A DNA stretch of 64,000 nt. Source: an uncultured Nitrososphaerota archaeon. Its GTDB lineage: Archaea; Thermoproteota; Nitrososphaeria; Nitrososphaerales; CADDZS01. Position 1 is the stretch's first letter. Each line of letters begins with the position of its first letter. The position numbers and the translations under genes were made by a program. The stretch lies in assembly GCA_963799845.1 (NCBI GenBank), contig CAWCYI010000006.1, positions 608,001 to 672,000 of the forward strand, given 5' to 3'. A model generated the notes under the pieces. The model saw only the letters and a list, made by a program, of their open reading frames with translations, was not told where the DNA came from and did no database searches. Below are positions 1 through 64,000 of this stretch, one piece after another.

Positions 1-338
1 AGAACGTTCACAATTTCATGTGGGTCGGCAAACACGCTGGTCGTTCCCAAAGGTAGAACTGCGCAAGCAAAATTTGAAGGCGTCAACATGGTACTTTCTA
101 TGTGAAGATGAGTATCGATCAATCCAGGAATGGCGATCAATCCACGGGCATCAATTGATTTCAACGCCCTAAAGTCCGAATCTTCGCCAACAGAGACAAT
201 TGTGTCTTTGAAAATCCCGATGTCGTTCTTCAGGATCTCGCCGGTATAGATATTCAGAACGCTACAATTTTTGATCAGCAGAGTTAGCGGTCTGCGCCCC
301 AAGGCCGAGGACAAGATTTCATTTAAGCTGGAGTTCAA
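1..338 (-). CDS. ade: Adenine deaminase, N-terminal part (runs off window edge)
   Basis: Manual translation from TTG 338: MNSSLNEILSSALGRRPLTLLIKNCSVLNIYTGE...IPGLIDTHLHIESTMLTPSNFA..VLPLGTTSVFADPHEIVNV; HxHIES and DPHEI motifs of the adenine deaminase family. Confidence 0.88.
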   Translation of the reverse strand, partial: MNSSLNEILSSALGRRPLTLLIKNCSVLNIYTGEILKNDIGIFKDTIVSVGEDSDFRALKSIDARGLIAIPGLIDTHLHIESTMLTPSNFACAVLPLGTTSVFADPHEIVNV

Positions 339-428
339 GAAATTCAAAGCTTTTCGTTAGACATAGGTCTCACCGACTTTTGATGAAGAGTTTTGCGATT
401 CCCGTCCGGATAGCAGCTGAGAAGCCAA

Positions 429-1995
429 CTACTCCGGAGGAATCTCTTTGTAGGCGAGCGAAATGTCAATTCCCCGCGATGCATGATATCTCTTCGAACC
501 AAGATAGATAACGGCGCCCAGGACAAATGAAACTATCACATAGCCGTAAGCTATACTGTTTGCACCCCAGACGGATCCATTAGCTAGGAATAGGTACGTG
601 ATGTATACAAAAACCGCAGCCATCAAGATTCCTGCGACGAAGAGTATTCCTTTCGAACTACCCTTTTCCTTTCGAAAGGCGTACACCGATGCAGCGAGGC
701 CGATGACAACAAAGTAAGCCATGGCGGCGACCACGTTCCCGAACAGAGACGACAAAGTGCCGTAAACGAAAGCAGAAGTACCGATCAAGCCAAGAGTTAT
801 CACCAGATCGATTACATGGGCGACGACCGGCGACCCGTACTTGGGGCTGATGTAAGAGAGTTGTTCAGGAAGGAACCGATCGAACGATTGAGCAAAAAGA
901 TATCTCGAGAAAACTATTACCCCGTAAGCGAGAACCCCAATGTTCCACACTATCCATCCTAGACCTATGAAGGCCTGGAGCGGATAGACTTGTTGTAGCG
1001 CCCATCGCGAACGTCCAGAAATTGAAATCGGAGAATGAAGAAAGAGTTCCTGTCAGGGCGCCGCTCACGAAGCTGAAACCGCCTGCAACGTACATAGCGC
1101 CAAAGGCACCAGTAATCAAAATCAAGGATATGACTGCAGATATTGGTACATTCCATCGAAGAGCGCTCTTGCCTTTCATTTCGGAGGCAACAGCCGGAGC
1201 TGCGTTAAGCCAAGGATAAACAAAGATGGCAAAGAACGGTATCAAGAAAAAGACTCCATTCCAGTTTATGGCGCTCGCTGTTGACGGAGCACTTACTTGC
1301 GACAGTGTAATATTAGCAGCAAAGTTAGTGTTCGCAAAATTGAGATAATTAGTAACGCCATTTGAACCGGCAGCAAATAATGTCAGCATTGCGATCGCTA
1401 GAGAGACGACCCCCACTATAATCAGAGCTGAAACTAACTTGTAGCCGGACTTTGGAGTAAAAATGTTGATAGCGATTAGGACAGTAAATATTATCGCGGC
1501 GACGACAAATTGCTGAAGAGCATTTCCCCCAAAATTAGCAGGGAGAGACAAACCGAACATACTGGAGTTACCCAGTCCAACTCCAACTCCGCCAATGGCG
1601 AAAACAGCAGACAGTGAGATTAGGGCAAGATATGCGAGCGTCTCAAGAGTATAACCCATAAAAGAAAAAGTGCTTCCGATAAATCCACCGAAAGTTCTTG
1701 AGGTCCAGACGTAATCTCCGCCGGTCCTCGGTAATCTTCTCGTCATCATCGTGTAGACTATGATTTGAGGAACAGAAAGCAAGAAAGCAATAATCGAAGT
1801 CAAAACCAAATTGAAACCAGAATTTACGATCGCAGCAGGCAGAAGCGTCGTGGTCAGGCCGATGGTCCCGAGACCTGCGCCCACGGACATGTTTCCGAGG
1901 TTTAATGTAATCGCATCAATGAAGGATACATTTTTCACGAGCCCAGTACTATCTCGAGTGAAAACTTTCTTCGAAGCTGTTCCAGCCATTTGCAC
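429..1995 (-). CDS. APC-family amino acid/amine permease, split by a frameshift near 985-990
   Basis: ORF 865-1995 (VFTRDSTGLVK, PRTGGDYVWTSR, many TM helices) continues in ORF 429-950 (SFDRFLP...YKEIPPE); removing one base gives TSYPLQAFIGLGWIVWN. Confidence 0.85.
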
Positions 1996-2548
1996 GCGAC
2001 CTATGCTGCCTCGTATAAATAGTTAAGCCACCACTTTAGTTTTGAATAATCGAAAGACCTAGTTTCTGCTCCAAGAAATTTGTCCTTGTGCCTTATCAAG
2101 ACTTTTTTCCGCATCCCGCCTTTTTAGGAAAACGATTAGTTTGTCTGGTGCGATTCTCGATAATCGCCCTAATTACTTGAATCGTTAATCATCTTATCAT
2201 AAAATCCAAATTTAAGAAGATAATCATGGTTCTGATCGCGTACAAAAGGCTCTCTGTTTCAAAGTAAGTCGATTGAATTTTTTCCTCGTATCAACATCCA
2301 ACAGTATCAATTTCCGATATATTCCAGTTCTCATTTTAGGCGCTCTAACATGGCCTGCTAATATGCATCGAAAAAAGATAGAGGCGTCGTTATCAAGAAG
2401 ATTTGACAGATTTAGGCATATGAGACAAGTCGGGTTGGTAGAGAGTAATTTACCTAGGCCGTATTTTTGTGTATGACTACTGTGAACGCATTTTGACAGA
2501 AAGCTAGGATTAAATCACCCTAGGCCAAGGGGCCGGCCGAATCTTTCA

Positions 2549-2962
2549 ATGAGCATAGATAACAGCGGATATCTGAACGAAATACCGTCGTCAAATCCAA
2601 TCAATACTTTCGCGCCCAGAGCGGATACTCAACAGGTGTTGGCAGTTGAGTTCGATACTGAAGTAAAGGACTGGTGGATCGAAGGTGGGAGACTCGGAAT
2701 CCCAAAAGAATACAGACAATACTTTCCAAGACCAGGAGACCCAATCGTCCTTATAGACTATGAGGGCAGGATGTACAGATCCAAAATGCACAACCTGTGG
2801 CAAGGTGTGGATGTAGGCCGGATCGACGGGATCAAGCCATTCTATAAGAACCATCCAATAATTACCCCTGGCACGAAGCTCCATGTGAAAGTAACCGGAA
2901 AAAGTACTGCAGTGGTCATGCTGGCAGAAAGACCCGTCAGACCGATAATGGGTCAGATGTAA
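2549..2962 (+). CDS. Hypothetical protein with B3/EcoRII-N-like DNA-binding pseudobarrel pattern
   Basis: ATG start, upstream GATTAAAT box, downstream hairpin plus T-run; GRLGIPKEYRQYFP...IVLIDYEGRMY...GIKPFYKNHPIITPGTKL. Confidence 0.55.
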   Translation: MSIDNSGYLNEIPSSNPINTFAPRADTQQVLAVEFDTEVKDWWIEGGRLGIPKEYRQYFPRPGDPIVLIDYEGRMYRSKMHNLWQGVDVGRIDGIKPFYKNHPIITPGTKLHVKVTGKSTAVVMLAERPVRPIMGQM

Positions 2963-2984
2963 CCGGTACTGGATTGCATCATAA

Positions 2985-3022
2985 CGAGGGCAGCAGTCCG
3001 CTGACCCTCGGATAATTTTTTC
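2985..3022 (+). terminator. Hairpin plus oligo-T terminator
   Basis: CGAGGGCAGC-AGTCC-GCTGACCCTCG stem-loop followed by T7 at 3016-3022. Confidence 0.55.
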
Positions 3023-3129
3023 ATCGAGATATCATACGAGTGTATTCTCAATATTGGATCATTACTGAGTCGGGGGATAAGTGTCAGAATATGAGGAGCT
3101 GACACGACAAATCTAGGTACTTTCCGGAG

Positions 3130-3300
3130 TCATTCATTCTTCGATTGATACCGATCCTGAACTCGGTATCTCAAATATCTGTCATCAGGAGAAAATCTGG
3201 GAGGATGTGGACTGATCACTTCAACCGAGCCACACTTCGGGCATTTTTCGCCTAGAGTATATGTCTCGCAGACCTTGCACTTGTGTAAGAGTCTATTCAA
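3130..3300 (-). CDS. nop10: H/ACA RNP protein Nop10 (56 aa, below ORF-track cutoff)
   Basis: MNRLLHKCKVCETYTLGEKCPKCGSVEVISPHPPRFSPDDRYLRYR; Zn-ribbon and PPRFSPDD motif; directly downstream of aIF2a as in other archaea. Confidence 0.93.
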   Translation of the reverse strand: MNRLLHKCKVCETYTLGEKCPKCGSVEVISPHPPRFSPDDRYLRYRVQDRYQSKNE

Positions 3301-4112
3301 GCTGCTTGCGAGATTCCTCTCTTGTAAAGCTGAATTTTCCCTTGTTCTTCTCTAGAGGCGTGCTGATCCGTTCTAGAGCGCTCTGTAGTGCTCTCTCAGC
3401 AACCTTGTAGTTCTCAGCTTTGACCGTAAGCCTGTATCGCGGAGTGCCGAGGTAAGTTACCTTAATTTGAACGCCTGAAGTCTTGACATCCTCGCCTGAT
3501 CTCAGGGCGCTTTTGATGACTTCAATGCCGTTTGAGGTCTTCACCCTGATGTCCATTACGCCACGCACCTCGACGATGGGAATCGCAATTTTCTCCTTTA
3601 CAACCTGCTCGAGAGCTTCGACCAGCGGGAGATCAAGTTCGAGCTTCTGGAGAGCTTTTGGGCCGCGGCGAGCAATATCTTCGAAACCGTCGTAGAGAGT
3701 ATCGTACTGATTCAGAACTGCATCATGGATTTTCTTCAAGGCCGATTCATTGCTTCAGCTTTGATTTCAAGGCATCAAGAATGGTAGCAGCCTTTTCCGT
3801 TTTCTTAACTTCAATTATCTTCGCCTTTCGCTCCTCACCGGAGACTTGTCGAAGAGAGAGATCGATTTCCTTTCTCGTGCGATTAATCCGGATTACTTTC
3901 AGTACGATTTTTTGTCCCGGTTTTGCATATCTTTCGATATCTCTAACCCACCCAGTGGCAATTTCACTAATGTGCAAAAAGGCAGGAAGTTTTCCGTACT
4001 CATCCAGAGTAACGTAAACTCCGTGCGCAGTGATTTCCTTTACAGTTGCGAGTACCAGCTCTCCGTCTTCGGGCATGGATTGCGGGGTAGGGAGAGCGTT
4101 TTCGGTGGTCAA
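3293..4112 (-). CDS. eif2a: Translation initiation factor aIF2 alpha, split by a frameshift near 3755
   Basis: S1 domain (PEDGELVLATVKEI..GVYVTLDEY..FLHISEIA) in 3747-4112; C-terminal domain (GIEVIK..YLGTPRYRL) in 3293-3739. Confidence 0.93.
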
Positions 4113-4265
4113 CTGTATGAAATAATCTCCTGACTTGCTCGAAACTGAGTTCTTATTGCAAAATAGAGGTAAATAGGTTTCTCGGATTGGAAGATGATTC
4201 TAAGGTTCGAGATAGAACAGAAAGATCTCCGTTCCATTCTCCCGGAAGCGAATTATCTCAGATAA

Positions 4266-4481
4266 CTAGGTGTAATCCAGCCTCTTGACTTCCGGACCGA
4301 GGCTTTCCGAATACTCCACTTTGCCGCCAGTGTTGTATGCGAGAACTTCCCCACACTGTTTACACTTGACTTCCTTCGTGCTGTTCGAGTAAAACACGTT
4401 TTCAGTGCCGCATTTCACGCATGTGCCAGAATTGAACTCACTCTTGGGCTGCGGGATGCTGATTCTTTCTTTTCGGACCAT
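4266..4481 (-). CDS. rps27e: 30S ribosomal protein S27e
   Basis: IPQPKSEF...CVKCG...VKCKQCGEVLAYNTGGK; follows rpl44e. Confidence 0.92.
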   Translation of the reverse strand: MVRKERISIPQPKSEFNSGTCVKCGTENVFYSNSTKEVKCKQCGEVLAYNTGGKVEYSESLGPEVKRLDYT

Positions 4482-4513
4482 GTTAATTTTTCCCCGATGT
4501 TGAAACAACACGG

Positions 4514-4792
4514 CTATTGTTCAATCTCAAGCTTTCGGAGGCGGATGCCAAGACGAGTAACGATTTTCCCGCATTCTTTACACTTCAATCGCAAGATCTG
4601 CTTTTTCGTCGTTTTCGCAGTTCGAATCAGCTTTGGAAACTTTTGTCCCCCATAACCATGGATATCTTCCTCGTGCCTGCGGGCGCCGACCGCGGTCGCT
4701 CGCTGCTTCCCGGCCTTGTAAATACTCACGGTGTGAACCGTATGTTTGTTATCGTGAGGGCAATACGTCTTCATTTCTTTAACCATTTTCAT
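4514..4792 (-). CDS. rpl44e: 50S ribosomal protein L44e
   Basis: TYCPH..KHTVH, GYGGQKFP, AKTTKK..LRLKCKECG. Confidence 0.95.
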   Translation of the reverse strand: MKMVKEMKTYCPHDNKHTVHTVSIYKAGKQRATAVGARRHEEDIHGYGGQKFPKLIRTAKTTKKQILRLKCKECGKIVTRLGIRLRKLEIEQ

Positions 4793-4924
4793 GTTGATAT
4801 TTCACTCCCAGTTTTCGGATTTAATAGACTTGCATAAACAAAAATTCATGCAAGAACAGTACCTTCGATTTATGCCCTTATTAACGTAGTGCAAACCGCC
4901 GGTCCAGAATCATGATAGTCGTCG

Positions 4925-5488
4925 TCAATCCTCGGGCTCTATCCAATTCTTGGCGATTATTCCAATCTTAGCCAGGCTTTTCGCATTTTCCAGCGGTAAG
5001 ATTGCCACGTCTTCCGGTTCAAACGGCCCGTAAGTCGCAAGATCTGTTCCGGATAGTGCAGAGTAGGGCTGGCTGAATCTGACAATAACGTATTTTTGCT
5101 TTACAATCTCGCTGACTCGATCAAGCTCTGCGATCTGGCCATTCAAGATTGCCTGACTAATTCTTTCGAATCTTTTTCTGGACTGGACAAGGGGTTCGAC
5201 AATATAGCGTTCCTCCGGGGCCAAATTAGCTATCTCAGATTCAGGATCCTGACGAAATTTTGATACTCTAAGTTCAATCAGCCGGCGAGAAATATTGGAG
5301 AGGAGTCTCCTCTCCGCCAAACTTAGTTCTGAGATCAAGTTCTTTTCTCTCTCCGAGCTCTCTGACCTTATTGTCTTGATGTGTGCGGCGACGTCTTTGT
5401 AGGTGTTGGGGTTAATCTTGAGGAGCTCCTTTGTCCTGTTTTCATCCTCAAGTAGCCGGTTCAGCTTGTCTGCAATGGACTCAATCAA
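4925..5488 (-). CDS. GINS complex subunit (Gins15/51-like)
   Basis: Helical A domain (ELRVSK..NLAPEERYI), C-terminal B domain (GTDLATYGPFEPEDVAILPLENAKSL); located between priS and rpl44e. Confidence 0.85.
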   Translation of the reverse strand: MIESIADKLNRLLEDENRTKELLKINPNTYKDVAAHIKTIRSESSEREKNLISELSLAERRLLSNISRRLIELRVSKFRQDPESEIANLAPEERYIVEPLVQSRKRFERISQAILNGQIAELDRVSEIVKQKYVIVRFSQPYSALSGTDLATYGPFEPEDVAILPLENAKSLAKIGIIAKNWIEPED

Positions 5489-5509
5489 ATCAGCCGCCCC
5501 AATTCCGAA

Positions 5510-6715
5510 TTAACTCGCATGAGCGACATCAGTTTTTGAAGCCTGCGCTGGGACTCCGACAAGGTCAGATTTATCGGCCTCGATTTTTGCCGCGCCCCGG
5601 GAAATCAGATAGACAGCAAGATACATAGGAACTTTTGCAGCTGTCTTCTTTTGGATGGGCCCGATGGAAGTACCCCCGAGCGTTATCCTGGGGCACATCT
5701 CGATATTGATTGATACCGGTTCGTCTTCCTCCGGGAGCGCAACAGCTTCTGAAAACGGGTCAAAGGATGCCAAATCAACGCATCTCCGCTTCACCAGGCC
5801 AGTTTTATTGTTCAGAGTTTCAGCCATTCTGAAGACCCGGTGAATGTCAGCCGTGACCATCGCATCTATTCTAACGCGATTCGAATCGATTGCTGAACCC
5901 ATAAGATTCTCAATTTGTTCAGATTCGAGTTCGTTCGTCATTTCCAAGATACGCTTCTCAAACTCTGCGCTCTTGAATGGCTTTGCACCCGGCGGGAGAT
6001 CCCTAATGTATCTGGCGACTCGACCACGCCAGCCAGGATCTTTTGGTGACAGGCGTGGTGTCTCAAAGACATTCGCGGTCACACCTTGAGCGGTGAGATA
6101 GTCTGAGATCTCGGATCTTCCGTGTTGGTCAAGCTCATCCAGTTGGCTACTTTCAACCTCGACGTGGAATCCGGCATTCCCCGAGAAGAATGTAGTTATT
6201 TGGGAACTCGAGATTCCAAAGTCTTGTTCCAGGAACTCCAGCAGTCTAAAGGTTTCTTTTTTGACTCCTTCAATACATTTGGAACACGCCCAGGTCATTT
6301 CGAGAATTGTCGTTCCCTTACAACTTGGGCAGTCTTCTGGTCTAAGTCCAAATTCTTTATGCCCACATTTCTTGCAAAACCAAACATCGTGTTCGTTCTT
6401 GCAAGAAAGTTTTAGAGCATCGGCATCTATGTCAAAAATCAAGTTAGCTTTGATCCAACCTTTCTTCTGCATTTCGGCGGTCGGATCTTCGTAAAGCGAA
6501 TTTGAACAGTAAACTCCCGCTGGAGCCTCCTTCACTAGAAGGGCTCGGAATAAGCCGATGTCGCGAAACGACAGGTGACGGATCATGCCTCCGTTGAATG
6601 GAAAGTAGCCAAACTCTCTCGACCCGATATGCGATGGCGCTTTGATTCTATCGGAGTGCTTGAAGTAGTACTCCCTAAAATAGCGCTTGAGGGCTAGCGT
6701 CGAGTTTTCGTCCAT
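5510..6715 (-). CDS. priS: DNA primase small (catalytic) subunit
   Basis: REFGY, RHLSF, LIFDIDAD, FSGNAGFH, IDAMVTADIHRVFR motifs. Confidence 0.95.
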   Translation of the reverse strand: MDENSTLALKRYFREYYFKHSDRIKAPSHIGSREFGYFPFNGGMIRHLSFRDIGLFRALLVKEAPAGVYCSNSLYEDPTAEMQKKGWIKANLIFDIDADALKLSCKNEHDVWFCKKCGHKEFGLRPEDCPSCKGTTILEMTWACSKCIEGVKKETFRLLEFLEQDFGISSSQITTFFSGNAGFHVEVESSQLDELDQHGRSEISDYLTAQGVTANVFETPRLSPKDPGWRGRVARYIRDLPPGAKPFKSAEFEKRILEMTNELESEQIENLMGSAIDSNRVRIDAMVTADIHRVFRMAETLNNKTGLVKRRCVDLASFDPFSEAVALPEEDEPVSINIEMCPRITLGGTSIGPIQKKTAAKVPMYLAVYLISRGAAKIEADKSDLVGVPAQASKTDVAHAS

Positions 6716-7804
6716 CCTTTTCTCCCCTCTCTATTTTCTCCACCATTTTCCCTCTTTGTTTTTTCTCCCTTTGTCTTCGGTGGCTCCTTCGAAACTGGGC
6801 TCTGTCTGGAAGGATACTGAAGTGGGCTGGAAATCTCGAAGCATTTTATAGGATCTTTGAAACAAAACCCATGAGTTTGCAAGGTCTTGCACGACGGCAC
6901 GCTGTACCTGGTCCTACCTCCTTTCAAACCGGCGATATGTTCCACCTGATATTTCGTGATTGATTGTTTGAAGTCGGGGGCCTTCGGGAATAACGCCATT
7001 ATATCGTCTACGCTCTTACCGACAGCGAGAAGATATGTTGCCATCAGGAACCTTCCGTAGTGCGGGACGTTCTGACCTTTTTCTAGCAAATTGAGAGCCT
7101 CGCGGACGCAGGGCGGGTAGTCTTCTGGCTTTACATTGATTATCGAATAGGCACTTTTTGGTGGGGGAGGTGCCAGAGAAACGAGCTTTCGCACGATTAA
7201 CTCTAAATTCTGGGGAAGCTTCGGAACTTTTGCTTCACCCAGACGTTGCATAATTCAGCTGGCGGATCTCTTCTCTGATCAGTCTGATCAAATCTTGCTG
7301 GCTTATGTAGACTTTGCCATCTTGCACTATTCGGTTCACAAGCTTCCATTCTGTCTTGTGAAAATGAACGGCCCTCTTAACGTAATCCGCGATTGTGATT
7401 CTAAACTTTGGATAATGAGCATCGTTTGATCGCTCTAAGTTTATTTTCAAAAAATCTTTGAAAATATCTTCGATTATGCGATCATTTTGTTCCTGCCTCA
7501 GGAATGATTCAACGCGAATTGCCTCGGCAAGAGCGTATCGTTCCATCAGATGATCTAATTTAGTTGATCTAACTAGTACGAGCGATACAGGGAAAGACAT
7601 TATTTCTACCTCCCGGCTCTCTCCGATCTTGTCCGACACTTTTCCCGGACCCAGCGCTTCGATTACTCTTTGTTCGGCCCGATCTAACACTTTCTTGTAG
7701 TCCGGGCTTGAGAGATCAACTAGGGAGAGACCCTGCGCCCTTATGAAATCGCCAGCTTGCGGCAAGAATGTGTATCTTGCCAGATCGTCATTTCCAAATT
7801 GCAA
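6694..7804 (-). CDS. priL: DNA primase large subunit, split by a frameshift near 7254
   Basis: N-part (RYTFL..WKLVNRIVQDGKVY) plus Fe-S C-terminal domain (YPPCV..HYGRF..YQVEHIAG..YSVPSC..C..C). Confidence 0.92.
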
Positions 7805-7884
7805 GTTATCTAACCATCTGAGCTCGCACGATTTCCTTAACTAATTTCTGAAATTGATGTCATCTTTCTAAACCAGAATTTGGA

Positions 7885-8340
7885 CTAGGAGATCCATGAT
7901 GAACTCCCATCACGATAGATCTCCTTCTTGAATAAGGCTGGTTCTTTCTTGTATCTTTCAACTGCGTCTCGCAAGGCTGCAAATCCTCGATCTCTCCTGG
8001 GAGAAGCGACAATCACCATGACGACTGGCTCACCCGCGGAAAAGCTGCCCATCGCATGGACGATCATGATGTCCGTCAGGTCGTATTTTTTCATAATTTC
8101 TTTGCAGATCTTATTGAGCACTGTATTTGCATGTCTTTCATAGGATTCGATGACGAGGGATTTGATCTTTCTTTGTCCATCCGCACTTTCGAGTCTTGCG
8201 ACTCCGAGAAAGCTTAGGACAGACCCGGTATTTTTTCCAAGGCCCTTCAGAAAATCCGCATAAATCTCGGAAAAGTCAATCTTGTTCTTGGGATAAACTC
8301 CAGAAGAAATTTTTTGAACTCTTCTTCTATTAGCCGTTAT
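7885..8340 (-). CDS. moaE: Molybdopterin synthase catalytic subunit MoaE (start uncertain)
   Basis: Frame is open upstream of the track ORF: GSVLSFLGVAR..LVIESYERHA..IVHAMG..VASPRR..FKKEIY; no canonical in-frame start codon seen. Confidence 0.8.
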   Translation of the reverse strand: MTANRRRVQKISSGVYPKNKIDFSEIYADFLKGLGKNTGSVLSFLGVARLESADGQRKIKSLVIESYERHANTVLNKICKEIMKKYDLTDIMIVHAMGSFSAGEPVVMVIVASPRRDRGFAALRDAVERYKKEPALFKKEIYRDGSSSWIS

Positions 8341-8359
8341 CTGGGCGCAACTCCCGCAA

Positions 8360-8903
8360 TTATGTGCCGCGAGCGATAAACACCGCGTGGCGGATCTCCT
8401 TTTGAATTAGTTCCATCCCCAGACCCGAAGCATCTGGAGAACCAGGAAGACAGAAAACAACTTTTGTCTCAATCGTACCTGCAATAGCTCTTGACATCAA
8501 CGCCGGAGATCCGATCGACTCGTAACTTCAGCTTCCGAAAGATTTCCCCAAATCCGTCCAGCGTCTTATCCAAGAGTGGTCTTATTGCTTCGACCGTAAC
8601 GTCCCTGGGAGAAAGACCGGTTCCTCCAATGAAAATCGCAGCGTCGAAATTTTCGTCGAACAGAGATTTGAAAAGGGAAAGTCTGATCATCGACCTATTG
8701 TCGTCAATGACGGAGTGAGAGAATTCATGACCCTCCCTTTCGAGAACTTCCTTTGCAATCTCGCCGCTTTCGTCTCTCAGACCCTTGTCGCGAAATCTAC
8801 TGGAGCTGACAGTGAAAAGCGCCACCCTGATTTTTTGCGGCGAAGCCTCCTTATGCGATGTGGCCGACTTGGATTCATTGTGAGAGTGGCGATCTGAATG
8901 CAT
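8360..8903 (-). CDS. moaB: MoaB/MogA molybdopterin adenylyltransferase, split by a frameshift near 8528
   Basis: TVSSSR..DESG, GGTGLSPRDVTVEA, GFGEIFRKL; shifted frame continues SYESIGSPALMSRAIAG..FCLPGSPDA to TAA at 8360. Confidence 0.88.
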
Positions 8904-8906
8904 GTC

Positions 8907-9359
8907 TCATTTTCCGCCCTTGATTTTCCTCACGACGTGGATATTCTCGATGCGAGAAGTGGGATACTGTCCATTTTCGTCCTTCTCATACTTTTTCACG
9001 ACATCCCAGATATTCAGCAGGGCGCAGGCGACCGCGTTGAGCGCCTCCATTTCGACTCCAGTCCTGCTTTGTGCCACGACGTCGACACGCACCGTTATTG
9101 AGTCCGCGCCTTTTGAAAAATCGACCCTTGTCGCTTCTACCGGCACTTGATGACAGAGCATCAGTGAAGTTGGTGTTGACTTTACCGCCTGTATGGCCGC
9201 GACCGATGCAATTGCGAGCGGATCTCCCTTTTCCACCTTTCCATCTGCCAGTAGTTTTATCGTCGATTTTCTAAGGATTATACGGCCCTCAGCGGTGGCC
9301 TGTCTCCGAACCATCGGCTTTGCAGAAATATCTATCATCTTGGGAACGGAGTACTCCAT
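8907..9359 (-). CDS. moaC: Cyclic pyranopterin monophosphate synthase MoaC
   Basis: MIDISAK, LMLCHQV, TGVEMEALNAV, WDVVKKYEKDENGQYP (archaeal type). Confidence 0.95.
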   Translation of the reverse strand: MEYSVPKMIDISAKPMVRRQATAEGRIILRKSTIKLLADGKVEKGDPLAIASVAAIQAVKSTPTSLMLCHQVPVEATRVDFSKGADSITVRVDVVAQSRTGVEMEALNAVACALLNIWDVVKKYEKDENGQYPTSRIENIHVVRKIKGGK

Positions 9360-9524
9360 CTTTTTGCAACCGGTTTGCAATTTCTTCGAGCGTCAAATAA
9401 TTACGTTTCCCTAGGAGTTTCTTTTCAGGTCTGCGGGTACGAAACTACCTGAAGTGACCGGCACCTGCGGCCCCCGCTGTAACCTTGCTGAAAGAATGTG
9501 AAAAGGAGCTCTACCTCTATACTA

Positions 9525-9628
9525 TAGCAATAGAATTAGCCAGAAGAGCTTGAAACGAGCTCTTCGGTACGCAGAATTGCATCCCCGTGTAGAACAGGGC
9601 AAAAATGGCATAATAAATCAATGAAACT
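9525..9628. repeat. Dispersed hairpin element, copy 1
   Basis: 45/54 nt identical to 16867-16920; 10-bp stem GAAGAGCTTG-AAA-CGAGCTCTTC flanked by AGAATT direct repeats; shared TAATAAATCA block at 9611-9620. Confidence 0.8.
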
Positions 9629-9814
9629 CACACGGGCCTTCGTTATTCGAAGAAGGTACAGGAGAACAAAAGTTGAGGGAGACCTTTCCCAGTTGCCTCG
9701 CATGCTTCAACTGGACTTTGATAAACTCTCTGTTGCGATTGAAATTACTCCTAGGACCTCAACTAATTATGGAAAAGGAATATACCGGATTTGGCCGTGA
9801 TGTGATCAGACTTA

Positions 9815-10150
9815 ATGGCCGACATAACCGTTCGATATTTTGGAATGCTTCGCGAGATAGTGGGCAAGAAAAGTGAAATTGTTACGATTGAAGATTTATC
9901 GAGTGGAGCAGATCTGCTCAACTCGATATCAAACGCTCATGGGAAGAAATTCAGAGAATTTCTCTTCGATTCTGAAGGTAAAATAAGGCTAGGGCTGGCT
10001 TTTGCCGTTAATGGCTCCTCGGTTCAAAAATCTACTCTGTCGAGGACGAGATGTGAGAATATCTCAGAATTTGTAATCCTGCCTCCGATAAGTGGGGGCA
10101 GTGATTGTGTTGCCATTGTACGTTTCAATGACAGGAACTGGCAGATGTAG
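9815..10150 (+). CDS. MoaD/ThiS/SAMP-family ubiquitin-like sulfur carrier
   Basis: ITVRYFGMLREIVG...AVNG...ILPPISGG; the GG motif is followed by a 16-aa extension. Confidence 0.85.
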   Translation: MADITVRYFGMLREIVGKKSEIVTIEDLSSGADLLNSISNAHGKKFREFLFDSEGKIRLGLAFAVNGSSVQKSTLSRTRCENISEFVILPPISGGSDCVAIVRFNDRNWQM

Positions 10151-10208
10151 TCTAAATCATCCATGAATGTTTTTTTAGGTCGGAAAAGATTCTCGTTTTT
10201 CGTTCTCT

Positions 10209-10541
10209 TTGAGTAACAATCTGAAAGCGCAGAAGGGAGATACTGTCTCCATACATTACCTCGGAAAATATGTCGGCGGTCAGGTCTTTGACACATCGAT
10301 TGAGTCTGAAGCCAAGAAGAGCGGATTGCACAGCCCGGCCAGGGATTACAAGCCATTGCAAGTCAAGCTAGGTGCTGGGCAAGTCATCCAAGGATTTGAA
10401 GAAGCCATTTTGGGAATGGGCATTAACGAAGAAAAAGAGGTAACAATCCCTCCGGAGAAGGCCTACGGCAAGACAGGAAGACACCCGATGGCCGGCAAGA
10501 CTCTCGTTTTCAAACTCAGAGTTACGAATATCAAAAGATAG
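10209..10541 (+). CDS. FKBP-type peptidyl-prolyl isomerase (short)
   Basis: GDTVSIHYLG..FDTS..PLQVKLGAGQVIQGFEEAILGM..IPPEKAYG..HPMAGKTLVF. Confidence 0.9.
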   Translation: MSNNLKAQKGDTVSIHYLGKYVGGQVFDTSIESEAKKSGLHSPARDYKPLQVKLGAGQVIQGFEEAILGMGINEEKEVTIPPEKAYGKTGRHPMAGKTLVFKLRVTNIKR

Positions 10542-10605
10542 ATCCTTTTAGAATAATGTCAACGCCCTGGCCGGATTTAAAGCAGTCCAAAATGAGACTG
10601 GACCG

Positions 10606-12179
10606 TCAGGAGTAGACTGTCTGGCTCTGTTCCCTTAGAAACTGCTGGAGATAGTAGGGCCCTCCAGCTCCCTTCCCGCTCGAACCACTCCTTTTCCAGC
10701 CGACAAATGACTGGTTTCCGACCATGGCGCCCGTTGTAGAACCGGAGACTCTATTCGCATAAACTACCCCGGCTTGCACTCTAGCAAAAAATTCGCCGAT
10801 CTCCTTTCCATCTTCAGAAAATATCCCGGAGGTAAGCCCATAATCCACATTGTTTACTCTCTTTATTGCATCGTCTCAGCTCCGTGTATGATTCAATTGT
10901 GAGGATTGGAACAAACATCTCCGTTTTCACGAGATTGCTATTTCTTGGAATATCGACAACAATTGTTGGCTCCACGAAGTAACCCTTGGACAACTCTGCA
11001 TTCTTCAGTATACGACCTCCACTGGCGATTCGAGCTTCTTTTCGGGCTTCGTCTACAAAACTCTGATAATTCTTGTAGGCGGCTTCGTTGATCAGAGGGC
11101 CGAGAAATACTGGCCGGTCGGCAGGATTTCCGATTTTGAGTTCGGCAGTTTTCAATACTAGCTGCCCAATGAATTCGTCTTTTACCTTTTCATGGACATA
11201 AACGCGCGAGCATGCACTGCATTTTTGGCCTCCGAAACCGAAGGCTCCGCGCATCACTCCTTCCACCGCCTTCCCAACATTCCCCTTGTCGCTAACGACG
11301 GTTGCATTCTTGCCGCCCATCTCTGCTATGAAGGGCCGAGGTAGTTTCGCTTCGAACTCTGCAAGGGATCTTGAGCCGACGTCCCACGATCCAGTAAAGA
11401 CAACTCCCTGGACATGGGGATTTTCGATGAGCTCCTGCTCCCACGGTAGATCCGGATCCGGTTACAAAATTGTAAACTCCCACGGGGATTCCGGCTTGCC
11501 CCATTATTTTGCAGAGCTCGTATGACAGCAAAGGTGTATCTGAAGCGGGTTTCAGCACTACCGTGTTTCCGGCTATGCTCGCCCCGGCGCTCATTCCCGT
11601 CGCGATCGCAAATGGAAAATTGAAGGGAGCAATGACGCCCCAGACTCCGTAGGGCTTCAGGATCGATTTTGTACTCTCGTTCGGGAGACTGTGCCCCATT
11701 GGTATTTCAAATCCTTTGTTTTGCTCTAACTGGTCCGCGTAGTATCGAATGAAATCTATTCCCTCATCGACATCAGCCATGGCCTCGGTCCTCGTCTTTC
11801 CGTTCTCGAACGTCATCTCCGCTGCAAGCTTGAATTGTTGCCCAGATGCGAGATCCGCGGCTTTGCGATACAGCCTTACTCGTTCTAAGTACGGGGTCAT
11901 TGACCACGTCTCAAACGATTTCTTCGCAGCATTAATTGCGTGCTTTGCGTGCTCTCTGGTTCCTTTTTGGAACCGCCCTAAAACGAGTTCAGTATTGCAG
12001 GGTGAAACATCGTCAAAAGTTCCCTCTATCGAGAAAACCTCTTCTCCCCCGATTATCATCGGATAGGTTTTTCCAAAATCCTTCTGGACCTCTCCTATCG
12101 CAGTCTCGTATTCTTTGTGAAACTCTTCTTCGCTTCCGGATAACTTGAATCTTGAGAATGTGTTTTCGTTTTCGAACAT
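10606..12179 (-). CDS. Aldehyde dehydrogenase, P5C-dehydrogenase (RocA)-like, two frameshifts (about 11435 and 10876)
   Basis: PFNFP, KPASDTP, EMGGKN, GQKCSACSR, EMFVP, DYGLT, FVGWKRSG, AGGPYYLQQF across three ORFs. Confidence 0.88.
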
Positions 12180-12375
12180 TTTTCGCTTCTACTTCTCCAA
12201 CTAAGAAAGGATGTTGTTGAACAGATCTGATCTACAACCAGTCAAATAAGTGTTCAATAGCTTGAGTGATCAATCAATGCAAGAAATCGAGCCAATCGGA
12301 CTTGAATGCACTCAGCTCACTGATAGTGAAAGTTCTAGTTGCGAAAGATACGCTGTCCAGAAGGCAAAAAGACAG

Positions 12376-12819
12376 CTATGCAGCTTCAAGTTTTCCTTGC
12401 AGGCAGGTGAATAAACTCTTGATTATCTTCTCCGCCTGGCCCTGAAGTAGCCTTTGTCCGACTGATGCGATCCTTCCTCCGATTTTTGCGTCAGCAGACC
12501 ATTTCATCGATGTACCGCCGTCGGGCTGGTCGGAAAGATCCATGATAGTGTCCATGTCAACGGTACTTCCAATGCCAGTTCCGTGCGCAGTCAACTTCGC
12601 ATGTGAGGTCGGGGTCTTTTCTACCGTCGTGAAATGGAGCGTAAAGTCCCCTTTTATGAAAGAAACTCCAGCTTTGATAACCGCAGTAAAATCATCCGGA
12701 GACTTGACGTCTAGTTTTTGAAGATCTGGCATGCATTGCGAAATCTGATTCGGATCAAGCACCATCGCCCAAACTGTGTCCCTTTTGGCCTTTACGTTGA
12801 ATGTCCCATCAAAATGCAA
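12376..12819 (-). CDS. coxG: CoxG/SRPBCC family protein
   Basis: VWAMVLDPNQISQCMP...GGRIASVGQRLLQG; last gene of the coxMSL-type operon. Confidence 0.85.
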   Translation of the reverse strand: MHFDGTFNVKAKRDTVWAMVLDPNQISQCMPDLQKLDVKSPDDFTAVIKAGVSFIKGDFTLHFTTVEKTPTSHAKLTAHGTGIGSTVDMDTIMDLSDQPDGGTSMKWSADAKIGGRIASVGQRLLQGQAEKIIKSLFTCLQGKLEAA

Positions 12820-12833
12820 ATAATTTCTCTTCC

Positions 12834-15260
12834 CTAATTTTCCCCTTTGGATTTTGAGACTTTGTCGCGAATGAGTTTATGTATATGTTGCGGATTTTGA
12901 TGTGAATCACTGATTTCAATGCCAAACGGCGCTAGCGCGTCTTCAACCGCGTTCGAAATCGCACCTAGCGGAGTACCTCCACCTTCTCCTACTCCCCTAA
13001 TTCCCTTGGGGGCAAATAAAGAAGGGTATTCTAAGTGTCCTGTGATCAAATGGGGTATTTCTACCGCGGATGGAATCAGATAATCGATGAATGTATTGCT
13101 CTTGAGCTGCCCATTTTCGTCGTATTCAAAGTTTTCAAACATCGCCGCACCAATCCCGTGAGCGGCAGCTCCATGTACCTGTCCTTCGACTATCATGGGA
13201 TTTATCTGCCTCCCGCAATCGTCCACGATCACGTATCTCAGTATTCTGAACTTGCCGGTTTCGGGATCCAGCTCTATCGCTGCAATATGAGTCTGGTACG
13301 AGTAAGTTAGCGTTTGGTTCAGCCGCCACTTTTCATCGGGTAACGAAAAGTTTGGTTTCCAATAATGAGTAGCAACCAAACCGGGCTCCATTCCCTCAGG
13401 CAGCAAAAGGTTATTCACCCAAGCGACATTCGCGATCTGCCATAATGGCATCTTCCTTCCAGACGGGCGGTCGACGACATTCCCGTCTTTGAACTCGATG
13501 TCCTCCTCTCTTGTTTTCATAAGATGGGCGCCAATGATTGCGACTTTTTCTTTCAGCTTTTTTGACGCGCCCAGGAGAGCGCCCGTTCCCATCACAGCAG
13601 AACGACTCGCATACGAACCGGACTGGTGAGAGAACGGGTTAATTGCGGAGTCAAACCCCATCAGAACCGCAATCTGATCTGGAGTTATTCCGAATTCATC
13701 GGCAACAATTTGTGCCGCGAAAGTTTCGTGGCCCTGACCCTGCGGAACCGTACCGAGTCCTACTTGGAATTGCCCCATTCCGTCAATACTGACCCTTGCC
13801 GCTTCCGAGTTACCCGAGAACGGGTTATCATCCGTGAGGATCTTCACCTGCCCAAAGTTGTTGGTTCCCGAATCGACAGCCGTAGCGATTCCTATCCCAA
13901 TCATTTTGCCCAGCTTTCTTGCCCGAGCTTGCTCCTCCCTAAGTCCGTCGTAATCGATAAGCCTCATCGCCTTTCGTAAAGACTCTGCGTAGTTTCCGCC
14001 GTCGTAAATCCCGCCACTGGGGGTGACATAGGGCATCTCATCTGATCTTACGTAGTTCTTCAGCCTTACCTCCGAAGGGTCCAGTCCCAGCTCCCTGGCT
14101 ACAATGTCAACCGATCTCTCGATCATCCAGAGATGTTGCATCCTCGAATACCCGCGGTTTGGTCCCACGGGGGCCTTGTTCGTCATGACCTGGAAAAAAT
14201 CTACTTTCAGGTTGCTGAAATGATAAACACCAGGCGAGACCTGCGCCCAAATCGTCGCTCCCGCAGGTTCATAACGGGTATACGCGCCGCAGTCGTCGTA
14301 TGCGGCAACCTTGAAGCCAAGTATCGTGCCGTCCTTCTTTACCGGGACCTCGACATCGAAGCTCCGTTCGTTCCCGTGGTTTGCAAACATGTGCTCCCGC
14401 CGGTCCTCTGTCCACTTTACGGGGCGTTTTGCCTTCATGGAAAGAAGGCTGATTAAAGCGATGTACGGATAGCTGATAATCTTCGTTCCAAAGCCTCCTC
14501 CGATGTCCCCGGTGATCATCCTTATGCGGTTGGAGGGGAATTTCAGGCCGAACGAGAGCCATGGAATACAAAACATTGGCATCTGATTGTTGCAGTATAT
14601 GTTCAGAAAACCAGTTGCGCGATCGTAATTGACTACGACGCCGTTGTTCTCAATGGGTGTCGAGCTGAACCTGTGAAAGTGAAGTTTCGCCCTAACAACT
14701 TTGTCAGCCCCTTTCAGTGCGTCCTCGATGTCCCCGTAATTCCACGTCCCGTGAAAAACGAGATTCGAACCGACCTGTTCATGAACCAATGTTGCATCAG
14801 AATTTAGAGCCTCGCGCGCGTCAAGTACATGGTCTAGCGGCTCATACTCGACGTCGACAAGTTCGAGCGCGTCTTCGGCAATTCCTCTGGTCTCGGCAAC
14901 AATGGCAACGACTGGTTCTCCGACAAAATGAACCTTGTCCACCGCCAGACAGTAATCTCTCACTTTGTTTGCGGGTGCCGGAGAAATCTGTAGAAACGGA
15001 TCGGTCAGCTTCGCTACTTCCTGACCCGTTAGTGCATAAATGACACCGCGGAGAGCTGCAGCTTTGCTGACGTCTACATTTTTTATTCTTGCATTTGCAT
15101 AAGGACTGCGCAGGATAGAGGCAAACGTCAACCCTGGGAGTTTAACATCGTCAACGAACTTTCCCAAACCGGAGACGAGTCTTGGGTCTTCCTTGCGCTT
15201 TAGTGGTTGACCCATCCACTTAGTTTGACTCTCCTTGACCAGTTCTGTGACTGTGGCCAA
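12834..15260 (-). CDS. Xanthine dehydrogenase-family molybdopterin-binding large subunit (CoxL/CutA-like, not form I CODH)
   Basis: RKEDPRLVSG, GGGFGTK, QGQGHET, GSYASRS, VEGQVHG, RGVGEGG; active-site loop GPNRGYSR. Confidence 0.92.
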   Translation of the reverse strand: MATVTELVKESQTKWMGQPLKRKEDPRLVSGLGKFVDDVKLPGLTFASILRSPYANARIKNVDVSKAAALRGVIYALTGQEVAKLTDPFLQISPAPANKVRDYCLAVDKVHFVGEPVVAIVAETRGIAEDALELVDVEYEPLDHVLDAREALNSDATLVHEQVGSNLVFHGTWNYGDIEDALKGADKVVRAKLHFHRFSSTPIENNGVVVNYDRATGFLNIYCNNQMPMFCIPWLSFGLKFPSNRIRMITGDIGGGFGTKIISYPYIALISLLSMKAKRPVKWTEDRREHMFANHGNERSFDVEVPVKKDGTILGFKVAAYDDCGAYTRYEPAGATIWAQVSPGVYHFSNLKVDFFQVMTNKAPVGPNRGYSRMQHLWMIERSVDIVARELGLDPSEVRLKNYVRSDEMPYVTPSGGIYDGGNYAESLRKAMRLIDYDGLREEQARARKLGKMIGIGIATAVDSGTNNFGQVKILTDDNPFSGNSEAARVSIDGMGQFQVGLGTVPQGQGHETFAAQIVADEFGITPDQIAVLMGFDSAINPFSHQSGSYASRSAVMGTGALLGASKKLKEKVAIIGAHLMKTREEDIEFKDGNVVDRPSGRKMPLWQIANVAWVNNLLLPEGMEPGLVATHYWKPNFSLPDEKWRLNQTLTYSYQTHIAAIELDPETGKFRILRYVIVDDCGRQINPMIVEGQVHGAAAHGIGAAMFENFEYDENGQLKSNTFIDYLIPSAVEIPHLITGHLEYPSLFAPKGIRGVGEGGGTPLGAISNAVEDALAPFGIEISDSHQNPQHIHKLIRDKVSKSKGEN

Positions 15261-15281
15261 GGTACTGACACCTACAATCAG

Positions 15282-15809
15282 TTACATCTGCTGGGCGCTC
15301 TTCCCGCCCTCTGACTGCATCTTCTTGGCTGCTGCCTTGATCGATTTTACAATGTTCACGTAACCCGTGCAGCGGCAGAGATTTCCTTCAATTCCCCTTC
15401 GGATTTCATCCTCGGTAGGATCTGGATTTCTCTGCAGGAGGAAAAGACCAGAGATCAACATGCCGGGCGTGCAGTATCCACACTGCAGACCGTGGTTTTC
15501 CCAAAATGCCTCCTGGATCGGATGAAGCTTATCACCATCTGCAAGGCCTTCAACCGTTGTAATGTCTGCGCCCTGGGCCTGAATCGCGAGAACCATGCAA
15601 GACTTTACAGTCTTGCCATTCATGAAAATCGTGCAAGCCCCGCAGTGACCCGTATCGCATCCGATGTGAGTTCCGGTGAGGTTCAACTCATCTCGGATAA
15701 AATGAACCAAGAGCAGTCTTGGTTCAGCGACGCCGCTGTACTCTTTGCCGTTGATCTTGCATTTGACCTGGACCAGGTCTGACCTTGTTGCTGATTTCAT
15801 CATTTCCAA
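15282..15809 (-). CDS. 2Fe-2S small subunit (CoxS/CutC-like)
   Basis: [28 protein letters not shown]. Confidence 0.95.
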
Positions 15810-15814
15810 TCTAC

Positions 15815-16678
15815 CTACTTTAGCCTCGTCATTGCCATCTTGATTGTTCTTCTCGTAAACACTTTCATCATGTCCAGTCTGTATTCCCTGCTTCCATGCA
15901 TGTCGGACGGTGGATCAGCTCCTTCGTTAGCTCTCTCAGCGGCGTCTGCGATGGTCTTGTCATCCAGCGTCTTGCCTTTGAGATAGTTCTCGACTGCCTT
16001 TCCCCTCAAGGGTCTCGGACCGACGGCACCGAATGCGATTCGGATATCCTTGCAAACATTACCAGGATCGACTGTTAGGACAACACCGGTACCGACGATT
16101 GCAAAATCGCCTTCGCGTCTGCTGTGCTTAATGTAAGCCGAGGCAGAGTTTGGCGGAAGGTAGAGAAGCCGGATTTCAGAAAGGACTTCGTCGTGCCCGA
16201 CCGCAGTCTCAAAAAGATCCTTGAAAAATTCAGTAGCCGGAACGATTCTCTGTCCCTTACCGTTGTGAATTACAAATCTAGCGTCCAGCGCCGTTAGAGC
16301 AGTAGGCAGGTCTGCCGCGGGGTCTGCGTGGCACGAACTTCCCCCAATGGTCCCCTTGTTTCGAATCTGCTGATCTCCAATCTTGCTGGCGGCATCTGTA
16401 AGAATCGGGAAAAGCCTCTTGATCGATTGATTATGCTCAATGATGTCATGTATCGTCAGGGCACCTATTCCGAGATACTCCTTGTCTTCCCTTACGTATG
16501 AAAGATCTTGAAGATTCGAAATATCAACCAAAGCCGATGGAGCGGCAAGTCTTAGTTTCATGAGAGCTAGAAGACTCTGACCACCGGCGAGCACCTTTGC
16601 ATCCTCATTATCATGCAAGAGCTGTATTGCTTCGCCGATTGACGAGGCTGAATAATAATCAAATTTCTTTGGGGTCAT
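15815..16678 (-). CDS. FAD-binding medium subunit (CoxM/CutB-like)
   Basis: [38 protein letters not shown]. Confidence 0.94.
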
Positions 16679-16866
16679 TGAGAATGTTTTGAATCGAGGT
16701 CGCTCAAGAATATTTCAATATATCTGAGCGTATTATTCGAATATTGTCGGCTGCGACAAATCTTCACCTAAATCTTAACTGAGCTGAGTAGCCGGTTGAA
16801 GTAATTGTTTTGAATATTGTTTCTCAATCCGTTGGGAAAACCGCCACGTAGTTCGTCAATTTACAC

Positions 16867-16969
16867 TAGCATTAGAATTTCCCAGGAGAGCTTGAAACAA
16901 GCTCTTTAGTAGACAGAATTACAACGTTGGTTGGACTCGCGAGAAATCGCGTAATAAATCACCGAAAGT
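16867..16969. repeat. Dispersed hairpin element, copy 2
   Basis: GGAGAGCTTG-AAA-CAAGCTCTTT stem, AGAATT repeats at 16874 and 16915, TAATAAATCA at 16952-16961; homologous to 9525-9628. Confidence 0.8.
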
Positions 16970-17380
16970 GAAACAATAGCTTTGGGAAAGCAGGTCGACA
17001 GAAGAAGGTGGACCTCCGGAGGGTACTCAAACTGGTTAGACTCTATTCCCGCCTACCAGGTCTGATCGCGTGTGGCGCAGCGTTGCAAGGAGACTTCATC
17101 TATTTGTTAACGTGCGGCAAAAGTTGGTCATGCCCATCTCTACTATCACATTCTCTCAGAAGTCCTGGACGGAAGCTTGTGACTCTAGGTGCAGTTGTAC
17201 TAGTCGTTGACCAGAATCCAGAATAGCTCGAACGTTTGAGAGCGCTGTTGCAAAAAAGGAACCGCTATGTAGACCTACTATGATGGAGGTAAAAACCGGT
17301 AAATACTTAAATTCTAATTTGCTATAACTAATTCCAAGGTTTGACTGATTACCAATTGAACTTTACGTTTGGTGGTTATA

Positions 17381-18709
17381 TTGAGTCAAGAGAAAGGAAT
17401 CGTAAAGTACTTAGTAAAATTAAGATTTGATGTAGAAGGAGTAGTTGAAAAGGCAGATCTAATAGGCGCAATCTTTGGACAGACGGAGGGCCTCTTCGGG
17501 CCCGAGATGAACCTACAGGAACTGCAAAAGACGTGGAAAGTCGGTCGCATAGAGATAAACCTGCAGTCGAGCAATGGCAAGACTTCTGGCGAAGTTCTAA
17601 TTCCTATGAGTACTGACGTTTCGACTGCCGCGCTCATCGCTGCCGCGGTTGAAAACGTTGACAAAGTAGGGCCGTGCGCCGCGAAATTCCAACTGGTCGG
17701 GATCACCGATGTCCGAGCCGATCGAAGGAAGGTCATCGTCGATCGCGCGAAGTCCATAATGAAGGACTGGGCTTCAAAGACCGCCAGCGAGGGAGAGGAG
17801 TCCCTCAAGGATATTGTTGATTCCGCGAAAAAGGCCAGATTGATTACGTTTGGCAAGGAAGGCTTACCCGCGGGCCCGGCAGTATCTTCGTCGGAGACGG
17901 TTTACGTCGTCGAGGGACGAGCTGACATCATAAACCTTCTGAGGGCCGGAATCGAGAACACTATTGCCGTAGAGGGAACCAGCGTCCCCGATACGGTGAA
18001 AGACCTTGCCAGAAAGGGCAGGACTCTGATAGCATTTCTGGATGGAGACCGCGGCGGTGATCTTATCCTAAAGGAACTTAGCCAGGTCGCAAAGATAGAC
18101 CGAGTTTACAGAGCGCCCAGAGGCCGTGAAGTCGAGGAGCTCACTCCGGTGGAGATTCTAGAGATTTTGCGCGAAAGACCTTCTGCTGAGCGGGGTGAAG
18201 ACTTGTCGGAAGAAAGGGAGGAACGGCCGCGCGAACATAGAGAAAACCACGGCAGGTATGACCGGGGAGGAGGCGGAAGATATGGACGAAGAGACAGGGG
18301 CGATCGAGGAAGAGGGCCGAGAGACAGACAGGAGTATCAATACGAAGAAAGGCCTCCTGAAAGGGAGCCGGTCGAGCAGCCTCAATTACCACCGGCACCA
18401 CCAATGGCTCCCGAAGTAGTGGAGAAGGTCAAAACTGAATATGCTTCTATTAACGGAACGCTGGAAGCAAAAGTATTCGACTCTTCTTGGAACGAGATTG
18501 CGAGAATGCCCGTTAACGAGATCGTTACGAAACTTGGTGAGACCTCGGGGGCAAAGCACCTCGTCTTCGACGGGATTGTAACCCAGCGGTTGATTGACGC
18601 CGGCGCCAAGGTTGGAATCGAAACAGTTGTGGGACACAGAACGGGAGAGATCCAGAACAAGCCGGAAGGGATTCTGGTTTACAGCTTTAGGGATCTCGGT
18701 CTCGAATAG
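17381..18709 (+). CDS. dnaG: Archaeal DnaG (TOPRIM, exosome-associated)
   Basis: GVVEKADLIGAIFGQTEGLFG, VVEGRADIINL, DGDRGG, APRGREVEEL, FDGIVTQRLID. Confidence 0.95.
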   Translation: MSQEKGIVKYLVKLRFDVEGVVEKADLIGAIFGQTEGLFGPEMNLQELQKTWKVGRIEINLQSSNGKTSGEVLIPMSTDVSTAALIAAAVENVDKVGPCAAKFQLVGITDVRADRRKVIVDRAKSIMKDWASKTASEGEESLKDIVDSAKKARLITFGKEGLPAGPAVSSSETVYVVEGRADIINLLRAGIENTIAVEGTSVPDTVKDLARKGRTLIAFLDGDRGGDLILKELSQVAKIDRVYRAPRGREVEELTPVEILEILRERPSAERGEDLSEEREERPREHRENHGRYDRGGGGRYGRRDRGDRGRGPRDRQEYQYEERPPEREPVEQPQLPPAPPMAPEVVEKVKTEYASINGTLEAKVFDSSWNEIARMPVNEIVTKLGETSGAKHLVFDGIVTQRLIDAGAKVGIETVVGHRTGEIQNKPEGILVYSFRDLGLE

Positions 18710-18774
18710 TTAGTTCAATCAAAACACTAGCTCCTCAGCATTTAATCTGAGAGCCAGCGGGAGCTCGATATTGC

Positions 18775-19842
18775 GTGATCGTCAACAGACTGGACATCAA
18801 GCACGACCTTGTTACGTTAACTCCAGAGCAGCCGGATGATCTCTGGACTCTTCGAAGGATCATTACAAAGGGCGATCTAGTCGCGGGAGAGACTTCGAGG
18901 GTCTACAAAGACCTGGGAGAGTACTCCCGTCCGGACAAAGAAAGGATAAAGGTCACGGTAACCGTTGAGGTCGAAGAGGTTCAGCTCGACAGCACGTTTT
19001 CCCGGCTTAAAGTTTCAGGAAAAATAATGGATGTTTCAAACGAGCTTCTGAGCAAGGGTTCGTTTCACTCCTTGACAGTCTCAGAGGGCCACAGGGTCTC
19101 AATAAGAAAACCGAACGGTTTCACTGGCGTCCAGCTGAGGCTGATAGAAGGTGCAGGCGCTCCTAAAGACAGTTATGTCGTGATCGCTCTTGATCAGAGA
19201 GAGGCCGGAATAGGGGTGATAAAAGGCACACATCTCCAAATTCTTCCGACGATAGAATCTGGCGTCACCGGCAAGATGTACCAGGATTCCAAGAAAGGCG
19301 CGGGTGGAAATTACTTTGAGAAAATTGCTGATGCGCTTGCAGTAGTTTACCCGCAAAACGCCAAGGTTTTCGTTTTGGGTCCAGGCACAACCAAGGAGAA
19401 ATTCGTCAACTATGTCCAGCGCGAGCGGAAGGAGTTTGATGAAGTCCAGACGATCGAGGGCTCGGATGTTGCAGGCGAGGACGGTGTCTACGTTGCACTC
19501 CGAAACCCGAATCTTCAGGAAGCACTTTCAGAGAGCCGACTCGCAAGGGTGACGAGGCTAATTCAAGAGATAATGCGCAGGATCTCTCTAGGCGACTCTC
19601 GGATCGCACTGGCGTTCAGGGACAGTCTCAAAGCCGCAAGGCAGGGCGCGGTCGAGTCGCTAATAATGGCGGACAAGATATTCTACCAGAAAGGGATCGA
19701 AGAAGACGAAATTGTAGATCTCCTGAATTCCGTGGAGGAATATCGGGGGGAGACGTTTTTGCTCGACTCTACCACTGATCTTGGTTCCCAGGTCAACACT
19801 CTGGGTGGGGTTGTGGCTCTGTTGCGTTTTGCTGTAAAGTAG
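18775..19842 (+). CDS. pelA: Pelota/Dom34 mRNA surveillance protein
   Basis: PEQPDDLWTLRRII..GD, RLKVSGKI, GSFHSL, GPG, GAVESL, LGGVVALLRF. Confidence 0.93.
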   Translation: MIVNRLDIKHDLVTLTPEQPDDLWTLRRIITKGDLVAGETSRVYKDLGEYSRPDKERIKVTVTVEVEEVQLDSTFSRLKVSGKIMDVSNELLSKGSFHSLTVSEGHRVSIRKPNGFTGVQLRLIEGAGAPKDSYVVIALDQREAGIGVIKGTHLQILPTIESGVTGKMYQDSKKGAGGNYFEKIADALAVVYPQNAKVFVLGPGTTKEKFVNYVQRERKEFDEVQTIEGSDVAGEDGVYVALRNPNLQEALSESRLARVTRLIQEIMRRISLGDSRIALAFRDSLKAARQGAVESLIMADKIFYQKGIEEDEIVDLLNSVEEYRGETFLLDSTTDLGSQVNTLGGVVALLRFAVK

Positions 19843-19843
19843 C

Positions 19844-21202
19844 CTATACAGTGAGCAATCCCAGTATCCTCGGCAGGAAGAGGAAGCTGAGAATCAAAAT
19901 CAGCATAATAATGGATATTATTGTCGTGAGGGTCTTCGCCCTTAGCTCGACGCCCTTCCTTCCAAAGTGAGAGAAAAAGTTCAGCAACGCTTGACCACCA
20001 TCCAGCGGATAGAGAGGGATTGCATTGAAGAATGCGAGGTTCACATTGATGAACCATATCCAGAAGAATGTCAGCGCAAGCGGGTACCATGCGCCTCCGA
20101 GGGTAGGCGAACTGTAGAGGTTTCCGAGTTCGCTTGAGAATGGCACAACCGAATTAGCTTGGGCAAAAACTCCAGGAACGACCAGGTAGATCAGCGGATC
20201 TTTGAAGAAAGATGAGGTATAGGTGTTTTTTACGCTGTTCAGATCGCTGTCGCTGAACGACTCACCTATTCCGATAAAACCGATGCTCTTGTTGTTTGGA
20301 TTCGCACCGAGAATTATGGAATAGTTGTTTATCTGACCTGAATGTTCCACCGAAATGATCAGAGTCTGATTAGGCTTTGTGAAACTCATGAAATGGGACA
20401 GGTTTGCAACCGAGTGAACCGATGTCGAATTTACGGCGACTACAACGTCTCCCGCTGCTAGCTCATTATGTTGCAACAGTCCGTAAGCAGGGCTAGGCGG
20501 ACTCGATATTATCTGCTGTACCTGGACACCGTTGAACTGAGCTGGAACAAGTCCTCCGATTATCAAAAGCAACGCTCCGAGAGCGATCAGAGCTACAACG
20601 ATGTTGCTACCCGGGCCTCCGGCCATGATTCGTCCCGAGTCTCTGAACCTTGCTTTCTGGATCAGTTTTTCATCGATCTCAACAAAGGCCCCGATGGGGA
20701 CGATCAGAAAGAACAATAATCCCGTCGACTTTACCGGGATACCCAATCGCCTTGATATGACCCCGTGGGTGCCCTCATGAATTACAACTGCGATCACAAT
20801 CCCAATAATTCCGTATATGAACGGGATCAGTGGGTTTAGTCCGGGCAACAAAAGGTATGCTTGAAGAGGCGGAGCCGGAGTCGGAACGATATTATTTGCT
20901 ACGCACTGTGTAGCAGGTGCGGCACCAACAGCACACCTCAGGGCTAAGCTACCTGTAAGCAGAATCCAGTCCTGATCCAGCATCAGCCAAATCATGAAGG
21001 CGCCGGCAACGAGTGTTACAGCGAGGTAAAACCACCCTATGTCCCCGAAAATTCTATACCGGGCAAGGTCGTCGAGGAAGTGTAGCAAACGCTTGGTCTT
21101 TACCATGACAATTCCCCAGGAGAAGGTAACGGAGCGATTGTCTTCCGGTGTGGGTTCATTCGTCGGTTCCGCGCTGACCTGAGCGCTATCGCTGTCTGTC
21201 AA
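19844..21202 (-). CDS. Site-2 protease (M50) with PDZ-like domain
   Basis: HEGTH zinc motif, PIGAFVE, AGGPGSN, FNAIPLYPLDGG. Confidence 0.93.
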   Translation of the reverse strand: MTDSDSAQVSAEPTNEPTPEDNRSVTFSWGIVMVKTKRLLHFLDDLARYRIFGDIGWFYLAVTLVAGAFMIWLMLDQDWILLTGSLALRCAVGAAPATQCVANNIVPTPAPPLQAYLLLPGLNPLIPFIYGIIGIVIAVVIHEGTHGVISRRLGIPVKSTGLLFFLIVPIGAFVEIDEKLIQKARFRDSGRIMAGGPGSNIVVALIALGALLLIIGGLVPAQFNGVQVQQIISSPPSPAYGLLQHNELAAGDVVVAVNSTSVHSVANLSHFMSFTKPNQTLIISVEHSGQINNYSIILGANPNNKSIGFIGIGESFSDSDLNSVKNTYTSSFFKDPLIYLVVPGVFAQANSVVPFSSELGNLYSSPTLGGAWYPLALTFFWIWFINVNLAFFNAIPLYPLDGGQALLNFFSHFGRKGVELRAKTLTTIISIIMLILILSFLFLPRILGLLTV

Positions 21203-21348
21203 GTAGGAAGTTCATTTTTCCGAATAAACGCTATTAACATATCTAGTAACTTTCAGAGTCTTTTCCCAACTAGTATTCCGTCAATAAAGTCAATCAGAAT
21301 TTCACTTATTAGGATTGGAAAGATACGAATTTCAAATCGGGATCGTGT

Positions 21349-22299
21349 ATGCAGACCGCGCAATCAAGACCAAGATCAGAATGTCGTTGCGGGGGAAAGA
21401 CGGTCTATTTCCGAGCGTACAATGGAGAATCCCTGTGCACCAGTTGTTTCAACGACTCCATATTTGAAAAAGTAAAGAGGACGATTTCAAAATACGAGAT
21501 GCTGCGCTTCGGCGATCGAGTCGGAGTTGCCGTCTCCGGTGGTAAGGATTCTACCTCGCTGCTATACATCCTAAGCAAGATCATGAAGGGACACGGCTCA
21601 GAGTTGTTTGCGATCACCATCGATGAAGGGATAAACGAGTACCGAGACGAGTCTGTGAGAAATGCGGAAAAACTTGCAGAAGCTCTTTCGATCCCTTTGC
21701 TCGTGAGATCTTACAAAGAGCTCTTTGGTGTATCGCTCGATGAAGCGATGATAGAGAGGTCCGAAAGAAATCTGAAAATGACCTCATGTGCTTTTTGCGG
21801 ACCATTGAGGAGGAGAGCAATCGACAGAGCAGCTGATGAACTCGATGTCAACGTTGTAGCGACAGCACACAACCTGGATGACGTACTGCAGACATTTTAC
21901 ATAAACCTGTACTCGGGAGACATTGAGAGGATCAAATGGCTCGATCCAAACTTCAGGTCGAGCTCCATTAATTTCAATTCGAGACGGATAAAGCCCGTGA
22001 TGGAAATTTACGAGCAGGAACTAGCGTTCTTCGCTTATGTGAACAATCTTCCATTCCAGTCTGAATCTTGTCCGTACATGGACGAGGGAATCCGAAACGA
22101 GGTCAGGGCTAACCTGAACGAGCTTGAAGGAAAGCATCCCGGAATAAAATACAGTACACTAAAGACCGTTCTTTCGATTTCATCAGGGCTATCGGGAACC
22201 GGAAGTGAATTGAAAAAGGCAATGATCTGCAAGAAATGCGGCTCAGTTTCGAGCGGTCCAATCTGCTCAGCTTGCACTACTCTGGACCTCGTCTCCTGA
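21349..22299 (+). CDS. ncsA: tRNA 2-thiolation protein NcsA/Ctu1 (TIGR00269 family)
   Basis: PP-loop SGGKDS, CAFC..LRR, TAHNLDD, CPY, terminal CxxC zinc fingers. Confidence 0.88.
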   Translation: MQTAQSRPRSECRCGGKTVYFRAYNGESLCTSCFNDSIFEKVKRTISKYEMLRFGDRVGVAVSGGKDSTSLLYILSKIMKGHGSELFAITIDEGINEYRDESVRNAEKLAEALSIPLLVRSYKELFGVSLDEAMIERSERNLKMTSCAFCGPLRRRAIDRAADELDVNVVATAHNLDDVLQTFYINLYSGDIERIKWLDPNFRSSSINFNSRRIKPVMEIYEQELAFFAYVNNLPFQSESCPYMDEGIRNEVRANLNELEGKHPGIKYSTLKTVLSISSGLSGTGSELKKAMICKKCGSVSSGPICSACTTLDLVS

Positions 22300-22830
22300 G
22301 GTAAGTGTGGCATCCGGCCCGGGATAGGTTATTTCAAGCCCGTCAACTTTCGCCCAGCTCGTAAGGATATGCGGCCTCCAATGGTTCTCGTCTAGAATGT
22401 CGATTACTTCGATCCCTCTCACAACCAGAGCGTCTCCCAAAAGTGATCGATGGCATCTCCACGGAACGGCCTCCGCACACATGGTTGAAACTGTACTAGA
22501 ATTAACGAGACCAAGTAGTTGCTGCAAACCCATCTCAAACTGCTTTGACTGCATGTAGTCAGCATAGCCGCGAAAAGGTTCGTTATGCCATCCCAAGTTG
22601 ATTGAGTCTTTCAGTGGTTTTCGGAGACCTCCGAGTTCTCCGAGATGTTCGTACTTTATTCCCACTTCTCCTAACGACACAGGCAGGCGATCCTCATTGA
22701 ACTGAGGATTTCTCTTGGATCTGGGAATTGTCCTAATGTCAACAAGCATGTTGATGCGATATTTTTCAAGAATCTGGATGAAATCCTGAATTGATCTCGT
22801 CGAATGTCCAACCGAATAAACAATATTCAA
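22267..22830 (-). CDS. DUF488 family protein
   Basis: YSVGHSTR, LVDIRTIPRS, LGGLR, MCAEAVPWRCHRSLL. Confidence 0.9.
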   Translation of the reverse strand: MNIVYSVGHSTRSIQDFIQILEKYRINMLVDIRTIPRSKRNPQFNEDRLPVSLGEVGIKYEHLGELGGLRKPLKDSINLGWHNEPFRGYADYMQSKQFEMGLQQLLGLVNSSTVSTMCAEAVPWRCHRSLLGDALVVRGIEVIDILDENHWRPHILTSWAKVDGLEITYPGPDATLTSGDEVQSSAS

Positions 22831-22840
22831 TTTTGAAATA

Positions 22841-23392
22841 TTACGAATCTTCCGGTGCCTTGATTGAATTACTTTCTGGTGTTAAGTACAGAAATAACTT
22901 TCCCTCGGTCCTTGTCGGAGTCCAACCTTTGAATCTGTGCTCGAACGACACCACTTTCGTGCCTGGCTTGCACTCTCGGAATATTTTCTTGCGGAGCTTC
23001 TCCATTATTTTAGTCTCTCGCGTAAGAAAAACAAATATCCCGTCTGCCTCTTGAAGATTCGCACTGAGAAAGTTGGAATTCGTGACCTTGACCAATCCAG
23101 CAAGTTTCTTTCTCTTAATCACACGATTCGTCCACCAGCATTTTATGGGATCAATCTCGATGCCCACCGCACTCGCTTTGTATCGCTCCGACATTGTAAC
23201 TATCATTCGACCATATCCAGAACCGAGATCGTAGAACCTGAAGCCCTCATGTAGGTCAAGAAGACTTGCCACTGTTTCTATCTCTTTTTTTGAAGTTGGG
23301 TAATAGCCCGCGCCCCAAATGAATCCGCTGAGGAAGAAGTACCCGATGAACGCCGCCATCAAAAACAAGAAAATACTGACCAGCGGCAGCAC
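22841..23392 (-). CDS. Membrane-anchored SAM-dependent methyltransferase
   Basis: N-terminal TM, GAGYYPT, FYDLGSGYGR, GIEIDP, KPGTKVVS. Confidence 0.82.
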   Translation of the reverse strand: MLPLVSIFLFLMAAFIGYFFLSGFIWGAGYYPTSKKEIETVASLLDLHEGFRFYDLGSGYGRMIVTMSERYKASAVGIEIDPIKCWWTNRVIKRKKLAGLVKVTNSNFLSANLQEADGIFVFLTRETKIMEKLRKKIFRECKPGTKVVSFEHRFKGWTPTRTEGKLFLYLTPESNSIKAPEDS

Positions 23393-23481
23393 AACAAAGA
23401 AGTCCTGGGTTCAATCTAAAGAGATTATTTACAGACCAACGATATTCTAATAACAGGAACGCGTCGTTTTCAAATAATTGC

Positions 23482-23800
23482 GGTAGGTAGGATCGGGAGG
23501 ATAGTCGTCTCCCTTTGTCCTGAAACCGACTATATGCAGGGGTCAGTAACCGCCAGGTAAAGTGCGGGCCGGAATGAACTTGCTCGGCCTATTGGGATGA
23601 ACTCACGCCACGGCGGGCTGTCATAGGAGCGTGCCCTTCGAAGGGAGGGTTCCGACTCTGAACCGTCGAATCGGGCGAGATCCGGGAGGGGGCAACCCTA
23701 AGATGGGATGGTTGCGCTGACGTGTCTACGCGGAGGACCTCTAAAGCCGGGAGAGAGGCACTTCGTTCGCACGAACTCTGGCGGAGCTATCGCACCTATC
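23482..23800 (+). ncRNA. ffs: Archaeal SRP (7S) RNA
   Basis: Ends pair (GGTAGGT/ACCTATC); Alu-domain loops ATAGTCG and CGACTAT are complementary (pseudoknot); helix 6 CCCTTCGAAGGG; helix 8-like GCGAGATCC-GGGA-GGGGGCAACC; about 320 nt. Confidence 0.85.
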
Positions 23801-25412
23801 ACTCTGGAGGGATTTCTGCGAATATCTTAGAGAACTGAACGCCCCTTCTAGCGTTGATGAGCTTGGATGCATAATATATAACGAAAAGAATCACGATCGG
23901 AATGAAAATGTACTCATATCCAAGAACTGACCCCGCTGCCCCAAATACCTCGGGGTTTGTCAGGTACTGATAGAATGTGAAAAGGCCGTATACGATTGTG
24001 AAGATTGCGGCAAACCAGTACACTCCTCCTCCCAGATATGTCTTCGCAACGGCAGATTGTTCGTAATCCATTTTGTGTCTCACTCTGAATGTTATCATAG
24101 CAATTCCTAGTACCGTAATCGGGAAGATTATGATTATGGCAACGGCTGCAGTGGATAGCGCAAAAGCGGCACTCGCTGCGCTTGGAAGTACAAAGAACGC
24201 ACCAGCAATAAGACCGATAATCAGTGACACTATCATTCCCTTTGCAGGGACGTGAAATCTTGTGCTAACATCGCCCATGAATGCCGGCATAATCTTGTCG
24301 AAGGAATAAGAGAGCAATAATCTGGATCCGATGAACACAGCATTCGTCTGGTACCAGAGAAGCTGCAGTAATGAAACGATTATGATAAACGAGCCCAGGT
24401 AAGGATTACCTGAAATTGCAGCCGCGAAGAAATTGATGTACGGAACAAATGCCGCAGGAAGCGGAGATAGCGTTCCGAAGTTCACCACAGTCGTAGTATA
24501 AGCATTTGCCAAGAATCCATAGCCTAAAGCATGATAGAGAAGTAGCGTCCCGCCGGCGAACATTACAAATGTTATTAGAAGAGTTCCAAGAATCGCGAGC
24601 GGCATGTTTCGCTGAACTTGTTTCACTTCTCCGGCAACGTAGATAGCGGAAATTATGTACGAGAAACCAACTACGTAAATCCCGTTCAAGGCGAGGGTCC
24701 CCGAGAAATTTGTAACAGGAGCGGGAGCGATCGCATTAATGTTCTGGGCAAAGGTAGCGTTTCCAAAAGGCGCGGTAAGAGCGTCAAGACGCGCCCACGC
24801 AGTAGACTGGGAAGTAAAAGCTAGAATTCCGAACATCACGATCACACCCAAGATGATCAATGGAAGTATAACTCGGTTCAGAGCCTTGTACAATCTGTAC
24901 CCAAAGAAAGGCAAGAGTGCAAAGAGTATAGTAGCGACAGCGCCAATCGCAAACTCGTAACCGGTATTCTGGTACAGAGTACCGGCGAGGTTGAGATAAG
25001 ATTGGCTGTGGTAAGCTAGTCCCCAATAGGCGAAGAGAGAACTGAAACCAAACGTCTCTATAGTGGTAATGGTGATTCCGATAAACATCGGAACCGTCGC
25101 AACAAAATAACCCGCATTTCCAACGAAGCCGAGCGCAGGATGCAGATATCTGCTTGTGAAAACATAGTCTCCAGCCGTCCTAGGAACCAAGATTGCAACT
25201 ATCGAAAAGGCAAGTCCTACGATGAACATTCCAACAAACGCAATCAACCCGCCCTGAAGCGGGTCTCCCGCGACTAGTGGGCTCTCGAATGCTACGAATG
25301 TGATCGAAAATATTATTCCTACAAGTGAAAGGTTGATCCATATTGTATCCAAGACACCGAATTCGCGTCGCAGACCGGTAGCATTTCTCAGGAATACTTT
25401 TTGATCGTCCAA
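23799..25412 (-). CDS. APC-family amino acid/amine permease
   Basis: VFLRNATGLRRE, PRTAGDYVFTSR, AGEVK, SFDKIMP, C-terminal EIPPE; many TM helices. Confidence 0.9.
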   Translation of the reverse strand: MDDQKVFLRNATGLRREFGVLDTIWINLSLVGIIFSITFVAFESPLVAGDPLQGGLIAFVGMFIVGLAFSIVAILVPRTAGDYVFTSRYLHPALGFVGNAGYFVATVPMFIGITITTIETFGFSSLFAYWGLAYHSQSYLNLAGTLYQNTGYEFAIGAVATILFALLPFFGYRLYKALNRVILPLIILGVIVMFGILAFTSQSTAWARLDALTAPFGNATFAQNINAIAPAPVTNFSGTLALNGIYVVGFSYIISAIYVAGEVKQVQRNMPLAILGTLLITFVMFAGGTLLLYHALGYGFLANAYTTTVVNFGTLSPLPAAFVPYINFFAAAISGNPYLGSFIIIVSLLQLLWYQTNAVFIGSRLLLSYSFDKIMPAFMGDVSTRFHVPAKGMIVSLIIGLIAGAFFVLPSAASAAFALSTAAVAIIIIFPITVLGIAMITFRVRHKMDYEQSAVAKTYLGGGVYWFAAIFTIVYGLFTFYQYLTNPEVFGAAGSVLGYEYIFIPIVILFVIYYASKLINARRGVQFSKIFAEIPPE

Positions 25413-25514
25413 AGTCGGGAGTGGGAGAAATTATACCTACATTTAAGGATTCGATCTTAGGCCAACCAAAAAGACCAATTCCGATAGTCGCCCTAAAGGT
25501 TGAGAATTAAGCTC

Positions 25515-26324
25515 TTAGTAGCCTGAATACGCTTCGGGGACTAATTGTGAAAGATAAGGTAATTTGGGTCTTACAGATTCCAAAAGTGAGAGATCCACTT
25601 CTGCAATCGCAACTGGGAAATTGATTGTAGTTCTGGCCAAAACTTTGCACAGTGGAGAAACTATCTGACTTCTCCCAAAGAAGTGGGTTTTGTGCTCGGT
25701 TCCACTTCTGTTAGAAAAAGCAACAAAGCAACAGTTTTCTGCGGCCCTGCTTTTTGCGTAAGTGTCGATGTGATTTTCCATGGGACTCATTTCGGCTGAC
25801 GGGAAAAACAAAAGCTTCGCTCCGTTGATCGCCAGAGCTCGCGCTGCTTCTGGAAATTCTATGTCATAACAGATTCCGATTCCAATTTTCCCGAATTTTG
25901 TCTGAAATGTCGGGAAGTTGTCGCCGTGGACAAAAAATTTTCTTTCCTTGTCCCACAGATGGACCTTGCGATAGGTTCCTCGAAGTTTGCCGCTCGGCGA
26001 TATCAAGATCGCGCTATCATAAATTTTTCCCGATCTCGAGTCCAGCTCGTCTATGCCACAAACGAGGTACGAACTAATCTCTGAAGCAATCTTGCAAAGT
26101 TCGTCGGTAGTCTGACCCGGCACAGTCTCTGCATACTTTATCCAGTTTCTATTTAGCGAGTAACCGGTCGGTGCAAGCTCTGGAAAACAAATAATGTCCG
26201 GATTTTGTCTTGAAACCGAATTTGCAAGTCTCTCGATCGTTCCGAGATTCGCCCTAACGTCTCCCATCTTGCAATCCATCTGCGTGACGGCAACCTTGAT
26301 TTTCATCCACTTGAAGTTGGTCAT
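25515..26324 (-). CDS. Carbon-nitrogen hydrolase (nitrilase superfamily)
   Basis: Catalytic triad motifs FPEL, YRKVHL, ICYDIEFPE; RAAEN. Confidence 0.9.
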   Translation of the reverse strand: MTNFKWMKIKVAVTQMDCKMGDVRANLGTIERLANSVSRQNPDIICFPELAPTGYSLNRNWIKYAETVPGQTTDELCKIASEISSYLVCGIDELDSRSGKIYDSAILISPSGKLRGTYRKVHLWDKERKFFVHGDNFPTFQTKFGKIGIGICYDIEFPEAARALAINGAKLLFFPSAEMSPMENHIDTYAKSRAAENCCFVAFSNRSGTEHKTHFFGRSQIVSPLCKVLARTTINFPVAIAEVDLSLLESVRPKLPYLSQLVPEAYSGY

Positions 26325-26391
26325 ACAGTCGATAATACTTTTTCTGAAGGGAAATACAGCCCAAAAGTAAAATAGGATTCCAAACTAGTCC

Positions 26392-27966
26392 TTGATTAAC
26401 TTGGAACACGAATATGATGCGGTGGTAATCGGCGGAGGCCACAATGGGCTCGTTTCGGCTGCCTATCTCGCGAAGGAGGGCTTCAGGGTCGCCGTTTTTG
26501 AAAAGCGTGGAATCGTCGGCGGAGCCGCAATCACTGAGGAAGTGTGGAAGGGGTTCAAGGTCAGCAGGCTTTCTTACGCTTACAGCCTTTTTGACCCTCA
26601 GATCGTGAAGGATTTGAGGCTGGAACAGCATGGCCTCAAGGTCGTTTCTACAGATCCGGACCTCTTCGTTCCGTTTCCGGACGGCAAATACGCCTTCATC
26701 TGGGAAGACGCTAAAAAGACCGCCGAGGGATTTGAGAAATTTTCAAAGAAAGATGCGAAAAGATATCTCGACTATCTGGAGTTCTGGAAAGGCGTCAGCG
26801 AACTCCTGGGCCCTTTGATGTTGAGCCCGCCGCCGTCATTGGAAGATTTCGTATCTGTCTTTCAGAGTCCCGAATCTCTAGAAGGCCTGAAGATCCTGAT
26901 GTTCGGAAGCGTCTCCGAGCTACTGGATGAATACTTCGAGTCTAATTACGTCAAGGCCGCGATCTGTCCCAGGGGTTTAATCGGTACGATGGTCGGGCCG
27001 AAGTCGTCGGGCAGCGCGTATGTATTAGGGCACCACGTAATAGGCGGTTCTTCCGGAGAAACGGGAATTTGGGGATACCTGAAAGGCGGGATGGGCGCCC
27101 TTAGCGATGCCATAGCCGCGAGTGCGGTTTCGTTCGGAGCTGAGGTCTTTACGCAAACTTCAGTTTCAAAGATTACCGTCGAGGATTCTGTCGCAACTGG
27201 AGTCGAACTTCAAAACGGGGCCAAGATAAAGGCGAAATACATTGTATCGGACGCGGATCCCAAACAGACATTCTTGAAATTGGTCGGGCGCGACAATCTC
27301 GATGGCTCATTCGTGAAGGAAGTTGAGAAGATCAAGGATCAGGGTTGTGTTTTGAAGGTCAACGCCGCCCTTGACGAACTACCCGATTACACGGCTCTCC
27401 CCGGCAAAACCCTGAGCATCCAGCATCGCGGCATCACGAGCATCGGGCCTTCGGTCGATTACTGCGAGCGGGCTTTTGACGATGCAAAGTACGGAAGGCC
27501 GTCGAAGGATCCATTTTTGCGCGTGGTCTATCATTCCGCGAACGATCCGGATCTCGCGCCTTCGGGTAAACACACGATGTCGATTTTCGCGCAGTATTTT
27601 CCCTACAATCTATCGAGCGGCAATTGGGACGAAATCAAAGAACAGGTTGGGGATAACGTGATTGATACCCTGACGGAATATGCCCCCAACGTCAAGAGAT
27701 CGATAATCCATAGAGAGGTCATTACTCCTCTGGACATGGAAAGAGAGTTCAGCCTTCCGCGGGGGAATATCTTCCACATGGAGATCACCCCCGACCAGAT
27801 GTTTTTCTTCAGGCCGGTCGCAGGCTGGTCTTCTTACCGAACGCCGATCAAAGGATTGTACCTTTGCGGATCTGGCACCCATCCGGGAGGAGGGGTAACG
27901 GGCGCGCCTGGCTACAACGCAGCGCAGGTGGTTTTGGGCGATTCGCGTCCGCAGGGCGTTTCGTAA
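26392..27966 (+). CDS. Phytoene dehydrogenase-like FAD oxidoreductase (PYROXD2-like)
   Basis: IGGGHNGLVSAAYL, GGMGALS, GNIFH, LYLCGSGTHPGGGVTGAPGYNAA. Confidence 0.88.
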   Translation: MINLEHEYDAVVIGGGHNGLVSAAYLAKEGFRVAVFEKRGIVGGAAITEEVWKGFKVSRLSYAYSLFDPQIVKDLRLEQHGLKVVSTDPDLFVPFPDGKYAFIWEDAKKTAEGFEKFSKKDAKRYLDYLEFWKGVSELLGPLMLSPPPSLEDFVSVFQSPESLEGLKILMFGSVSELLDEYFESNYVKAAICPRGLIGTMVGPKSSGSAYVLGHHVIGGSSGETGIWGYLKGGMGALSDAIAASAVSFGAEVFTQTSVSKITVEDSVATGVELQNGAKIKAKYIVSDADPKQTFLKLVGRDNLDGSFVKEVEKIKDQGCVLKVNAALDELPDYTALPGKTLSIQHRGITSIGPSVDYCERAFDDAKYGRPSKDPFLRVVYHSANDPDLAPSGKHTMSIFAQYFPYNLSSGNWDEIKEQVGDNVIDTLTEYAPNVKRSIIHREVITPLDMEREFSLPRGNIFHMEITPDQMFFFRPVAGWSSYRTPIKGLYLCGSGTHPGGGVTGAPGYNAAQVVLGDSRPQGVS

Positions 27967-28013
27967 CAAGCCAACTATCTTTTATCGCTCACTATCACCC
28001 TACTTTCGCGAAC

Positions 28014-28922
28014 ATGCGCCAGATTGATGCGAGAGATTCACCGAGGTTCGCTCAGATCTCAACCTTTGGAAGGCTGCCGAATACTCAGGAACTTGGTGGG
28101 GTAAAAGCTGCATTCGTCGGAGTGCCTTTCGACGACGGGACAACTTACCGACCGGGAGCTAGGTTTGGTCCCAGTTCAATCAGACAGGGCTCCCGACTTC
28201 TTAGAGCCTACAATCCGTTCGTAGATTCGTACCCGTTTGAGTCCCTAAACAGTTGCGACTACGGGGACATTAACGCAATACCAGGGTACATCGAGGACAC
28301 GATGAAGATCGTCGAACGAGAAATGAAGAACGTGGCTTCGAAATTAGTTCCGTTTACTGCGGGAGGAGACCACTCGATTGCTCTTCCGATCCTTAGGGCA
28401 ATGAACCAAATTCATGGAAAAGTCAACCTCGTCCACCTTGATTCCCACTATGACTTTTGGGACAGCTACTGGGGGAAAAAGTACACGCACGGCACTTGGC
28501 TAAGGCGCGCGAGGGAGGAAAATCTCCTGAATGAAGTCGTTCAGGTTGGAATCCGGGGCTCTCTTTACTCGAAGGACGACATCGACGACGCAAAAAAATT
28601 GGACATCGTGTACTATACTACGAACGCAACGAGAAAGGAAACCGCCCAGATACTGAGCCACGTCAAATCGTTAAAGGGAAAGACGTACGTCTCGCTCGAC
28701 ATCGACGTCACTGATCCCGCCTTCGCTCCGGGGACCGGCACGCCCGAAGTCGGAGGACTATCGAGCCTCGAGCTCATCGAGCTCGTCCGCGAATTAAATC
28801 TGGATCTCGCCGGGATGGAAGTGGTCGAAGTTTCCCCGCCGTACGACGTGAGTGAGCTGACGAGCATGCTCGCGGCTAATCTGATCTACGAGGGCATGAG
28901 CGTTCTCGCGAAGCGCATCTAG
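28014..28922 (+). CDS. speB: Agmatinase/guanidinobutyrase-family ureohydrolase
   Basis: RPGARFGP, GGDHS, DSHYD, HGT, SLDIDVTDPAFAPGTGTPEVGG, EVSPPYD. Confidence 0.88.
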   Translation: MRQIDARDSPRFAQISTFGRLPNTQELGGVKAAFVGVPFDDGTTYRPGARFGPSSIRQGSRLLRAYNPFVDSYPFESLNSCDYGDINAIPGYIEDTMKIVEREMKNVASKLVPFTAGGDHSIALPILRAMNQIHGKVNLVHLDSHYDFWDSYWGKKYTHGTWLRRAREENLLNEVVQVGIRGSLYSKDDIDDAKKLDIVYYTTNATRKETAQILSHVKSLKGKTYVSLDIDVTDPAFAPGTGTPEVGGLSSLELIELVRELNLDLAGMEVVEVSPPYDVSELTSMLAANLIYEGMSVLAKRI

Positions 28923-29722
28923 CCGATGGATCTTAAGGCTGCTCCATCCACCGGGAGCGCTGTGCCGCTGACGTAGGACGACATTTCGCTTCCGAGAAAG
29001 AGGAAGGAACGCGCTATTTCCTCGGTCGAACCGATGTAGCCCAGCGGAATCTGCGAAACGATCTCGTTCATCGCCTGAGCTTCTGAAATCCCCCTTCTCT
29101 TCGAACTGTCCCGGACTAGCTGGTCGATCCTCCCGGTCTTGATGTATCCGGGGAGAATTGCGTTCACCCTGATCCCCTTCGGGGCAAGTTCCCTCGCGAG
29201 CGTTCTCACAAGGCCAAGGATCGAGACGCGACAGACATCGGAGAGTGCCAGATTTGGTGACGGCTCTCGGACGACCAGAGACGCAGAGAAGATCATTTTG
29301 CCTTTAGTCTTCTTTTCTATCATAACTTCAGCCACTTTTCTCGCAAGGTAGGCGGGGCTGATCGTGAGCAGCCTCGCAGCATACTCCCACTCGTCATAGT
29401 TTTTTTCCATGACAGTCCCCGGCGATGGAGAACCAGTGACGTATGCCAGGACATCGATGCCGCCAAGCAAATCTGTGGTTGTGGACACAACTCGGTCGAT
29501 GTCAGATTCTACCGACAGATCTCCGGCAATCCGGTGGACTTCTCCCAGGCCGGAAAGATCCTGCTCCGCTTTTCTCAGCCGTTCATCGTTTGATGAATTG
29601 ATAACTACCCTTGCGTGTTCTTCTAGAAAGGCCTTGGCTACTCCGAAGCCGATGCCCTGGCTCGCCGCCGTTACGAGCACTCTATGATTTTCGAGTCCGG
29701 TTGAAAGAGGCAATTCATTCAC
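28919..29722 (-). CDS. SDR family oxidoreductase
   Basis: VLVTAASQGIG, IRVNAILPG, YVSGTALPVDG. Confidence 0.88.
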   Translation of the reverse strand: MNELPLSTGLENHRVLVTAASQGIGFGVAKAFLEEHARVVINSSNDERLRKAEQDLSGLGEVHRIAGDLSVESDIDRVVSTTTDLLGGIDVLAYVTGSPSPGTVMEKNYDEWEYAARLLTISPAYLARKVAEVMIEKKTKGKMIFSASLVVREPSPNLALSDVCRVSILGLVRTLARELAPKGIRVNAILPGYIKTGRIDQLVRDSSKRRGISEAQAMNEIVSQIPLGYIGSTEEIARSFLFLGSEMSSYVSGTALPVDGAALRSIG

Positions 29723-29933
29723 GGTTCAGCGAATCCGTGTTAATTAGATTTGGGAATAAGCCCTTTAGGAACTCACTCCTAATAGTGAATACACTTGCTC
29801 TATGATTAGAACTATTGCAGTTCCAGAATCATCCTAGGCACTTTCTTCTAAAAATAATCAAACTTGTGCCGTATAGTTAGCAAGTCAGAATTCCTGACTG
29901 CCCGCACCGTCAAAGACCAGATTTTCACAAACC

Positions 29934-29968
29934 TTTTATATCAGTAAGTTACTATCCAATGGTTACTA
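29934..29968 (+). promoter_or_regulatory. hsp20 TATA box with adjacent palindrome/direct repeats (candidate operator)
   Basis: TTTTATAT 29934-29941; AGTAA-G-TTACT 29943-29953; GTTACTA at 29948 and 29962. Confidence 0.5.
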
Positions 29969-29976
29969 ACGTCTAG

Positions 29977-30555
29977 GTGTCAACAAGTATGAGTTGGAGA
30001 TATCAGAATAGGAAAAAGGAGAACAAGGACGAAGATGGGAAGGAGAGTTTCTTTGAGGATCCTTTTCGCTTCGGTTTTGGGACTGGATTCCAAGACATTG
30101 ACCAGCTGATAGACAGCATGTTCAAAACTGCCGAGTCGCTCGATTCGACATCCGATCCAAATAGCGTGTATTACGGTTATCAGGTGAATGTCGGGCCCGA
30201 CGGCAAACCGAACGTGAGGGAATTTGGTAATGTAAAGCCGACGAGGCGAGGTACGTTTGAGCTCGGTTCGAGAGAGCCGTTCGTTGACGTTGTGGTGAAT
30301 GAGAAAGACCAGTCTCTGAACGTCGTAGCTGAGATGCCGGGAGTTCAAAAAGAGGACATCGAGCTCCAAGCGACCGAGGATTCGCTTACGATCAAGGCTA
30401 GAAACGGCGATCGAAATTACGAGACAACTGTTCCACTGAACAATCTGGTCGTCCCTGACTCGGCAAAAGCGACTTACAGAAACGGCATATTGGAAGTTGT
30501 GCTTAAACTGAAGGAAGCTCCGAAGCCGAAAGGACTGAACATCAAGGTGGAATAA
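29977..30555 (+). CDS. hsp20: Archaeal small heat shock protein Hsp20
   Basis: YYGYQVNVGPDGKPNVREFGN, REPFVDV, AEMPGV, AKATYRNGILEV, terminal IKVE. Confidence 0.93.
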   Translation: MSTSMSWRYQNRKKENKDEDGKESFFEDPFRFGFGTGFQDIDQLIDSMFKTAESLDSTSDPNSVYYGYQVNVGPDGKPNVREFGNVKPTRRGTFELGSREPFVDVVVNEKDQSLNVVAEMPGVQKEDIELQATEDSLTIKARNGDRNYETTVPLNNLVVPDSAKATYRNGILEVVLKLKEAPKPKGLNIKVE

Positions 30556-30631
30556 AATGGGGAAGATTGTCACCGCGCAGTTAAGTACCAGAGCTCGCGC
30601 GGAATACACATCCCTCGTACGAAAAAACTAA

Positions 30632-32861
<2,230 letters not shown>

Positions 32862-32873
32862 GGCAAAACTAGT

Positions 32874-32904
32874 GAGGGGAAACCTTTTCCCTCCTATTTT
32901 TTTT
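32874..32904 (+). terminator. Hairpin plus oligo-T terminator after cdc48
   Basis: GAGGGGAAA-CC-TTTTCCCTC followed by T8. Confidence 0.55.
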
Positions 32905-32961
32905 ACATCCCACTTTTTTAGGGCGCGGGAAATTCTTCGAAACTTACCGAAATGATTTTAT

Positions 32962-33756
32962 CTATCTGTAAATGTCGTCGCCCTTTGGCGACCTTTTGAT
33001 ATCGGATATTTCACCATCCTCGTCTACCTCCAGACCTTCGATCTCGGCTTTCTGGATCGCCTCCGCAAGCTCCTTGGACTGAACTTCCAGATCGGAAGAG
33101 TCTATCTCAAGGTCAATCATTTTTGAAAGGACCGTGATTAAGGCCGATAGGGTCTTTGGATGTGGCGTTGGTTCGCCGTGATCTACCGAGAGCTTGTAAG
33201 CTCTCATGCCATGAATCTTTGCAAGCGGAACGATCAGATTGGCAAAGTAATACGCGGATTCGCTCTTGAGTATCACAACCCCTGCTTCTTTCAGATTATT
33301 CACAGCCGTTTCGTCGGTTCCAAAACCGAGTACTCTTGGCGCTTCGAGAGGAGATAACACTGGTTGCGACCATCGTGCCCCAAATGAAATCAGTTCTTTG
33401 ACCCCGATACTCTTGGCGTAATCTAGCACGACCTCGCCGTACTCGTACTCGCTCTCCACAGGCGAAGAGTGTCCAGCAAAAAGAAGATAGTCCCTGATCT
33501 TTCCGGAGTGAAGATAGAAGTTGTTTGAGAGCATGCCGGCGATTCCGTTCCGGGAGATCCTGATCTCGGGAGACATCGCCGAGGAGTAGAGTGTGGCGAC
33601 CTGCTTAAAGTCGAGTTTCTTCAATAGGTATTTGCCGAGCTCCCGCGCTTGCGAGTAGAGGAGCCTGAACTGGGGATTTGAAGTGGAAACCGAAACTAGA
33701 AGGACGGGATTTCGCAAGTCCTTTAGTTCATGAGTGCTTTCAAGTTTATTCCACAA
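32962..33756 (-). CDS. PAC2/PbaB-like proteasome assembly chaperone family protein (divergent)
   Basis: LRNPVLLV, YLLKKLD..VATLYS..MSP, IGVKELISFGA, LSKMIDLEIDSSDL, C-terminal hydrophobic-Tyr-X (IYR). Confidence 0.72.
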   Translation of the reverse strand: MWNKLESTHELKDLRNPVLLVSVSTSNPQFRLLYSQARELGKYLLKKLDFKQVATLYSSAMSPEIRISRNGIAGMLSNNFYLHSGKIRDYLLFAGHSSPVESEYEYGEVVLDYAKSIGVKELISFGARWSQPVLSPLEAPRVLGFGTDETAVNNLKEAGVVILKSESAYYFANLIVPLAKIHGMRAYKLSVDHGEPTPHPKTLSALITVLSKMIDLEIDSSDLEVQSKELAEAIQKAEIEGLEVDEDGEISDIKRSPKGDDIYR

Positions 33757-33914
33757 TTTGAACAGCTCTCAAGATCTTGCATCTATTTGATAAGCATCCT
33801 AAATGAGTTTTCTCAATGTATGATGCCTAGGTCTTGCTATCTTCAGGAATATCATATGAATATTCTTTTTATGCTCTGAATTCACTTTCTAGACGTAAAT
33901 CTCGGCGACTACCT

Positions 33915-34052
33915 ATGGAATCGGAGTATCACTGCCCTTGCTGTGGAGGATTGATGCATGAAGAGTCTCGCAGAGAGAAATCTGTGACTTTTCGCTGCTC
34001 GGTCTGTTCAGTCAGTGATGTTAAGCTAATATCTTCTGAATTGGGCTCCTAG
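33915..34052 (+). CDS. Small zinc-ribbon protein (45 aa)
   Basis: MESEYHCPCCGGLM...FRCSVCS; two CxxC pairs. Confidence 0.6.
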   Translation: MESEYHCPCCGGLMHEESRREKSVTFRCSVCSVSDVKLISSELGS

Positions 34053-34183
34053 AGTCTAATTTCTTCGATTATTTTGCTTTGAAAACGTTCTCCTATTGAG
34101 AACGATCGTTCTAACGTGCCTTATATTGAATAAATAATGTAGTTTGAAATAAACCACCCAGTCCTCTTTACAATCGACTTGAT

Positions 34184-35491
34184 TTGAAGCTGGGATTTGT
34201 AAAGCGTCCATCTGCAAAATTGCTCTTAGTAGTCACTATCATAATTTTGATCGCGGGAGTCGCTGTCGGCCTTGCTGGGATGACTGCAACTCAAACTGGA
34301 AAGAATGCGAACGTTGGCGGGGCTGAGCCAGCCTTCAACGTTGTTAATGGTAGTGGGGCTGGTCAGGCCAACGAAGCTAATGGCGGTTACAATACTCCTG
34401 TGGGAAACGCCCCATTTACAACTGTTGTGCAAGAGGCAGGAACAACAGTGTCTGAAGTCACAGAGGTCGCATCATCTTCGTCTCAAAGTTTACCTTCCAC
34501 CACGCCGATCTCAAGCAGCAGTTCCAGTTCTGGTCAACAATCTCAGCAAAACGCCCCGCCCGCACAAAATTTGAACCGGAGCGGGTTCATCGAATTCTTC
34601 AGCAACGTGACTGTCCAGGTCTCATCTGCCCAGACGGCGCTGAATAAAGCGACCGCGTTAGCTTACACCTACGGAGGTTACCTGGCCTTTTCCTCTTACA
34701 CCAATGTAAGCTCAATTGCAGTCTTGAGAATTCCCGCGTCAAATTACGCTTCGGCCCTTTCGGGAATCGAAGGACTTGGGAATCTAACTGGATTGCAGTC
34801 AAACTCGAACGATGTGTCTATACAATACACGGACCTCAACGCGACACTTCAGTCCTTCCTCACGGAACAGACATCACTTCTCAAATTGGAGAATTCATCA
34901 AACTCTCTCAATGCAACGCTACTGCTCGAAGGACATATCCAAAATGTAGATACTCAGATCAATGAGATACAGAGCCAGATACTCCAGGCGCGTCTCCTAA
35001 TTGATTACTCCACGATAACTGGGAATTTCAATGTCTATGTTTCCACTCCGCCACCGAAACCTCTGTCGATGAAGCTTACCGCGACTCCTACTTCCGGGTT
35101 GAATCCACTGTCGGTCACTTTTAACGCAGTGGTCACGGGCGGAGTAATGCCCTATATTGTGAATTACAATTTTGCAGACGGATCTTCTTATCAGGGTCAG
35201 ACTCTGATTCACACTTTCACGCAATCCGGGACTTTTAACGTGACGGTGACGCTGACGGATGCTTCGGGCAGCGTGCTGGAGAATTACACAATAATTCGAG
35301 TCGCCAATCCCCCAGTCCAAAGTGGATTTACGAGTTTTACCAGCTATGCTCTGGGACTGCTAATCAGTGTCGTAGAAGGTATTATCGAGGTTGCCGTAGT
35401 TCTGCTTCCCGTAGCACTCGTCGTCGGTGCCGTAATACTTCCATTCAGGAACAGAATGAGAACCACCAAAAAGGAAGAGATCAAAGGATAG
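34184..35491 (+). CDS. DUF4349 plus PKD-domain membrane/surface protein
   Basis: N-terminal TM, Ser-rich linker, YGGY..LRIPA..DVSIQYTDL coiled coil, PKD (PLSVTF..YNFADG..HTFTQSGTFNVTVTLTD), C-terminal TM. Confidence 0.75.
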   Translation: MKLGFVKRPSAKLLLVVTIIILIAGVAVGLAGMTATQTGKNANVGGAEPAFNVVNGSGAGQANEANGGYNTPVGNAPFTTVVQEAGTTVSEVTEVASSSSQSLPSTTPISSSSSSSGQQSQQNAPPAQNLNRSGFIEFFSNVTVQVSSAQTALNKATALAYTYGGYLAFSSYTNVSSIAVLRIPASNYASALSGIEGLGNLTGLQSNSNDVSIQYTDLNATLQSFLTEQTSLLKLENSSNSLNATLLLEGHIQNVDTQINEIQSQILQARLLIDYSTITGNFNVYVSTPPPKPLSMKLTATPTSGLNPLSVTFNAVVTGGVMPYIVNYNFADGSSYQGQTLIHTFTQSGTFNVTVTLTDASGSVLENYTIIRVANPPVQSGFTSFTSYALGLLISVVEGIIEVAVVLLPVALVVGAVILPFRNRMRTTKKEEIKG

Positions 35492-35646
35492 GCATTTGCG
35501 GATTTCTTGGCGCCGCTTGTGAACTATATCGAACTCCGATTGTTCGCAACTTGACTCTGATTACGGTTCACTTTAAATTCCAGCAAATTCAAGTCTGATT
35601 TAATATCTACCTAAGGACAATCGATATTTCACGAGAAGGTATCTCT

Positions 35647-36616
35647 ATGCAAAAATGTCCAAAGTGTGGCAAGAAATTTGATTCTCTCACTGCTCTGAGC
35701 GACCACTTTAGAGCAGTTCATCCTAATCAGAGGTTTGTTGCACCCAAATCCAACACATCGAGAAATTTTGTCGTATATCTTGTCATCGTAATCATCGTAA
35801 TGGGAAGCTTGGTTGGCTTCCTTATTTACACACAACATACGACAAGTACAACTACGACCGAGACTAATGGCCCACTTTTGACGCCCATTTCATATGCCCT
35901 CTATCAGAATCTTACCACCGTGAGCGATGCGACGCTTTCCCAAATTGGGGTCCAGTCAGACGTCGCGGCTCCGACAGTTATTTCTCCCCCTAATCCTATC
36001 ACGTTCAATAACAAACCTGAGATACTGTACATCGGCGCAGAATTCTGTCCCCTCTGCGCGGCGAACAGATGGAGCATGATAGTCGCTCTTTCGAAGTTCG
36101 GAAATTTCTCGAACCTTCAGTACATGATATCTGCGGTGGATGACGGAAACTACTCGACACTTTCGTTCCGAAACGCTAGCTGACGTCAGTCAGTACATCA
36201 GTTTCGTCAGCGTCGAGAACGAGGACAGGGATCATAACATACTTCAGGTGCCGAATCAGACAGAACAAAATCTGTGGAACACTTACAATCCTAATGCCTA
36301 TCCCTTCATCGACATTGGCGGATCCTTTGTTGTAAAAAGCGAAATGTACAATTCTGCAGCTCTGAATGGGTTGAGCTGGATGCAAATCGGGTCTCAGCTA
36401 AATGATCCATCCAGCTCACTTGCCAAATTAATCGACGGGGCTGCCAATTCAATAATAAGCGCCGTCTGCAAGATGGACGGAGGAAATCCCTCCAGCGTGT
36501 GTAGTAAATCGTTTGCCAATCTTTCGTTCACTTTAGGGCAACCTCCTACTTCAGCAAGCTATCTCTCAATACCAACACAGGAATCGTTGCCGCTGCTTGG
36601 AAAACGTTCTTTCTAA
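35647..36616 (+). CDS. DUF929 thioredoxin-like membrane protein with N-terminal C2H2 finger; frameshift at about 36182
   Basis: [36 protein letters not shown]; second ORF has YPFIDIGG and [10 protein letters not shown]. Confidence 0.82.
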
Positions 36617-37013
36617 AACATTCATCGCAGTCGCAGTAGCTGGAGTCATCGACTCTGTTTACACCGCGTACGAGTACTCAAATGAGAGCTTTGGACGCTG
36701 TTACGTCAACAGCAAAGTGAACTGCCTCGGCGTTTTTCAGAGCGGCCACACTTCTCTGCTCGGAATTCCTTTCTACGTCATGGGACTCGTATGGTTTCCG
36801 TTGCTTCTGATCCTCAGTGTGATTATCACGAAGGGTGGAACACTTCCGCTGCGAGCTGAAATTTTGCTACCACTAGTATTGATCGGAGATATTTTCACAC
36901 TCTACCTTTGGTACCTGGAACTCGGTGTCATCGGAGTTATCTGTCCGCTTTGCGTTTCCCTTTATGTTCTGAACTACATCCTTACGGGATTGCTTATTGC
37001 CGAACTGCTCTGA
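36597..37013 (+). CDS. VKOR-family protein
   Basis: Loop cysteines CYVNSKVNC, SLLGIP, 4 TMs, ICPLC redox motif. Confidence 0.88.
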   Translation: MENVLSKTFIAVAVAGVIDSVYTAYEYSNESFGRCYVNSKVNCLGVFQSGHTSLLGIPFYVMGLVWFPLLLILSVIITKGGTLPLRAEILLPLVLIGDIFTLYLWYLELGVIGVICPLCVSLYVLNYILTGLLIAELL

Positions 37014-37018
37014 GCAAT

Positions 37019-37055
37019 GTTTATACGATAGCGATATCGAATAACCGATATCGGT
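37019..37055 (+). promoter_or_regulatory. TATA box plus tandem palindromic operators before padR
   Basis: TTTATA 37020-37025; CGATATCG 37032-37039; perfect ACCGATATCGGT 37044-37055. Confidence 0.6.
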
Positions 37056-37062
37056 AATCAAA

Positions 37063-37491
37063 ATGTTTGGATTTAGACCTTGGAAGGCAGGACGCAGGGG
37101 CTGGCTTCGGCCTTGGGTGCTCTCGATGCTAGCGAAATCTCCGAAGAATGGTGCAGAGATAATGGATGATATTGAGCAGATGAGCTGGGGCGGATGGCGA
37201 CCCTCGCCGGGTTCAATTTACCCTCTGTTGGATGACATGACAAAGGAAGGACTGATTCAAAAGAGAGATGACGGGAAGTACGAAATCACCGAAAAGGGAA
37301 AAGCGGAGTCAGAATGGCCTTTTGGAATGCCATTCGGAAATCATCCCCACGGTGTAGATCAGATGCTTTCTGAGATAAACGGCTATGTCTCATACTTTGA
37401 AGATCTTTCACGGTCAGACAAAACAAAACTCGCCAAGTATCAATCTTCAATTAGAGATATCTCTTCGCGACTTTCAAAACTGAGCGAGTAG
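37063..37491 (+). CDS. PadR family transcriptional regulator
   Basis: WRPSPGSIYPLL..EGLI..KYEITEKG. Confidence 0.9.
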   Translation: MFGFRPWKAGRRGWLRPWVLSMLAKSPKNGAEIMDDIEQMSWGGWRPSPGSIYPLLDDMTKEGLIQKRDDGKYEITEKGKAESEWPFGMPFGNHPHGVDQMLSEINGYVSYFEDLSRSDKTKLAKYQSSIRDISSRLSKLSE

Positions 37492-37501
37492 AGGATCGGA
37501 T

Positions 37502-37687
37502 ATGACGGCCCATCGCGCGCCAATCAAGGAAGGAGATACGGTGTACCTTGTTGAGAAGAAGGTCCGGGGGAAGGTGCTTGGAAGACTGAAGTACCTGGTC
37601 TTGCTTGAAATCGAAGGAACGCACCAGCTCATCAAGGAGCATCGTGGAGACCTGAAGCTGATACACCCGAAATTGAGCAAGTTCTGA
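37502..37687 (+). CDS. Small hypothetical protein (SH3/KOW-like beta pattern)
   Basis: Tightly packed between padR and the SHOCT gene; IKEGDTVYLV..RGKVLG. Confidence 0.5.
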   Translation: MTAHRAPIKEGDTVYLVEKKVRGKVLGRLKYLVLLEIEGTHQLIKEHRGDLKLIHPKLSKF

Positions 37688-37703
37688 GTGGGGATGGAAT
37701 GAA

Positions 37704-38075
37704 ATGAATTTTCTTTCGCCGTTCCGATGGTTCTGGCTTGCAATTGGAATAGTGTTCCTTGCTGTTCTCGTTACAATCGTTGCGTCCACCATTTACTTTG
37801 GTTTGGCTCTGGGTCGCGCGGTATTTTTCACGCCGCATGTCTTTCCTTTCTTCGGGTTCCCATTTTTCGGTCTGGGATTTATCATACTGGGCTTACTGGT
37901 CGTGGGTCTTGCGATGCGACTTGCCTTCCGCCCGTGGAGGAGAGGAACGTACTACTCGGGGCGATGGTTCAACTATGATCCAGCGATGGATTCACTGAGG
38001 CAGCGCTACGCGCGCGGCGAGATCACGCGCGAGCAATTCGATCAGATGGCCAGTGATTTGGAGAAGCACCGATAG
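37704..38075 (+). CDS. SHOCT domain membrane protein
   Basis: Two TMs then AMDSLRQRYARGEITREQFDQM. Confidence 0.85.
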   Translation: MNFLSPFRWFWLAIGIVFLAVLVTIVASTIYFGLALGRAVFFTPHVFPFFGFPFFGLGFIILGLLVVGLAMRLAFRPWRRGTYYSGRWFNYDPAMDSLRQRYARGEITREQFDQMASDLEKHR

Positions 38076-38142
38076 GTGTTTCTTTCAATGTGATAATTCT
38101 ACGGGATAAACTAAAATCTGCGCACCGTGAACGATTGGGTTT

Positions 38143-38382
38143 GTGCGAAACTCCCAAATCCTGTTTCTCGTGGCCATTCTAATCCTGGGCTGGTTCGGAG
38201 CGGAAGTCTACACCGCTCAGAATATGTGTGTAACTACTTGTATTGATCTCTCGGGCCTTACATCCTGGGAGCAGGCAATAGCGGTTGCATTTTTGCCGGT
38301 TATTCTAATCTACGGGGGCCTGAGGGTTAGAAAGACCGAGAAACAGGGTTCAACCGCAATTGCGCAGGGCGAACAGAGTTAG
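38143..38382 (+). CDS. Small two-TM hypothetical protein
   Basis: Two hydrophobic segments with a CxxxC loop between them and a basic tail. Confidence 0.55.
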   Translation: MRNSQILFLVAILILGWFGAEVYTAQNMCVTTCIDLSGLTSWEQAIAVAFLPVILIYGGLRVRKTEKQGSTAIAQGEQS

Positions 38383-38587
38383 GCGTTGCCGAAATGGGGT
38401 AGTCGGTCCGCCATTCGACCTCAGTTTATGTAAAAGACGTGGAACGCAAAGCGACTCTCAACCTCATTCAGTCCCATTTTCATGATTGGCGAAAGGCACT
38501 AAGCTGATTTCTGTAAATGATCTGAGAATCTTCCGATCTGTTTTTAGTATTCAGACCGCTCAAGTATTCAAAGAGTGACGGCATATC

Positions 38588-40075
38588 TTGGAAATTGCTC
38601 GATATCAGATGTACATCGATGGTGAGTGGAGAAACTCTAGCAGTGAAGATTGGATCAAAGTCGTCGACCCTTCGACCGAAGAGGTGTTTGCCACAGTTCC
38701 AAAAGCAACGCGAGAGGAAGCAAGGGAGGCCATTGATGCGGCGAAAAGCGCTCAATCCAAATGGGAGGATCTCTCTCCACTTCAAAGAAGCGTTTACCTA
38801 TTCAAGATCGCAGAGTTCATCGAACAAGATCGCGAAAGGCTTGCGAGGATCTTGACCCAAGAGCAGGGAAAGCCGCTCTACGAATCACGGTCTGAAATAG
38901 ATGGCGCAGCTACCAATTTTCGTTACTACGCAGAATTCGCGAGAAGGATAGAGGGCGACATCCTCCCGAGTGACTATCCGAAGCAAACGATAATGATATT
39001 GAAGTTGCCTATCGGCGTGGTTGCTTCAATAACTCCTTGGAACTTCCCTTCTGCGACTGTCGCAAGGAAACTTGCTCCTGCACTGATAACCGGGAATACG
39101 GTCGTCACAAAGCCGTCGAGCAACACTCCTCTAAGTACGATCGAGATCGTGAAGCTGGCAGAGCGCGCTGGGCTGCCAAAAGGCGTGCTAAATGTCATCA
39201 CGGGTCCTGGATCAGAAGTCGGGGAAGAACTGGTCACTAACAATGATGTCGGACTGATTACTATGACTGGCAGTACCGAAGCGGGGAGAAAGATAATGCA
39301 AAGCGCTTCCGGTCATCTCGCCAAAGTACTTCTCGAGCTTGGAGGTAAAGCTCCGCTGATCGTATGGAGGGACGCCGACCTAGAATGGTCTCTACGGTGC
39401 GCGATCTGGGCGAGGTTTTGGAACAACGGCCAGACCTGTATTGCCGCGGAAAGGATGTACGTCGATTCTGCGATAAAGGAGAAATTCGTCCCGGCATTTG
39501 TCAACGCTGCTAGGAGCCTCAAGATTGGGGATCCGATCGATGCTGAGACTGATCTTGGCCCTATGGTCAGCAGCGAGGAAAGAGAGACCAGCGAGAGTTT
39601 CATTCGAAAAGCCGTTGAAGAGAACGACAAGATCATCATCGGCGGAATTCCGCCGTCAGACCGAAAAAAGGGCTATTTTCTGGAGCCGACGGTTATCGAA
39701 GTGAGCGATCAGCGATCTCAGTTGATTCAGGAAGAGATCTTCGGCCCGATTGTTCCGATAATGGAAGTAGATGATTTCGACAGGGCGATTGAACTTGCGA
39801 ATGATTCAATTTACGGATTGTCATCGTACGTATTTACGAAAGACTCGAACCGCATGATGAAGGCGATGTTCAAAATAAAATTCGGTGAATGCTACGTAAA
39901 CCAAGTCGGTCCGGAGCAATTCCAAGGAGCTCATACTGGATTCAGGCAAACAGGAATTGGGGCCGAAGGATCGAAGTACGGGCTCGAGTGCTATACCCAG
40001 CTGAAAACTTGCTACATCGATTGGGATGATAAGCCGAATCTCCCGTATCTATTTCCGTACGGTCCAAAACGGTAG
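38588..40075 (+). CDS. NAD(P)-dependent aldehyde dehydrogenase (AldA-like)
   Basis: PWNFP, TGSTEAG, LELGGKAP, NNGQTC, EEIFGP. Confidence 0.92.
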   Translation: MEIARYQMYIDGEWRNSSSEDWIKVVDPSTEEVFATVPKATREEAREAIDAAKSAQSKWEDLSPLQRSVYLFKIAEFIEQDRERLARILTQEQGKPLYESRSEIDGAATNFRYYAEFARRIEGDILPSDYPKQTIMILKLPIGVVASITPWNFPSATVARKLAPALITGNTVVTKPSSNTPLSTIEIVKLAERAGLPKGVLNVITGPGSEVGEELVTNNDVGLITMTGSTEAGRKIMQSASGHLAKVLLELGGKAPLIVWRDADLEWSLRCAIWARFWNNGQTCIAAERMYVDSAIKEKFVPAFVNAARSLKIGDPIDAETDLGPMVSSEERETSESFIRKAVEENDKIIIGGIPPSDRKKGYFLEPTVIEVSDQRSQLIQEEIFGPIVPIMEVDDFDRAIELANDSIYGLSSYVFTKDSNRMMKAMFKIKFGECYVNQVGPEQFQGAHTGFRQTGIGAEGSKYGLECYTQLKTCYIDWDDKPNLPYLFPYGPKR

Positions 40076-40136
40076 GGTCAAAACACACGCTTTAATATCG
40101 TATTCAGTCTTCTGAACGATAAGAGATGTTTTAGAA

Positions 40137-40523
40137 ATGGTAGCCGAAAAAGTCATGCACTTTCAGGGGAAGAACAAAGACTTGTCCAGTCTGGCACAAC
40201 AAATTGAGCAGCAGCTCAAAACCGACGGTTACAAAACCCAGTCTGCGACGAAGCCCATTGGTATAGTTGTACAGGCGCAGAAAGCAGGAATTCTTCGCGA
40301 CATTATCACGGCAGATCGGGCATTCACTATCCTCGTCGCTGGTGACCCGAACGATTTTACGATTCACATCGGAATTGGAAAGTGGGTCCAAAATATTGCG
40401 GTAGCCGCAGCTGAATTTCTATTCTTGTCTGTTCTGTTTCTTGCCGTCGATGTCCCCGAAATGCTCTGGACTGTGCATGTCGAAAACGGAATTGCAAAAG
40501 AGATACAGCAAATTGTGGGCTAG
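40137..40523 (+). CDS. Hypothetical protein
   Basis: Clean ATG ORF with upstream TTTAAT box and a C-terminal hydrophobic segment. Confidence 0.65.
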   Translation: MVAEKVMHFQGKNKDLSSLAQQIEQQLKTDGYKTQSATKPIGIVVQAQKAGILRDIITADRAFTILVAGDPNDFTIHIGIGKWVQNIAVAAAEFLFLSVLFLAVDVPEMLWTVHVENGIAKEIQQIVG

Positions 40524-40721
40524 AACATTATTCAAAGGGAGTAATCAAGCTTCGCTGAAGCAGGTCACCGTTTAGTTCTACTTCAAGGTAAGTGGGACCC
40601 GATTGAGGCTGGGTCCTTCCTACTTTTGCATTTGGAGGACGATTTCTCTTATCTCTGGCTCAACTTTTAGTAGAAACTAATAAGACTGACAACCCTCAGC
40701 CCGAGATTGGTTCATTGTTCG

Positions 40722-41156
40722 ATGTCGACTAATCTGGTCTCTAATCGCGAATCTACAGGTGGTCGGGAGGAGGAAGCAAGTGTTCGCCACCACAGGTTTT
40801 CTGACTTGGATGAGGAATGGATGAATGAAAAACTGTCGCGCAAACTCGTCGTAGGAAAGAACGAAATGCTCGGTTACGTTTTCTTGAAGAAAGGCTGTCT
40901 TGTACCTTCTCACAAACACGTGAGTGAGCAGATTACAATCATACTAAAAGGAGCATTGGAATTTACAACGCAAGGGAAGAAGATAGTTGTCAATGAAGGC
41001 GAGACTCTCTTGATACCTCCGAACGTGGAACATGCAGCTGTTGCACTTGAAGATACGATAGACTTGGATTGCTTCAGCCCTCTGAGGGAGGATTGGCTCA
41101 ATGGAACGGATCAATACCTTCGCTCAGGTGGTCCTGCTCCTAAGAGCGAAAAGTAA
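40722..41156 (+). CDS. Cupin domain protein
   Basis: VPSHKHVSEQITIILKG..IPPNVEHA..DCFSPLREDW. Confidence 0.88.
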   Translation: MSTNLVSNRESTGGREEEASVRHHRFSDLDEEWMNEKLSRKLVVGKNEMLGYVFLKKGCLVPSHKHVSEQITIILKGALEFTTQGKKIVVNEGETLLIPPNVEHAAVALEDTIDLDCFSPLREDWLNGTDQYLRSGGPAPKSEK

Positions 41157-41225
41157 AACTTCCTGCTTGCAAATGTTGTTAATGAAAATGGGAAATATAG
41201 AAAGTCGAGAAAGGGAAAATTAAAT

Positions 41226-42419
41226 TTGCATACCTCCAAGAGAGCTTCCAAAATATCCGAAGAACCGTTCTTTATCGCGCTGAATCTGCCGCCAGGCGTA
41301 CTGCGACTTACAGGGGGAGAACCCGATTTCCCGTCAGCGCCATTCGTTCTCGAAGCCGCTTCGAGGGCAATGTTCGACGGCCAAACCCACTACACGCCTC
41401 CAGCTGGAATAATTCCGCTTCGTCTGGGCGTCGCCCGCAAACTGAAGGAGGAGAACAATCTCTCTTACGATGAGAATGAGATAGTCATGACGCCGGGAAG
41501 CTCTGGAGCAGTGGGGCTGGCGCTGCTGACGATGATCGATCCGGGAGAAGAAGTACTCCTGCCTGACCCGGCTTGGTTCCACTACGCAACGCTTGTCGAG
41601 CTTGCAGGTGGAATACCAAAGCGAGTAACTCTCAATGCAAAGGATGGCTTCACGATACACGGGTCGAAGATAGAGGAGGCGGCTTCGGAGAGATCAAAAG
41701 CGTTGATCCTGAATAGCCCATCCAACCCTATGGGCAGGGTTTTTTCACGAAACGAGTTGGAGGAAGTTGCAGGGGCTGCGGAACGTCTTTCGCTCACAGT
41801 TCTCTCGGATGAAATCTACGAGAAGATCGTGTATCCACCATACTCCCACGTGAGCATAGGATCCCTTTCCGGAATGCGTGAACGCACAATAGTCGTCAAT
41901 GGGTTTTCCAAAGGATATGCGCTCATGGGATGGAGGGTCGGCTATGCTGCAGCTCCAATCGAGATTGCGAGAAAGTTGGAATCTTTGCTCGGTTATACGC
42001 TCGTATGCGCCGGAAGCGTCTCGCAGTATGCGGCTCTTGAGGCAATACAAAATCCTAGGTCGAAGGAATACACGAAGAAGATGCTCGAAGCGTGGACCAG
42101 ACGAAGAGATATTGTCATGCGGTATGTGAATGAAAACTCCCCCGTTGTTTCAGCAATGCCGCCAGAGGGAACGTTCTATGCCTGGGTCGATGTATCAGGC
42201 TCGGGTTTGGATGGAAAGCAAGCCGCCCGTCTTGCCCTAGAAAAAGCCAAAGTCGGCGTTATGCCAGGAAACTTGTTTGGCGAGGTTGGTGGACGAAATC
42301 ATGTTAGAATCTCATTCGCGACTTCCGATGATGTTGTAGAAGAAGGAATGAAGAGGTTATGTAATGTGCTTGCGTCTGCAAATAGAGGGAATCGAATCAT
42401 AGAACCCCCAATCGCTTGA
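41226..42419 (+). CDS. PLP-dependent class I/II aminotransferase
   Basis: GEPDF, NSPSNPMG, DEIY, NGFSKGYALMGWRVG, PEGTFY, RISFA. Confidence 0.92.
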   Translation: MHTSKRASKISEEPFFIALNLPPGVLRLTGGEPDFPSAPFVLEAASRAMFDGQTHYTPPAGIIPLRLGVARKLKEENNLSYDENEIVMTPGSSGAVGLALLTMIDPGEEVLLPDPAWFHYATLVELAGGIPKRVTLNAKDGFTIHGSKIEEAASERSKALILNSPSNPMGRVFSRNELEEVAGAAERLSLTVLSDEIYEKIVYPPYSHVSIGSLSGMRERTIVVNGFSKGYALMGWRVGYAAAPIEIARKLESLLGYTLVCAGSVSQYAALEAIQNPRSKEYTKKMLEAWTRRRDIVMRYVNENSPVVSAMPPEGTFYAWVDVSGSGLDGKQAARLALEKAKVGVMPGNLFGEVGGRNHVRISFATSDDVVEEGMKRLCNVLASANRGNRIIEPPIA

Positions 42420-43578
42420 AAGTTTTGATCTCTTTTTGCCCGTAACCAATTGATTTCAGGATCTCTTCGTTGTCTTGACCAAACTTCGGAACTGAGAAGG
42501 TGGGTTCCAATTTCTTTCGGTTTCTACTCCGACGGCTAATAGGAGACCTTGCCACACGAACTTTTTTCTTGTCGCTCTCAAACAGATTGACCGCGTCTTC
42601 CAAAACCCCGAAATCCTGAAGTTCTCTGTCGTCGTAAACTTCGTCGATGGATCTGACTTTGGCACTTGGAACTGTCGTACCCAATCTTTCGAGCAATTCA
42701 TCAGAGTCTAATTCCGAAACAGCTGTTTGAATCGCCTGTTCGATTTCAGTCCTGTGGCCGATGCGGTATTTCATTTCGTCATAGTTCTTGTCGAGTCTGA
42801 TTTTCAATAATGATGATAATTTCTTCCATTGCACATCGCTAAGTGTCGCGATCAATACCCAATTGTTGTCCCTAGTTCTGAAAACTCTATGGGGAGAATA
42901 GCCGGGATGACCAGAGCCCAGCCGTTGCGGAATGATGCTGGTCATGCCAAAATAAGTCGACCAGTAGCCATTCCAGTAAACAGACATATCGAGCAGAGAT
43001 ATCTCTATGAATTTCCCCTTCTTGGATTTCCGACGTTCGAGCATAGCACCGAGCACTTCTATCGTTCCATAAGCAGCAGCTCCCAAATCTATTGACGGAT
43101 TTCCTACCCTAACTGGTTCGCCGTTTGGCTCGCCTGTGAGTGACATCGTCCCACTCATAGCTTGTGCCACCGCATCAAAAGCTGGTCTTTCAAAGTACTT
43201 GCTACTTGAGGAAAACCCTTTGATTGAACAGTAGATCAAATTGGGGTTGAGTTTGCGAAGAATATCATAGGAGAAACCCAATTGATTTGATACGTGTGGA
43301 CCCAAATTTTCTATGAAAATGTCTACTTTTTTCCTGGCGATTAGGCGGTGAAGAATCTCTTGCCCAACGTCGGATTTCAAGTTAAGGGACAGACTTTTCT
43401 TTCCAAGGTTATAGTTCATGAACCCCCAAGGACTAACGGTCCTAGAAGGGTCGCCGGTAATGGGTTGTTCTATTTTTATGACATCAGCGCCGAGGTCGTG
43501 TAATAATGAGCCCATGGCAGGCCCCGCAACCAAGGAAGATACTTCAACCACGATCAAACCTTTAAGCGGCAAAACCAA
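42397..43578 (-). CDS. CaiB/BaiF family (class III) CoA-transferase
   Basis: AGP..LGADVIKIE..GDPSR, NLGKKSLSLNLK, RPAFDAVAQAMSG. Confidence 0.9.
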   Translation of the reverse strand: MVLPLKGLIVVEVSSLVAGPAMGSLLHDLGADVIKIEQPITGDPSRTVSPWGFMNYNLGKKSLSLNLKSDVGQEILHRLIARKKVDIFIENLGPHVSNQLGFSYDILRKLNPNLIYCSIKGFSSSSKYFERPAFDAVAQAMSGTMSLTGEPNGEPVRVGNPSIDLGAAAYGTIEVLGAMLERRKSKKGKFIEISLLDMSVYWNGYWSTYFGMTSIIPQRLGSGHPGYSPHRVFRTRDNNWVLIATLSDVQWKKLSSLLKIRLDKNYDEMKYRIGHRTEIEQAIQTAVSELDSDELLERLGTTVPSAKVRSIDEVYDDRELQDFGVLEDAVNLFESDKKKVRVARSPISRRSRNRKKLEPTFSVPKFGQDNEEILKSIGYGQKEIKTFKRLGVL

Positions 43579-43681
43579 TTTTCAAGGGACATCCTTTTCG
43601 CAAGAACACTTATTTCAAAGTCGAAATCAATTTATCATTTTATCAGTCTGAGAAACAAAAAAACGAAACACTTGATTTGAA

Positions 43682-44869
43682 TTGAATTTTGAGATAACTG
43701 AAGAGCAAGAACTCATCAGAAAGAACGTGAGAAGTTTCTGCGATACAAGGTATCCGAATAGCTACTGGAGAGAGCTTGACAAAAAGAAGGCATACCCCGA
43801 AGAATTTGTCAAAGATCTGACAAGCGAAGGATTCTTGTCGTGTCTAATTCCTCAGGAATATGGTGGGTCGGGACTGGGGATTCTGGAAGCAAGCATCATA
43901 CTCGAAGAAATAAACGCTTCAGGCGGAAATAGCGCAGCCTGTCATGCGCAAATGTACACTATGGGCACTCTCTTAAGGCACGGGACTGAAGAGCAGAAGA
44001 GGAAATACCTAACAAAGATAGCGACAGGTGAGCTTAGACTCCAGACGTTCGCAATAACCGAGCCTGAAGCTGGAATCGACACAACCAGAATCCAAACGAC
44101 AGCAGTTCGAAAAAAGAGCGAAAATATCTATGTGATAAATGGTCACAAGATATTCACGTCGAGACTGCGGCATTCTGATCTCATGCTGTTGCTGGTTAGA
44201 ACAACGCCTTACGAACAAGTCGGTAAGAAGACTGACGGGATCAGCATTTTCTTGATAGATCTGCGAAACTTGGTTGCTGGCTCAAATGGCGTCGCTGGCA
44301 TCAGGTTCAATCAGATCGACACGATGATCAATCATGAAACCAGCGAACTCTTCTTAGAAAATTTGGAAGTTCCCCAAGAAAATATGATCGGTAAGGAAGG
44401 AGAAGGTTTCAAGTACATCTTGGACAGCATTAATGCCGAAAGAATTCTAATCGCATCAGAATGCATAGGGGATGCAATGTTTTGCTTAGAGAAAGCAGTC
44501 GAGTATGCAAATTCTAGGATTGTCTTCAATCGTCCGATAGGTCAAAATCAGGGCGTGCAATTCCCCTTGGCCTCTGCGTATGCAAAGATTCAGGCCGCGA
44601 GCCTTATGCGTTACAAAGCGGCCAGTCTGTTCGACCAGGGCAAACCATGCGGAAATGAGGCCAACTTGGCGAAGCTTCTTTCTTCGGAAGCTTCGATTGA
44701 AGCGGCAAATGTGGCAATGACGACACTCGGGGGATACGGCATGACAAAGGACGCTGATGTTGAAAGGAAGTTCAGAGAATCAAGACTATTCATAGTAGCA
44801 CCCATTCCAAACTACATGATATTGAGCTACATCGCTGAACACATTTTGTCTCTCCCAAAATCCTATTGA
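43682..44869 (-). CDS. Acyl-CoA dehydrogenase
   Basis: ACHAQMYTMGTLLRHG, FAITEPEAGIDT, INGHKIFTS, INAERI, GGYG, VERKFRESRL. Confidence 0.92.
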
Positions 44870-45026
44870 GAAGCACCTGCTCCAAGAATCATTCTATTGC
44901 TGCAATTATCCTGCTTCGAATCGTAGACATAAGGTCTAATGGGGCACCTTTCCGGTTAGAGAATTGCCTAAGAATTCAGCTTCATTCAGAGAACAGAAGA
45001 GATATTTCTGCAAAAAAATGCCGGAC

Positions 45027-46886
45027 TCATACAACTTTCGAAGGAGCCGGCCCAGTAAATTTCTCCAGCTGAAGATCCAAAAGCACTGGATTTCCCTTTC
45101 TCACCAGTCTGATAGCATTAGGGAGCTCCCTTTCAAATTCTTCTACAGTTTCTATTCTTCTTGAGAACACGCCAAAACCTTTTGCGATCGAACAGAAATC
45201 AATGTTCGGTTTATCCAAATCCAGAAATTCGAAATCTCCCGAATCCCTTGCCCAATGCTGAGAGGAATCCTCGATCGGATGCCACTCCGCTGCCCAGCAG
45301 GAATTGTTCAAAATCACGTAAAGGACGCCAATTCCGTAGTGGGCACACGTCCAAAGAGCAGAATCAATATTGCCGAAAATTGCATCTCCATCGCCGGTGG
45401 TGCAAATCACTATCTTTTCAGAATCCGCGATCCTCCCGACTTTGTAAGACCCCATATCCTGTACGTCAATGTATTTTCGGTTAGCCAGCGAGACACCGTA
45501 CGCCATCCCAAGCGTGACGCCCAGATGACCGCTCGGATTTCCAAAGTACGCGCCCGGTCTCGTAAACGTAACTGTCCTGAGGAGAGTTTCCCACGATGAG
45601 GCCGCTCCATTAACCCAAATCGAATCATCCGTAATTTGTTTATTCAGGACGTACCCGACAGACCAATCATCCAGCTTGTTAGATTCGTAACTGAGTAGTG
45701 CTTTCTGTCTCCACGTCGTGAATATGCGGTCGTGTTCGATCTTGTACCTGGCCACCCTTTCTTCGATCATCTTTTTTTCCGGGCTGAGCAACTTTGAGCT
45801 TGCTACGCGGATGATTTTTTGAAGTGTCTCATTCGAATCACAGACCGCTCTAATTTTAGCCGGCACAAGCGAAGCCCCGTAATCGCCGCCAGCGTAGACA
45901 TCCTGTCTGTGGAACGGATCGCTAGTCATGTCAATAACATCGACTTCGTGATTTTTGAAAGTCTGATGCGGTAAGAGTCCAAGTTCAAGTGCAACGACAA
46001 GATCGGTCCGAGTAGGAATCTCGGGTTGCAAATAGCGGCTCACAAATCCCAGGTGTAGTTGATCCGAAACGGGATAGTTCATGAAGAATCGACGTTCCAT
46101 CACACCAACCCCGAACAGATTAGCAAAATCAATCAGGTGACTCACGGCTTCAGGATGCCGTCCTAGCTGAGAAGTGAGAAGCACGGGGTTATCATGAGTA
46201 AGTAAAGAGTCGATTATGCTTTCGATCGTTCCATCATCGGGAACCCTTGGAGAGGTGACGGGTTCTCCTCTAGTGATACCTGTCCAGCCTTTCTGCACAG
46301 TTTGTGCCATCAGATCTTGCCGCAGAGTGACGTAAACTGGTGCCCGATGTTCAGAGAGCGTTGCGTAAAATGCCTTTTCGATGTCGTCCGGCATCGTGTC
46401 AAGTGAATTTACCTGCGCCAACCATTTCACCCAGGGTAGAACCATCATCTGCTGGTAAATACTGTAGTGAAGCTCGGGTGCTCCGGTTTGTATCGGAACG
46501 CCCGGTAAGTTCGCAGAAGCAAAGATCAACGTCGGCGAGGAGTTCATAAAGGCGCCGAAAATTGCGCCTATTGCATTCTGAGTCCCGACTATTCTATCAA
46601 TCAATGCGACACCCTCCCGTCCAGAAGCAAGGGCGTAGCCCATTGCGGCGCTAACGGTTGTAAACTCGTGGAGTCCTTGAATCCACTTTGGAGGTTTCTC
46701 AACCACCATTGCGTCTTGTATGTCGGGCATCCCCGCACCGGTTGTTCCAAATACGTAATCGACTCCCTTGATTTGTAGGAGTTTGATGAACCACTGGCCG
46801 CCGGTTTTCACGTCAATCACGTTATTTTCTAAGCGATCTTGAGAAGTATAGGTTGCGTGGTTGTTATCCTCATCTCTGGGCATCAT
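45027..46886 (-). CDS. Thiamine pyrophosphate-binding enzyme (acetolactate synthase/decarboxylase superfamily)
   Basis: GVDYVFG, HEFTTVSAAMGYA, GDGD...LNN ThDP motif. Confidence 0.85.
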   Translation of the reverse strand: MMPRDEDNNHATYTSQDRLENNVIDVKTGGQWFIKLLQIKGVDYVFGTTGAGMPDIQDAMVVEKPPKWIQGLHEFTTVSAAMGYALASGREGVALIDRIVGTQNAIGAIFGAFMNSSPTLIFASANLPGVPIQTGAPELHYSIYQQMMVLPWVKWLAQVNSLDTMPDDIEKAFYATLSEHRAPVYVTLRQDLMAQTVQKGWTGITRGEPVTSPRVPDDGTIESIIDSLLTHDNPVLLTSQLGRHPEAVSHLIDFANLFGVGVMERRFFMNYPVSDQLHLGFVSRYLQPEIPTRTDLVVALELGLLPHQTFKNHEVDVIDMTSDPFHRQDVYAGGDYGASLVPAKIRAVCDSNETLQKIIRVASSKLLSPEKKMIEERVARYKIEHDRIFTTWRQKALLSYESNKLDDWSVGYVLNKQITDDSIWVNGAASSWETLLRTVTFTRPGAYFGNPSGHLGVTLGMAYGVSLANRKYIDVQDMGSYKVGRIADSEKIVICTTGDGDAIFGNIDSALWTCAHYGIGVLYVILNNSCWAAEWHPIEDSSQHWARDSGDFEFLDLDKPNIDFCSIAKGFGVFSRRIETVEEFERELPNAIRLVRKGNPVLLDLQLEKFTGPAPSKVV

Positions 46887-46922
46887 TGCTAAACCTACTT
46901 TCTGCGCGACAAATACGAACAC

Positions 46923-47435
46923 TCATTTCCATTTCTGGTTGGATTTCCTGACCATGAATGAGCGCTCAAACTCCATTATCGGGGTGTCATTTTGTTTGAA
47001 TCCAGTTGTCCTTACCGTTACGATTCCCATGGAAGGATGGGAATTTGATTCTCGTTTTGCTGTAATTTCGGATTTGGCACTGATGGTGTCTCCAGCGAAA
47101 GTCGGCTTCGAAACCTTCCAGTTAGTCATCCCGAGCATGATTCCATTCTTGCTAGTGTCGCCGACACTGAGACCAAGAACTATGGAGAGGACAAGCAGGG
47201 AATTTACTACGAGTCTTCCGTCAAAAGGAGGGTCAGAGAAATTCTTTTCGACGTATTCCTTATTGTAATGTATCTGATTTGAATTGCATGTTATAAGCGT
47301 GAACCAAATGTTATCAGTGTCCGTTATTGTTCGGCCGCCAGAATGACTCAGTACTTCTCCGACTTTGAAATCCTCGTAAAATGGACCCTCTTCCTTTCCT
47401 CTTTCTTCATCTCGACTCTTGCTTGAAGTTGACAT
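46923..47435 (-). CDS. MaoC-family (R)-specific dehydratase
   Basis: FYEDFKVG..GRTITDTDNIWFT..NSNQIH..PTFAGDTI. Confidence 0.9.
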   Translation of the reverse strand: MSTSSKSRDEERGKEEGPFYEDFKVGEVLSHSGGRTITDTDNIWFTLITCNSNQIHYNKEYVEKNFSDPPFDGRLVVNSLLVLSIVLGLSVGDTSKNGIMLGMTNWKVSKPTFAGDTISAKSEITAKRESNSHPSMGIVTVRTTGFKQNDTPIMEFERSFMVRKSNQKWK

Positions 47436-47679
47436 TGTTCACTCGTACTGTTGGCGAATGTGCAAAACGATGATTTCGGCCGTTATTAAAATGGATTGAG
47501 AGATTCCGTTCTCTCAAATCGCCGATGAACTTGCCATATATTAGGTCGGCCAGTTCAGCAGATAATCAAATCATCGATCTCAAAAACTATGCGAAATATT
47601 CAGAACTTCGCAGACGTGACGATCATAGTCCACGATCCGTAACGATTTAAGGAAAAGCGGAAATGGCGAAAACGGAGAA

Positions 47680-47785
47680 CGCCTCGGGTGAGATTTGAAC
47701 TCACGATCGGTGTAAACCGAAACGGATGTGTGCGCGATTTCTTCGCTTAGCAATCCGTCGCCCTACCAGGCTAGGCGACCGAGGC
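47680..47785 (-). tRNA. tRNA-Ser(GCT) with 20-nt intron at 37/38 (intron 47728-47747)
   Basis: GCCTCGG/CCGAGGC acceptor stem, anticodon stem ACGGA/TCCGT, TT-GCT-A loop, long variable arm TCGGT-TTAC-ACCGA, GTTCAAATC T-loop, G discriminator, no encoded CCA. Confidence 0.93.
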
Positions 47786-47864
47786 CCAGATGACCACACA
47801 ATCTGGAATTAGCTATTTCAGCTGTTGGGTAGGCTAACTTTGGCTTTACTTTGGTTCGAAGAAT

Positions 47865-48491
47865 TTGATGATCCCGATTCCTAATCATGCCGCTCAAATC
47901 AAAGTAGATGCCGCCATAATGCAAGAGAGAGAAGGTCTAATAAATCGCGGACTGGCAGCTCGCAGCGACGTCCAGAAGGCGGTCTTGTCCATAACCGAAT
48001 ACAGGTTTACAACAGTAGACGGCCAACTGATAGTTGTTGCAGCCGATGACAAATTCAAAGTCATACTGGGAAGCTATCCAAGTTACAGCCCAAGATCAGG
48101 TCTCATTTTCAAAGTTGATTCTGGAAGGGAGACCGATGAGAGTCTGGTTGTGGACGTTATTTCGAGAGAGTTAAGGACGATCTTGGGTAGGGCAACAGCC
48201 ATCAGAGGAAAAAAAGTTGTAGAGTACTGTGGACAAACCTCCCTTGACTCGGACCAGATGATGACGACTATCACTGTGGCTCTGAAGCAAGAGGCGGGAA
48301 TAACTCGCGAAGAGGTAAAGAAAGTATCACGGATGCGAAGGTTCATGTCAAGACTTGGATTCAAGAGTACGCCCTCTTCCGAAGCTTCCAGAATCACTGA
48401 TTACAATTCGGCTGCAAAAACTGGAACAAGCATCGGTGATTTGACTCTTCAGGAAACATATCATCGGCAATTAGATGCATTATTACCCTAG
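47865..48491 (+). CDS. Hypothetical protein
   Basis: 208-aa ORF filling the gap between the tRNA and the Thr-rich gene; no recognised motif. Confidence 0.6.
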   Translation: MMIPIPNHAAQIKVDAAIMQEREGLINRGLAARSDVQKAVLSITEYRFTTVDGQLIVVAADDKFKVILGSYPSYSPRSGLIFKVDSGRETDESLVVDVISRELRTILGRATAIRGKKVVEYCGQTSLDSDQMMTTITVALKQEAGITREEVKKVSRMRRFMSRLGFKSTPSSEASRITDYNSAAKTGTSIGDLTLQETYHRQLDALLP

Positions 48492-48607
48492 TTTGTATAG
48501 GGCGACTTTCTAGTCAGAACCACGAATACCTAAGACAGAAGATTCATGCCAAGAAGGTCGGAGTCGAAAATTGGATTGTGGACTGAATCCTTAGCTAGCC
48601 CCAATTT

Positions 48608-50302
48608 CTAACATCCAAAGTAGTCAGTCTGAGTTGTCGATGAGTCAGTCGCTGTTGAAGTGGTTGTTGAAGCGCAGCTATTTGTAAAAGTTGTAGCTGT
48701 CACGGTAGTTGCAGTTACAGTTGTTTCGTAAGTAGTTGTGGTTCCCCCATCAACTGTCTGATAAGTGGTAACTGATCCGCCATTAATTGTAGAAGTAGTA
48801 GTTGTACTATCAGTTTCAGTCGAGGTAGTTGTTGTGGTGGTTGTCTGAGTGTAAGTTGTAGTAACAGTTGTAGAATCTGTTTCCGTTGACGTTGAACTTG
48901 TAGTCGTCGCAAATGTCTGGGTAGTAGTCGAGGTCACAGCAGTTTGATCCGTTTCTGTCGATGTTGTAGTAGCAGGAACTGTCGATGTTGAAGTTGTGGT
49001 TATGGTGGTTGGATCCGTTTCCGTAGAAGTTGTGGTCGTAGGAATCGTAGTTGTAGATATGGTCGTATCTGTTGTTGTGGTGTTGTGTATATGAGTCGAC
49101 GTGGTGGTTGTAACGGTCGGAACTGTTATCGTTGTCGTCACACTTGTAAAGACATAATCAGTACCTGTCGATATAGTTGTAGTTGGAATGGTTTGGGTAG
49201 AGGTCGAAGTTATCGTGGCCTGATCCGTCTCTGTGTTTGTTATCGTAGTTTGATCTGTTTCTGTAGATGTCGTTGTAGTGGGAAATGTAGAAGTTGAAGT
49301 GATAGTCTTTGGAACGATTATCGTTGTTGTGCTAGTCGTAGAAGCCGTAGCGGTTGAAGTCGATGTCGTAATTGCTGGAATCGTCTGAGTAGAAGTCGAA
49401 GATACGGTGGTCTGAATTGTGTCCGTGGAAGTTGTCGTAGCAGGGATAGTCGTTGTAGAAGTTGTTGTAACGGGAATAGTGGTCGTAGAAGTTGTAGGAA
49501 TGGTCACGGTTGACGTTATCGTAGCAGGAATTGTCGTTGTAGATGTTGTTGAAGCGGAAATCGTCGCTGTAGACGTTGTGGTTGCAGGAATAGTATCTGT
49601 AGAGGTAGTAGTTGCCGCAACGGTTTGAGTGGATGTTGTAGACACCGGGATAGTAGTCGTTGAAGTTGTGGTTGCCGGAACGGTTGATGTTGATGTTTTG
49701 GTCGTAGGAATTGTGACTGTAGAGGTTACCGTTACTGGTATTGTTGTGGTCGAAGTCGTTGGCACTACTGAAGTCGAAGTAACTGTTGTGGTTGTCGAAG
49801 TTGGAATCGTAGTAGTCGAAGTAACTGGAATTGTTGTCGTGTACGTTGTGGCTGTTGCTACAGTTGAAGTTTCCGGATCCATGGAAGTTGAAGTAACTGT
49901 TTGAGTTGCAGTGGTTGAATCGGTCACAAGAGTCGAATCAGTCACTGTTGTCGTATCTGTGTCTGTAACGTGAGAGGTAGAGGTTACAGTCGTTGGATCG
50001 GTCAGAGTAGTATCGAAGGTTGATGTACTAGTCGTTCCGGTCATACTGGTCACGGTACTCGAGAAGGTCAGCGTAGTACTCGATATGAAACAACATGCAG
50101 TCGAGGTCGAAGTCGTAGTTTCAGTTTTACAGCAAGTCGTCTTCGTCGATGTTACCGTTTTGGTTGTTGTCTTAGTGGTCGTTTTTGCGGCTGTTGTTGC
50201 CGCTGGAGCTTGGCTCTGCGAAAAGGCCGAGGAAGAAACGGCCGTGAAAGCTACAAGGATAACCAAAAAGACCAGAGCCATTAAAGCGAATTTTCGAATC
50301 AA
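48608..50302 (-). CDS. Secreted Thr-rich repetitive (mucin/adhesin-like) protein
   Basis: Signal peptide MIRKFALMALVFLVILVAFTAVSSSAFS; many TTTSTxTIP-like repeats; CC..CC near the N-terminus and two Cys at the C-terminus. Confidence 0.85.
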   Translation of the reverse strand: MIRKFALMALVFLVILVAFTAVSSSAFSQSQAPAATTAAKTTTKTTTKTVTSTKTTCCKTETTTSTSTACCFISSTTLTFSSTVTSMTGTTSTSTFDTTLTDPTTVTSTSHVTDTDTTTVTDSTLVTDSTTATQTVTSTSMDPETSTVATATTYTTTIPVTSTTTIPTSTTTTVTSTSVVPTTSTTTIPVTVTSTVTIPTTKTSTSTVPATTTSTTTIPVSTTSTQTVAATTTSTDTIPATTTSTATISASTTSTTTIPATITSTVTIPTTSTTTIPVTTTSTTTIPATTTSTDTIQTTVSSTSTQTIPAITTSTSTATASTTSTTTIIVPKTITSTSTFPTTTTSTETDQTTITNTETDQATITSTSTQTIPTTTISTGTDYVFTSVTTTITVPTVTTTTSTHIHNTTTTDTTISTTTIPTTTTSTETDPTTITTTSTSTVPATTTSTETDQTAVTSTTTQTFATTTSSTSTETDSTTVTTTYTQTTTTTTTSTETDSTTTTSTINGGSVTTYQTVDGGTTTTYETTVTATTVTATTFTNSCASTTTSTATDSSTTQTDYFGC

Positions 50303-50427
50303 TTTTCCTATGTCACCCTATCTTTTACTACCGAATTTTGGATCTTCTTGGATAACGAAAAATTTTGGAGAAGGAAGCTTGCCGGATGAAAAGCGCACCA
50401 AAACGCTGGGTGAATAAAATAGGAAGC

Positions 50428-51177
50428 TTATGGGCAATTCACCTGAGTTTGTGTCGTCGTCGCACCGGTGATATCGCTTTCCGTACATGTTAGCGTGATC
50501 GTGGCGCCTGTCGTGATTCCGGTGACTGTAATTGTCTTTGTCACTTTTGTCGCTGTCGAAACCGTGGCAGTTGTTCTTTCGGTCTGCGTCGTAAGCGCAG
50601 TTTGTGTCGTGGACGCGGTTAAGGTACGAGTTGTGCGATCCGTTTGGGTTGTCTGAATAGTATCTGTGAGAGTCGTCGGAAAAGTGCTCGTTATCGTCTC
50701 GATTGTGGTCTCTGTGATCAGAACCGTGCCGGAAGTTAGTACAGTAGTTGTCTGCTCTTCAGTTTGATAAATTATTTCACTCATAACCGAGGTCGTAAAT
50801 GATGTCAGGGTCTGGGTCGCCGAACCGTTAGTCACGGTCGTGTAGATAGGAATCGTGAGCGTCGAATTCACGTTTGAAGTCGTTACCGTATAAGAAGTGA
50901 CTAGAGCTGTGCTGGTCCCGTTGATGAGCGTCGTTGTGAAATGATTGGTCTGCGTCACTGTTTCTGGTATCGTGGTCGTGGTGTTGACGTAGTTCGTAAT
51001 GTTTGTTTCGTCGGCATTTGTCGTCTGATTACCGGGTTGCGTCGTCACAGTGTAGGCTAGTGATGAAAAAGAGGACGAATTGAACGGGAATAAGGTCCTC
51101 TGGACTCCTATCACCCCAATTGAGATGGTCAAGATGATGGCTATGGAAATCACTGTGAGTATTGCTGATCTTTGCAT
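50428..51177 (-). CDS. Membrane-anchored/secreted Thr-rich protein
   Basis: N-terminal TM/signal, Thr-rich body with several NxS/T sequons, terminal C..C pair (LTCTE...VNCP). Confidence 0.8.
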   Translation of the reverse strand: MQRSAILTVISIAIILTISIGVIGVQRTLFPFNSSSFSSLAYTVTTQPGNQTTNADETNITNYVNTTTTIPETVTQTNHFTTTLINGTSTALVTSYTVTTSNVNSTLTIPIYTTVTNGSATQTLTSFTTSVMSEIIYQTEEQTTTVLTSGTVLITETTIETITSTFPTTLTDTIQTTQTDRTTRTLTASTTQTALTTQTERTTATVSTATKVTKTITVTGITTGATITLTCTESDITGATTTQTQVNCP

Positions 51178-51402
51178 GATCTACGCGCTTTTTTTATTTC
51201 GACGCAGGATTATGCTGGTTACCAGTTTTGTAAGTTGTATTTTTCTGGATCGGGACTAGTACCATTTTTCCAAGGTCCGTCTCATCTCAACCAGTGGGGT
51301 AGATTTTTCATCGTGTCAAAATTCGTTTGCCACGTAGTCTAAGATTGAAAACAATAACCATAAAGGCCTCCAATCGACTAGCAACGGCCGGAAGACCCCC
51401 TC

Positions 51403-52749
51403 ATGACGTTAGCGAAAGAGTTTAGCATTTACGGCGAAGATTACGGTACCTCGGAATTCAAGTTTGGCGTTGCTACGCTCGGGAATACGCCCGATGCCAT
51501 TGACTCCCGTGGATATTTCCCTGATATGAGAAGCGCTCTGCTGAACTTGAGTTCTCGTTCAGCAAAGACCATGTCGTCAGGGAGAAACAATCAGATGTTG
51601 GTTGTTGGACCCACCGTAGCACAACACCTGGAGGCTCGGCGTGACATCGCGGAGCGGATGGTTTACCCCATGCGGAACGGCGAAATCGAGTCAGACGATG
51701 AGAGAGCTTGGTTAGTGGTCAAAGAAATTACGCGTTATGGTCTGCTGAGGCACGCACCAGAGAAGGCGGTCGCGCCCGAGTTCAACGGCTTCAAATGCGT
51801 CGGTGCACTGTCTGCGACTGCTCCACGCTACATGTACGACAGGCTCATAGGGATTCATCGGGAGATCAACAATGAAGAAAACAGAACGCTCACAAGGGTC
51901 CTGTCCATCATACCTCAGCCTCTTGCAGTAGCTATCTCTCAGAAACGACTAGCGTGCACGGTTCTGGAGGGAGGACACGGTAACACTCAGGTCGCTCCCA
52001 TAAGCAGCGGAGTGATTTTCAGTGCGTTAACGACGCTCAATAGAGGGGGCAGCGACTGCGACCTGATCGCGGCCGAGATATTGAAGGATGCAGGCTATTC
52101 TGATCTCGCCCGCGAACCCAAACTCGTCAAGGTATTCAAGGAATCCACGGGTCTTATCCCGAAGAACTTGGACAAGGTGATGCAAGAAAAGCAGACCACC
52201 TTGTTTGAGACAACGTTCAAGATTCCGTCGACAAAGATCTCCATAAGTTTGGGCAAGAACAGCTGGCAGCGTTTTTTGATGGGAGAGTATTTCTTCAATC
52301 CGAACCATGAGATCTTTGCCTCTTATTACAGGAGAGGATTCCCGAGGCCGGCGGATACGTACAGCGAGGGAAGAGCTGTTCTTGGAACCACCGATCTGGC
52401 TGATGTCATCATCCAGTCCGTCCAAAAATGCAGTTTTGAAATTCAACCCGCACTCTATCAGAACATAATTCTGTCTGGCGGTAATTTTGCATGGCAGGTG
52501 CCTCCGAACCTGACGAATTACGCTGTCAACTCGCCCGCCAAGCTCAAGAAGATGCTCGAAGAAAAGGGAATCGCCGGAAGCACGGTCGAGCTCACGAAAA
52601 ATCCGGTCTACAATGTGTGGCAGGGATGCATTGCTTACGGGCTCTACACTCCTGAAAATTATGAATGGGACTGGGATTCGCGGGAAGGGTGGCTACAGCT
52701 CGTTGCGAGTGCGGAGCTGGGCGAACAGAGCATCAGTGCCGAAATTTAG
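51403..52749 (+). CDS. Crenactin (archaeal actin)
   Basis: Phosphate-1 GEDYGTSEFKFG, YPMRNG..DDERAW, LSATAPRYMY, IIPQPLAVAI, phosphate-2 EGGHGNTQVAPIS, LNRGG, EILKDAGYSDLARE, RFLMGEYFFNPNHE, IILSGGNFAWQVPP, VWQG..YG, REGW; colinear with Pyrobaculum crenactin as recalled. Confidence 0.92.
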   Translation: MTLAKEFSIYGEDYGTSEFKFGVATLGNTPDAIDSRGYFPDMRSALLNLSSRSAKTMSSGRNNQMLVVGPTVAQHLEARRDIAERMVYPMRNGEIESDDERAWLVVKEITRYGLLRHAPEKAVAPEFNGFKCVGALSATAPRYMYDRLIGIHREINNEENRTLTRVLSIIPQPLAVAISQKRLACTVLEGGHGNTQVAPISSGVIFSALTTLNRGGSDCDLIAAEILKDAGYSDLAREPKLVKVFKESTGLIPKNLDKVMQEKQTTLFETTFKIPSTKISISLGKNSWQRFLMGEYFFNPNHEIFASYYRRGFPRPADTYSEGRAVLGTTDLADVIIQSVQKCSFEIQPALYQNIILSGGNFAWQVPPNLTNYAVNSPAKLKKMLEEKGIAGSTVELTKNPVYNVWQGCIAYGLYTPENYEWDWDSREGWLQLVASAELGEQSISAEI

Positions 52750-52793
52750 CGAATAAAAAAATAGAGATATCCTTGCGCTAAAGATTCTGCGGG

Positions 52794-54059
52794 ATGTAAC
52801 CGGAAACGTCATCTGATGACGAGAACGCTCCCGAAGATGGAGCAACTATCCCAAGAGGAAGCGATGACGCTCCCATTCCTGCCGAGCGAACTATCGCTTC
52901 AGAGAGGAGATGGAGTAACCTCTCCTTTCCTCTGACGATAGTATTTGGCGTCTCGTTCATCTTTTTCCTGTATACGGCGAGTTATTCATGGTATGTGGGA
53001 GGGGGGGCTATGACTCAGAGCGTGCCCTGGCTGTATTCATCGGTTGCGATCTCGGGAGCAAGCCTCTTCGCGCTGAGCAATCTCTACATTTCCAGAAAAC
53101 TCCCGAAAATTACGTCTCTTCAAAGGTTTTTGCTATCATTCTTCGACCTAGGGGCATACTTTTGCCTTGTAGCGCTGGTCGTGTGGGGTTTGCTCTTTCC
53201 GATCCTGCGTCCGATCACCGATCCGAATTTTCAACTTTACTTACTTGGGCAAAAAAGTCTCGCGATGGATCTGTACACGGGGTTGGTCCTTTGCTCGATC
53301 GTGATCGTTTTCCGCATTGCGCTTCAGCTGCTAATTGCTCGTTCCAGCACAATCATGATTGTATCCCCTTCAAAGCCGCAATTCGGAAACACAATTCCGG
53401 TTAGAGATTCCTCGACGGATGGCGGTTCTCTTGAAAGCAAGATCTCATCAATCCACATGGAGATAACAAGGTTGAGAGAGGAAATCGCGTCGCTAAGTGC
53501 TCCGGGTACTGCTCTGAGGCTTACCAATCTGATGGGGGCGGTTGAATCGCCCGCGAATAACCGAGAATCGCCGGTTTCACTGGTAGACGAGATGGAAACG
53601 CTACCGTCAAGTCTAGCAGAAACCTTCGTGCAAAACCTTCCAACCAGAGATTCGGTTTCTCAAGAAACTGGAATGGAAGAAATGACAAACGGTGAGGTCA
53701 TCCAATCCGAGGCAAACTTTTCTCCAGAGTATTTTGCAAGTGCTGGAGGTCCACAGATTCCCGATTCTGCCAGGGATAATCCCTGGGCCTCGGTGCTTTC
53801 TAGAAGACAGCCGACGGCCCAGTCGAAGCCCATTCAGAAAAGAAGGGCAATCAAAAAGTCAAAGAAAAGGGTGCAAAAAGAAAAGCCTGGAGAAGATTCT
53901 CCGCCCATTCCTGTAGGAGTCGTGAAACTGGAACCGGGATCATCATCCCCGGTATCCGACGACGCACGCGACAGCCTGTCCTACTTCGCAATAATTTCTT
54001 CTGACAAAGATACTAGAGCCTTAGTCCGTCGCGTCGTGTTAGTTATCTGTAATACTTGA
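52794..54059 (+). CDS. Four-TM membrane protein with coiled coil and arcadin-2-like motif (start uncertain; in-frame ATG 52794 is followed by TAA)
   Basis: Frame is open from 52800 and adds a first TM (LTIVFGVSFIFFLYTA) ahead of track ORF 52995; coiled coil LESKISSIHMEITRLREEIASL; IPDSARDNPWASVLSRR at 53757-53807. Confidence 0.7.
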
Positions 54060-54223
54060 ATCATGCAAGCAACTTCGGCGACAGCGCGGCGGCTCGTGCG
54101 GTCTCCCACGTTGGAAACGTTTGATGCGATGATTAGTTGAAACTTGTTTCGTTCGAGCTACTCTGCGCGGTTTAGAACTCAGAAAGTTTAGAAACGGACG
54201 ACCAGCAAGTCCTCCCAATTAGA

Positions 54224-55555
54224 ATGCAAATTGGCCGTCGGTCAGATTTTGACAGACTTCTTTCCACAATAGATTCTATGAAAGACGAGATTGTCCAGCT
54301 CGCCTCTGACTTGGTCAAAATTCAGAGCGTCAACCCGAAGTACCCGGATGCCGATGCGGAAAAGTTCCTCGGCGGGGAGAAGGAGTGCAATCAATTTCTG
54401 GCTCGCCAACTTACCGATTTTGGCTGCGAGATAGATCTCTTTGAAAAGTTGAGAGACCGGACGAATCTAGTTGGAAAGCTCAAGGGACAGGGGAGTGGCA
54501 GGTCAATTATCCTTAATGGGCACATAGACACCGTTCCCTTTGGAAAAGTGGACGAGTGGATCGGAAAAGATCCTCTTAGCGGAAAGGTGATCGACGGAAA
54601 ACTGTACGGCCGAGGAGCTTGCGACATGAAATCGGGAATCGCAGCGATGTGCAAGGCGGTGGAGGCTATTTCCAGATCTGGAATGTCTCTGAAGGGAGAC
54701 GTTACAATTGAAAGCGTCGTCGGAGAGGAAACGATGGACCATCTTCTCGGAACTACGGCGACGGTGGAGAGAGGCTATCGGTCGAACGCAGCGATAGTTT
54801 GCGAGCCAACGTCACTGTGCCTCGATCCGGTTACAACTGGAGTACTGCTGTTAACCATCAGTGTGGAAGGCAAGGCAGCCCACACAACTTCGCGAGACCA
54901 GATGATTAGGCCTGGCGGGGGCGGTGATGAAATCGGTGTCAACGCGATCGAAAAAGGTGTGAAGGTGATCGAAGCCCTTCAAGAATTAGAGCGCCAGTGG
55001 GGCATTACGAAAAAGCACCCCTTGTTCAATCCTGGTCATTTTGTGATCCATCCTGGCGTGATCGACGGCGCACCAACCGGCCACAGGTATGTTGCCGTGG
55101 TTCCGGACTATTGCAAAATCGATTACGCGATACTTTACAATCCCTCGGAAACTATCGAACAGGTCAAGGAAGAAATAGAAGAATACGTGTTGAATGCATC
55201 CAAGCTGGACACCTGGCTATCAAGGCATTCCCCAAAGTTCAACTGGTGGGGAAGCTGGCCCTCGGGCGAAATCAGTCCCAGCCACCCGATATGCGAGTCG
55301 GTCAAATTAGGGCATGCAATCGTCGAGAGCGAGCCGGTATCTGGTATCGTGATCAAGGGGATGCCCGCACCGGTTGATGTGCCGTTTCTTGATGCGGCCG
55401 GAATCCCAACCGTAGCCTTTGGGCCTGGAGATTTGCCTCAAGCTCACGTAGAGAATGAATATGTTCGGGTCGATCAACTCGTGGCAGCAACCAAGGTGCT
55501 GGCGGTGGCCGTGGCGGACTGGTGTGGATATAGTTCTCAAAACAACGGAAAGTGA
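54224..55555 (+). CDS. ArgE/DapE-family (M20) deacylase
   Basis: LNGHIDTVP, GRGACDMKSG, VGEE, CEPT, GKAAH, FGPG..QAHVENEY. Confidence 0.9.
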   Translation: MQIGRRSDFDRLLSTIDSMKDEIVQLASDLVKIQSVNPKYPDADAEKFLGGEKECNQFLARQLTDFGCEIDLFEKLRDRTNLVGKLKGQGSGRSIILNGHIDTVPFGKVDEWIGKDPLSGKVIDGKLYGRGACDMKSGIAAMCKAVEAISRSGMSLKGDVTIESVVGEETMDHLLGTTATVERGYRSNAAIVCEPTSLCLDPVTTGVLLLTISVEGKAAHTTSRDQMIRPGGGGDEIGVNAIEKGVKVIEALQELERQWGITKKHPLFNPGHFVIHPGVIDGAPTGHRYVAVVPDYCKIDYAILYNPSETIEQVKEEIEEYVLNASKLDTWLSRHSPKFNWWGSWPSGEISPSHPICESVKLGHAIVESEPVSGIVIKGMPAPVDVPFLDAAGIPTVAFGPGDLPQAHVENEYVRVDQLVAATKVLAVAVADWCGYSSQNNGK

Positions 55556-55601
55556 CCAAGGTAACATTGCTTAAATAACAGCCCGTAGTTACCCAGACTT
55601 T

Positions 55602-57110
55602 ATGCATATGAATTTTCCAAAAAATGGCAACAGGTCAATTTCGACTGTTGTGGCTGTAGTCATCGTTATAGTCATCCTGATAATCGCAGGTGCAGGCGCT
55701 TACCTTGCCCTGGGCTCCAAGAGCTCCACCACGACGACAACGAGTTCTTCGTCGACTTCTTCCACTTCTAGCTCATCCACCACCTCTTCGTCGAGTTCCA
55801 GCTCGGCGCCAGCGGTTAACTCTACAATTCAGATTGTTTTCGGCGCTAGTCTTTCGCTTACCGGAGGGGCGCAACCTTTTGGGTTGGAAGATAACTGGAC
55901 GCTAAACCAAGCCGTCAATTACGTCAACAGTCTTGGCGGGATTCCTCTGCAGAACGGTACGCACGCGATGATTAAGCTAGTCGTGTTAGACGACCAGTCT
56001 AGCGACACGACATCAATCAACAACTACAACACCTTGGTCACGACGGATCATGCCGTAGTCTTGATGGGACAGCTCGGCACAATAGATGATTTGATCGCCG
56101 GGAATTTTGCACAGCAGCACCAGATTCCTCTGATCGGACCTTACTACCTGTCAGCTGCAAAGCAGTGCACGCCCGAACCAACCTGCGTTAACTCATGGGT
56201 CTTTGGAACTTTCCACAACGAAACTAACGAGGCTCATGTTTTCTTCAACTGGTTCAAGACCGTCGATCCTTCAACAAGCACTCACAACGTCACTATAGCC
56301 TTCTTTGAAGAGACTGACGACTCTGCTCAGGCAAACTATGCCGCGGGCAAGGCTTACGCTGAACAGCTGGGCTACACTGTTTGCACTTGTTCTGACACAA
56401 CCTTCCAGGCTGGCAGCTCCTCAGAGATGCAGAGCTTCCTCACAGCTGCAAAAACTGCGGGAGCCGAAGCAGTCTTCGGTCTGCCTTCGCCGGGAGACGC
56501 TGCACTAATGATTAACACTGCAAAGCAGATCGGATACCAGCCATTAGCGTGGCTCCTGACAAGGGGAACGGCAGTTGCCCCGTTTGCTGTTCCGCAGATC
56601 GGCGGAATCGGTACGCTTGCAAGTGGTGTAATGTCTGCGTTCCCGTGGGCGCCGGGACTTCCCTACTCTGCGGACATCCTCGGTCACAATCTCAGCAACC
56701 CCACAATAGTCAACGAGTACATGGCCGCTAACGGCGGACAACTACCTACTCTTGAGGGCGTCTATTATTCCGGATTTGCCGTAGCTGTCGACGCGATCTC
56801 GCAGGCGAGCAATCTCTCGAATGTTGCAATCAGAGAGGCGCTGAGGACCCACACATACCAGACTTTCATGGGACCCATGAGTTTCAGTCCCGGCGGGCAG
56901 TGGGTGCAATCTGACCAGTACATGTTGCTTCAGCAGTGGCAGCTGGTTTCAGTCAACGGGGCGATGACTCCGGAGCTAAAGATACTGGAGCCGACAAATG
57001 TGAACACCACGAGCTTCATCATCTATCCGTTCACCTTCGCAAATCAGACTGAAATGCTGTGGCCTCCGAGCGGTGAATCCACCATGATCACTGCCACAAG
57101 CAGCGGCTAG
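55602..57110 (+). CDS. Liv-type ABC transporter substrate-binding protein
   Basis: Pilin-like N-terminal anchor (NRSISTVVAVVIV), Ser/Thr linker, GASLSLTG, VNSLGGI, VLDDQS, TFMGPMSF. Confidence 0.85.
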   Translation: MHMNFPKNGNRSISTVVAVVIVIVILIIAGAGAYLALGSKSSTTTTTSSSSTSSTSSSSTTSSSSSSSAPAVNSTIQIVFGASLSLTGGAQPFGLEDNWTLNQAVNYVNSLGGIPLQNGTHAMIKLVVLDDQSSDTTSINNYNTLVTTDHAVVLMGQLGTIDDLIAGNFAQQHQIPLIGPYYLSAAKQCTPEPTCVNSWVFGTFHNETNEAHVFFNWFKTVDPSTSTHNVTIAFFEETDDSAQANYAAGKAYAEQLGYTVCTCSDTTFQAGSSSEMQSFLTAAKTAGAEAVFGLPSPGDAALMINTAKQIGYQPLAWLLTRGTAVAPFAVPQIGGIGTLASGVMSAFPWAPGLPYSADILGHNLSNPTIVNEYMAANGGQLPTLEGVYYSGFAVAVDAISQASNLSNVAIREALRTHTYQTFMGPMSFSPGGQWVQSDQYMLLQQWQLVSVNGAMTPELKILEPTNVNTTSFIIYPFTFANQTEMLWPPSGESTMITATSSG

Positions 57111-57169
57111 CACGAAAACTTGGATGTGCCACCGGAAGCAAGCTGGTGCATCCTTCTTCCTATTTTTCC

Positions 57170-58592
57170 CTAGTCTGAATAAGAAGGCTTTCTCAAGTGA
57201 TGATCTGTTGTTCGCTGGAATGCATCTCCGACATTGAAGACAACGTTCTCCCGCCAGTGGGATCCTATAATCTGCATTCCAACCGGCATTCCGTCGCTGA
57301 ATCCCGCCGGGATCGAGAGAGCTGGCAGTCCGAGAAGATTGAACGGATATGTGTTCTCCGTGAGCACCTGGAACGCTGGATACTTTTTTCCGCCGATTCG
57401 AATTGTGTCCTGATCGATTCCAGGGGCGACCGAAGGATTTGTGGGAACGAGTAGGGCGTCTACTTCGCTCAATTTCTTCGCTACTTTTTGCATGATGATC
57501 GTCCTCGCGCGTTGAGCCTTCAGATACTGGGTGGCGAGGACTGTATGCCCTAATTGCACGTACCCGAGCAGGACTTTGCCGTACATCTCCTTTTTTGTGC
57601 GAAGCCAATCCTCGTGATATGCGGCCACCTCGGGCAGCGCTATTGCAAAGATTGTGGGCGTCACGAGTCCTACATCGGGCAGCGTGACATCCACGAGCTT
57701 GCCCGAGCTCTGAAAAAACGTTCACACTTTCTCGAAACCTCACGGTTACTCCTTCATCTGAGTCGCGAATCGGGTTGACAAAGATTCCGATTTTGAGGCC
57801 CTCAAGACTAGGTTCATCGGTGAATACGTATTTTTTTGGATGCGGTGAGCCGAGTGTCGATGAATCTCGATCGTCGAGACCCTGAGAAACTTCGAGGAGC
57901 AACGCCGCATCCCGTACAGTTCTCGTCATGAAGCCGACATGGTCTAGAGACCAGCACATCGAAATTACCCCGGACCTTCCCACGCGTCCGTAAGTGGGTT
58001 TCAGTCCAGTTAGATTGCAAAACGAAGCCGGGATTCTGACAGATCCTCCCGTGTCACTCCCCGTCGAAGCACAGGCTTCTCCGGCAGCGACCGCAGCGGC
58101 CGAACCGCCGCTCGATCCGCCCGGAATCCTCGTTAGGTCCCAGGGGTTGAGTGTCCTACCATAATGAGGATTGTTTGTGGCGATTCCGAAAGCGGCGAGC
58201 TCGTCCAGATTTGTTTTCCCAATAAAGGCCGCGCCCTCTTCTCTCATCTTTGAGATAAAGCCGGCATCTTTCTCCGAGACGTTGTCCTGAAGGATTTTCG
58301 AGCCTCCGGTACACGGCAAACGGACGACGTCGGTATTATCCTTCACGGCAAGGAAGGTGCCGGTTAGCGATCGCGCAGACCCATTCTTGATTTGGCTCGT
58401 GGAAATTCTTGCGACGTCTCGCAGACTCTTTTCATCGACCAGATGAATGTACGCATGGATTTTTTCCTCCTTTTGCCTGATGTTGTCGAGTATCGAATCC
58501 AAGAGGTCTTCCGGTTCGTAGTCTCCGGCACGAAACCCGCGGCGCAGTGACGAGATCGATTCGAATGCAAGGTCTGATTTCGTGACTACCAA
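57170..58592 (-). CDS. Amidase signature enzyme (GatA/AtzE-like), frameshift near 57703
   Basis: AVKDN, GKTNLDE, GGSSGGSAAAVA, GSDTGGSVRIPA; C-part NTYPFNLLGLPALSIPAG..PVGMQIIG. Confidence 0.88.
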
Positions 58593-58604
58593 CTACCCAC
58601 GGAG

Positions 58605-58799
58605 CTACTCGGTCCTTAATTTTGCGTTGCGAAGGAACCAAGGTTCAGTTTCTCTCGGGATGGGCAACTTATCAGATTCTAACAGACCCCGTGATATCAG
58701 GTCGAGAATTTCCCGATTTTCCTCTATCACTCCGGGGTCAATTTGGATTTTCTCGACCTCTAGGATGATTTTTCTTGCGGCGTCTTGGTCAACTGGCAT
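58605..58799 (-). CDS. Small GatC/AtzG-like amidase partner protein
   Basis: 64-aa helical ORF directly upstream of the amidase, with an EP motif near the C-terminus. Confidence 0.55.
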   Translation of the reverse strand: MPVDQDAARKIILEVEKIQIDPGVIEENREILDLISRGLLESDKLPIPRETEPWFLRNAKLRTE

Positions 58800-58869
58800 T
58801 ACTAAAAAACGAGAACCATATTCGTGTCATAAACGTATCACTTTTTCTCTAGCAGTCTGAGGAAGGTTT

Positions 58870-59860
58870 ATGGGAAAAGGTCCCTTACGAGATCGCATAG
58901 CATTGACGTCCGACGGAGAGTTAGCAAGGCACGGAGCTGAGACCATTCTCAGCTTTTGCGCCGGTGTGAAGCTCGGCGAGAAAATCCTCGTAGCTTATGA
59001 TCAATCCGACGATTCACGGTCTAGGATGCTTTCCGAAGGAGCAAGCAAGCTGGGCGCGGTACCTTCAATGGTCGAAATATCAGGACCGGTTACTCGTGAA
59101 CCGCCGCCGCATATTGCAAAATCGATGCTGGAAAACTCGGCCTCGATTTTCTGCGTCAATGAACAGAGAACTCTTCTCTGGGGCCATGCGGACGCTAAGG
59201 TGAATGCGCTCAAAAATGGTGGACGAGGTACTTTTCCTGACGCAGACGCTCGAATCAACTCCTGATCCACCGTCTCTCGAAAAAATTCGCGATCGATCAG
59301 ATCGTATGGCAAACATTCTAGAAAGGGCTTCGAAAGTAAAACTAGTAACTGGCAAGAAGCCGTCCATGCTTGAACTCAGGCTCGCCGGGCGAAGAGCGCT
59401 CCGCCTTTCGAGCATCCTGGACAAGCCCGGGAGCTGGGGTGCGATTCCGGACTATGCAGAGGCTGCCGTTGCACCGCTTGAGAATGAAACTCAAGGCGAG
59501 CTTGATGTGGATGGAATTATCGTCGGCCTGGGAAAAGTCAATTCTCCGATCAGCCTTCACTTTGACTCTGGAAGACTGACGAGGATTTCAGGCGGGGAAA
59601 TGGGGAGCGCGTTTGACAGAATGTTGGGAGAAGAGCCCTCCGCGAGAGTCCTCTGCGAGCTCGGGTTCGGTACAAATCACCTGCGAAAGGAAATCAGGGG
59701 GGAGTTTGACGACAAGAAAGCCCTCGGATCGGTTCACGTCGCGATGGGTGACAATCACACTTTCGGCGGTGAAAACCGTTCCAGCCTGCACATTGATTGC
59801 CTCGTTGTGCGACCGGAGATCTGGATAGACGACAAACTCTTCGACGTCTCAAATGTCTAG
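58870..59860 (+). CDS. M29 aminopeptidase (AmpS/T)/NicX-like metalloprotein, frameshift near 59227
   Basis: CAGVKLGEKILV, REPPPHIAKSM, AEAAVAP, ELGFGTN, GSVHVAMGDN..GG.N.SSLHID. Confidence 0.78.
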
Positions 59861-60888
59861 ACGGATTTATTCTGTTTAGCCGTCCTCCTCATTGAAGAGA
59901 CGAACCTCTTAATCGAAGGCGCAAAACCCTTCGGAAGGAGGACTGCAACAGCCATTATCACTATCGAAAATATCAGGACCTCGATGTCGCTCGAGGGAAA
60001 GTAGGTGTTGACCTCATAGGTTATGCCACTAAACAACAGAGCTCCTATGATGGGCCCCTCAAAGGTTCCGATTCCACCAATGATTACCATAAAAATCGGA
60101 TAAAGCGAGAAGGTCAAGTTCAGGAAGATCGAAGTATTCACAGCAAGTATGTAGCCAAGGTAATACGAGCCCGCAATCGCCGTGATAATGCCGCTGCCAA
60201 CTAGGGCAATTGTCTTGAACAGGAAAACATTCACACCCAGCGTTGAGGAGGCGTACTCGTCGTCGCCCACCCCTCGGAGGGCCATCCCGATCCTGGATCT
60301 CATCATGAAATAAATGCCGAAAATAGTCGCGGCGGTCAAGATCACTCCGGTTTCGTAAAAAACAACGCCGTTTATCACAAATCCTGACGGCCACTGGAAG
60401 TTAGAATGCTTTGCCTCATATTCCACTATTGGTTTCAGGACTATCGGAATCACAAGAGTTGCTATCGCAAAATAGTCGGTGCGCAGTCGGAACGTCGGCG
60501 TAAGAATTAGGGCAAATATCGCGCCGGCAATGGCGGAGGCAAAAATCGCCACCGCCAGACCGTAACCCGCGGAGAGCACGATGCTCGTTACAACGCTGCC
60601 TAGTCCGAAAAACGACACGAGTCCGAGATTGATCAACCCAGCGTACCCCCCGACGAGGTTCCAGCTTTCCGCAAGGATGATCCAGATGAAGTAGATCACC
60701 AGAATTCCTAGCACTCCTTCCTCCGACGGCCCGAGAAAAAGTGGATAGATCAGAGCCGCGAAGAGCCCGATAGCAACGACAATGGGCGAAATCGTTGAGC
60801 CCGACGATGACGAGCTGAAAATTCCGATGCGCTTTGCAAAGCTTCTTGACTTGCTCTCCGCTTCTGCTCCTTTTGTCGTTGAGCTCAT
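59857..60888 (-). CDS. Liv-type ABC permease (LivM-like)
   Basis: SWNLVGGYAGLINLG, YFAIATL, SRIGMALRGVGDDE, IIGGIGTFEGP. Confidence 0.9.
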   Translation of the reverse strand: MSSTTKGAEAESKSRSFAKRIGIFSSSSSGSTISPIVVAIGLFAALIYPLFLGPSEEGVLGILVIYFIWIILAESWNLVGGYAGLINLGLVSFFGLGSVVTSIVLSAGYGLAVAIFASAIAGAIFALILTPTFRLRTDYFAIATLVIPIVLKPIVEYEAKHSNFQWPSGFVINGVVFYETGVILTAATIFGIYFMMRSRIGMALRGVGDDEYASSTLGVNVFLFKTIALVGSGIITAIAGSYYLGYILAVNTSIFLNLTFSLYPIFMVIIGGIGTFEGPIIGALLFSGITYEVNTYFPSSDIEVLIFSIVIMAVAVLLPKGFAPSIKRFVSSMRRTAKQNKSV

Positions 60889-60903
60889 CCTTCTTCTCCC
60901 CGC

Positions 60904-61881
60904 TTACTTGCCAAACCTGCCAAACAGTCCGGTCGGCTTGACCATCAGGACCGCGAGAAAGATCAGGTATGTCAGAAGCAATCCAAAGTCTGATGGGAAG
61001 CTGTATTTCGTCAATACTTCTAGGGCGACAAAATCTGAGATGCTGATAATTAGTCCCACGATCAACCCGCCGAAGAGAGTGCCCAAGATGCTCCCGACAC
61101 CCCCGAGTATTATGATTGCAAGAACTATTGGAAGCAGAGAAACGTCAGCCGCGTTTGCAGTTATAGAATTTGTAAATGCGTACATCCCGCCGCCCAGCCC
61201 GGCGAGTCCCGCCCCGATCGAAAACGAGAGAATTCTGGATCTCCTGATGTCGACGCCTGAAAACTCGGCGGCCTCCCAGTCCTGAGCGGTTGCACGAATT
61301 GAGTTTCCGTAGTATGTCCTCGAAAGGAAAAAATGAAGCATCGGAATCACGATGATTGCGATAATAAACGCTATGAGTTGAGGCTCCTGAACGTAAAGTG
61401 CTCCGAGATGAATCGAACTTCCGCTGTAGGCTTGGTTCTCCGCCTCGGCACCGTTGCCATGAGACGGATCAATTGACGGGATCAGTGTCAGAGCCCCGGA
61501 AGGGAGTGGAAGCACGAGACCACTGGAGATGACGTACTCTAGAAAGACTGACAATCCGAAGGTTGCTAGAAGAGGACCCTCGAACCCCTTGTTCTCGGTC
61601 TTGTAAATTAGGGCAAAGTACGCCACTACTCCGACGAGCGCCATTATGACAAAATCAAGGGGGAGGGATAGGAGCGGGTTCAGGTGCAGTCTCGGGGTCA
61701 GGACTATGGAGAACTGGATAGTTATGAACGCCGCGAGGACCATCAGAGCTCCGTGGCCGATGTTCAAGATCTTCTGAACACCGTAGATCAGAGAAAGTCC
61801 AATCGCAGCCAGGGCGAAGAACCCTCCCTGAAGCACGCCATTCAAAATTGCCTGTACGACGTCTACTAAGCCGACGGCCAC
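60904..61881 (-). CDS. Liv-type ABC permease (LivH-like)
   Basis: ALAAIGLSLIYGV..LNIGHG, IRATAQD.EAA..GVD, IILGGVGS, KPTGLFG. Confidence 0.9.
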   Translation of the reverse strand: MAVGLVDVVQAILNGVLQGGFFALAAIGLSLIYGVQKILNIGHGALMVLAAFITIQFSIVLTPRLHLNPLLSLPLDFVIMALVGVVAYFALIYKTENKGFEGPLLATFGLSVFLEYVISSGLVLPLPSGALTLIPSIDPSHGNGAEAENQAYSGSSIHLGALYVQEPQLIAFIIAIIVIPMLHFFLSRTYYGNSIRATAQDWEAAEFSGVDIRRSRILSFSIGAGLAGLGGGMYAFTNSITANAADVSLLPIVLAIIILGGVGSILGTLFGGLIVGLIISISDFVALEVLTKYSFPSDFGLLLTYLIFLAVLMVKPTGLFGRFGK

Positions 61882-62589
61882 TTACTCCACGACCCCCAAG
61901 TACGCCTCGCGGATCTTGGGATTATCGATCAGCTCGGAACTGATCCCGTCAAGCTCGATCCTGCCGTTCTCCATGACGTAAGAGCGATCAGAAGATTCAA
62001 GCGCCCTCTCCGAATTTTGCTCGGCCATCAAGATTGAGACACCAGATTCTCTGATAGACTCAATCGCCGCGAGAACCCTTTCAAACATAATTGGTGACAG
62101 ACCAAATGAAAGTTCATCTAAGAGCAATAGCTTCGGGGATGACATCAAGGCGCGCCCGATCGCAACCATCTGTTGCTCGCCGCCGGAAAGCGTACCTGCT
62201 GCCTGCTTCTTCCGGTCTTTCAGTGCGGGAAAGAGCGAGTACACTCTCTCGAATCGTTGGTCAAGATCCGCGGATACCCTCGGGGCTCCCATGCGCAGAT
62301 TTTCGGCTGTGTTCATGGTGGAGAAAAGCCTCCGGCCCTCGGGGACGTACGAGATGCCCGCTTTCACCATGCTATGGGGCCGCTTTCCAACGATGTTCTC
62401 CGACCGAAAGCGAATCTCGCCAGCCTGCGGCTTCAGCACTCCTATCACAGACTTCAAAAGAGTGGATTTTCCGGCCCCGTTGGCTCCAATCAGAGAAACG
62501 ATCTCTTTGTCCTCAACTCTAAGAGAAACTCCCCAAAGGACCTGGATTCTGCCGTAGGCGGCGGACAGGTTGTTGATCTCTAGAATCAT
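61882..62589 (-). CDS. ABC ATPase (LivF-like)
   Basis: GANGAGKST, VPEGRRLF, LSGGEQQM, LLLDE. Confidence 0.92.
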   Translation of the reverse strand: MILEINNLSAAYGRIQVLWGVSLRVEDKEIVSLIGANGAGKSTLLKSVIGVLKPQAGEIRFRSENIVGKRPHSMVKAGISYVPEGRRLFSTMNTAENLRMGAPRVSADLDQRFERVYSLFPALKDRKKQAAGTLSGGEQQMVAIGRALMSSPKLLLLDELSFGLSPIMFERVLAAIESIRESGVSILMAEQNSERALESSDRSYVMENGRIELDGISSELIDNPKIREAYLGVVE

Positions 62590-62596
62590 TCTGATT

Positions 62597-63391
62597 TCAA
62601 TTTGATTTGGAAGAAGGTTGGTTCGAGCTTTCCTCACTTTCGACTTTCTTTTTCCCCATATAGGCACTGATTACCTGTTCGTTTCTCACTATTTCAGAGG
62701 GGCTCCCTTCTGCAATGAGCGAGCCGTGGTCGATGACTATTATCCGCGAGCAGAGTTTCATCACCGCGCGCATCACATGCTCTATGACAAGCAGCGTGAT
62801 CTTCATTTCGGTGTTGAGTTTGAAAAGAAGTTCCAGAGTGTCGGAGATTTCCGTAAGATTTAGTCCCGCCATGACCTCGTCGAGCATCAGCAGGCGAGGC
62901 TGCGTCGCGAGCGACCTCGCCAGTTCCAATCGTCTCTGTTCCGCGAGAGTCAGATTTGAAGCCAATACATTGGCCTTCTCCTCAAGGTCGGTATAGCTAA
63001 GGACTTTGCGGGCTCTCTCGGTTGCCGCTCGAATCGAGAGCGTGTGTCCTCTTCCGAAAAGTGAACCCATCATCGTATTTTCGATGACGGTCATTCGTGG
63101 AAGCGGTCTGACAGTCTGAAAGGTCCGCGAGACGCCGAGTTGAGCGATTACGTGCGGCTTTTTGCCCGCTATGTTGATTCCTGAGAAAGTGATGCTGCCG
63201 GAATCCGGTTTGTAGACTCCCGTCACAGTGTTGAAGATGGTCGTCTTCCCGGCTCCGTTGGGTCCGATCAACCCGACAATCTCCCCCTCCCCGACGTCGA
63301 AACTTAGATCATTCACCGCCGTGAGACCTCCGAACTGTTTTGTCACTTCCCGAAGCTGGAGCAAGGGAGCCCGAGAAACTGCCGAATCCAA
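62597..63391 (-). CDS. ABC ATPase (LivG-like)
   Basis: FGGLTAV, GPNGAGKTT, RTFQ, LELARSLA, MLDE, IEH. Confidence 0.92.
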   Translation of the reverse strand: MDSAVSRAPLLQLREVTKQFGGLTAVNDLSFDVGEGEIVGLIGPNGAGKTTIFNTVTGVYKPDSGSITFSGINIAGKKPHVIAQLGVSRTFQTVRPLPRMTVIENTMMGSLFGRGHTLSIRAATERARKVLSYTDLEEKANVLASNLTLAEQRRLELARSLATQPRLLMLDEVMAGLNLTEISDTLELLFKLNTEMKITLLVIEHVMRAVMKLCSRIIVIDHGSLIAEGSPSEIVRNEQVISAYMGKKKVESEESSNQPSSKSN

Positions 63392-63525
63392 TTTGAGTTC
63401 TCATCCTGTCTAATGAGTTATTTTAGACCTTTCATCCGAGCGCATTTAGGCCCGTTGAGTATTGGAAGCATCTCAAAATCATGAAATAGCGAAAACGCTA
63501 GGTCTTGCTTTGAAAGAGTGAAAGA

Positions 63526-64000
63526 ATGCCGAGAATTTCGGCGGGCGATATTAAGATCTATTACGAGACTCAGGGAAGCGGTTCACCCTTGGTCTTGTTT
63601 GGTGGAGGCCTTTTGGGAAGACACAACTTCCCCCGAGTTGTTCTGGAAGAATTATCAAAACACTTCACAGTATTAAGTTATGATCAAAGAGGCTACGGAA
63701 AAAGCGATCGCCCTCTCCAGCGGTATACGATGGACCTCTGGGTGGACGATCTGGCATCATTGATGGACGCCCTGAAAATCTCCCGTGCAAATCTGGTTGG
63801 AACTTCGGTGGGAGGCGTTCTTGCCCTAAAATTTGCCGCCAAATATCCTGAGCGAACGATAGCGTGTGTTGCCGATGTTCCAATCGCGAGACCGGATGCA
63901 ATGAGGAAGGTAATGTTTGCAAACTGGCGTAAGATCGCCCAGTTTAACGGCATCGGCGAGCTTTTCGCCGACACGATAATCACCTACAACGTCGGCGCAA
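63526..64000 (+). CDS. Alpha/beta hydrolase, N-terminal part (runs off window edge)
   Basis: MPRISAGDIKIYYETQGSGSPLVL..YDQRGYGKSDRP..LVGTSVGG (GxSxG nucleophile elbow). Confidence 0.88.
   Translation, partial: MPRISAGDIKIYYETQGSGSPLVLFGGGLLGRHNFPRVVLEELSKHFTVLSYDQRGYGKSDRPLQRYTMDLWVDDLASLMDALKISRANLVGTSVGGVLALKFAAKYPERTIACVADVPIARPDAMRKVMFANWRKIAQFNGIGELFADTIITYNVGA

What the first reader, a model, noticed from the sequence alone, without database searches (positions are those of the whole stretch)
48608..54059. Candidate membrane-anchored actin system: crenactin, a 4-TM arcadin-2-like partner and divergently transcribed Thr-rich surface proteins
Seen: crenactin (51403-52749) is followed after 44 nt by a polytopic membrane protein with an arcadin-2-like tail motif, and shares a 225-nt divergent intergenic region with two exported Thr-rich proteins. 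Known: in Thermoproteales, crenactin lies in the arcade cluster with arcadins; I recognise no arcadin-1, -3 or -4 beside this gene. Inference: this may be a distinct module linking a cytoplasmic actin filament to the membrane and to extracellular stalk or adhesin proteins (cell shape, protrusion or attachment), in a lineage where most characterised ammonia-oxidising members lack actin.
Basis: partly seen in the sequence, partly recalled or inferred. Interest (0 to 1): 0.9.

Follow-up and report, generated by a model that had tools for sequence, protein, structure and literature searches.

The report
Membrane-anchored arcadin-2 beside crenactin
A soil thaumarchaeon encodes an archaeal actin (crenactin) next to a membrane protein whose cytoplasmic tail carries the short helix that the known regulator arcadin-2 uses to grip crenactin, which suggests a direct actin-to-membrane link; the neighbouring threonine-rich surface proteins are probably unrelated.

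Summary
All four genes are real. The crenactin call is solid: E 8.8e-85 to solved P. calidifontis crenactin.

The downstream protein has about four membrane helices, a 3-heptad coiled coil, a roughly 90-residue disordered linker and the motif IPDSARDNPWASVLSRR. This matches the C-terminal crenactin-binding helix of true arcadin-2..DNEWV(R/K)ILRSRG. The motif occurs once in 9.2 million six-frame positions of the genome. A complex model places W264 and L268 in crenactin's groove: score 0.85, best control 0.01. A similar complex is solved, so this pass may be from memory.

The crenactin + membrane-protein pair recurs in 2 of 2 same-genus genomes with readable context, and in 5 further loci including Methanomethylicus. 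Sister genera carry the same motif on a KaiC-like ATPase.

The Thr-rich genes recur only in the closest relative. No soluble arcadin-2, -3 or -4 was found in the genome.

Verdict: a new, membrane-anchored variant of arcadin-2. The Thr-rich link is not supported.

The parts
51403..52749 (+). Crenactin, 448 aa, archaeal actin.
   Evidence: phmmer gives E 8.8e-85 to PDB 4cj7 (P. calidifontis crenactin), residues 10-430 against 14-427. NCBIfam NF053560 crenactin scores 475.2 bits over model positions 5-421 of 422, below the equivalog cut-off of 630. Pfam Actin gives 3e-12. It is the only copy in the genome.
52800..53994 (+). Membrane-anchored arcadin-2-like protein. The open frame starts at 52800. 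Candidate starts are ATC 52893 (4 membrane helices), GTG 52995 or ATG 53011 (3 membrane helices). The native stop is 53992-53994; in the window as assembled the frame runs on to 54059.
   Evidence: It has 20 homologues in the word-indexed search and 47 representative clusters at E<=1e-3 in the full HMMER search. It matches no Pfam or NCBIfam family.
52905..53363 (+). Four predicted membrane helices: 52905-52997, 53007-53099, 53115-53207 and 53247-53363.
   Evidence: The AF2 model built on alignment A4 has helices at residues 2-32, 36-66, 72-102 and 116-154, with block pLDDT of about 75-90. Hydropathy windows agree. Lys/Arg residues cluster before helix 1, between helices 2 and 3, and after helix 4. 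By the positive-inside rule this puts both termini in the cytoplasm (inference).
53427..53498 (+). Short coiled-coil helix (SLESKISSIHMEITRLREEIASLS).
   Evidence: The model has a helix at residues 176-199. Hydrophobic residues follow a 4-3-4-3 spacing, as read from the sequence. The L-R pair is invariant in 17 of 17 aligned family members.
53757..53807 (+). Arcadin-2-type crenactin-binding motif IPDSARDNPWASVLSRR. The Trp codon is 53784-53786.
   Evidence: P, D, A, N, P, W, L and R are invariant in 17 of 17 sequences. The motif aligns to the arcadin-2 C-terminus: hhalign probability 71.9%, E 3.4e-5, 26 columns. The motif is unique in the genome. In the complex model it contacts crenactin residues 177-183 and 410-417.
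53826..53885 (+). Lys/Arg-rich patch after the motif (KPIQKRRAIKKSKKRVQKEK).
   Evidence: Read from the sequence. Comparable basic patches lie near the C-end of the longer homologues P0009, P0012, P0015 and P0017. Function unknown.
50428..51177 (-). ThrB: N-terminally anchored Thr-rich protein, 249 aa, with 7 N-x-S/T sequons. Probably not part of the system.
   Evidence: A homologue was found only in G004.
48608..50302 (-). ThrA: secreted or anchored protein, 564 aa, 46.6% Thr, with degenerate 30- and 60-nt repeats. Probably not part of the system.
   Evidence: It matches no family.

Best explanation
Crenactin and the next gene form a two-gene actin module. The second protein is a membrane-anchored variant of arcadin-2. 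The soluble N-terminal domain of arcadin-2 is replaced by a bundle of about four membrane helices. What remains is a short coiled coil, a long disordered linker and the Trp-containing helix (DNPWASVLSRR).

- The motif matches the C-terminal crenactin-binding helix of true arcadin-2.
- The motif is the most conserved part of the protein family.
- The gene pair is conserved across several lineages.

Modelled only: the helix sits in crenactin's hydrophobic groove between subdomains 1 and 3.

Inferred:
- The tail is cytoplasmic.
- In a filament the groove is filled by the next subunit's D-loop, so it is free only on monomers and at one filament end. The protein would therefore hold crenactin monomers, or that filament end, at the inner face of the membrane, probably as a dimer.
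- This would localise or anchor filament assembly rather than merely depolymerise filaments in bulk.

The Thr-rich genes are ordinary surface proteins that happen to lie upstream.
For: Motif:
- True arcadin-2 genes of Thermoproteaceae score over the NF053561 cut-off and sit directly after crenactin. They end in ..(D/E)NEWV(R/K)(I/L/Y)LR.R.
- In the 80 species loci, 51 soluble arcadin-2-like genes end in LPS(F/Y)..DNPW(L/V/I).ILS.R. Three of these match NF053561 end to end, at E 3e-8 to 6e-6.
- The window has IPDSARDNPWASVLSRR. N, W and L are the only invariant tail columns in the 21 arcadin-2 sequences. The same three residues are among the 11 invariant columns of the 17 membrane-type sequences.
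- hhalign aligns only this tail: probability 71.9%, E 3.4e-5.
- Izore et al. 2016 (PMC5173319, passages read) report that a conserved C-terminal domain behind an unstructured linker binds the hydrophobic groove with nanomolar affinity, 'likely due to a tryptophan'.
- The motif occurs once in the genome.

Complex model:
- ipSAE was 0.84, 0.85 and 0.86 in three runs. The best of 3 controls scored 0.01.
- In the tool's calibration this mark was reached by 58 of 80 solved complexes and 2 of 110 mismatched pairs.
- The runs share at least 64% of their contacts, and the partner's pLDDT is at least 57.
- W264 and L268 touch crenactin residues 177-183 and 410-417. By the alignment, window residues 177-301 correspond to actin 142-265. 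That is the groove region, by my recall of Dominguez 2004.

Synteny:
- The membrane-type gene lies directly downstream of crenactin in G004 and G002, which are in the same genus.
- In G003 the contig begins inside the membrane gene.
- The same arrangement is found in L014, L016 and L019-L021, the last group including Methanomethylicus.
- The crenactins with a membrane-type or KaiC-type partner form one clade: 10 rows, SH-aLRT 91.
- Of the 47 representative clusters of the family, 31 have at least 2 hydrophobic helices plus the motif.

Architecture: AF2 model.
Against: - Only 26 tail columns align to arcadin-2. The rest of the protein is unrelated: there is no NF053561 match even at E<=10.
- A short motif can arise by convergence.
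- The complex model may pass because it resembles the solved complex 5LY3. It is not a measurement.
- In this genus the motif is internal, with about 60 residues following it, whereas in arcadin-2 it is terminal.
- In this genome the gene has no canonical start codon before the first membrane helix. It may therefore be expressed as a 3-helix form, or poorly.
- The whole-protein model has low mean confidence: pLDDT 58.6, pTM 0.37.
- Anchoring, as opposed to sequestering, is pure inference. Published arcadin-2 depolymerises filaments in vitro.
Confidence: 0.7

Rival explanations
1. Crenactin, the membrane protein and the two Thr-rich exported proteins act together, linking a cytoplasmic filament through the membrane to an extracellular stalk or adhesin.
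For: The genes are adjacent and divergently oriented across a 225-nt spacer. A ThrB homologue sits in the same divergent position in G004 (E 5.9e-7). Only 10 stop-to-stop ORFs of at least 150 aa with at least 25% Thr exist in 4.6 Mb, and two of them lie here.
Against: - G002, in the same genus, has two epimerase/dehydratase genes upstream of crenactin.
- ThrB was not found in G002, G003, G008 or G010. Those genomes are 61-94% complete.
- In L014, L016, L019 and L021 the upstream neighbour is a vWA protein, and no ORF there exceeds 7% Thr.
- Five other Thr-rich ORFs with the same N-terminal hydrophobic stretch are scattered over contigs C1, C4, C6 and C9.
- The membrane protein has only short outside loops, so it offers little to bind an external partner.
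Confidence: 0.08
2. The membrane protein is a membrane-bound sink. It sequesters crenactin monomers and keeps crenactin unpolymerised, as arcadin-2 does in vitro. It neither anchors nor nucleates filaments.
For: Arcadin-2 and its C-terminal peptide depolymerise crenactin, and the bound peptide clashes with the D-loop of the neighbouring subunit (PMC5173319, passages read). The modelled contacts here involve the same kind of surface.
Against: A sequesterer gains nothing obvious from membrane helices. The same motif is also attached to a KaiC-like ATPase and occurs in tandem arrays of two or three. That pattern suggests recruitment or scaffolding.
Confidence: 0.2
3. In this particular genome the gene is decaying or mis-assembled (start codon lost, 3' frameshift), so the module is not functional here even if the family is.
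For: ATC stands where relatives have ATG, and ATG 52794 is followed by TAA. One extra base at 53975 changes the last residues. The amidase-like gene at 56976-58592 is also split between two frames. In G011 the related locus is clearly decayed.
Against: - The frame is intact for more than 1,190 nt.
- The first membrane helix is conserved at protein level.
- The extra base is absent from a Logan contig of run X1, so it is probably an assembly error confined to the last five codons.
- G004 and G002 have the same open frame straight after crenactin.
- ATG 53011 would give a 3-helix protein with the tail still on the cytoplasmic side.
Confidence: 0.12
4. The motif match is a chance or convergent resemblance, and the membrane protein has nothing to do with crenactin.
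For: Only about 12 residues are similar. hhalign probability is only 71.9%.
Against: - The motif is unique in the genome.
- It is the only strongly conserved block apart from one Leu-Arg pair and one Pro: 8 of the 11 invariant columns in 17 of 17 family members.
- A gene beside crenactin carries it in 60 of 80 species loci, across three different protein architectures.
- The complex model scores 0.85 against 0.01 for the best control.
Confidence: 0.04

Closest known systems
Arcadin-2 (Rkd2, NCBIfam NF053561) of Pyrobaculum calidifontis; crenactin with the arcadin-2 peptide is solved as PDB 5LY3 (Izore et al. 2016, PMC5173319)
   Same: - The gene lies directly after crenactin on the same strand.
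- A coiled-coil segment is followed by an unstructured linker and then a short Trp-containing helix of the form D-N-x-W-x-x-(I/V)-L-x-x-R.
- The helix is modelled in the same hydrophobic groove.
   Different: - The N-terminal soluble alpha/beta domain is replaced by about four membrane helices.
- There is no NF053561 match.
- The residues before the Trp read PD(S/A)A.DNPW instead of LPSF..DNPW or ..DNEW.
- In this genus the motif is internal, followed by about 60 residues that include a Lys/Arg-rich patch.
ParR-ParM, and WH2 / thymosin beta-4 with actin (named as analogues in PMC5173319)
   Same: A short helix on a flexible tail inserts into the hydrophobic groove of an actin-fold protein. The helix can be attached to different scaffolds and repeated in tandem; P0174 has 3 copies and P0177 has 2.
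   Different: There is no sequence relationship. The resemblance is in how they work, not in family membership.
RodZ-MreB in bacteria
   Same: An integral membrane protein whose cytoplasmic part binds an actin homologue and couples it to the envelope.
   Different: RodZ has a single membrane span and binds MreB through a folded helix-turn-helix domain on a different surface. The two proteins are unrelated in sequence.
Crenactin loci of sister genera G008 and G010: KaiC-like ATPase, then crenactin, then a vWA + coiled-coil protein
   Same: The crenactins belong to the same clade. The same PD/N..(D/E)NPW..(I)IS.R motif is present.
   Different: The motif sits at or near the C-terminus of a 617-626-aa protein with a KaiC domain (PF06745, E 4e-45 and 4e-51), encoded upstream of crenactin. 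A vWA protein follows crenactin. No such vWA gene was found in the window's genome by tblastn at E 1e-3.

Membership tests
Crenactin (NF053560) | Full-length sequence homology to characterised crenactin | tested here: met
   PDB 4cj7 at E 8.8e-85, residues 10-430 against 14-427. The NF053560 model matches over positions 5-421 of 422.
Crenactin (NF053560) | Score over NCBI's equivalog cut-off (630 bits) | tested here: not met
   475.2 bits. It is a divergent clade: about 39% identity to Thermoproteaceae crenactins.
Crenactin (NF053560) | Conserved nucleotide-site block GHGNTQ, containing the water-activating Gln | tested here: met
   G191 to Q196 are invariant in 15 of 15 sequences and align to the 4cj7 'gghgniq' block. 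The role of this Gln comes from PMC5173319.
Crenactin (NF053560) | Forms double-helical, F-actin-like filaments | not testable with these tools
   Needs purified protein and EM.
Arcadin-2 (Rkd2, NF053561) | Encoded directly downstream of crenactin on the same strand | tested here: met
   The frame opens 50 nt after the crenactin stop. The gene order is the same in 12 of 12 Thermoproteaceae loci.
Arcadin-2 (Rkd2, NF053561) | Conserved Trp-containing helix behind an unstructured linker | tested here: met
   N, W and L are invariant in both alignments.
Arcadin-2 (Rkd2, NF053561) | Soluble N-terminal core domain (model positions about 1-150) | tested here: not met
   The tail (residues from 53400 on) gave no NF053561 match even at E<=10, the whole protein none at E<=0.01, and the whole genome none at E<=10. 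hhalign aligns only the last 26 columns. The N-terminal part is made of membrane helices.
Arcadin-2 (Rkd2, NF053561) | The helix binds crenactin's hydrophobic groove | tested here: inconclusive
   The model supports binding: 0.85 against 0.01 for the best control. It is not a measurement, and a similar complex (5LY3) is already solved.
Arcadin-2 (Rkd2, NF053561) | Depolymerises or sequesters crenactin | not testable with these tools
   Needs a light-scattering or sedimentation assay.
Membrane-type arcadin-2-like family (unnamed; alignment A2) | Multi-helix membrane N-domain, coiled coil, linker and DNPW motif | tested here: met
   The window's gene scores 499 bits against the A2 profile, but the window sequence is one of the 17 sequences the profile was built from. 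Of the 47 representative clusters, 31 show the same build.
Arcade cluster (crenactin plus arcadins 1-4) | Arcadin-3 and arcadin-4 present | tested here: not met
   NF053563 (Rkd4): best hit 61.8 bits against a cut-off of 860, on another contig; similar hits appear in 12 of 14 control genomes. NF053562 (Rkd3): 0 hits, but with no positive control.
Arcade cluster (crenactin plus arcadins 1-4) | Arcadin-1 present | tested here: inconclusive
   No family model was to hand. tblastn with 5 genes that sit just upstream of crenactin elsewhere gave no hit at E<0.09. Those query genes were not themselves verified as arcadin-1.

The most novel reading that the evidence does not exclude
The DNPW helix is a portable archaeal actin-binding peptide, comparable to WH2. 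Evolution has attached it to at least four scaffolds: the soluble arcadin-2 domain, a four-helix membrane anchor, a KaiC-like ATPase, and tandem arrays of two or three copies. On this reading the membrane-anchored, probably dimeric form found here tethers or nucleates filament ends at the membrane. That would give a mesophilic soil thaumarchaeon (and Methanomethylicus) a true actin-membrane linker able to shape or constrict the cell. It would also mean that crenactin systems reported as having 'no arcadins' in fact have unrecognised ones.
Probability: 0.35. Interest if true: 0.8.

Novelty: new variant of a known kind. Interest (0 to 1): 0.62.

Why it matters
How archaeal actin filaments connect to the membrane is not known. 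In the passages I read, the roles of crenactin and the arcadins were described as unclear (PMC10936438).

A membrane-integral protein carrying the one experimentally defined crenactin-binding peptide makes this question testable with a peptide, a point mutant and liposomes.

It also changes how genomes are read. Kohtz et al. 2022 found crenactin but 'no arcadin-related proteins' in Methanomethylicia (PMC9723716). Here the gene after crenactin in three Methanomethylicus-type loci carries the motif.

The same motif on a KaiC-like ATPase, and in tandem arrays, points to a wider and unrecognised set of archaeal actin regulators.

Tried and rejected
Searches that gave nothing:
- Pfam and NCBIfam gave nothing for the membrane protein, ThrA, ThrB or the 208-aa ORF at 47865-48491.
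- ESM Atlas gave no usable hit for the membrane domain.
- Foldseek against the PDB gave 0 matches at E<=0.001 out of 156 listed, so the membrane domain has no recognised fold relative. The model's mean confidence is low.
- A PDB sequence search with a soluble arcadin-2-like protein (L063) found only coiled-coil noise. No arcadin-2 chain appeared among the hits.
- tblastn of the crenactin-linked vWA genes and of two small ORFs upstream of them (8 queries) found nothing in the window's genome. The 2 KaiC-like queries hit only generic KaiC-domain paralogues.
- Soluble arcadin-2 proteins and arcadin-1-position genes gave only E>0.09 hits. One of those hits is the window's own motif.

Family accession searches:
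- I guessed NF053559 as arcadin-1. It is an unrelated family, LolB1_Flavo, so that result says nothing. I made no further guess.
- The NF053562 search had no positive control.
- The PF12942 (amoA) search of the genome alone had no positive control. The later search of relatives supplied one.

Expression and earlier findings:
- No RNA holder was listed for the stretch, so nothing can be said about expression or co-transcription.

Not tested:
- Dimerisation of the coiled coil.
- Archaeal promoters. The available scan models sigma-70 promoters only.
- Asgard actins in the tree.

Tree rows: L018 was dropped because its match is cut by the contig end. Six rows whose match ran past the stop codon were trimmed at the stop and kept. 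The tree is a 'quick' search with SH-aLRT support only.

Papers:
- I read passages only, not whole texts, of PMC5173319, PMC9723716, PMC10936438 and PMC10640624.
- The searches 'arcadin'+'transmembrane' (11 papers, 8 listed) and 'crenactin'+'membrane anchor' (5 papers) showed no title or abstract about a membrane-anchored arcadin. The papers were not opened.
- Supplements are closed. Supplementary File 2 of PMC9723716 and the Supplementary Data of PMC10640624 may list crenactin or arcadin calls that I could not see.

Full report
WHAT IS THERE

The four ORFs exist as described.
- ThrA is 48608-50302 (-), 564 aa.
- ThrB is 50428-51177 (-), 249 aa.
- The divergent spacer is 225 nt (51178-51402).
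- Crenactin is 51403-52749 (+), 448 aa.
- A downstream + strand frame ends at 54059 in the window as assembled.

Crenactin is secure.
- phmmer gives E 8.8e-85 to solved P. calidifontis crenactin (4cj7), aligned over residues 10-430.
- NCBIfam 'crenactin' matches end to end at 475 bits. That is below the equivalog cut-off of 630, so this is a divergent member.
- It is single-copy in the 4.6-Mb, 9-contig, 86.7%-complete genome.

CORRECTIONS TO THE OBSERVATION

- The frame is open from 52800. Its translation, including a complete first membrane helix, resembles that of relatives.
- There is no ATG, GTG or TTG before GTG 52995. Where the closest homologues (P0001, P0003, P0004) begin with Met, the window has ATC 52893.
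- Logan contigs from two runs read identical letters there. The oddity is therefore real for this population and is not an error peculiar to the window's assembly.
- The start is either a near-cognate AUC, giving four membrane helices, or GTG 52995 / ATG 53011, giving three. Either way the tail stays on the same side of the membrane. This is unresolved.

At the 3' end the window has one extra C at 53975/76. This is relative to a contig of run X1 and to protein P0006 (letters). The native protein ends ..DDARDSCPTSQ with the stop at 53992-53994. The last 27 residues of the ORF as assembled are out of frame.

THE DOWNSTREAM PROTEIN

It matches no Pfam or NCBIfam family. An AF2 model built on 15 homologues gives:
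- four long helices at residues 2-32, 36-66, 72-102 and 116-154, with block pLDDT of about 75-90;
- a helix at 176-199 whose hydrophobic residues follow a heptad pattern;
- about 90 disordered residues;
- a short helix at 294-300.

Mean pLDDT is only 58.6 because of the disordered tail. Lys/Arg residues sit before helix 1, between helices 2 and 3, and after helix 4. By the positive-inside rule the tail is cytoplasmic (inference).

THE MOTIF

Across 17 family members, 8 of the 11 invariant columns are P, D, A, N, P, W, L and R of IPDSARDNPWASVLSRR. The other three are a Leu-Arg pair in the coiled coil and one Pro in the linker.

I compared this with true arcadin-2.
- A phylum-wide search with NCBIfam Rkd2 found 11 of 401 genomes over the cut-off, all in one family.
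- In 12 of 12 loci taken from that family the gene directly follows crenactin.
- Those proteins end in ..(D/E)NEWV(R/K)(I/L/Y)LR.R.

In the 80 species loci recovered with a crenactin alignment (210 relatives found, the best 80 kept), 60 have an ORF carrying the motif beside crenactin.
- 51 are soluble proteins of about 200-306 aa ending LPS(F/Y)..DNPW..ILS.R. Three that I tested match Rkd2 over its whole length (E 3e-8 to 6e-6). By BLASTP they are homologous to the true arcadin-2 proteins.
- 7 are membrane proteins.
- 2 are KaiC-type proteins.
- The other 20 show no motif.

Profile-profile comparison of the membrane family with arcadin-2 aligns only the 26-column tail: probability 71.9%, E 3.4e-5. 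In the window's genome the loose motif occurs once in 9,207,086 six-frame positions.

Izore et al. 2016 (passages read) report the following for arcadin-2:
- the peptide lies in the hydrophobic groove;
- a tryptophan probably explains the nanomolar affinity;
- the bound peptide clashes with the D-loop of the next subunit, which explains depolymerisation.

COMPLEX MODEL

Crenactin (15-row alignment) was folded with residues 232-285 of the tail (17-row alignment).
- ipSAE was 0.84, 0.85 and 0.86. The best of three controls scored 0.01.
- In the tool's calibration this mark was reached by 58 of 80 solved complexes and 2 of 110 mismatched pairs.
- The runs share at least 64% of their contacts. The partner's pLDDT is at least 57.
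- W264 and L268 touch crenactin residues 177-183 and 410-417.
- By the alignment (window 177-301 against actin 142-265), these residues correspond to the actin target-binding cleft. The identity of the cleft residues is recalled from the literature, not tested here.
- A similar complex (5LY3) is solved. The pass therefore shows likeness to that complex, not that this copy binds.

CONSERVATION OF THE PAIR

Within the same genus:
- G004 (crenactin 90% identical) and G002 (75%) have the membrane gene 36-55 nt after crenactin.
- In G003 a contig begins inside the membrane gene.
- The other three genus genomes (58-85% complete) showed neither gene.

Outside the genus, the same build follows crenactin in L014, L016 ('Thaumarchaeota archaeon AUK100') and L019-L021 (two Methanomethylicus species and one relative). 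In those loci the motif lies within 7-9 residues of the C-end.

On a crenactin tree of 92 rows (quick search, SH-aLRT only), the 8 membrane-type and 2 KaiC-type rows form one clade with support 91. That clade sits inside a group (support 99) whose other branch has no motif-bearing neighbour.

A full HMMER profile search of 1.84 billion representatives found 47 clusters at E<=1e-3. Of these, 31 have at least 2 hydrophobic helices plus the motif. The family is small but real.

WHAT THE SISTER GENERA SHOW

In G008 and G010, which are in the same family but other genera, crenactin is preceded by a 617-626-aa protein with a KaiC domain (PF06745, E 4e-45 and 4e-51).
- Its C-terminal region carries ..EDLPNAVKDNPWTKIISER or ..AANENPWASIISSRE.
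- Crenactin is followed there by a vWA + coiled-coil protein.

A vWA gene also sits directly upstream of crenactin in L014, L016, L019 and L021. One database protein, P0041, is a crenactin-vWA fusion. Two soluble proteins carry two (P0177) or three (P0174) tandem copies of the motif. The motif therefore behaves as a portable module. In the window's genome neither the vWA partner nor any second motif carrier was found.

THE THR-RICH GENES

Both have an N-terminal hydrophobic signal or anchor and extreme Thr content. ThrA has degenerate 30- and 60-nt repeats.
- A ThrB homologue occupies the same divergent position only in G004.
- G002 has epimerase genes there.
- ThrB was not found in G002, G003, G008 or G010.
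- No Thr-rich ORF flanks crenactin in the four other membrane-type loci I examined.
- Ten ORFs with at least 25% Thr exist in the genome. Five besides these two show the same N-terminal hydrophobic stretch, and they lie on other contigs.
- A nearby solute-binding protein also has a Ser/Thr linker.

I read the Thr-rich genes as ordinary glycosylated surface proteins.

LINEAGE CONTEXT

- Crenactin was found in 5 of 12 other genomes of the window's family. One of these (G011) is truncated. It was found in 0 of 48 genomes of the other 19 families of the order.
- amoA was found in 16 of those 48 genomes: all 16 genomes of four families. It was found in 0 of the 13 genomes of the window's family.
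- The named same-genus relative L013 is described as a 'heterotrophic terrestrial Thaumarchaeota' MAG (PMC10640624, passages read). The main text of that paper does not mention crenactin.
- No arcadin-2, -3 or -4 was found in the genome. Arcadin-1 could be tested only indirectly.

MECHANISM

- the gene pair is conserved;
- the motif matches that of arcadin-2;
- the motif is the family's conserved core.

Modelled only: the motif helix sits in crenactin's groove.

Inferred:
- the tail is cytoplasmic;
- the protein dimerises through the coiled coil;
- the groove is free only on monomers and at one filament end, so the protein captures monomers or that end at the membrane, on a flexible tether of about 90 residues.

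The main open alternative is that it mostly sequesters crenactin, as arcadin-2 does in vitro. The function of the Lys/Arg patch after the motif is unknown.

NOVELTY

I found no description of a membrane-anchored arcadin-2 in the searches run. Kohtz et al. 2022 report crenactin but no arcadins in Methanomethylicia. Supplements were not visible. I class this as a new variant of a known kind.

Noticed in passing
window 56976-58592 (-): An amidase-like gene is split between two overlapping frames. The 538-aa ORF has a nonsense second half, and the 174-aa ORF at 57170-57694 carries the amidase C-end. A frameshift lies near 57700; it could be an assembly indel, like the one at 53975, or a pseudogene.
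   Followed up: no
L009 6706-8586 and L010 7529-9382 (G008, G010): A protein with a KaiC domain, encoded upstream of crenactin, carries the arcadin-2-type DNPW motif at or near its C-terminus. A vWA + coiled-coil protein follows crenactin.
   Followed up: partly
P0041: A 632-aa protein annotated with Actin plus VWA domains. This apparent crenactin-vWA fusion links the vWA neighbours to crenactin function.
   Followed up: no
P0174, P0177: Soluble proteins with three and two tandem DNPW motifs, reminiscent of tandem WH2 repeats.
   Followed up: no
L011 (G011) 9176-9937 and upstream: Crenactin is reduced to a 262-aa open frame. The KaiC-like gene beside it is broken and its motif has decayed. The locus appears to be decaying.
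   Followed up: partly
G000 C6:603337-603819 and four other places: Five tubulin/FtsZ-family genes score over the Pfam cut-off, one of them 4.2 kb before the window. No CdvA (PF18822) match was found in the genome.
   Followed up: no
window 52794-52799 and 52893: A two-codon ATG-TAA sits exactly where the membrane gene's frame opens, and ATC replaces the Met start of close homologues. G004 has GTG-ACG-TAG at the equivalent spot. The true start codon is unexplained.
   Followed up: partly
window 53826-53885: A Lys/Arg-rich patch follows the crenactin-binding motif. Similar patches occur near the C-end of the longer homologues P0009, P0012, P0015 and P0017. It could bind lipid or nucleic acid.
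   Followed up: no
window 55602-57110 (+): A solute-binding protein (Peripla_BP_6) with an N-terminal anchor and a roughly 40-residue Ser/Thr linker. Ser/Thr-rich surface linkers are common in this genome.
   Followed up: no

What the first reader, a model, noticed from the sequence alone, without database searches (positions are those of the whole stretch)
52794..54059. Arcadin-2-like actin-binding helix fused to a four-helix membrane anchor
Seen: four hydrophobic segments, with basic residues before TM1 and in the TM2-TM3 loop, so the positive-inside rule places the tail in the cytoplasm. The tail has a short coiled coil, a long acidic low-complexity region, the motif IPDSARDNPWASVLSRR (53757-53807) and a Lys-rich patch. 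Known (sequence recalled, needs verification): the C-terminal helix of Pyrobaculum arcadin-2, roughly GENEWVKILRSKR, binds the hydrophobic cleft of crenactin and depolymerises filaments, like WH2-type regulators of eukaryotic actin. The [DE]-N-x-W-x-x-[VI]-L..R pattern matches. Inference: a membrane-tethered crenactin capper, anchor or depolymeriser.
Basis: partly seen in the sequence, partly recalled or inferred. Interest (0 to 1): 0.85.

Follow-up and report, generated by a model that had tools for sequence, protein, structure and literature searches.

The report
Membrane-anchored crenactin-binding protein (arcadin-2 motif)
The gene right after an archaeal actin (crenactin) gene in this soil archaeon encodes a four-helix membrane protein whose flexible inner tail carries the same short tryptophan helix that arcadin-2 uses to grip crenactin, so it is a good candidate for a link between the archaeal actin skeleton and the cell membrane.

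Summary
Directly downstream of a divergent crenactin gene (51403-52749) lies an open frame (52800-54059). It encodes four transmembrane helices, a short coiled coil, an acidic disordered linker, the motif QIPDSARDNPWASVLSRRQP (53754-53813) and a basic patch.

The motif is the best-conserved part of the family. It matches the C-terminal crenactin-binding helix of arcadin-2:
- Profile-profile comparison gives E 6e-6, over the motif only.
- A profile of 43 arcadin-2 C-termini picks this ORF as the only significant hit among 59,485 ORFs of the genome.
- A complex model puts W329 and L333 in crenactin's hydrophobic groove (score 0.85, best control 0.00). A similar complex is solved, so this may be memory.

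The gene sits next to crenactin in nearly all relatives. The arcadin-2 N-domain is absent, so this is a new variant, not an arcadin-2 orthologue. The same motif is also fused to KaiC-type ATPases in sister genera.

Two border problems: the ATG at 52794 is followed at once by TAA, with no canonical start before TM1, and an extra base at 53975 falsifies the last 28 residues.

Whether the protein anchors, caps or sequesters crenactin is open.

The parts
51403..52749 (+). Crenactin gene (448 aa), the presumed binding partner
   Evidence: NCBIfam crenactin NF053560 at 475 bits, below the 630 cut-off, E 1.8e-142. Pfam Actin. Best solved relatives are the crenactin chains 4cj7/5ly3/5mw1, E 8.8e-85.
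52794..52799 (+). ATG directly followed by TAA, in frame with the gene. It is part of a conserved element A[TC]GTA[AG] ahead of the coding part.
   Evidence: The letters are confirmed by contigs of runs X1 and X3.
52800..54059 (+). Open frame as it stands in the window (419 codons plus stop)
   Evidence: Homologues.
52806..52808 (+). ACG, invariant in 10 of 10 loci. It is a candidate non-AUG start. The alternative is ATC 52893, at the position where the closest homologues have their start.
   Evidence: Inference only, not shown.
52896..52997 (+). TM helix 1 (residues 33-66)
53007..53099 (+). TM helix 2 (residues 70-100)
53115..53216 (+). TM helix 3 (residues 106-139)
53250..53360 (+). TM helix 4 (residues 151-187). 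The TM3-TM4 loop before it (140-150) is strongly conserved.
53427..53498 (+). Short coiled-coil helix (residues 210-233), conserved (0.70)
53499..53753 (+). Acidic, disordered, poorly conserved linker (residues 234-318)
53754..53813 (+). Arcadin-2-type motif QIPDSARDNPWASVLSRRQP (residues 319-338). Invariant residues are P321, D322, N327, P328, W329, L333, S334 and R336.
53814..53894 (+). Basic patch (residues 339-365, 11 K+R in 27)
   Evidence: Similar basic clusters occur after the motif or at the C-end of homologues.
53975..53994 (+). One extra C in the window (53975/53976) relative to short-read contigs. The corrected frame ends at the TAA at 53992-53994.
   Evidence: The closest homologue ends ...DSSPTSQ.

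Best explanation
The gene encodes an integral membrane protein with four helices and both ends in the cytoplasm. Its cytoplasmic tail is a short coiled coil, which probably pairs two chains. This is followed by an ~85-residue floppy acidic linker, a short amphipathic helix of the arcadin-2 type, and then a basic patch.

The helix (core DNPWxxVLSxR) inserts its Trp and Leu into the hydrophobic groove of crenactin, between subdomains IA and IIA. In a filament that site takes the D-loop of the next subunit. The protein thereby ties crenactin to the inner face of the membrane, either as monomers or at the groove-exposing end of filaments.

Shown: the anatomy, the conservation, the linkage to crenactin, and the sequence likeness of the motif to arcadin-2's binding helix. 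Supported by a model only: binding in the groove. Inferred: dimerisation, and whether the outcome is anchoring or capping of filament ends (as ParR does for ParM) or local sequestering and depolymerisation (as soluble arcadin-2 does).
For: (1) Motif likeness to arcadin-2.
- Of 50 crenactin loci from other families of the phylum (L007-L056), 44 hold an ORF of 193-393 aa beside crenactin with N[PE]W..[VILM] within 25 residues of its C-end.
- The general form is LP[SD][FY]x[KR]DNPW[LVI]E[IV]L[SA][KR]RG. The Pyrobaculum form is [DE]NEWV[KR]ILRS[KR].
- An HMM of the last 26 residues of 43 of these (the long form L045 was left out) was searched against all 59,485 six-frame ORFs of 40 aa or more in the genome. 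The target came first at E 0.0018 (19.5 bits). The next hit had E 3.2 (9.2 bits).
- hhalign of the family (A1) against 33 arcadin-2s (A2) gave Prob 85%, E 6e-6, over 27 columns. Window residues 313-339 align with the arcadin-2 C-end.

(2) Conservation.
- The motif scores 0.83, against 0.38 for the linker and 0.33 for the rest of the tail.
- The motif is present in 45 of 53 family proteins.

(3) Linkage to crenactin.
- Crenactin lies directly upstream in G002 and G004.
- It lies directly upstream in 8 of 9 metagenome loci. The ninth has no upstream flank.
- It is adjacent in G182, in another class.
- In family f9 (97 genomes), 9 have the protein and 12 have crenactin, with 8 having both. Adding G675, whose divergent copy the profile missed, gives 9 with both. 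In 7 of the first 8 the genes are adjacent.

(4) Topology. The positive-inside pattern and four confident helices put the tail inside the cell.

(5) Complex model.
- Score 0.85, best of 3 controls 0.00. That mark was reached by 58 of 80 solved complexes and 2 of 110 mismatched pairs. These counts hold only roughly here, because my own alignments were used.
- The runs agree in at least 79% of contacts, and the partner's pLDDT is at least 60.
- Partner residues 318-338 touch crenactin 177-183 and 400-421. W329 and L333 have the lowest expected error.
- Crenactin 177-183 aligns with actin 142-148. By recollection this is part of actin's hydrophobic cleft.

(6) What arcadin-2 is known to do. Its last 17 residues bind the groove with Kd 31 nM, a Trp is key, and they depolymerise filaments (passages of PMC5173319).
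Against: - No binding or expression data exist.
- A crenactin:arcadin-2 peptide complex is solved (5LY3), so the model's pass may be memory of that structure.
- The predicted contact residues of crenactin are no better conserved than the rest of the protein: 0.68 against 0.65. Identity to Pyrobaculum-type crenactins is 10-14 of 32 at the contacts, against about 37% overall.
- In this subfamily the motif is internal, with about 55 residues following it, rather than C-terminal as in arcadin-2.
- There is no canonical start codon before TM1.
- One genome (G035, 95% complete) has the protein but no detectable crenactin even at E<=1. In G737 the two genes lie 135 kb apart.
- The HMM E-value of 0.0018 is modest, as expected for a 26-residue profile.
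Confidence: 0.75

Rival explanations
1. It is simply the local replacement of arcadin-2: a sequesterer and depolymeriser of crenactin. Membrane attachment only confines it and has no anchoring or force-bearing role.
For: The only tested activity of the motif, in arcadin-2, is monomer sequestering and depolymerisation (passages of PMC5173319). No canonical arcadin-2 is found in this genome: the full arcadin-2 profile hits only the target, and only over its coiled-coil, linker and motif part. The gene occupies arcadin-2's position after crenactin.
Against: The membrane domain, and the TM3-TM4 loop in particular, is strongly conserved (0.66-0.68). This suggests it does more than tether. Groove binders can also act as end adaptors, as ParR does for ParM (named in PMC5173319). 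Nothing here separates this reading from anchoring.
Confidence: 0.3
2. The motif binds a partner other than crenactin, or is a membrane- or nucleic-acid-binding amphipathic helix. In that case the likeness to arcadin-2 is convergent.
For: G035 has the protein without detectable crenactin. The genes are not adjacent in G737. The predicted interface is not specially conserved. A basic patch follows the motif.
Against: Co-occurrence and adjacency hold in nearly all other genomes. G035 is a draft of 110 contigs, and its close relative G737 (100% complete) has crenactin. The same motif sits on other proteins that are again next to crenactin, the KaiC-type proteins of L057 and L059. The genome-wide specificity of the arcadin-2 profile also argues against convergence.
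Confidence: 0.07
3. The window's copy is a decaying or unexpressed gene: it has no start codon and a frameshift at the end.
For: No ATG/GTG/TTG lies before TM1. One extra base at 53975 disrupts the C-terminal frame. No RNA holder is listed, which is not evidence either way.
Against: The lack of a canonical start is shared by 6 of 10 loci. Meanwhile the N-terminal extension and TM1 stay conserved with third-position wobble, which is a family trait and not decay. The extra base is absent from short-read contigs of two samples, so it is an assembly error. The 419-codon frame contains no stops.
Confidence: 0.05

Closest known systems
Arcadin-2 of Pyrobaculum calidifontis and its relatives across Thermoproteota (Izore et al. 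2016, PMC5173319)
   Same: It is encoded right after crenactin. It has a coiled coil, then a non-conserved linker, then a short conserved helix with an invariant N-x-W and [VI]L followed by basic residues. The motif aligns at E 6e-6. The model places it in the groove region.
   Different: The ~110-residue soluble N-domain is replaced by a conserved four-helix membrane domain. In the window's subfamily the motif is internal and followed by a basic patch. The protein occurs in mesophilic soil Nitrososphaerales rather than thermophiles.
ParR-ParM (bacterial plasmid segregation)
   Same: A short helix of an adaptor binds the hydrophobic groove of an actin-like protein in the same orientation as arcadin-2 (stated in PMC5173319). 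This links filament ends to a cargo. Here the cargo would be the membrane.
   Different: There is no sequence relation, ParR is a DNA-binding protein, and end binding by the present protein is inference only.
WH2 / thymosin beta-4 type actin-binding helices of eukaryotes
   Same: A short portable amphipathic helix binds the groove between subdomains 1 and 3. Here the motif is likewise found on several unrelated scaffolds: the arcadin-2 N-domain, a 4-TM anchor, a KaiC ATPase, and tandem copies.
   Different: No sequence likeness was tested or claimed. Thymosin lies in the reverse orientation (PMC5173319).
RodZ (membrane-anchored MreB-binding protein of bacteria; recalled, not searched here)
   Same: A membrane-anchored protein binds an actin homologue through a cytoplasmic part.
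   Different: RodZ has a single TM helix and binds MreB through a helix-turn-helix domain at a different surface. There is no relation in sequence.

Membership tests
arcadin-2 | Gene next to crenactin | tested here: met
   The window gene starts 51 bases after the crenactin stop. The same arrangement is seen in G002 and G004, in 8 of 9 metagenome loci and in 7 of 9 f9 genomes.
arcadin-2 | Small conserved helix with a key Trp and hydrophobic residues, set after a non-conserved linker | tested here: met
   hhalign E 6e-6. The arcadin-2 C-terminus HMM has its top and only significant hit here, E 0.0018. Conservation is 0.83 for the motif against 0.38 for the linker.
arcadin-2 | The helix lies at the very C-terminus | tested here: not met
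   In the window and its close kin, 40-325 residues follow the motif. In distant members of the same TM family, only 7-17 residues follow, as in arcadin-2.
arcadin-2 | Soluble N-terminal arcadin-2 domain (~110 aa) | tested here: not met
   hhalign aligns only the motif. The full arcadin-2 HMM matches only its positions 102-203. Four TM helices stand in place of the N-domain.
arcadin-2 | Binds the hydrophobic groove of crenactin | tested here: inconclusive
   Model only: score 0.85 against a best control of 0.00, with contacts at crenactin 177-183 and 400-421. A similar complex is solved, so the pass may be memory. The contacts are not specially conserved.
arcadin-2 | Depolymerises crenactin filaments or sequesters monomers | not testable with these tools
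   Needs light scattering, pelleting or ultracentrifugation, as in PMC5173319.
any curated protein family (Pfam, NCBIfam), solved structure or Atlas cluster | Significant match of the whole protein or of its membrane domain | tested here: not met
   Pfam 0 and NCBIfam 0 at E<=1. PDB sequences 0 at E<=10 for the tail. ESM Atlas gave no usable hit. Foldseek against PDB gave 0 matches at E<=0.001.

The most novel reading that the evidence does not exclude
The arcadin-2 helix is a portable crenactin-binding short linear motif, an archaeal counterpart of WH2. Evolution has grafted it onto at least four scaffolds: the arcadin-2 N-domain, a conserved 4-TM membrane domain, KaiC-type ATPases, and tandem copies. 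The membrane-anchored, coiled-coil-paired form would hold the groove-exposing ends of double-stranded crenactin filaments at the membrane while they grow, as ParR or formins do. This would give mesophilic soil Nitrososphaerales an actin-to-membrane coupling device that soluble arcadin-2 does not provide.
Probability: 0.35. Interest if true: 0.8.

Novelty: new variant of a known kind. Interest (0 to 1): 0.66.

Why it matters
How crenactin filaments are positioned, and whether they act on the membrane, is not known. Reviews call the in-cell organisation of archaeal actin unexplored (passages of PMC7613921) and the roles of the arcadins unclear (passages of PMC10936438).

A membrane protein carrying the one crenactin-binding element whose mechanism is solved gives a concrete, testable candidate for the link between filament and membrane. 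It occurs in mesophilic soil archaea rather than in hyperthermophiles.

The motif also sits on unrelated scaffolds beside crenactin. This suggests a small network of actin regulators built from one short helix, which parallels how eukaryotic actin binders evolved.

Tried and rejected
- Frameshift idea for the start. I considered that an ATG at 52837 in another frame was joined by a 1-base assembly error. I rejected this because close homologues align in the main frame through 'RRWSNL' and short-read contigs confirm the letters.
- Readthrough of TAA from ATG 52794. This is unlikely because L067, L068, L073 and L075 lack an in-frame A[TC]G-stop.
- G012 match (E 5e-4). This is a 578-aa multi-span transporter-like ORF without the motif (read, not tested by Pfam), so I treated it as a false hit.
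- Searches that found nothing: the tail against PDB sequences, ESM Atlas, Foldseek against PDB, and arcadin-1-like queries against the genome.
- vWA partners of the sister genera: none found in G000 by phmmer. Only generic KaiC paralogues without the motif were found.
- The genome-contig scan found only one locus, because its pattern was narrow.
- No RNA holder is listed for the stretch. The runs laid were contigs only, so they give no information on transcript ends.
- Conservation of the predicted interface gave no extra support.
- Literature. Searches for 'arcadin-2'+'crenactin', 'crenactin'+'Thaumarchaeota'+'arcadin', 'arcadin'+'transmembrane' and 'crenactin'+'nitrososphaer' (one search was too loose) gave no paper whose listing or read passages describe a membrane-anchored arcadin-2-type protein.
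- Supplements are closed. Figure 3-figure supplement 1 of PMC5173319 (an arcadin-2 alignment) and Supplementary File 2 of PMC9723716 could not be seen. They may already show the NPW form of the motif.

Full report
**What is in the window.**
- A crenactin gene lies at 51403-52749 on the + strand. It scores 475 bits against NCBIfam crenactin, below the 630 cut-off. It also matches Pfam Actin, and its best solved relatives are the crenactin chains 4cj7/5ly3/5mw1 at E 8.8e-85.
- Fifty-one bases downstream, a frame opens at 52800 and runs to the stop at 54057-54059, 419 codons.
- The first ATG/GTG/TTG in frame is GTG 52995. That start would remove the first hydrophobic helix.

**Anatomy.** An AlphaFold2 model built on a 20-row alignment gives the following:
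- four long helices at residues 33-66, 70-100, 106-139 and 151-187, with block pLDDT mostly 78-89;
- a helix at 210-233;
- a disordered stretch at 235-316, with pLDDT below 50;
- a short helix at 328-335, then disorder.

Kyte-Doolittle peaks agree with the four helices. Charges follow the positive-inside rule:
- 'ERRW' lies before TM1;
- the TM1-TM2 loop has no charge;
- the TM2-TM3 loop has 4 K+R and 0 D+E.

Both ends, and therefore the tail, should be cytoplasmic. The linker (234-318) has 13 D+E against 3 K+R. The motif I320-R336 lies exactly at 53757-53807. Residues 339-365 hold 11 K+R in 27.

**Borders.**
- *3' end.* Contigs of public runs from the same study agree with the window over 52600-53359 with no difference. 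Run X3, a different sample, covers 52630-52899, which includes ATG-TAA and the region before TM1. Two contigs (X1, X4) lack one base at 53975. Read without it, the frame ends ...CPTSQ with the stop at 53992-53994. This matches the end of the closest homologue...DSSPTSQ. The last 28 residues of the window ORF are therefore most likely an assembly artefact.
- *5' end.* This remains unexplained. Across 10 loci the peptide before TM1, (E/K)KTSS(G/D)D...G.I.PRG, is kept with third-position wobble, and one ACG (window 52806) is invariant. Six of the 10 loci have no ATG/GTG/TTG before TM1. Indels between the conserved element A[TC]GTA[AG] and that ACG shift the element's frame but not the frame from ACG onward. 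A non-AUG start at or near ACG is my best guess. The ATC at 52893, where the closest homologues start, is the alternative. Relatives in family f9 start with a normal ATG.

**The family.**
- A word-indexed search found 18 unnamed metagenome proteins.
- A profile search of 1.84 billion representatives found only 44 proteins at E<=0.001.
- There is no Pfam or NCBIfam family, no solved relative by sequence, no Atlas cluster and no Foldseek match at E<=0.001.
- Within the family the motif is the best-conserved segment, at 0.83. TM3, TM4 and the loop between them score 0.66-0.68, the coiled coil 0.70, the linker 0.38 and the rest of the tail 0.33.
- The motif is found in 45 of 53 proteins. The eight without it are P0021, P0029, P0033, P0037, P0039, P0040, P0049 and P0053; all eight are either under about 300 aa (apparent fragments) or low-ranking (weak) matches.
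- In distant members of 260-320 aa the motif lies 7-17 residues from the C-end. In the window's close kin, 40-325 residues follow it.

**Comparison with arcadin-2.**
- I fetched crenactin loci from other families of the phylum. Crenactin is present in 139 of 401 sampled genomes.
- In 44 of 50 loci (L007-L056), an ORF of 193-393 aa within the 1.5-3 kb flanks carries N[PE]W..[VILM] within 25 residues of its C-end. In the loci I read, it abuts crenactin.
- The six loci without such an ORF are L011, L012, L014, L015, L016 and L043.
- One of the ORFs (L029, 203 aa) ends RGGIGENEWVKILRSKR. This fits the peptide 'R187 to R203' that Izore et al. crystallised in crenactin's hydrophobic groove. Its Kd is 31 nM, a Trp is key, and it depolymerises filaments (passages of PMC5173319).
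- Most lineages have the form LP[SD][FY]x[KR]DNPW[LVI]E[IV]L[SA][KR]RG, which is closer still to the window's QIPDSARDNPWASVLSRRQP.

Three tests compared the target with arcadin-2:
1. An HMM of the last 26 residues of 43 arcadin-2s (L045 left out) was searched against all 59,485 six-frame ORFs of 40 aa or more in the genome. The target ranked first at E 0.0018 and 19.5 bits. The next hit had E 3.2.
2. hhalign of the family against 33 arcadin-2s gave Prob 85% and E 6e-6 over 27 columns. These 33 were chosen from the 44, dropping near-duplicates and L045. Only the motif aligned.
3. The full arcadin-2 HMM again hit the target first, at E 6.8e-5, but only through its coiled-coil, linker and motif positions 102-203.

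I chose the arcadin-2 set with a pattern that I had already seen in the window. Their identity as arcadin-2 rests independently on their position, their length and their shared N-domain.

**Linkage.** In the window's own family (f1, 13 genomes):
- Crenactin was found in G000, G002, G004, G008, G010 and, as a fragment, G011.
- The TM protein was found in G000, G002, G003 (at a contig start) and G004.
- Where both are assembled they are adjacent.

In metagenomes, 8 of 9 loci have crenactin directly upstream on the same strand. The ninth begins inside the gene.

In family f9 (97 genomes):
- Nine have the protein and 12 have crenactin, with eight having both. The genes are adjacent in seven and 135 kb apart in G737.
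- G675 has a divergent adjacent copy that the profile missed.
- Of the three remaining crenactin-only cases, two (G716, G719) have crenactin at a contig end. The third, G720, has only a fragment.
- G035 (95% complete, 110 contigs) has the protein but no crenactin at E<=1. Its gene has the same neighbours as in G737, which does have crenactin.

Related genomes are not independent, so I give counts and no test. A 4-TM, coiled-coil, linker and motif protein also lies next to crenactin in G182, in another class. In a sample of 301 genomes of the class, only G000 and G035 matched.

**Complex model**. I modelled crenactin (33-row alignment) with tail residues 300-350 (18-row alignment).
- Scores were 0.85, 0.85 and 0.86, and the best of 3 controls was 0.00.
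- That mark was reached by 58 of 80 solved complexes and 2 of 110 mismatched pairs. These counts hold only roughly here, because my own alignments were used.
- The runs agree in at least 79% of their contacts. The partner's pLDDT is 60-62.
- The confident interface is partner residues 318-338 against crenactin 4, 6-7, 24-28, 177-183, 202, 400-421 and 428-429.
- W329 touches 177, 178, 181, 183, 411, 412 and 415. L333 touches 178 and 411-416.
- Crenactin 177-183 aligns with actin 142-148. By recollection that is part of actin's hydrophobic cleft. I did not map the C-terminal contacts.
- A similar complex (5LY3) is solved, so the pass may reflect likeness rather than show that this copy binds.
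- The contact residues are not more conserved than the rest of crenactin: 0.68 against 0.65.

**Modularity.**
- In two sister genera (G008, G010), the gene upstream of crenactin is a KaiC-domain protein (Pfam PF06745, E 7e-20 and 7e-45). Its tail carries ...LPNAVKDNPWTKIISERN or ...NENPWASIISSRE. The gene downstream is a vWA protein with a coiled-coil end.
- vWA genes also flank crenactin in G182.
- One soluble family hit (P0052) has two tandem copies of the motif.
- The motif therefore behaves as a portable module that appears on different proteins, again beside crenactin.

**Mechanism.** The best-supported reading is a membrane-anchored, probably paired, crenactin binder whose helix occupies the groove that takes the D-loop of the neighbouring subunit. 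I cannot decide here whether it holds filament ends at the membrane (ParR-like), caps them, or sequesters monomers as soluble arcadin-2 does. The conserved membrane domain and its conserved outer loop hint at a role beyond tethering.

**Literature.** In the listings and passages I read, arcadin-2 is reported for Thermoproteales, Caldarchaeales and marine Culexarchaeia (PMC9723716). Nothing describes a membrane-anchored form or a crenactin partner in Nitrososphaerales. Supplements were closed.

**Verdict.** This is a new variant of a known kind. It shares the arcadin-2 binding module and gene position, but not the arcadin-2 N-domain, so I do not file it as an arcadin-2 orthologue.

Noticed in passing
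window 52794-52910; L067, L068, L070-L073, L075, L003, L004: The family keeps a translated-looking N-terminal extension and TM1, yet 6 of 10 loci have no ATG/GTG/TTG upstream of TM1. An ACG is invariant, and a conserved A[TC]GTA[AG]GCGGAAAAG element precedes it. This suggests a non-AUG start, or an unusual start-stop leader.
   Followed up: partly
window 53975-53994: The window holds one extra C relative to short-read contigs of two samples. The C-terminal 28 residues of the ORF are a frameshift artefact, and the true stop is at 53992-53994.
   Followed up: yes
L092 1483-3711 (-) (G717); also G731 and G677: These crenactin genes are interrupted in frame by an intein: Pfam Intein_splicing at 1.4e-16 and LAGLIDADG_3 at 7.9e-10. 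It is inserted in the conserved GHGN|TQ nucleotide-binding motif, giving open frames of 806-992 aa.
   Followed up: partly
L057 139-1071 and 2819-4039; L059 45-1187 and 2802-3911: In two sister genera, crenactin is flanked by a KaiC-domain protein that carries the arcadin-2-type motif near its C-end and by a vWA protein with a coiled-coil end. vWA genes also sit beside crenactin in L045.
   Followed up: partly
P0052 (249 aa): This soluble protein has two tandem copies of the arcadin-2-type motif (positions 200 and 234), reminiscent of tandem WH2 repeats. Its genomic context is unknown.
   Followed up: no
window 48608-50302 (-) and 50428-51177 (-): Two ORFs just upstream of crenactin encode extremely Thr-rich, repeat-laden proteins with an N-terminal hydrophobic segment. 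They look like secreted or surface proteins.
   Followed up: no
The genome search: Within the order, crenactin was found only in families f1 and f9. It was found in 0 of 56 sampled genomes of f12. The window's crenactin is the lowest-scoring full-length one in the phylum sample, at 475 bits.
   Followed up: partly
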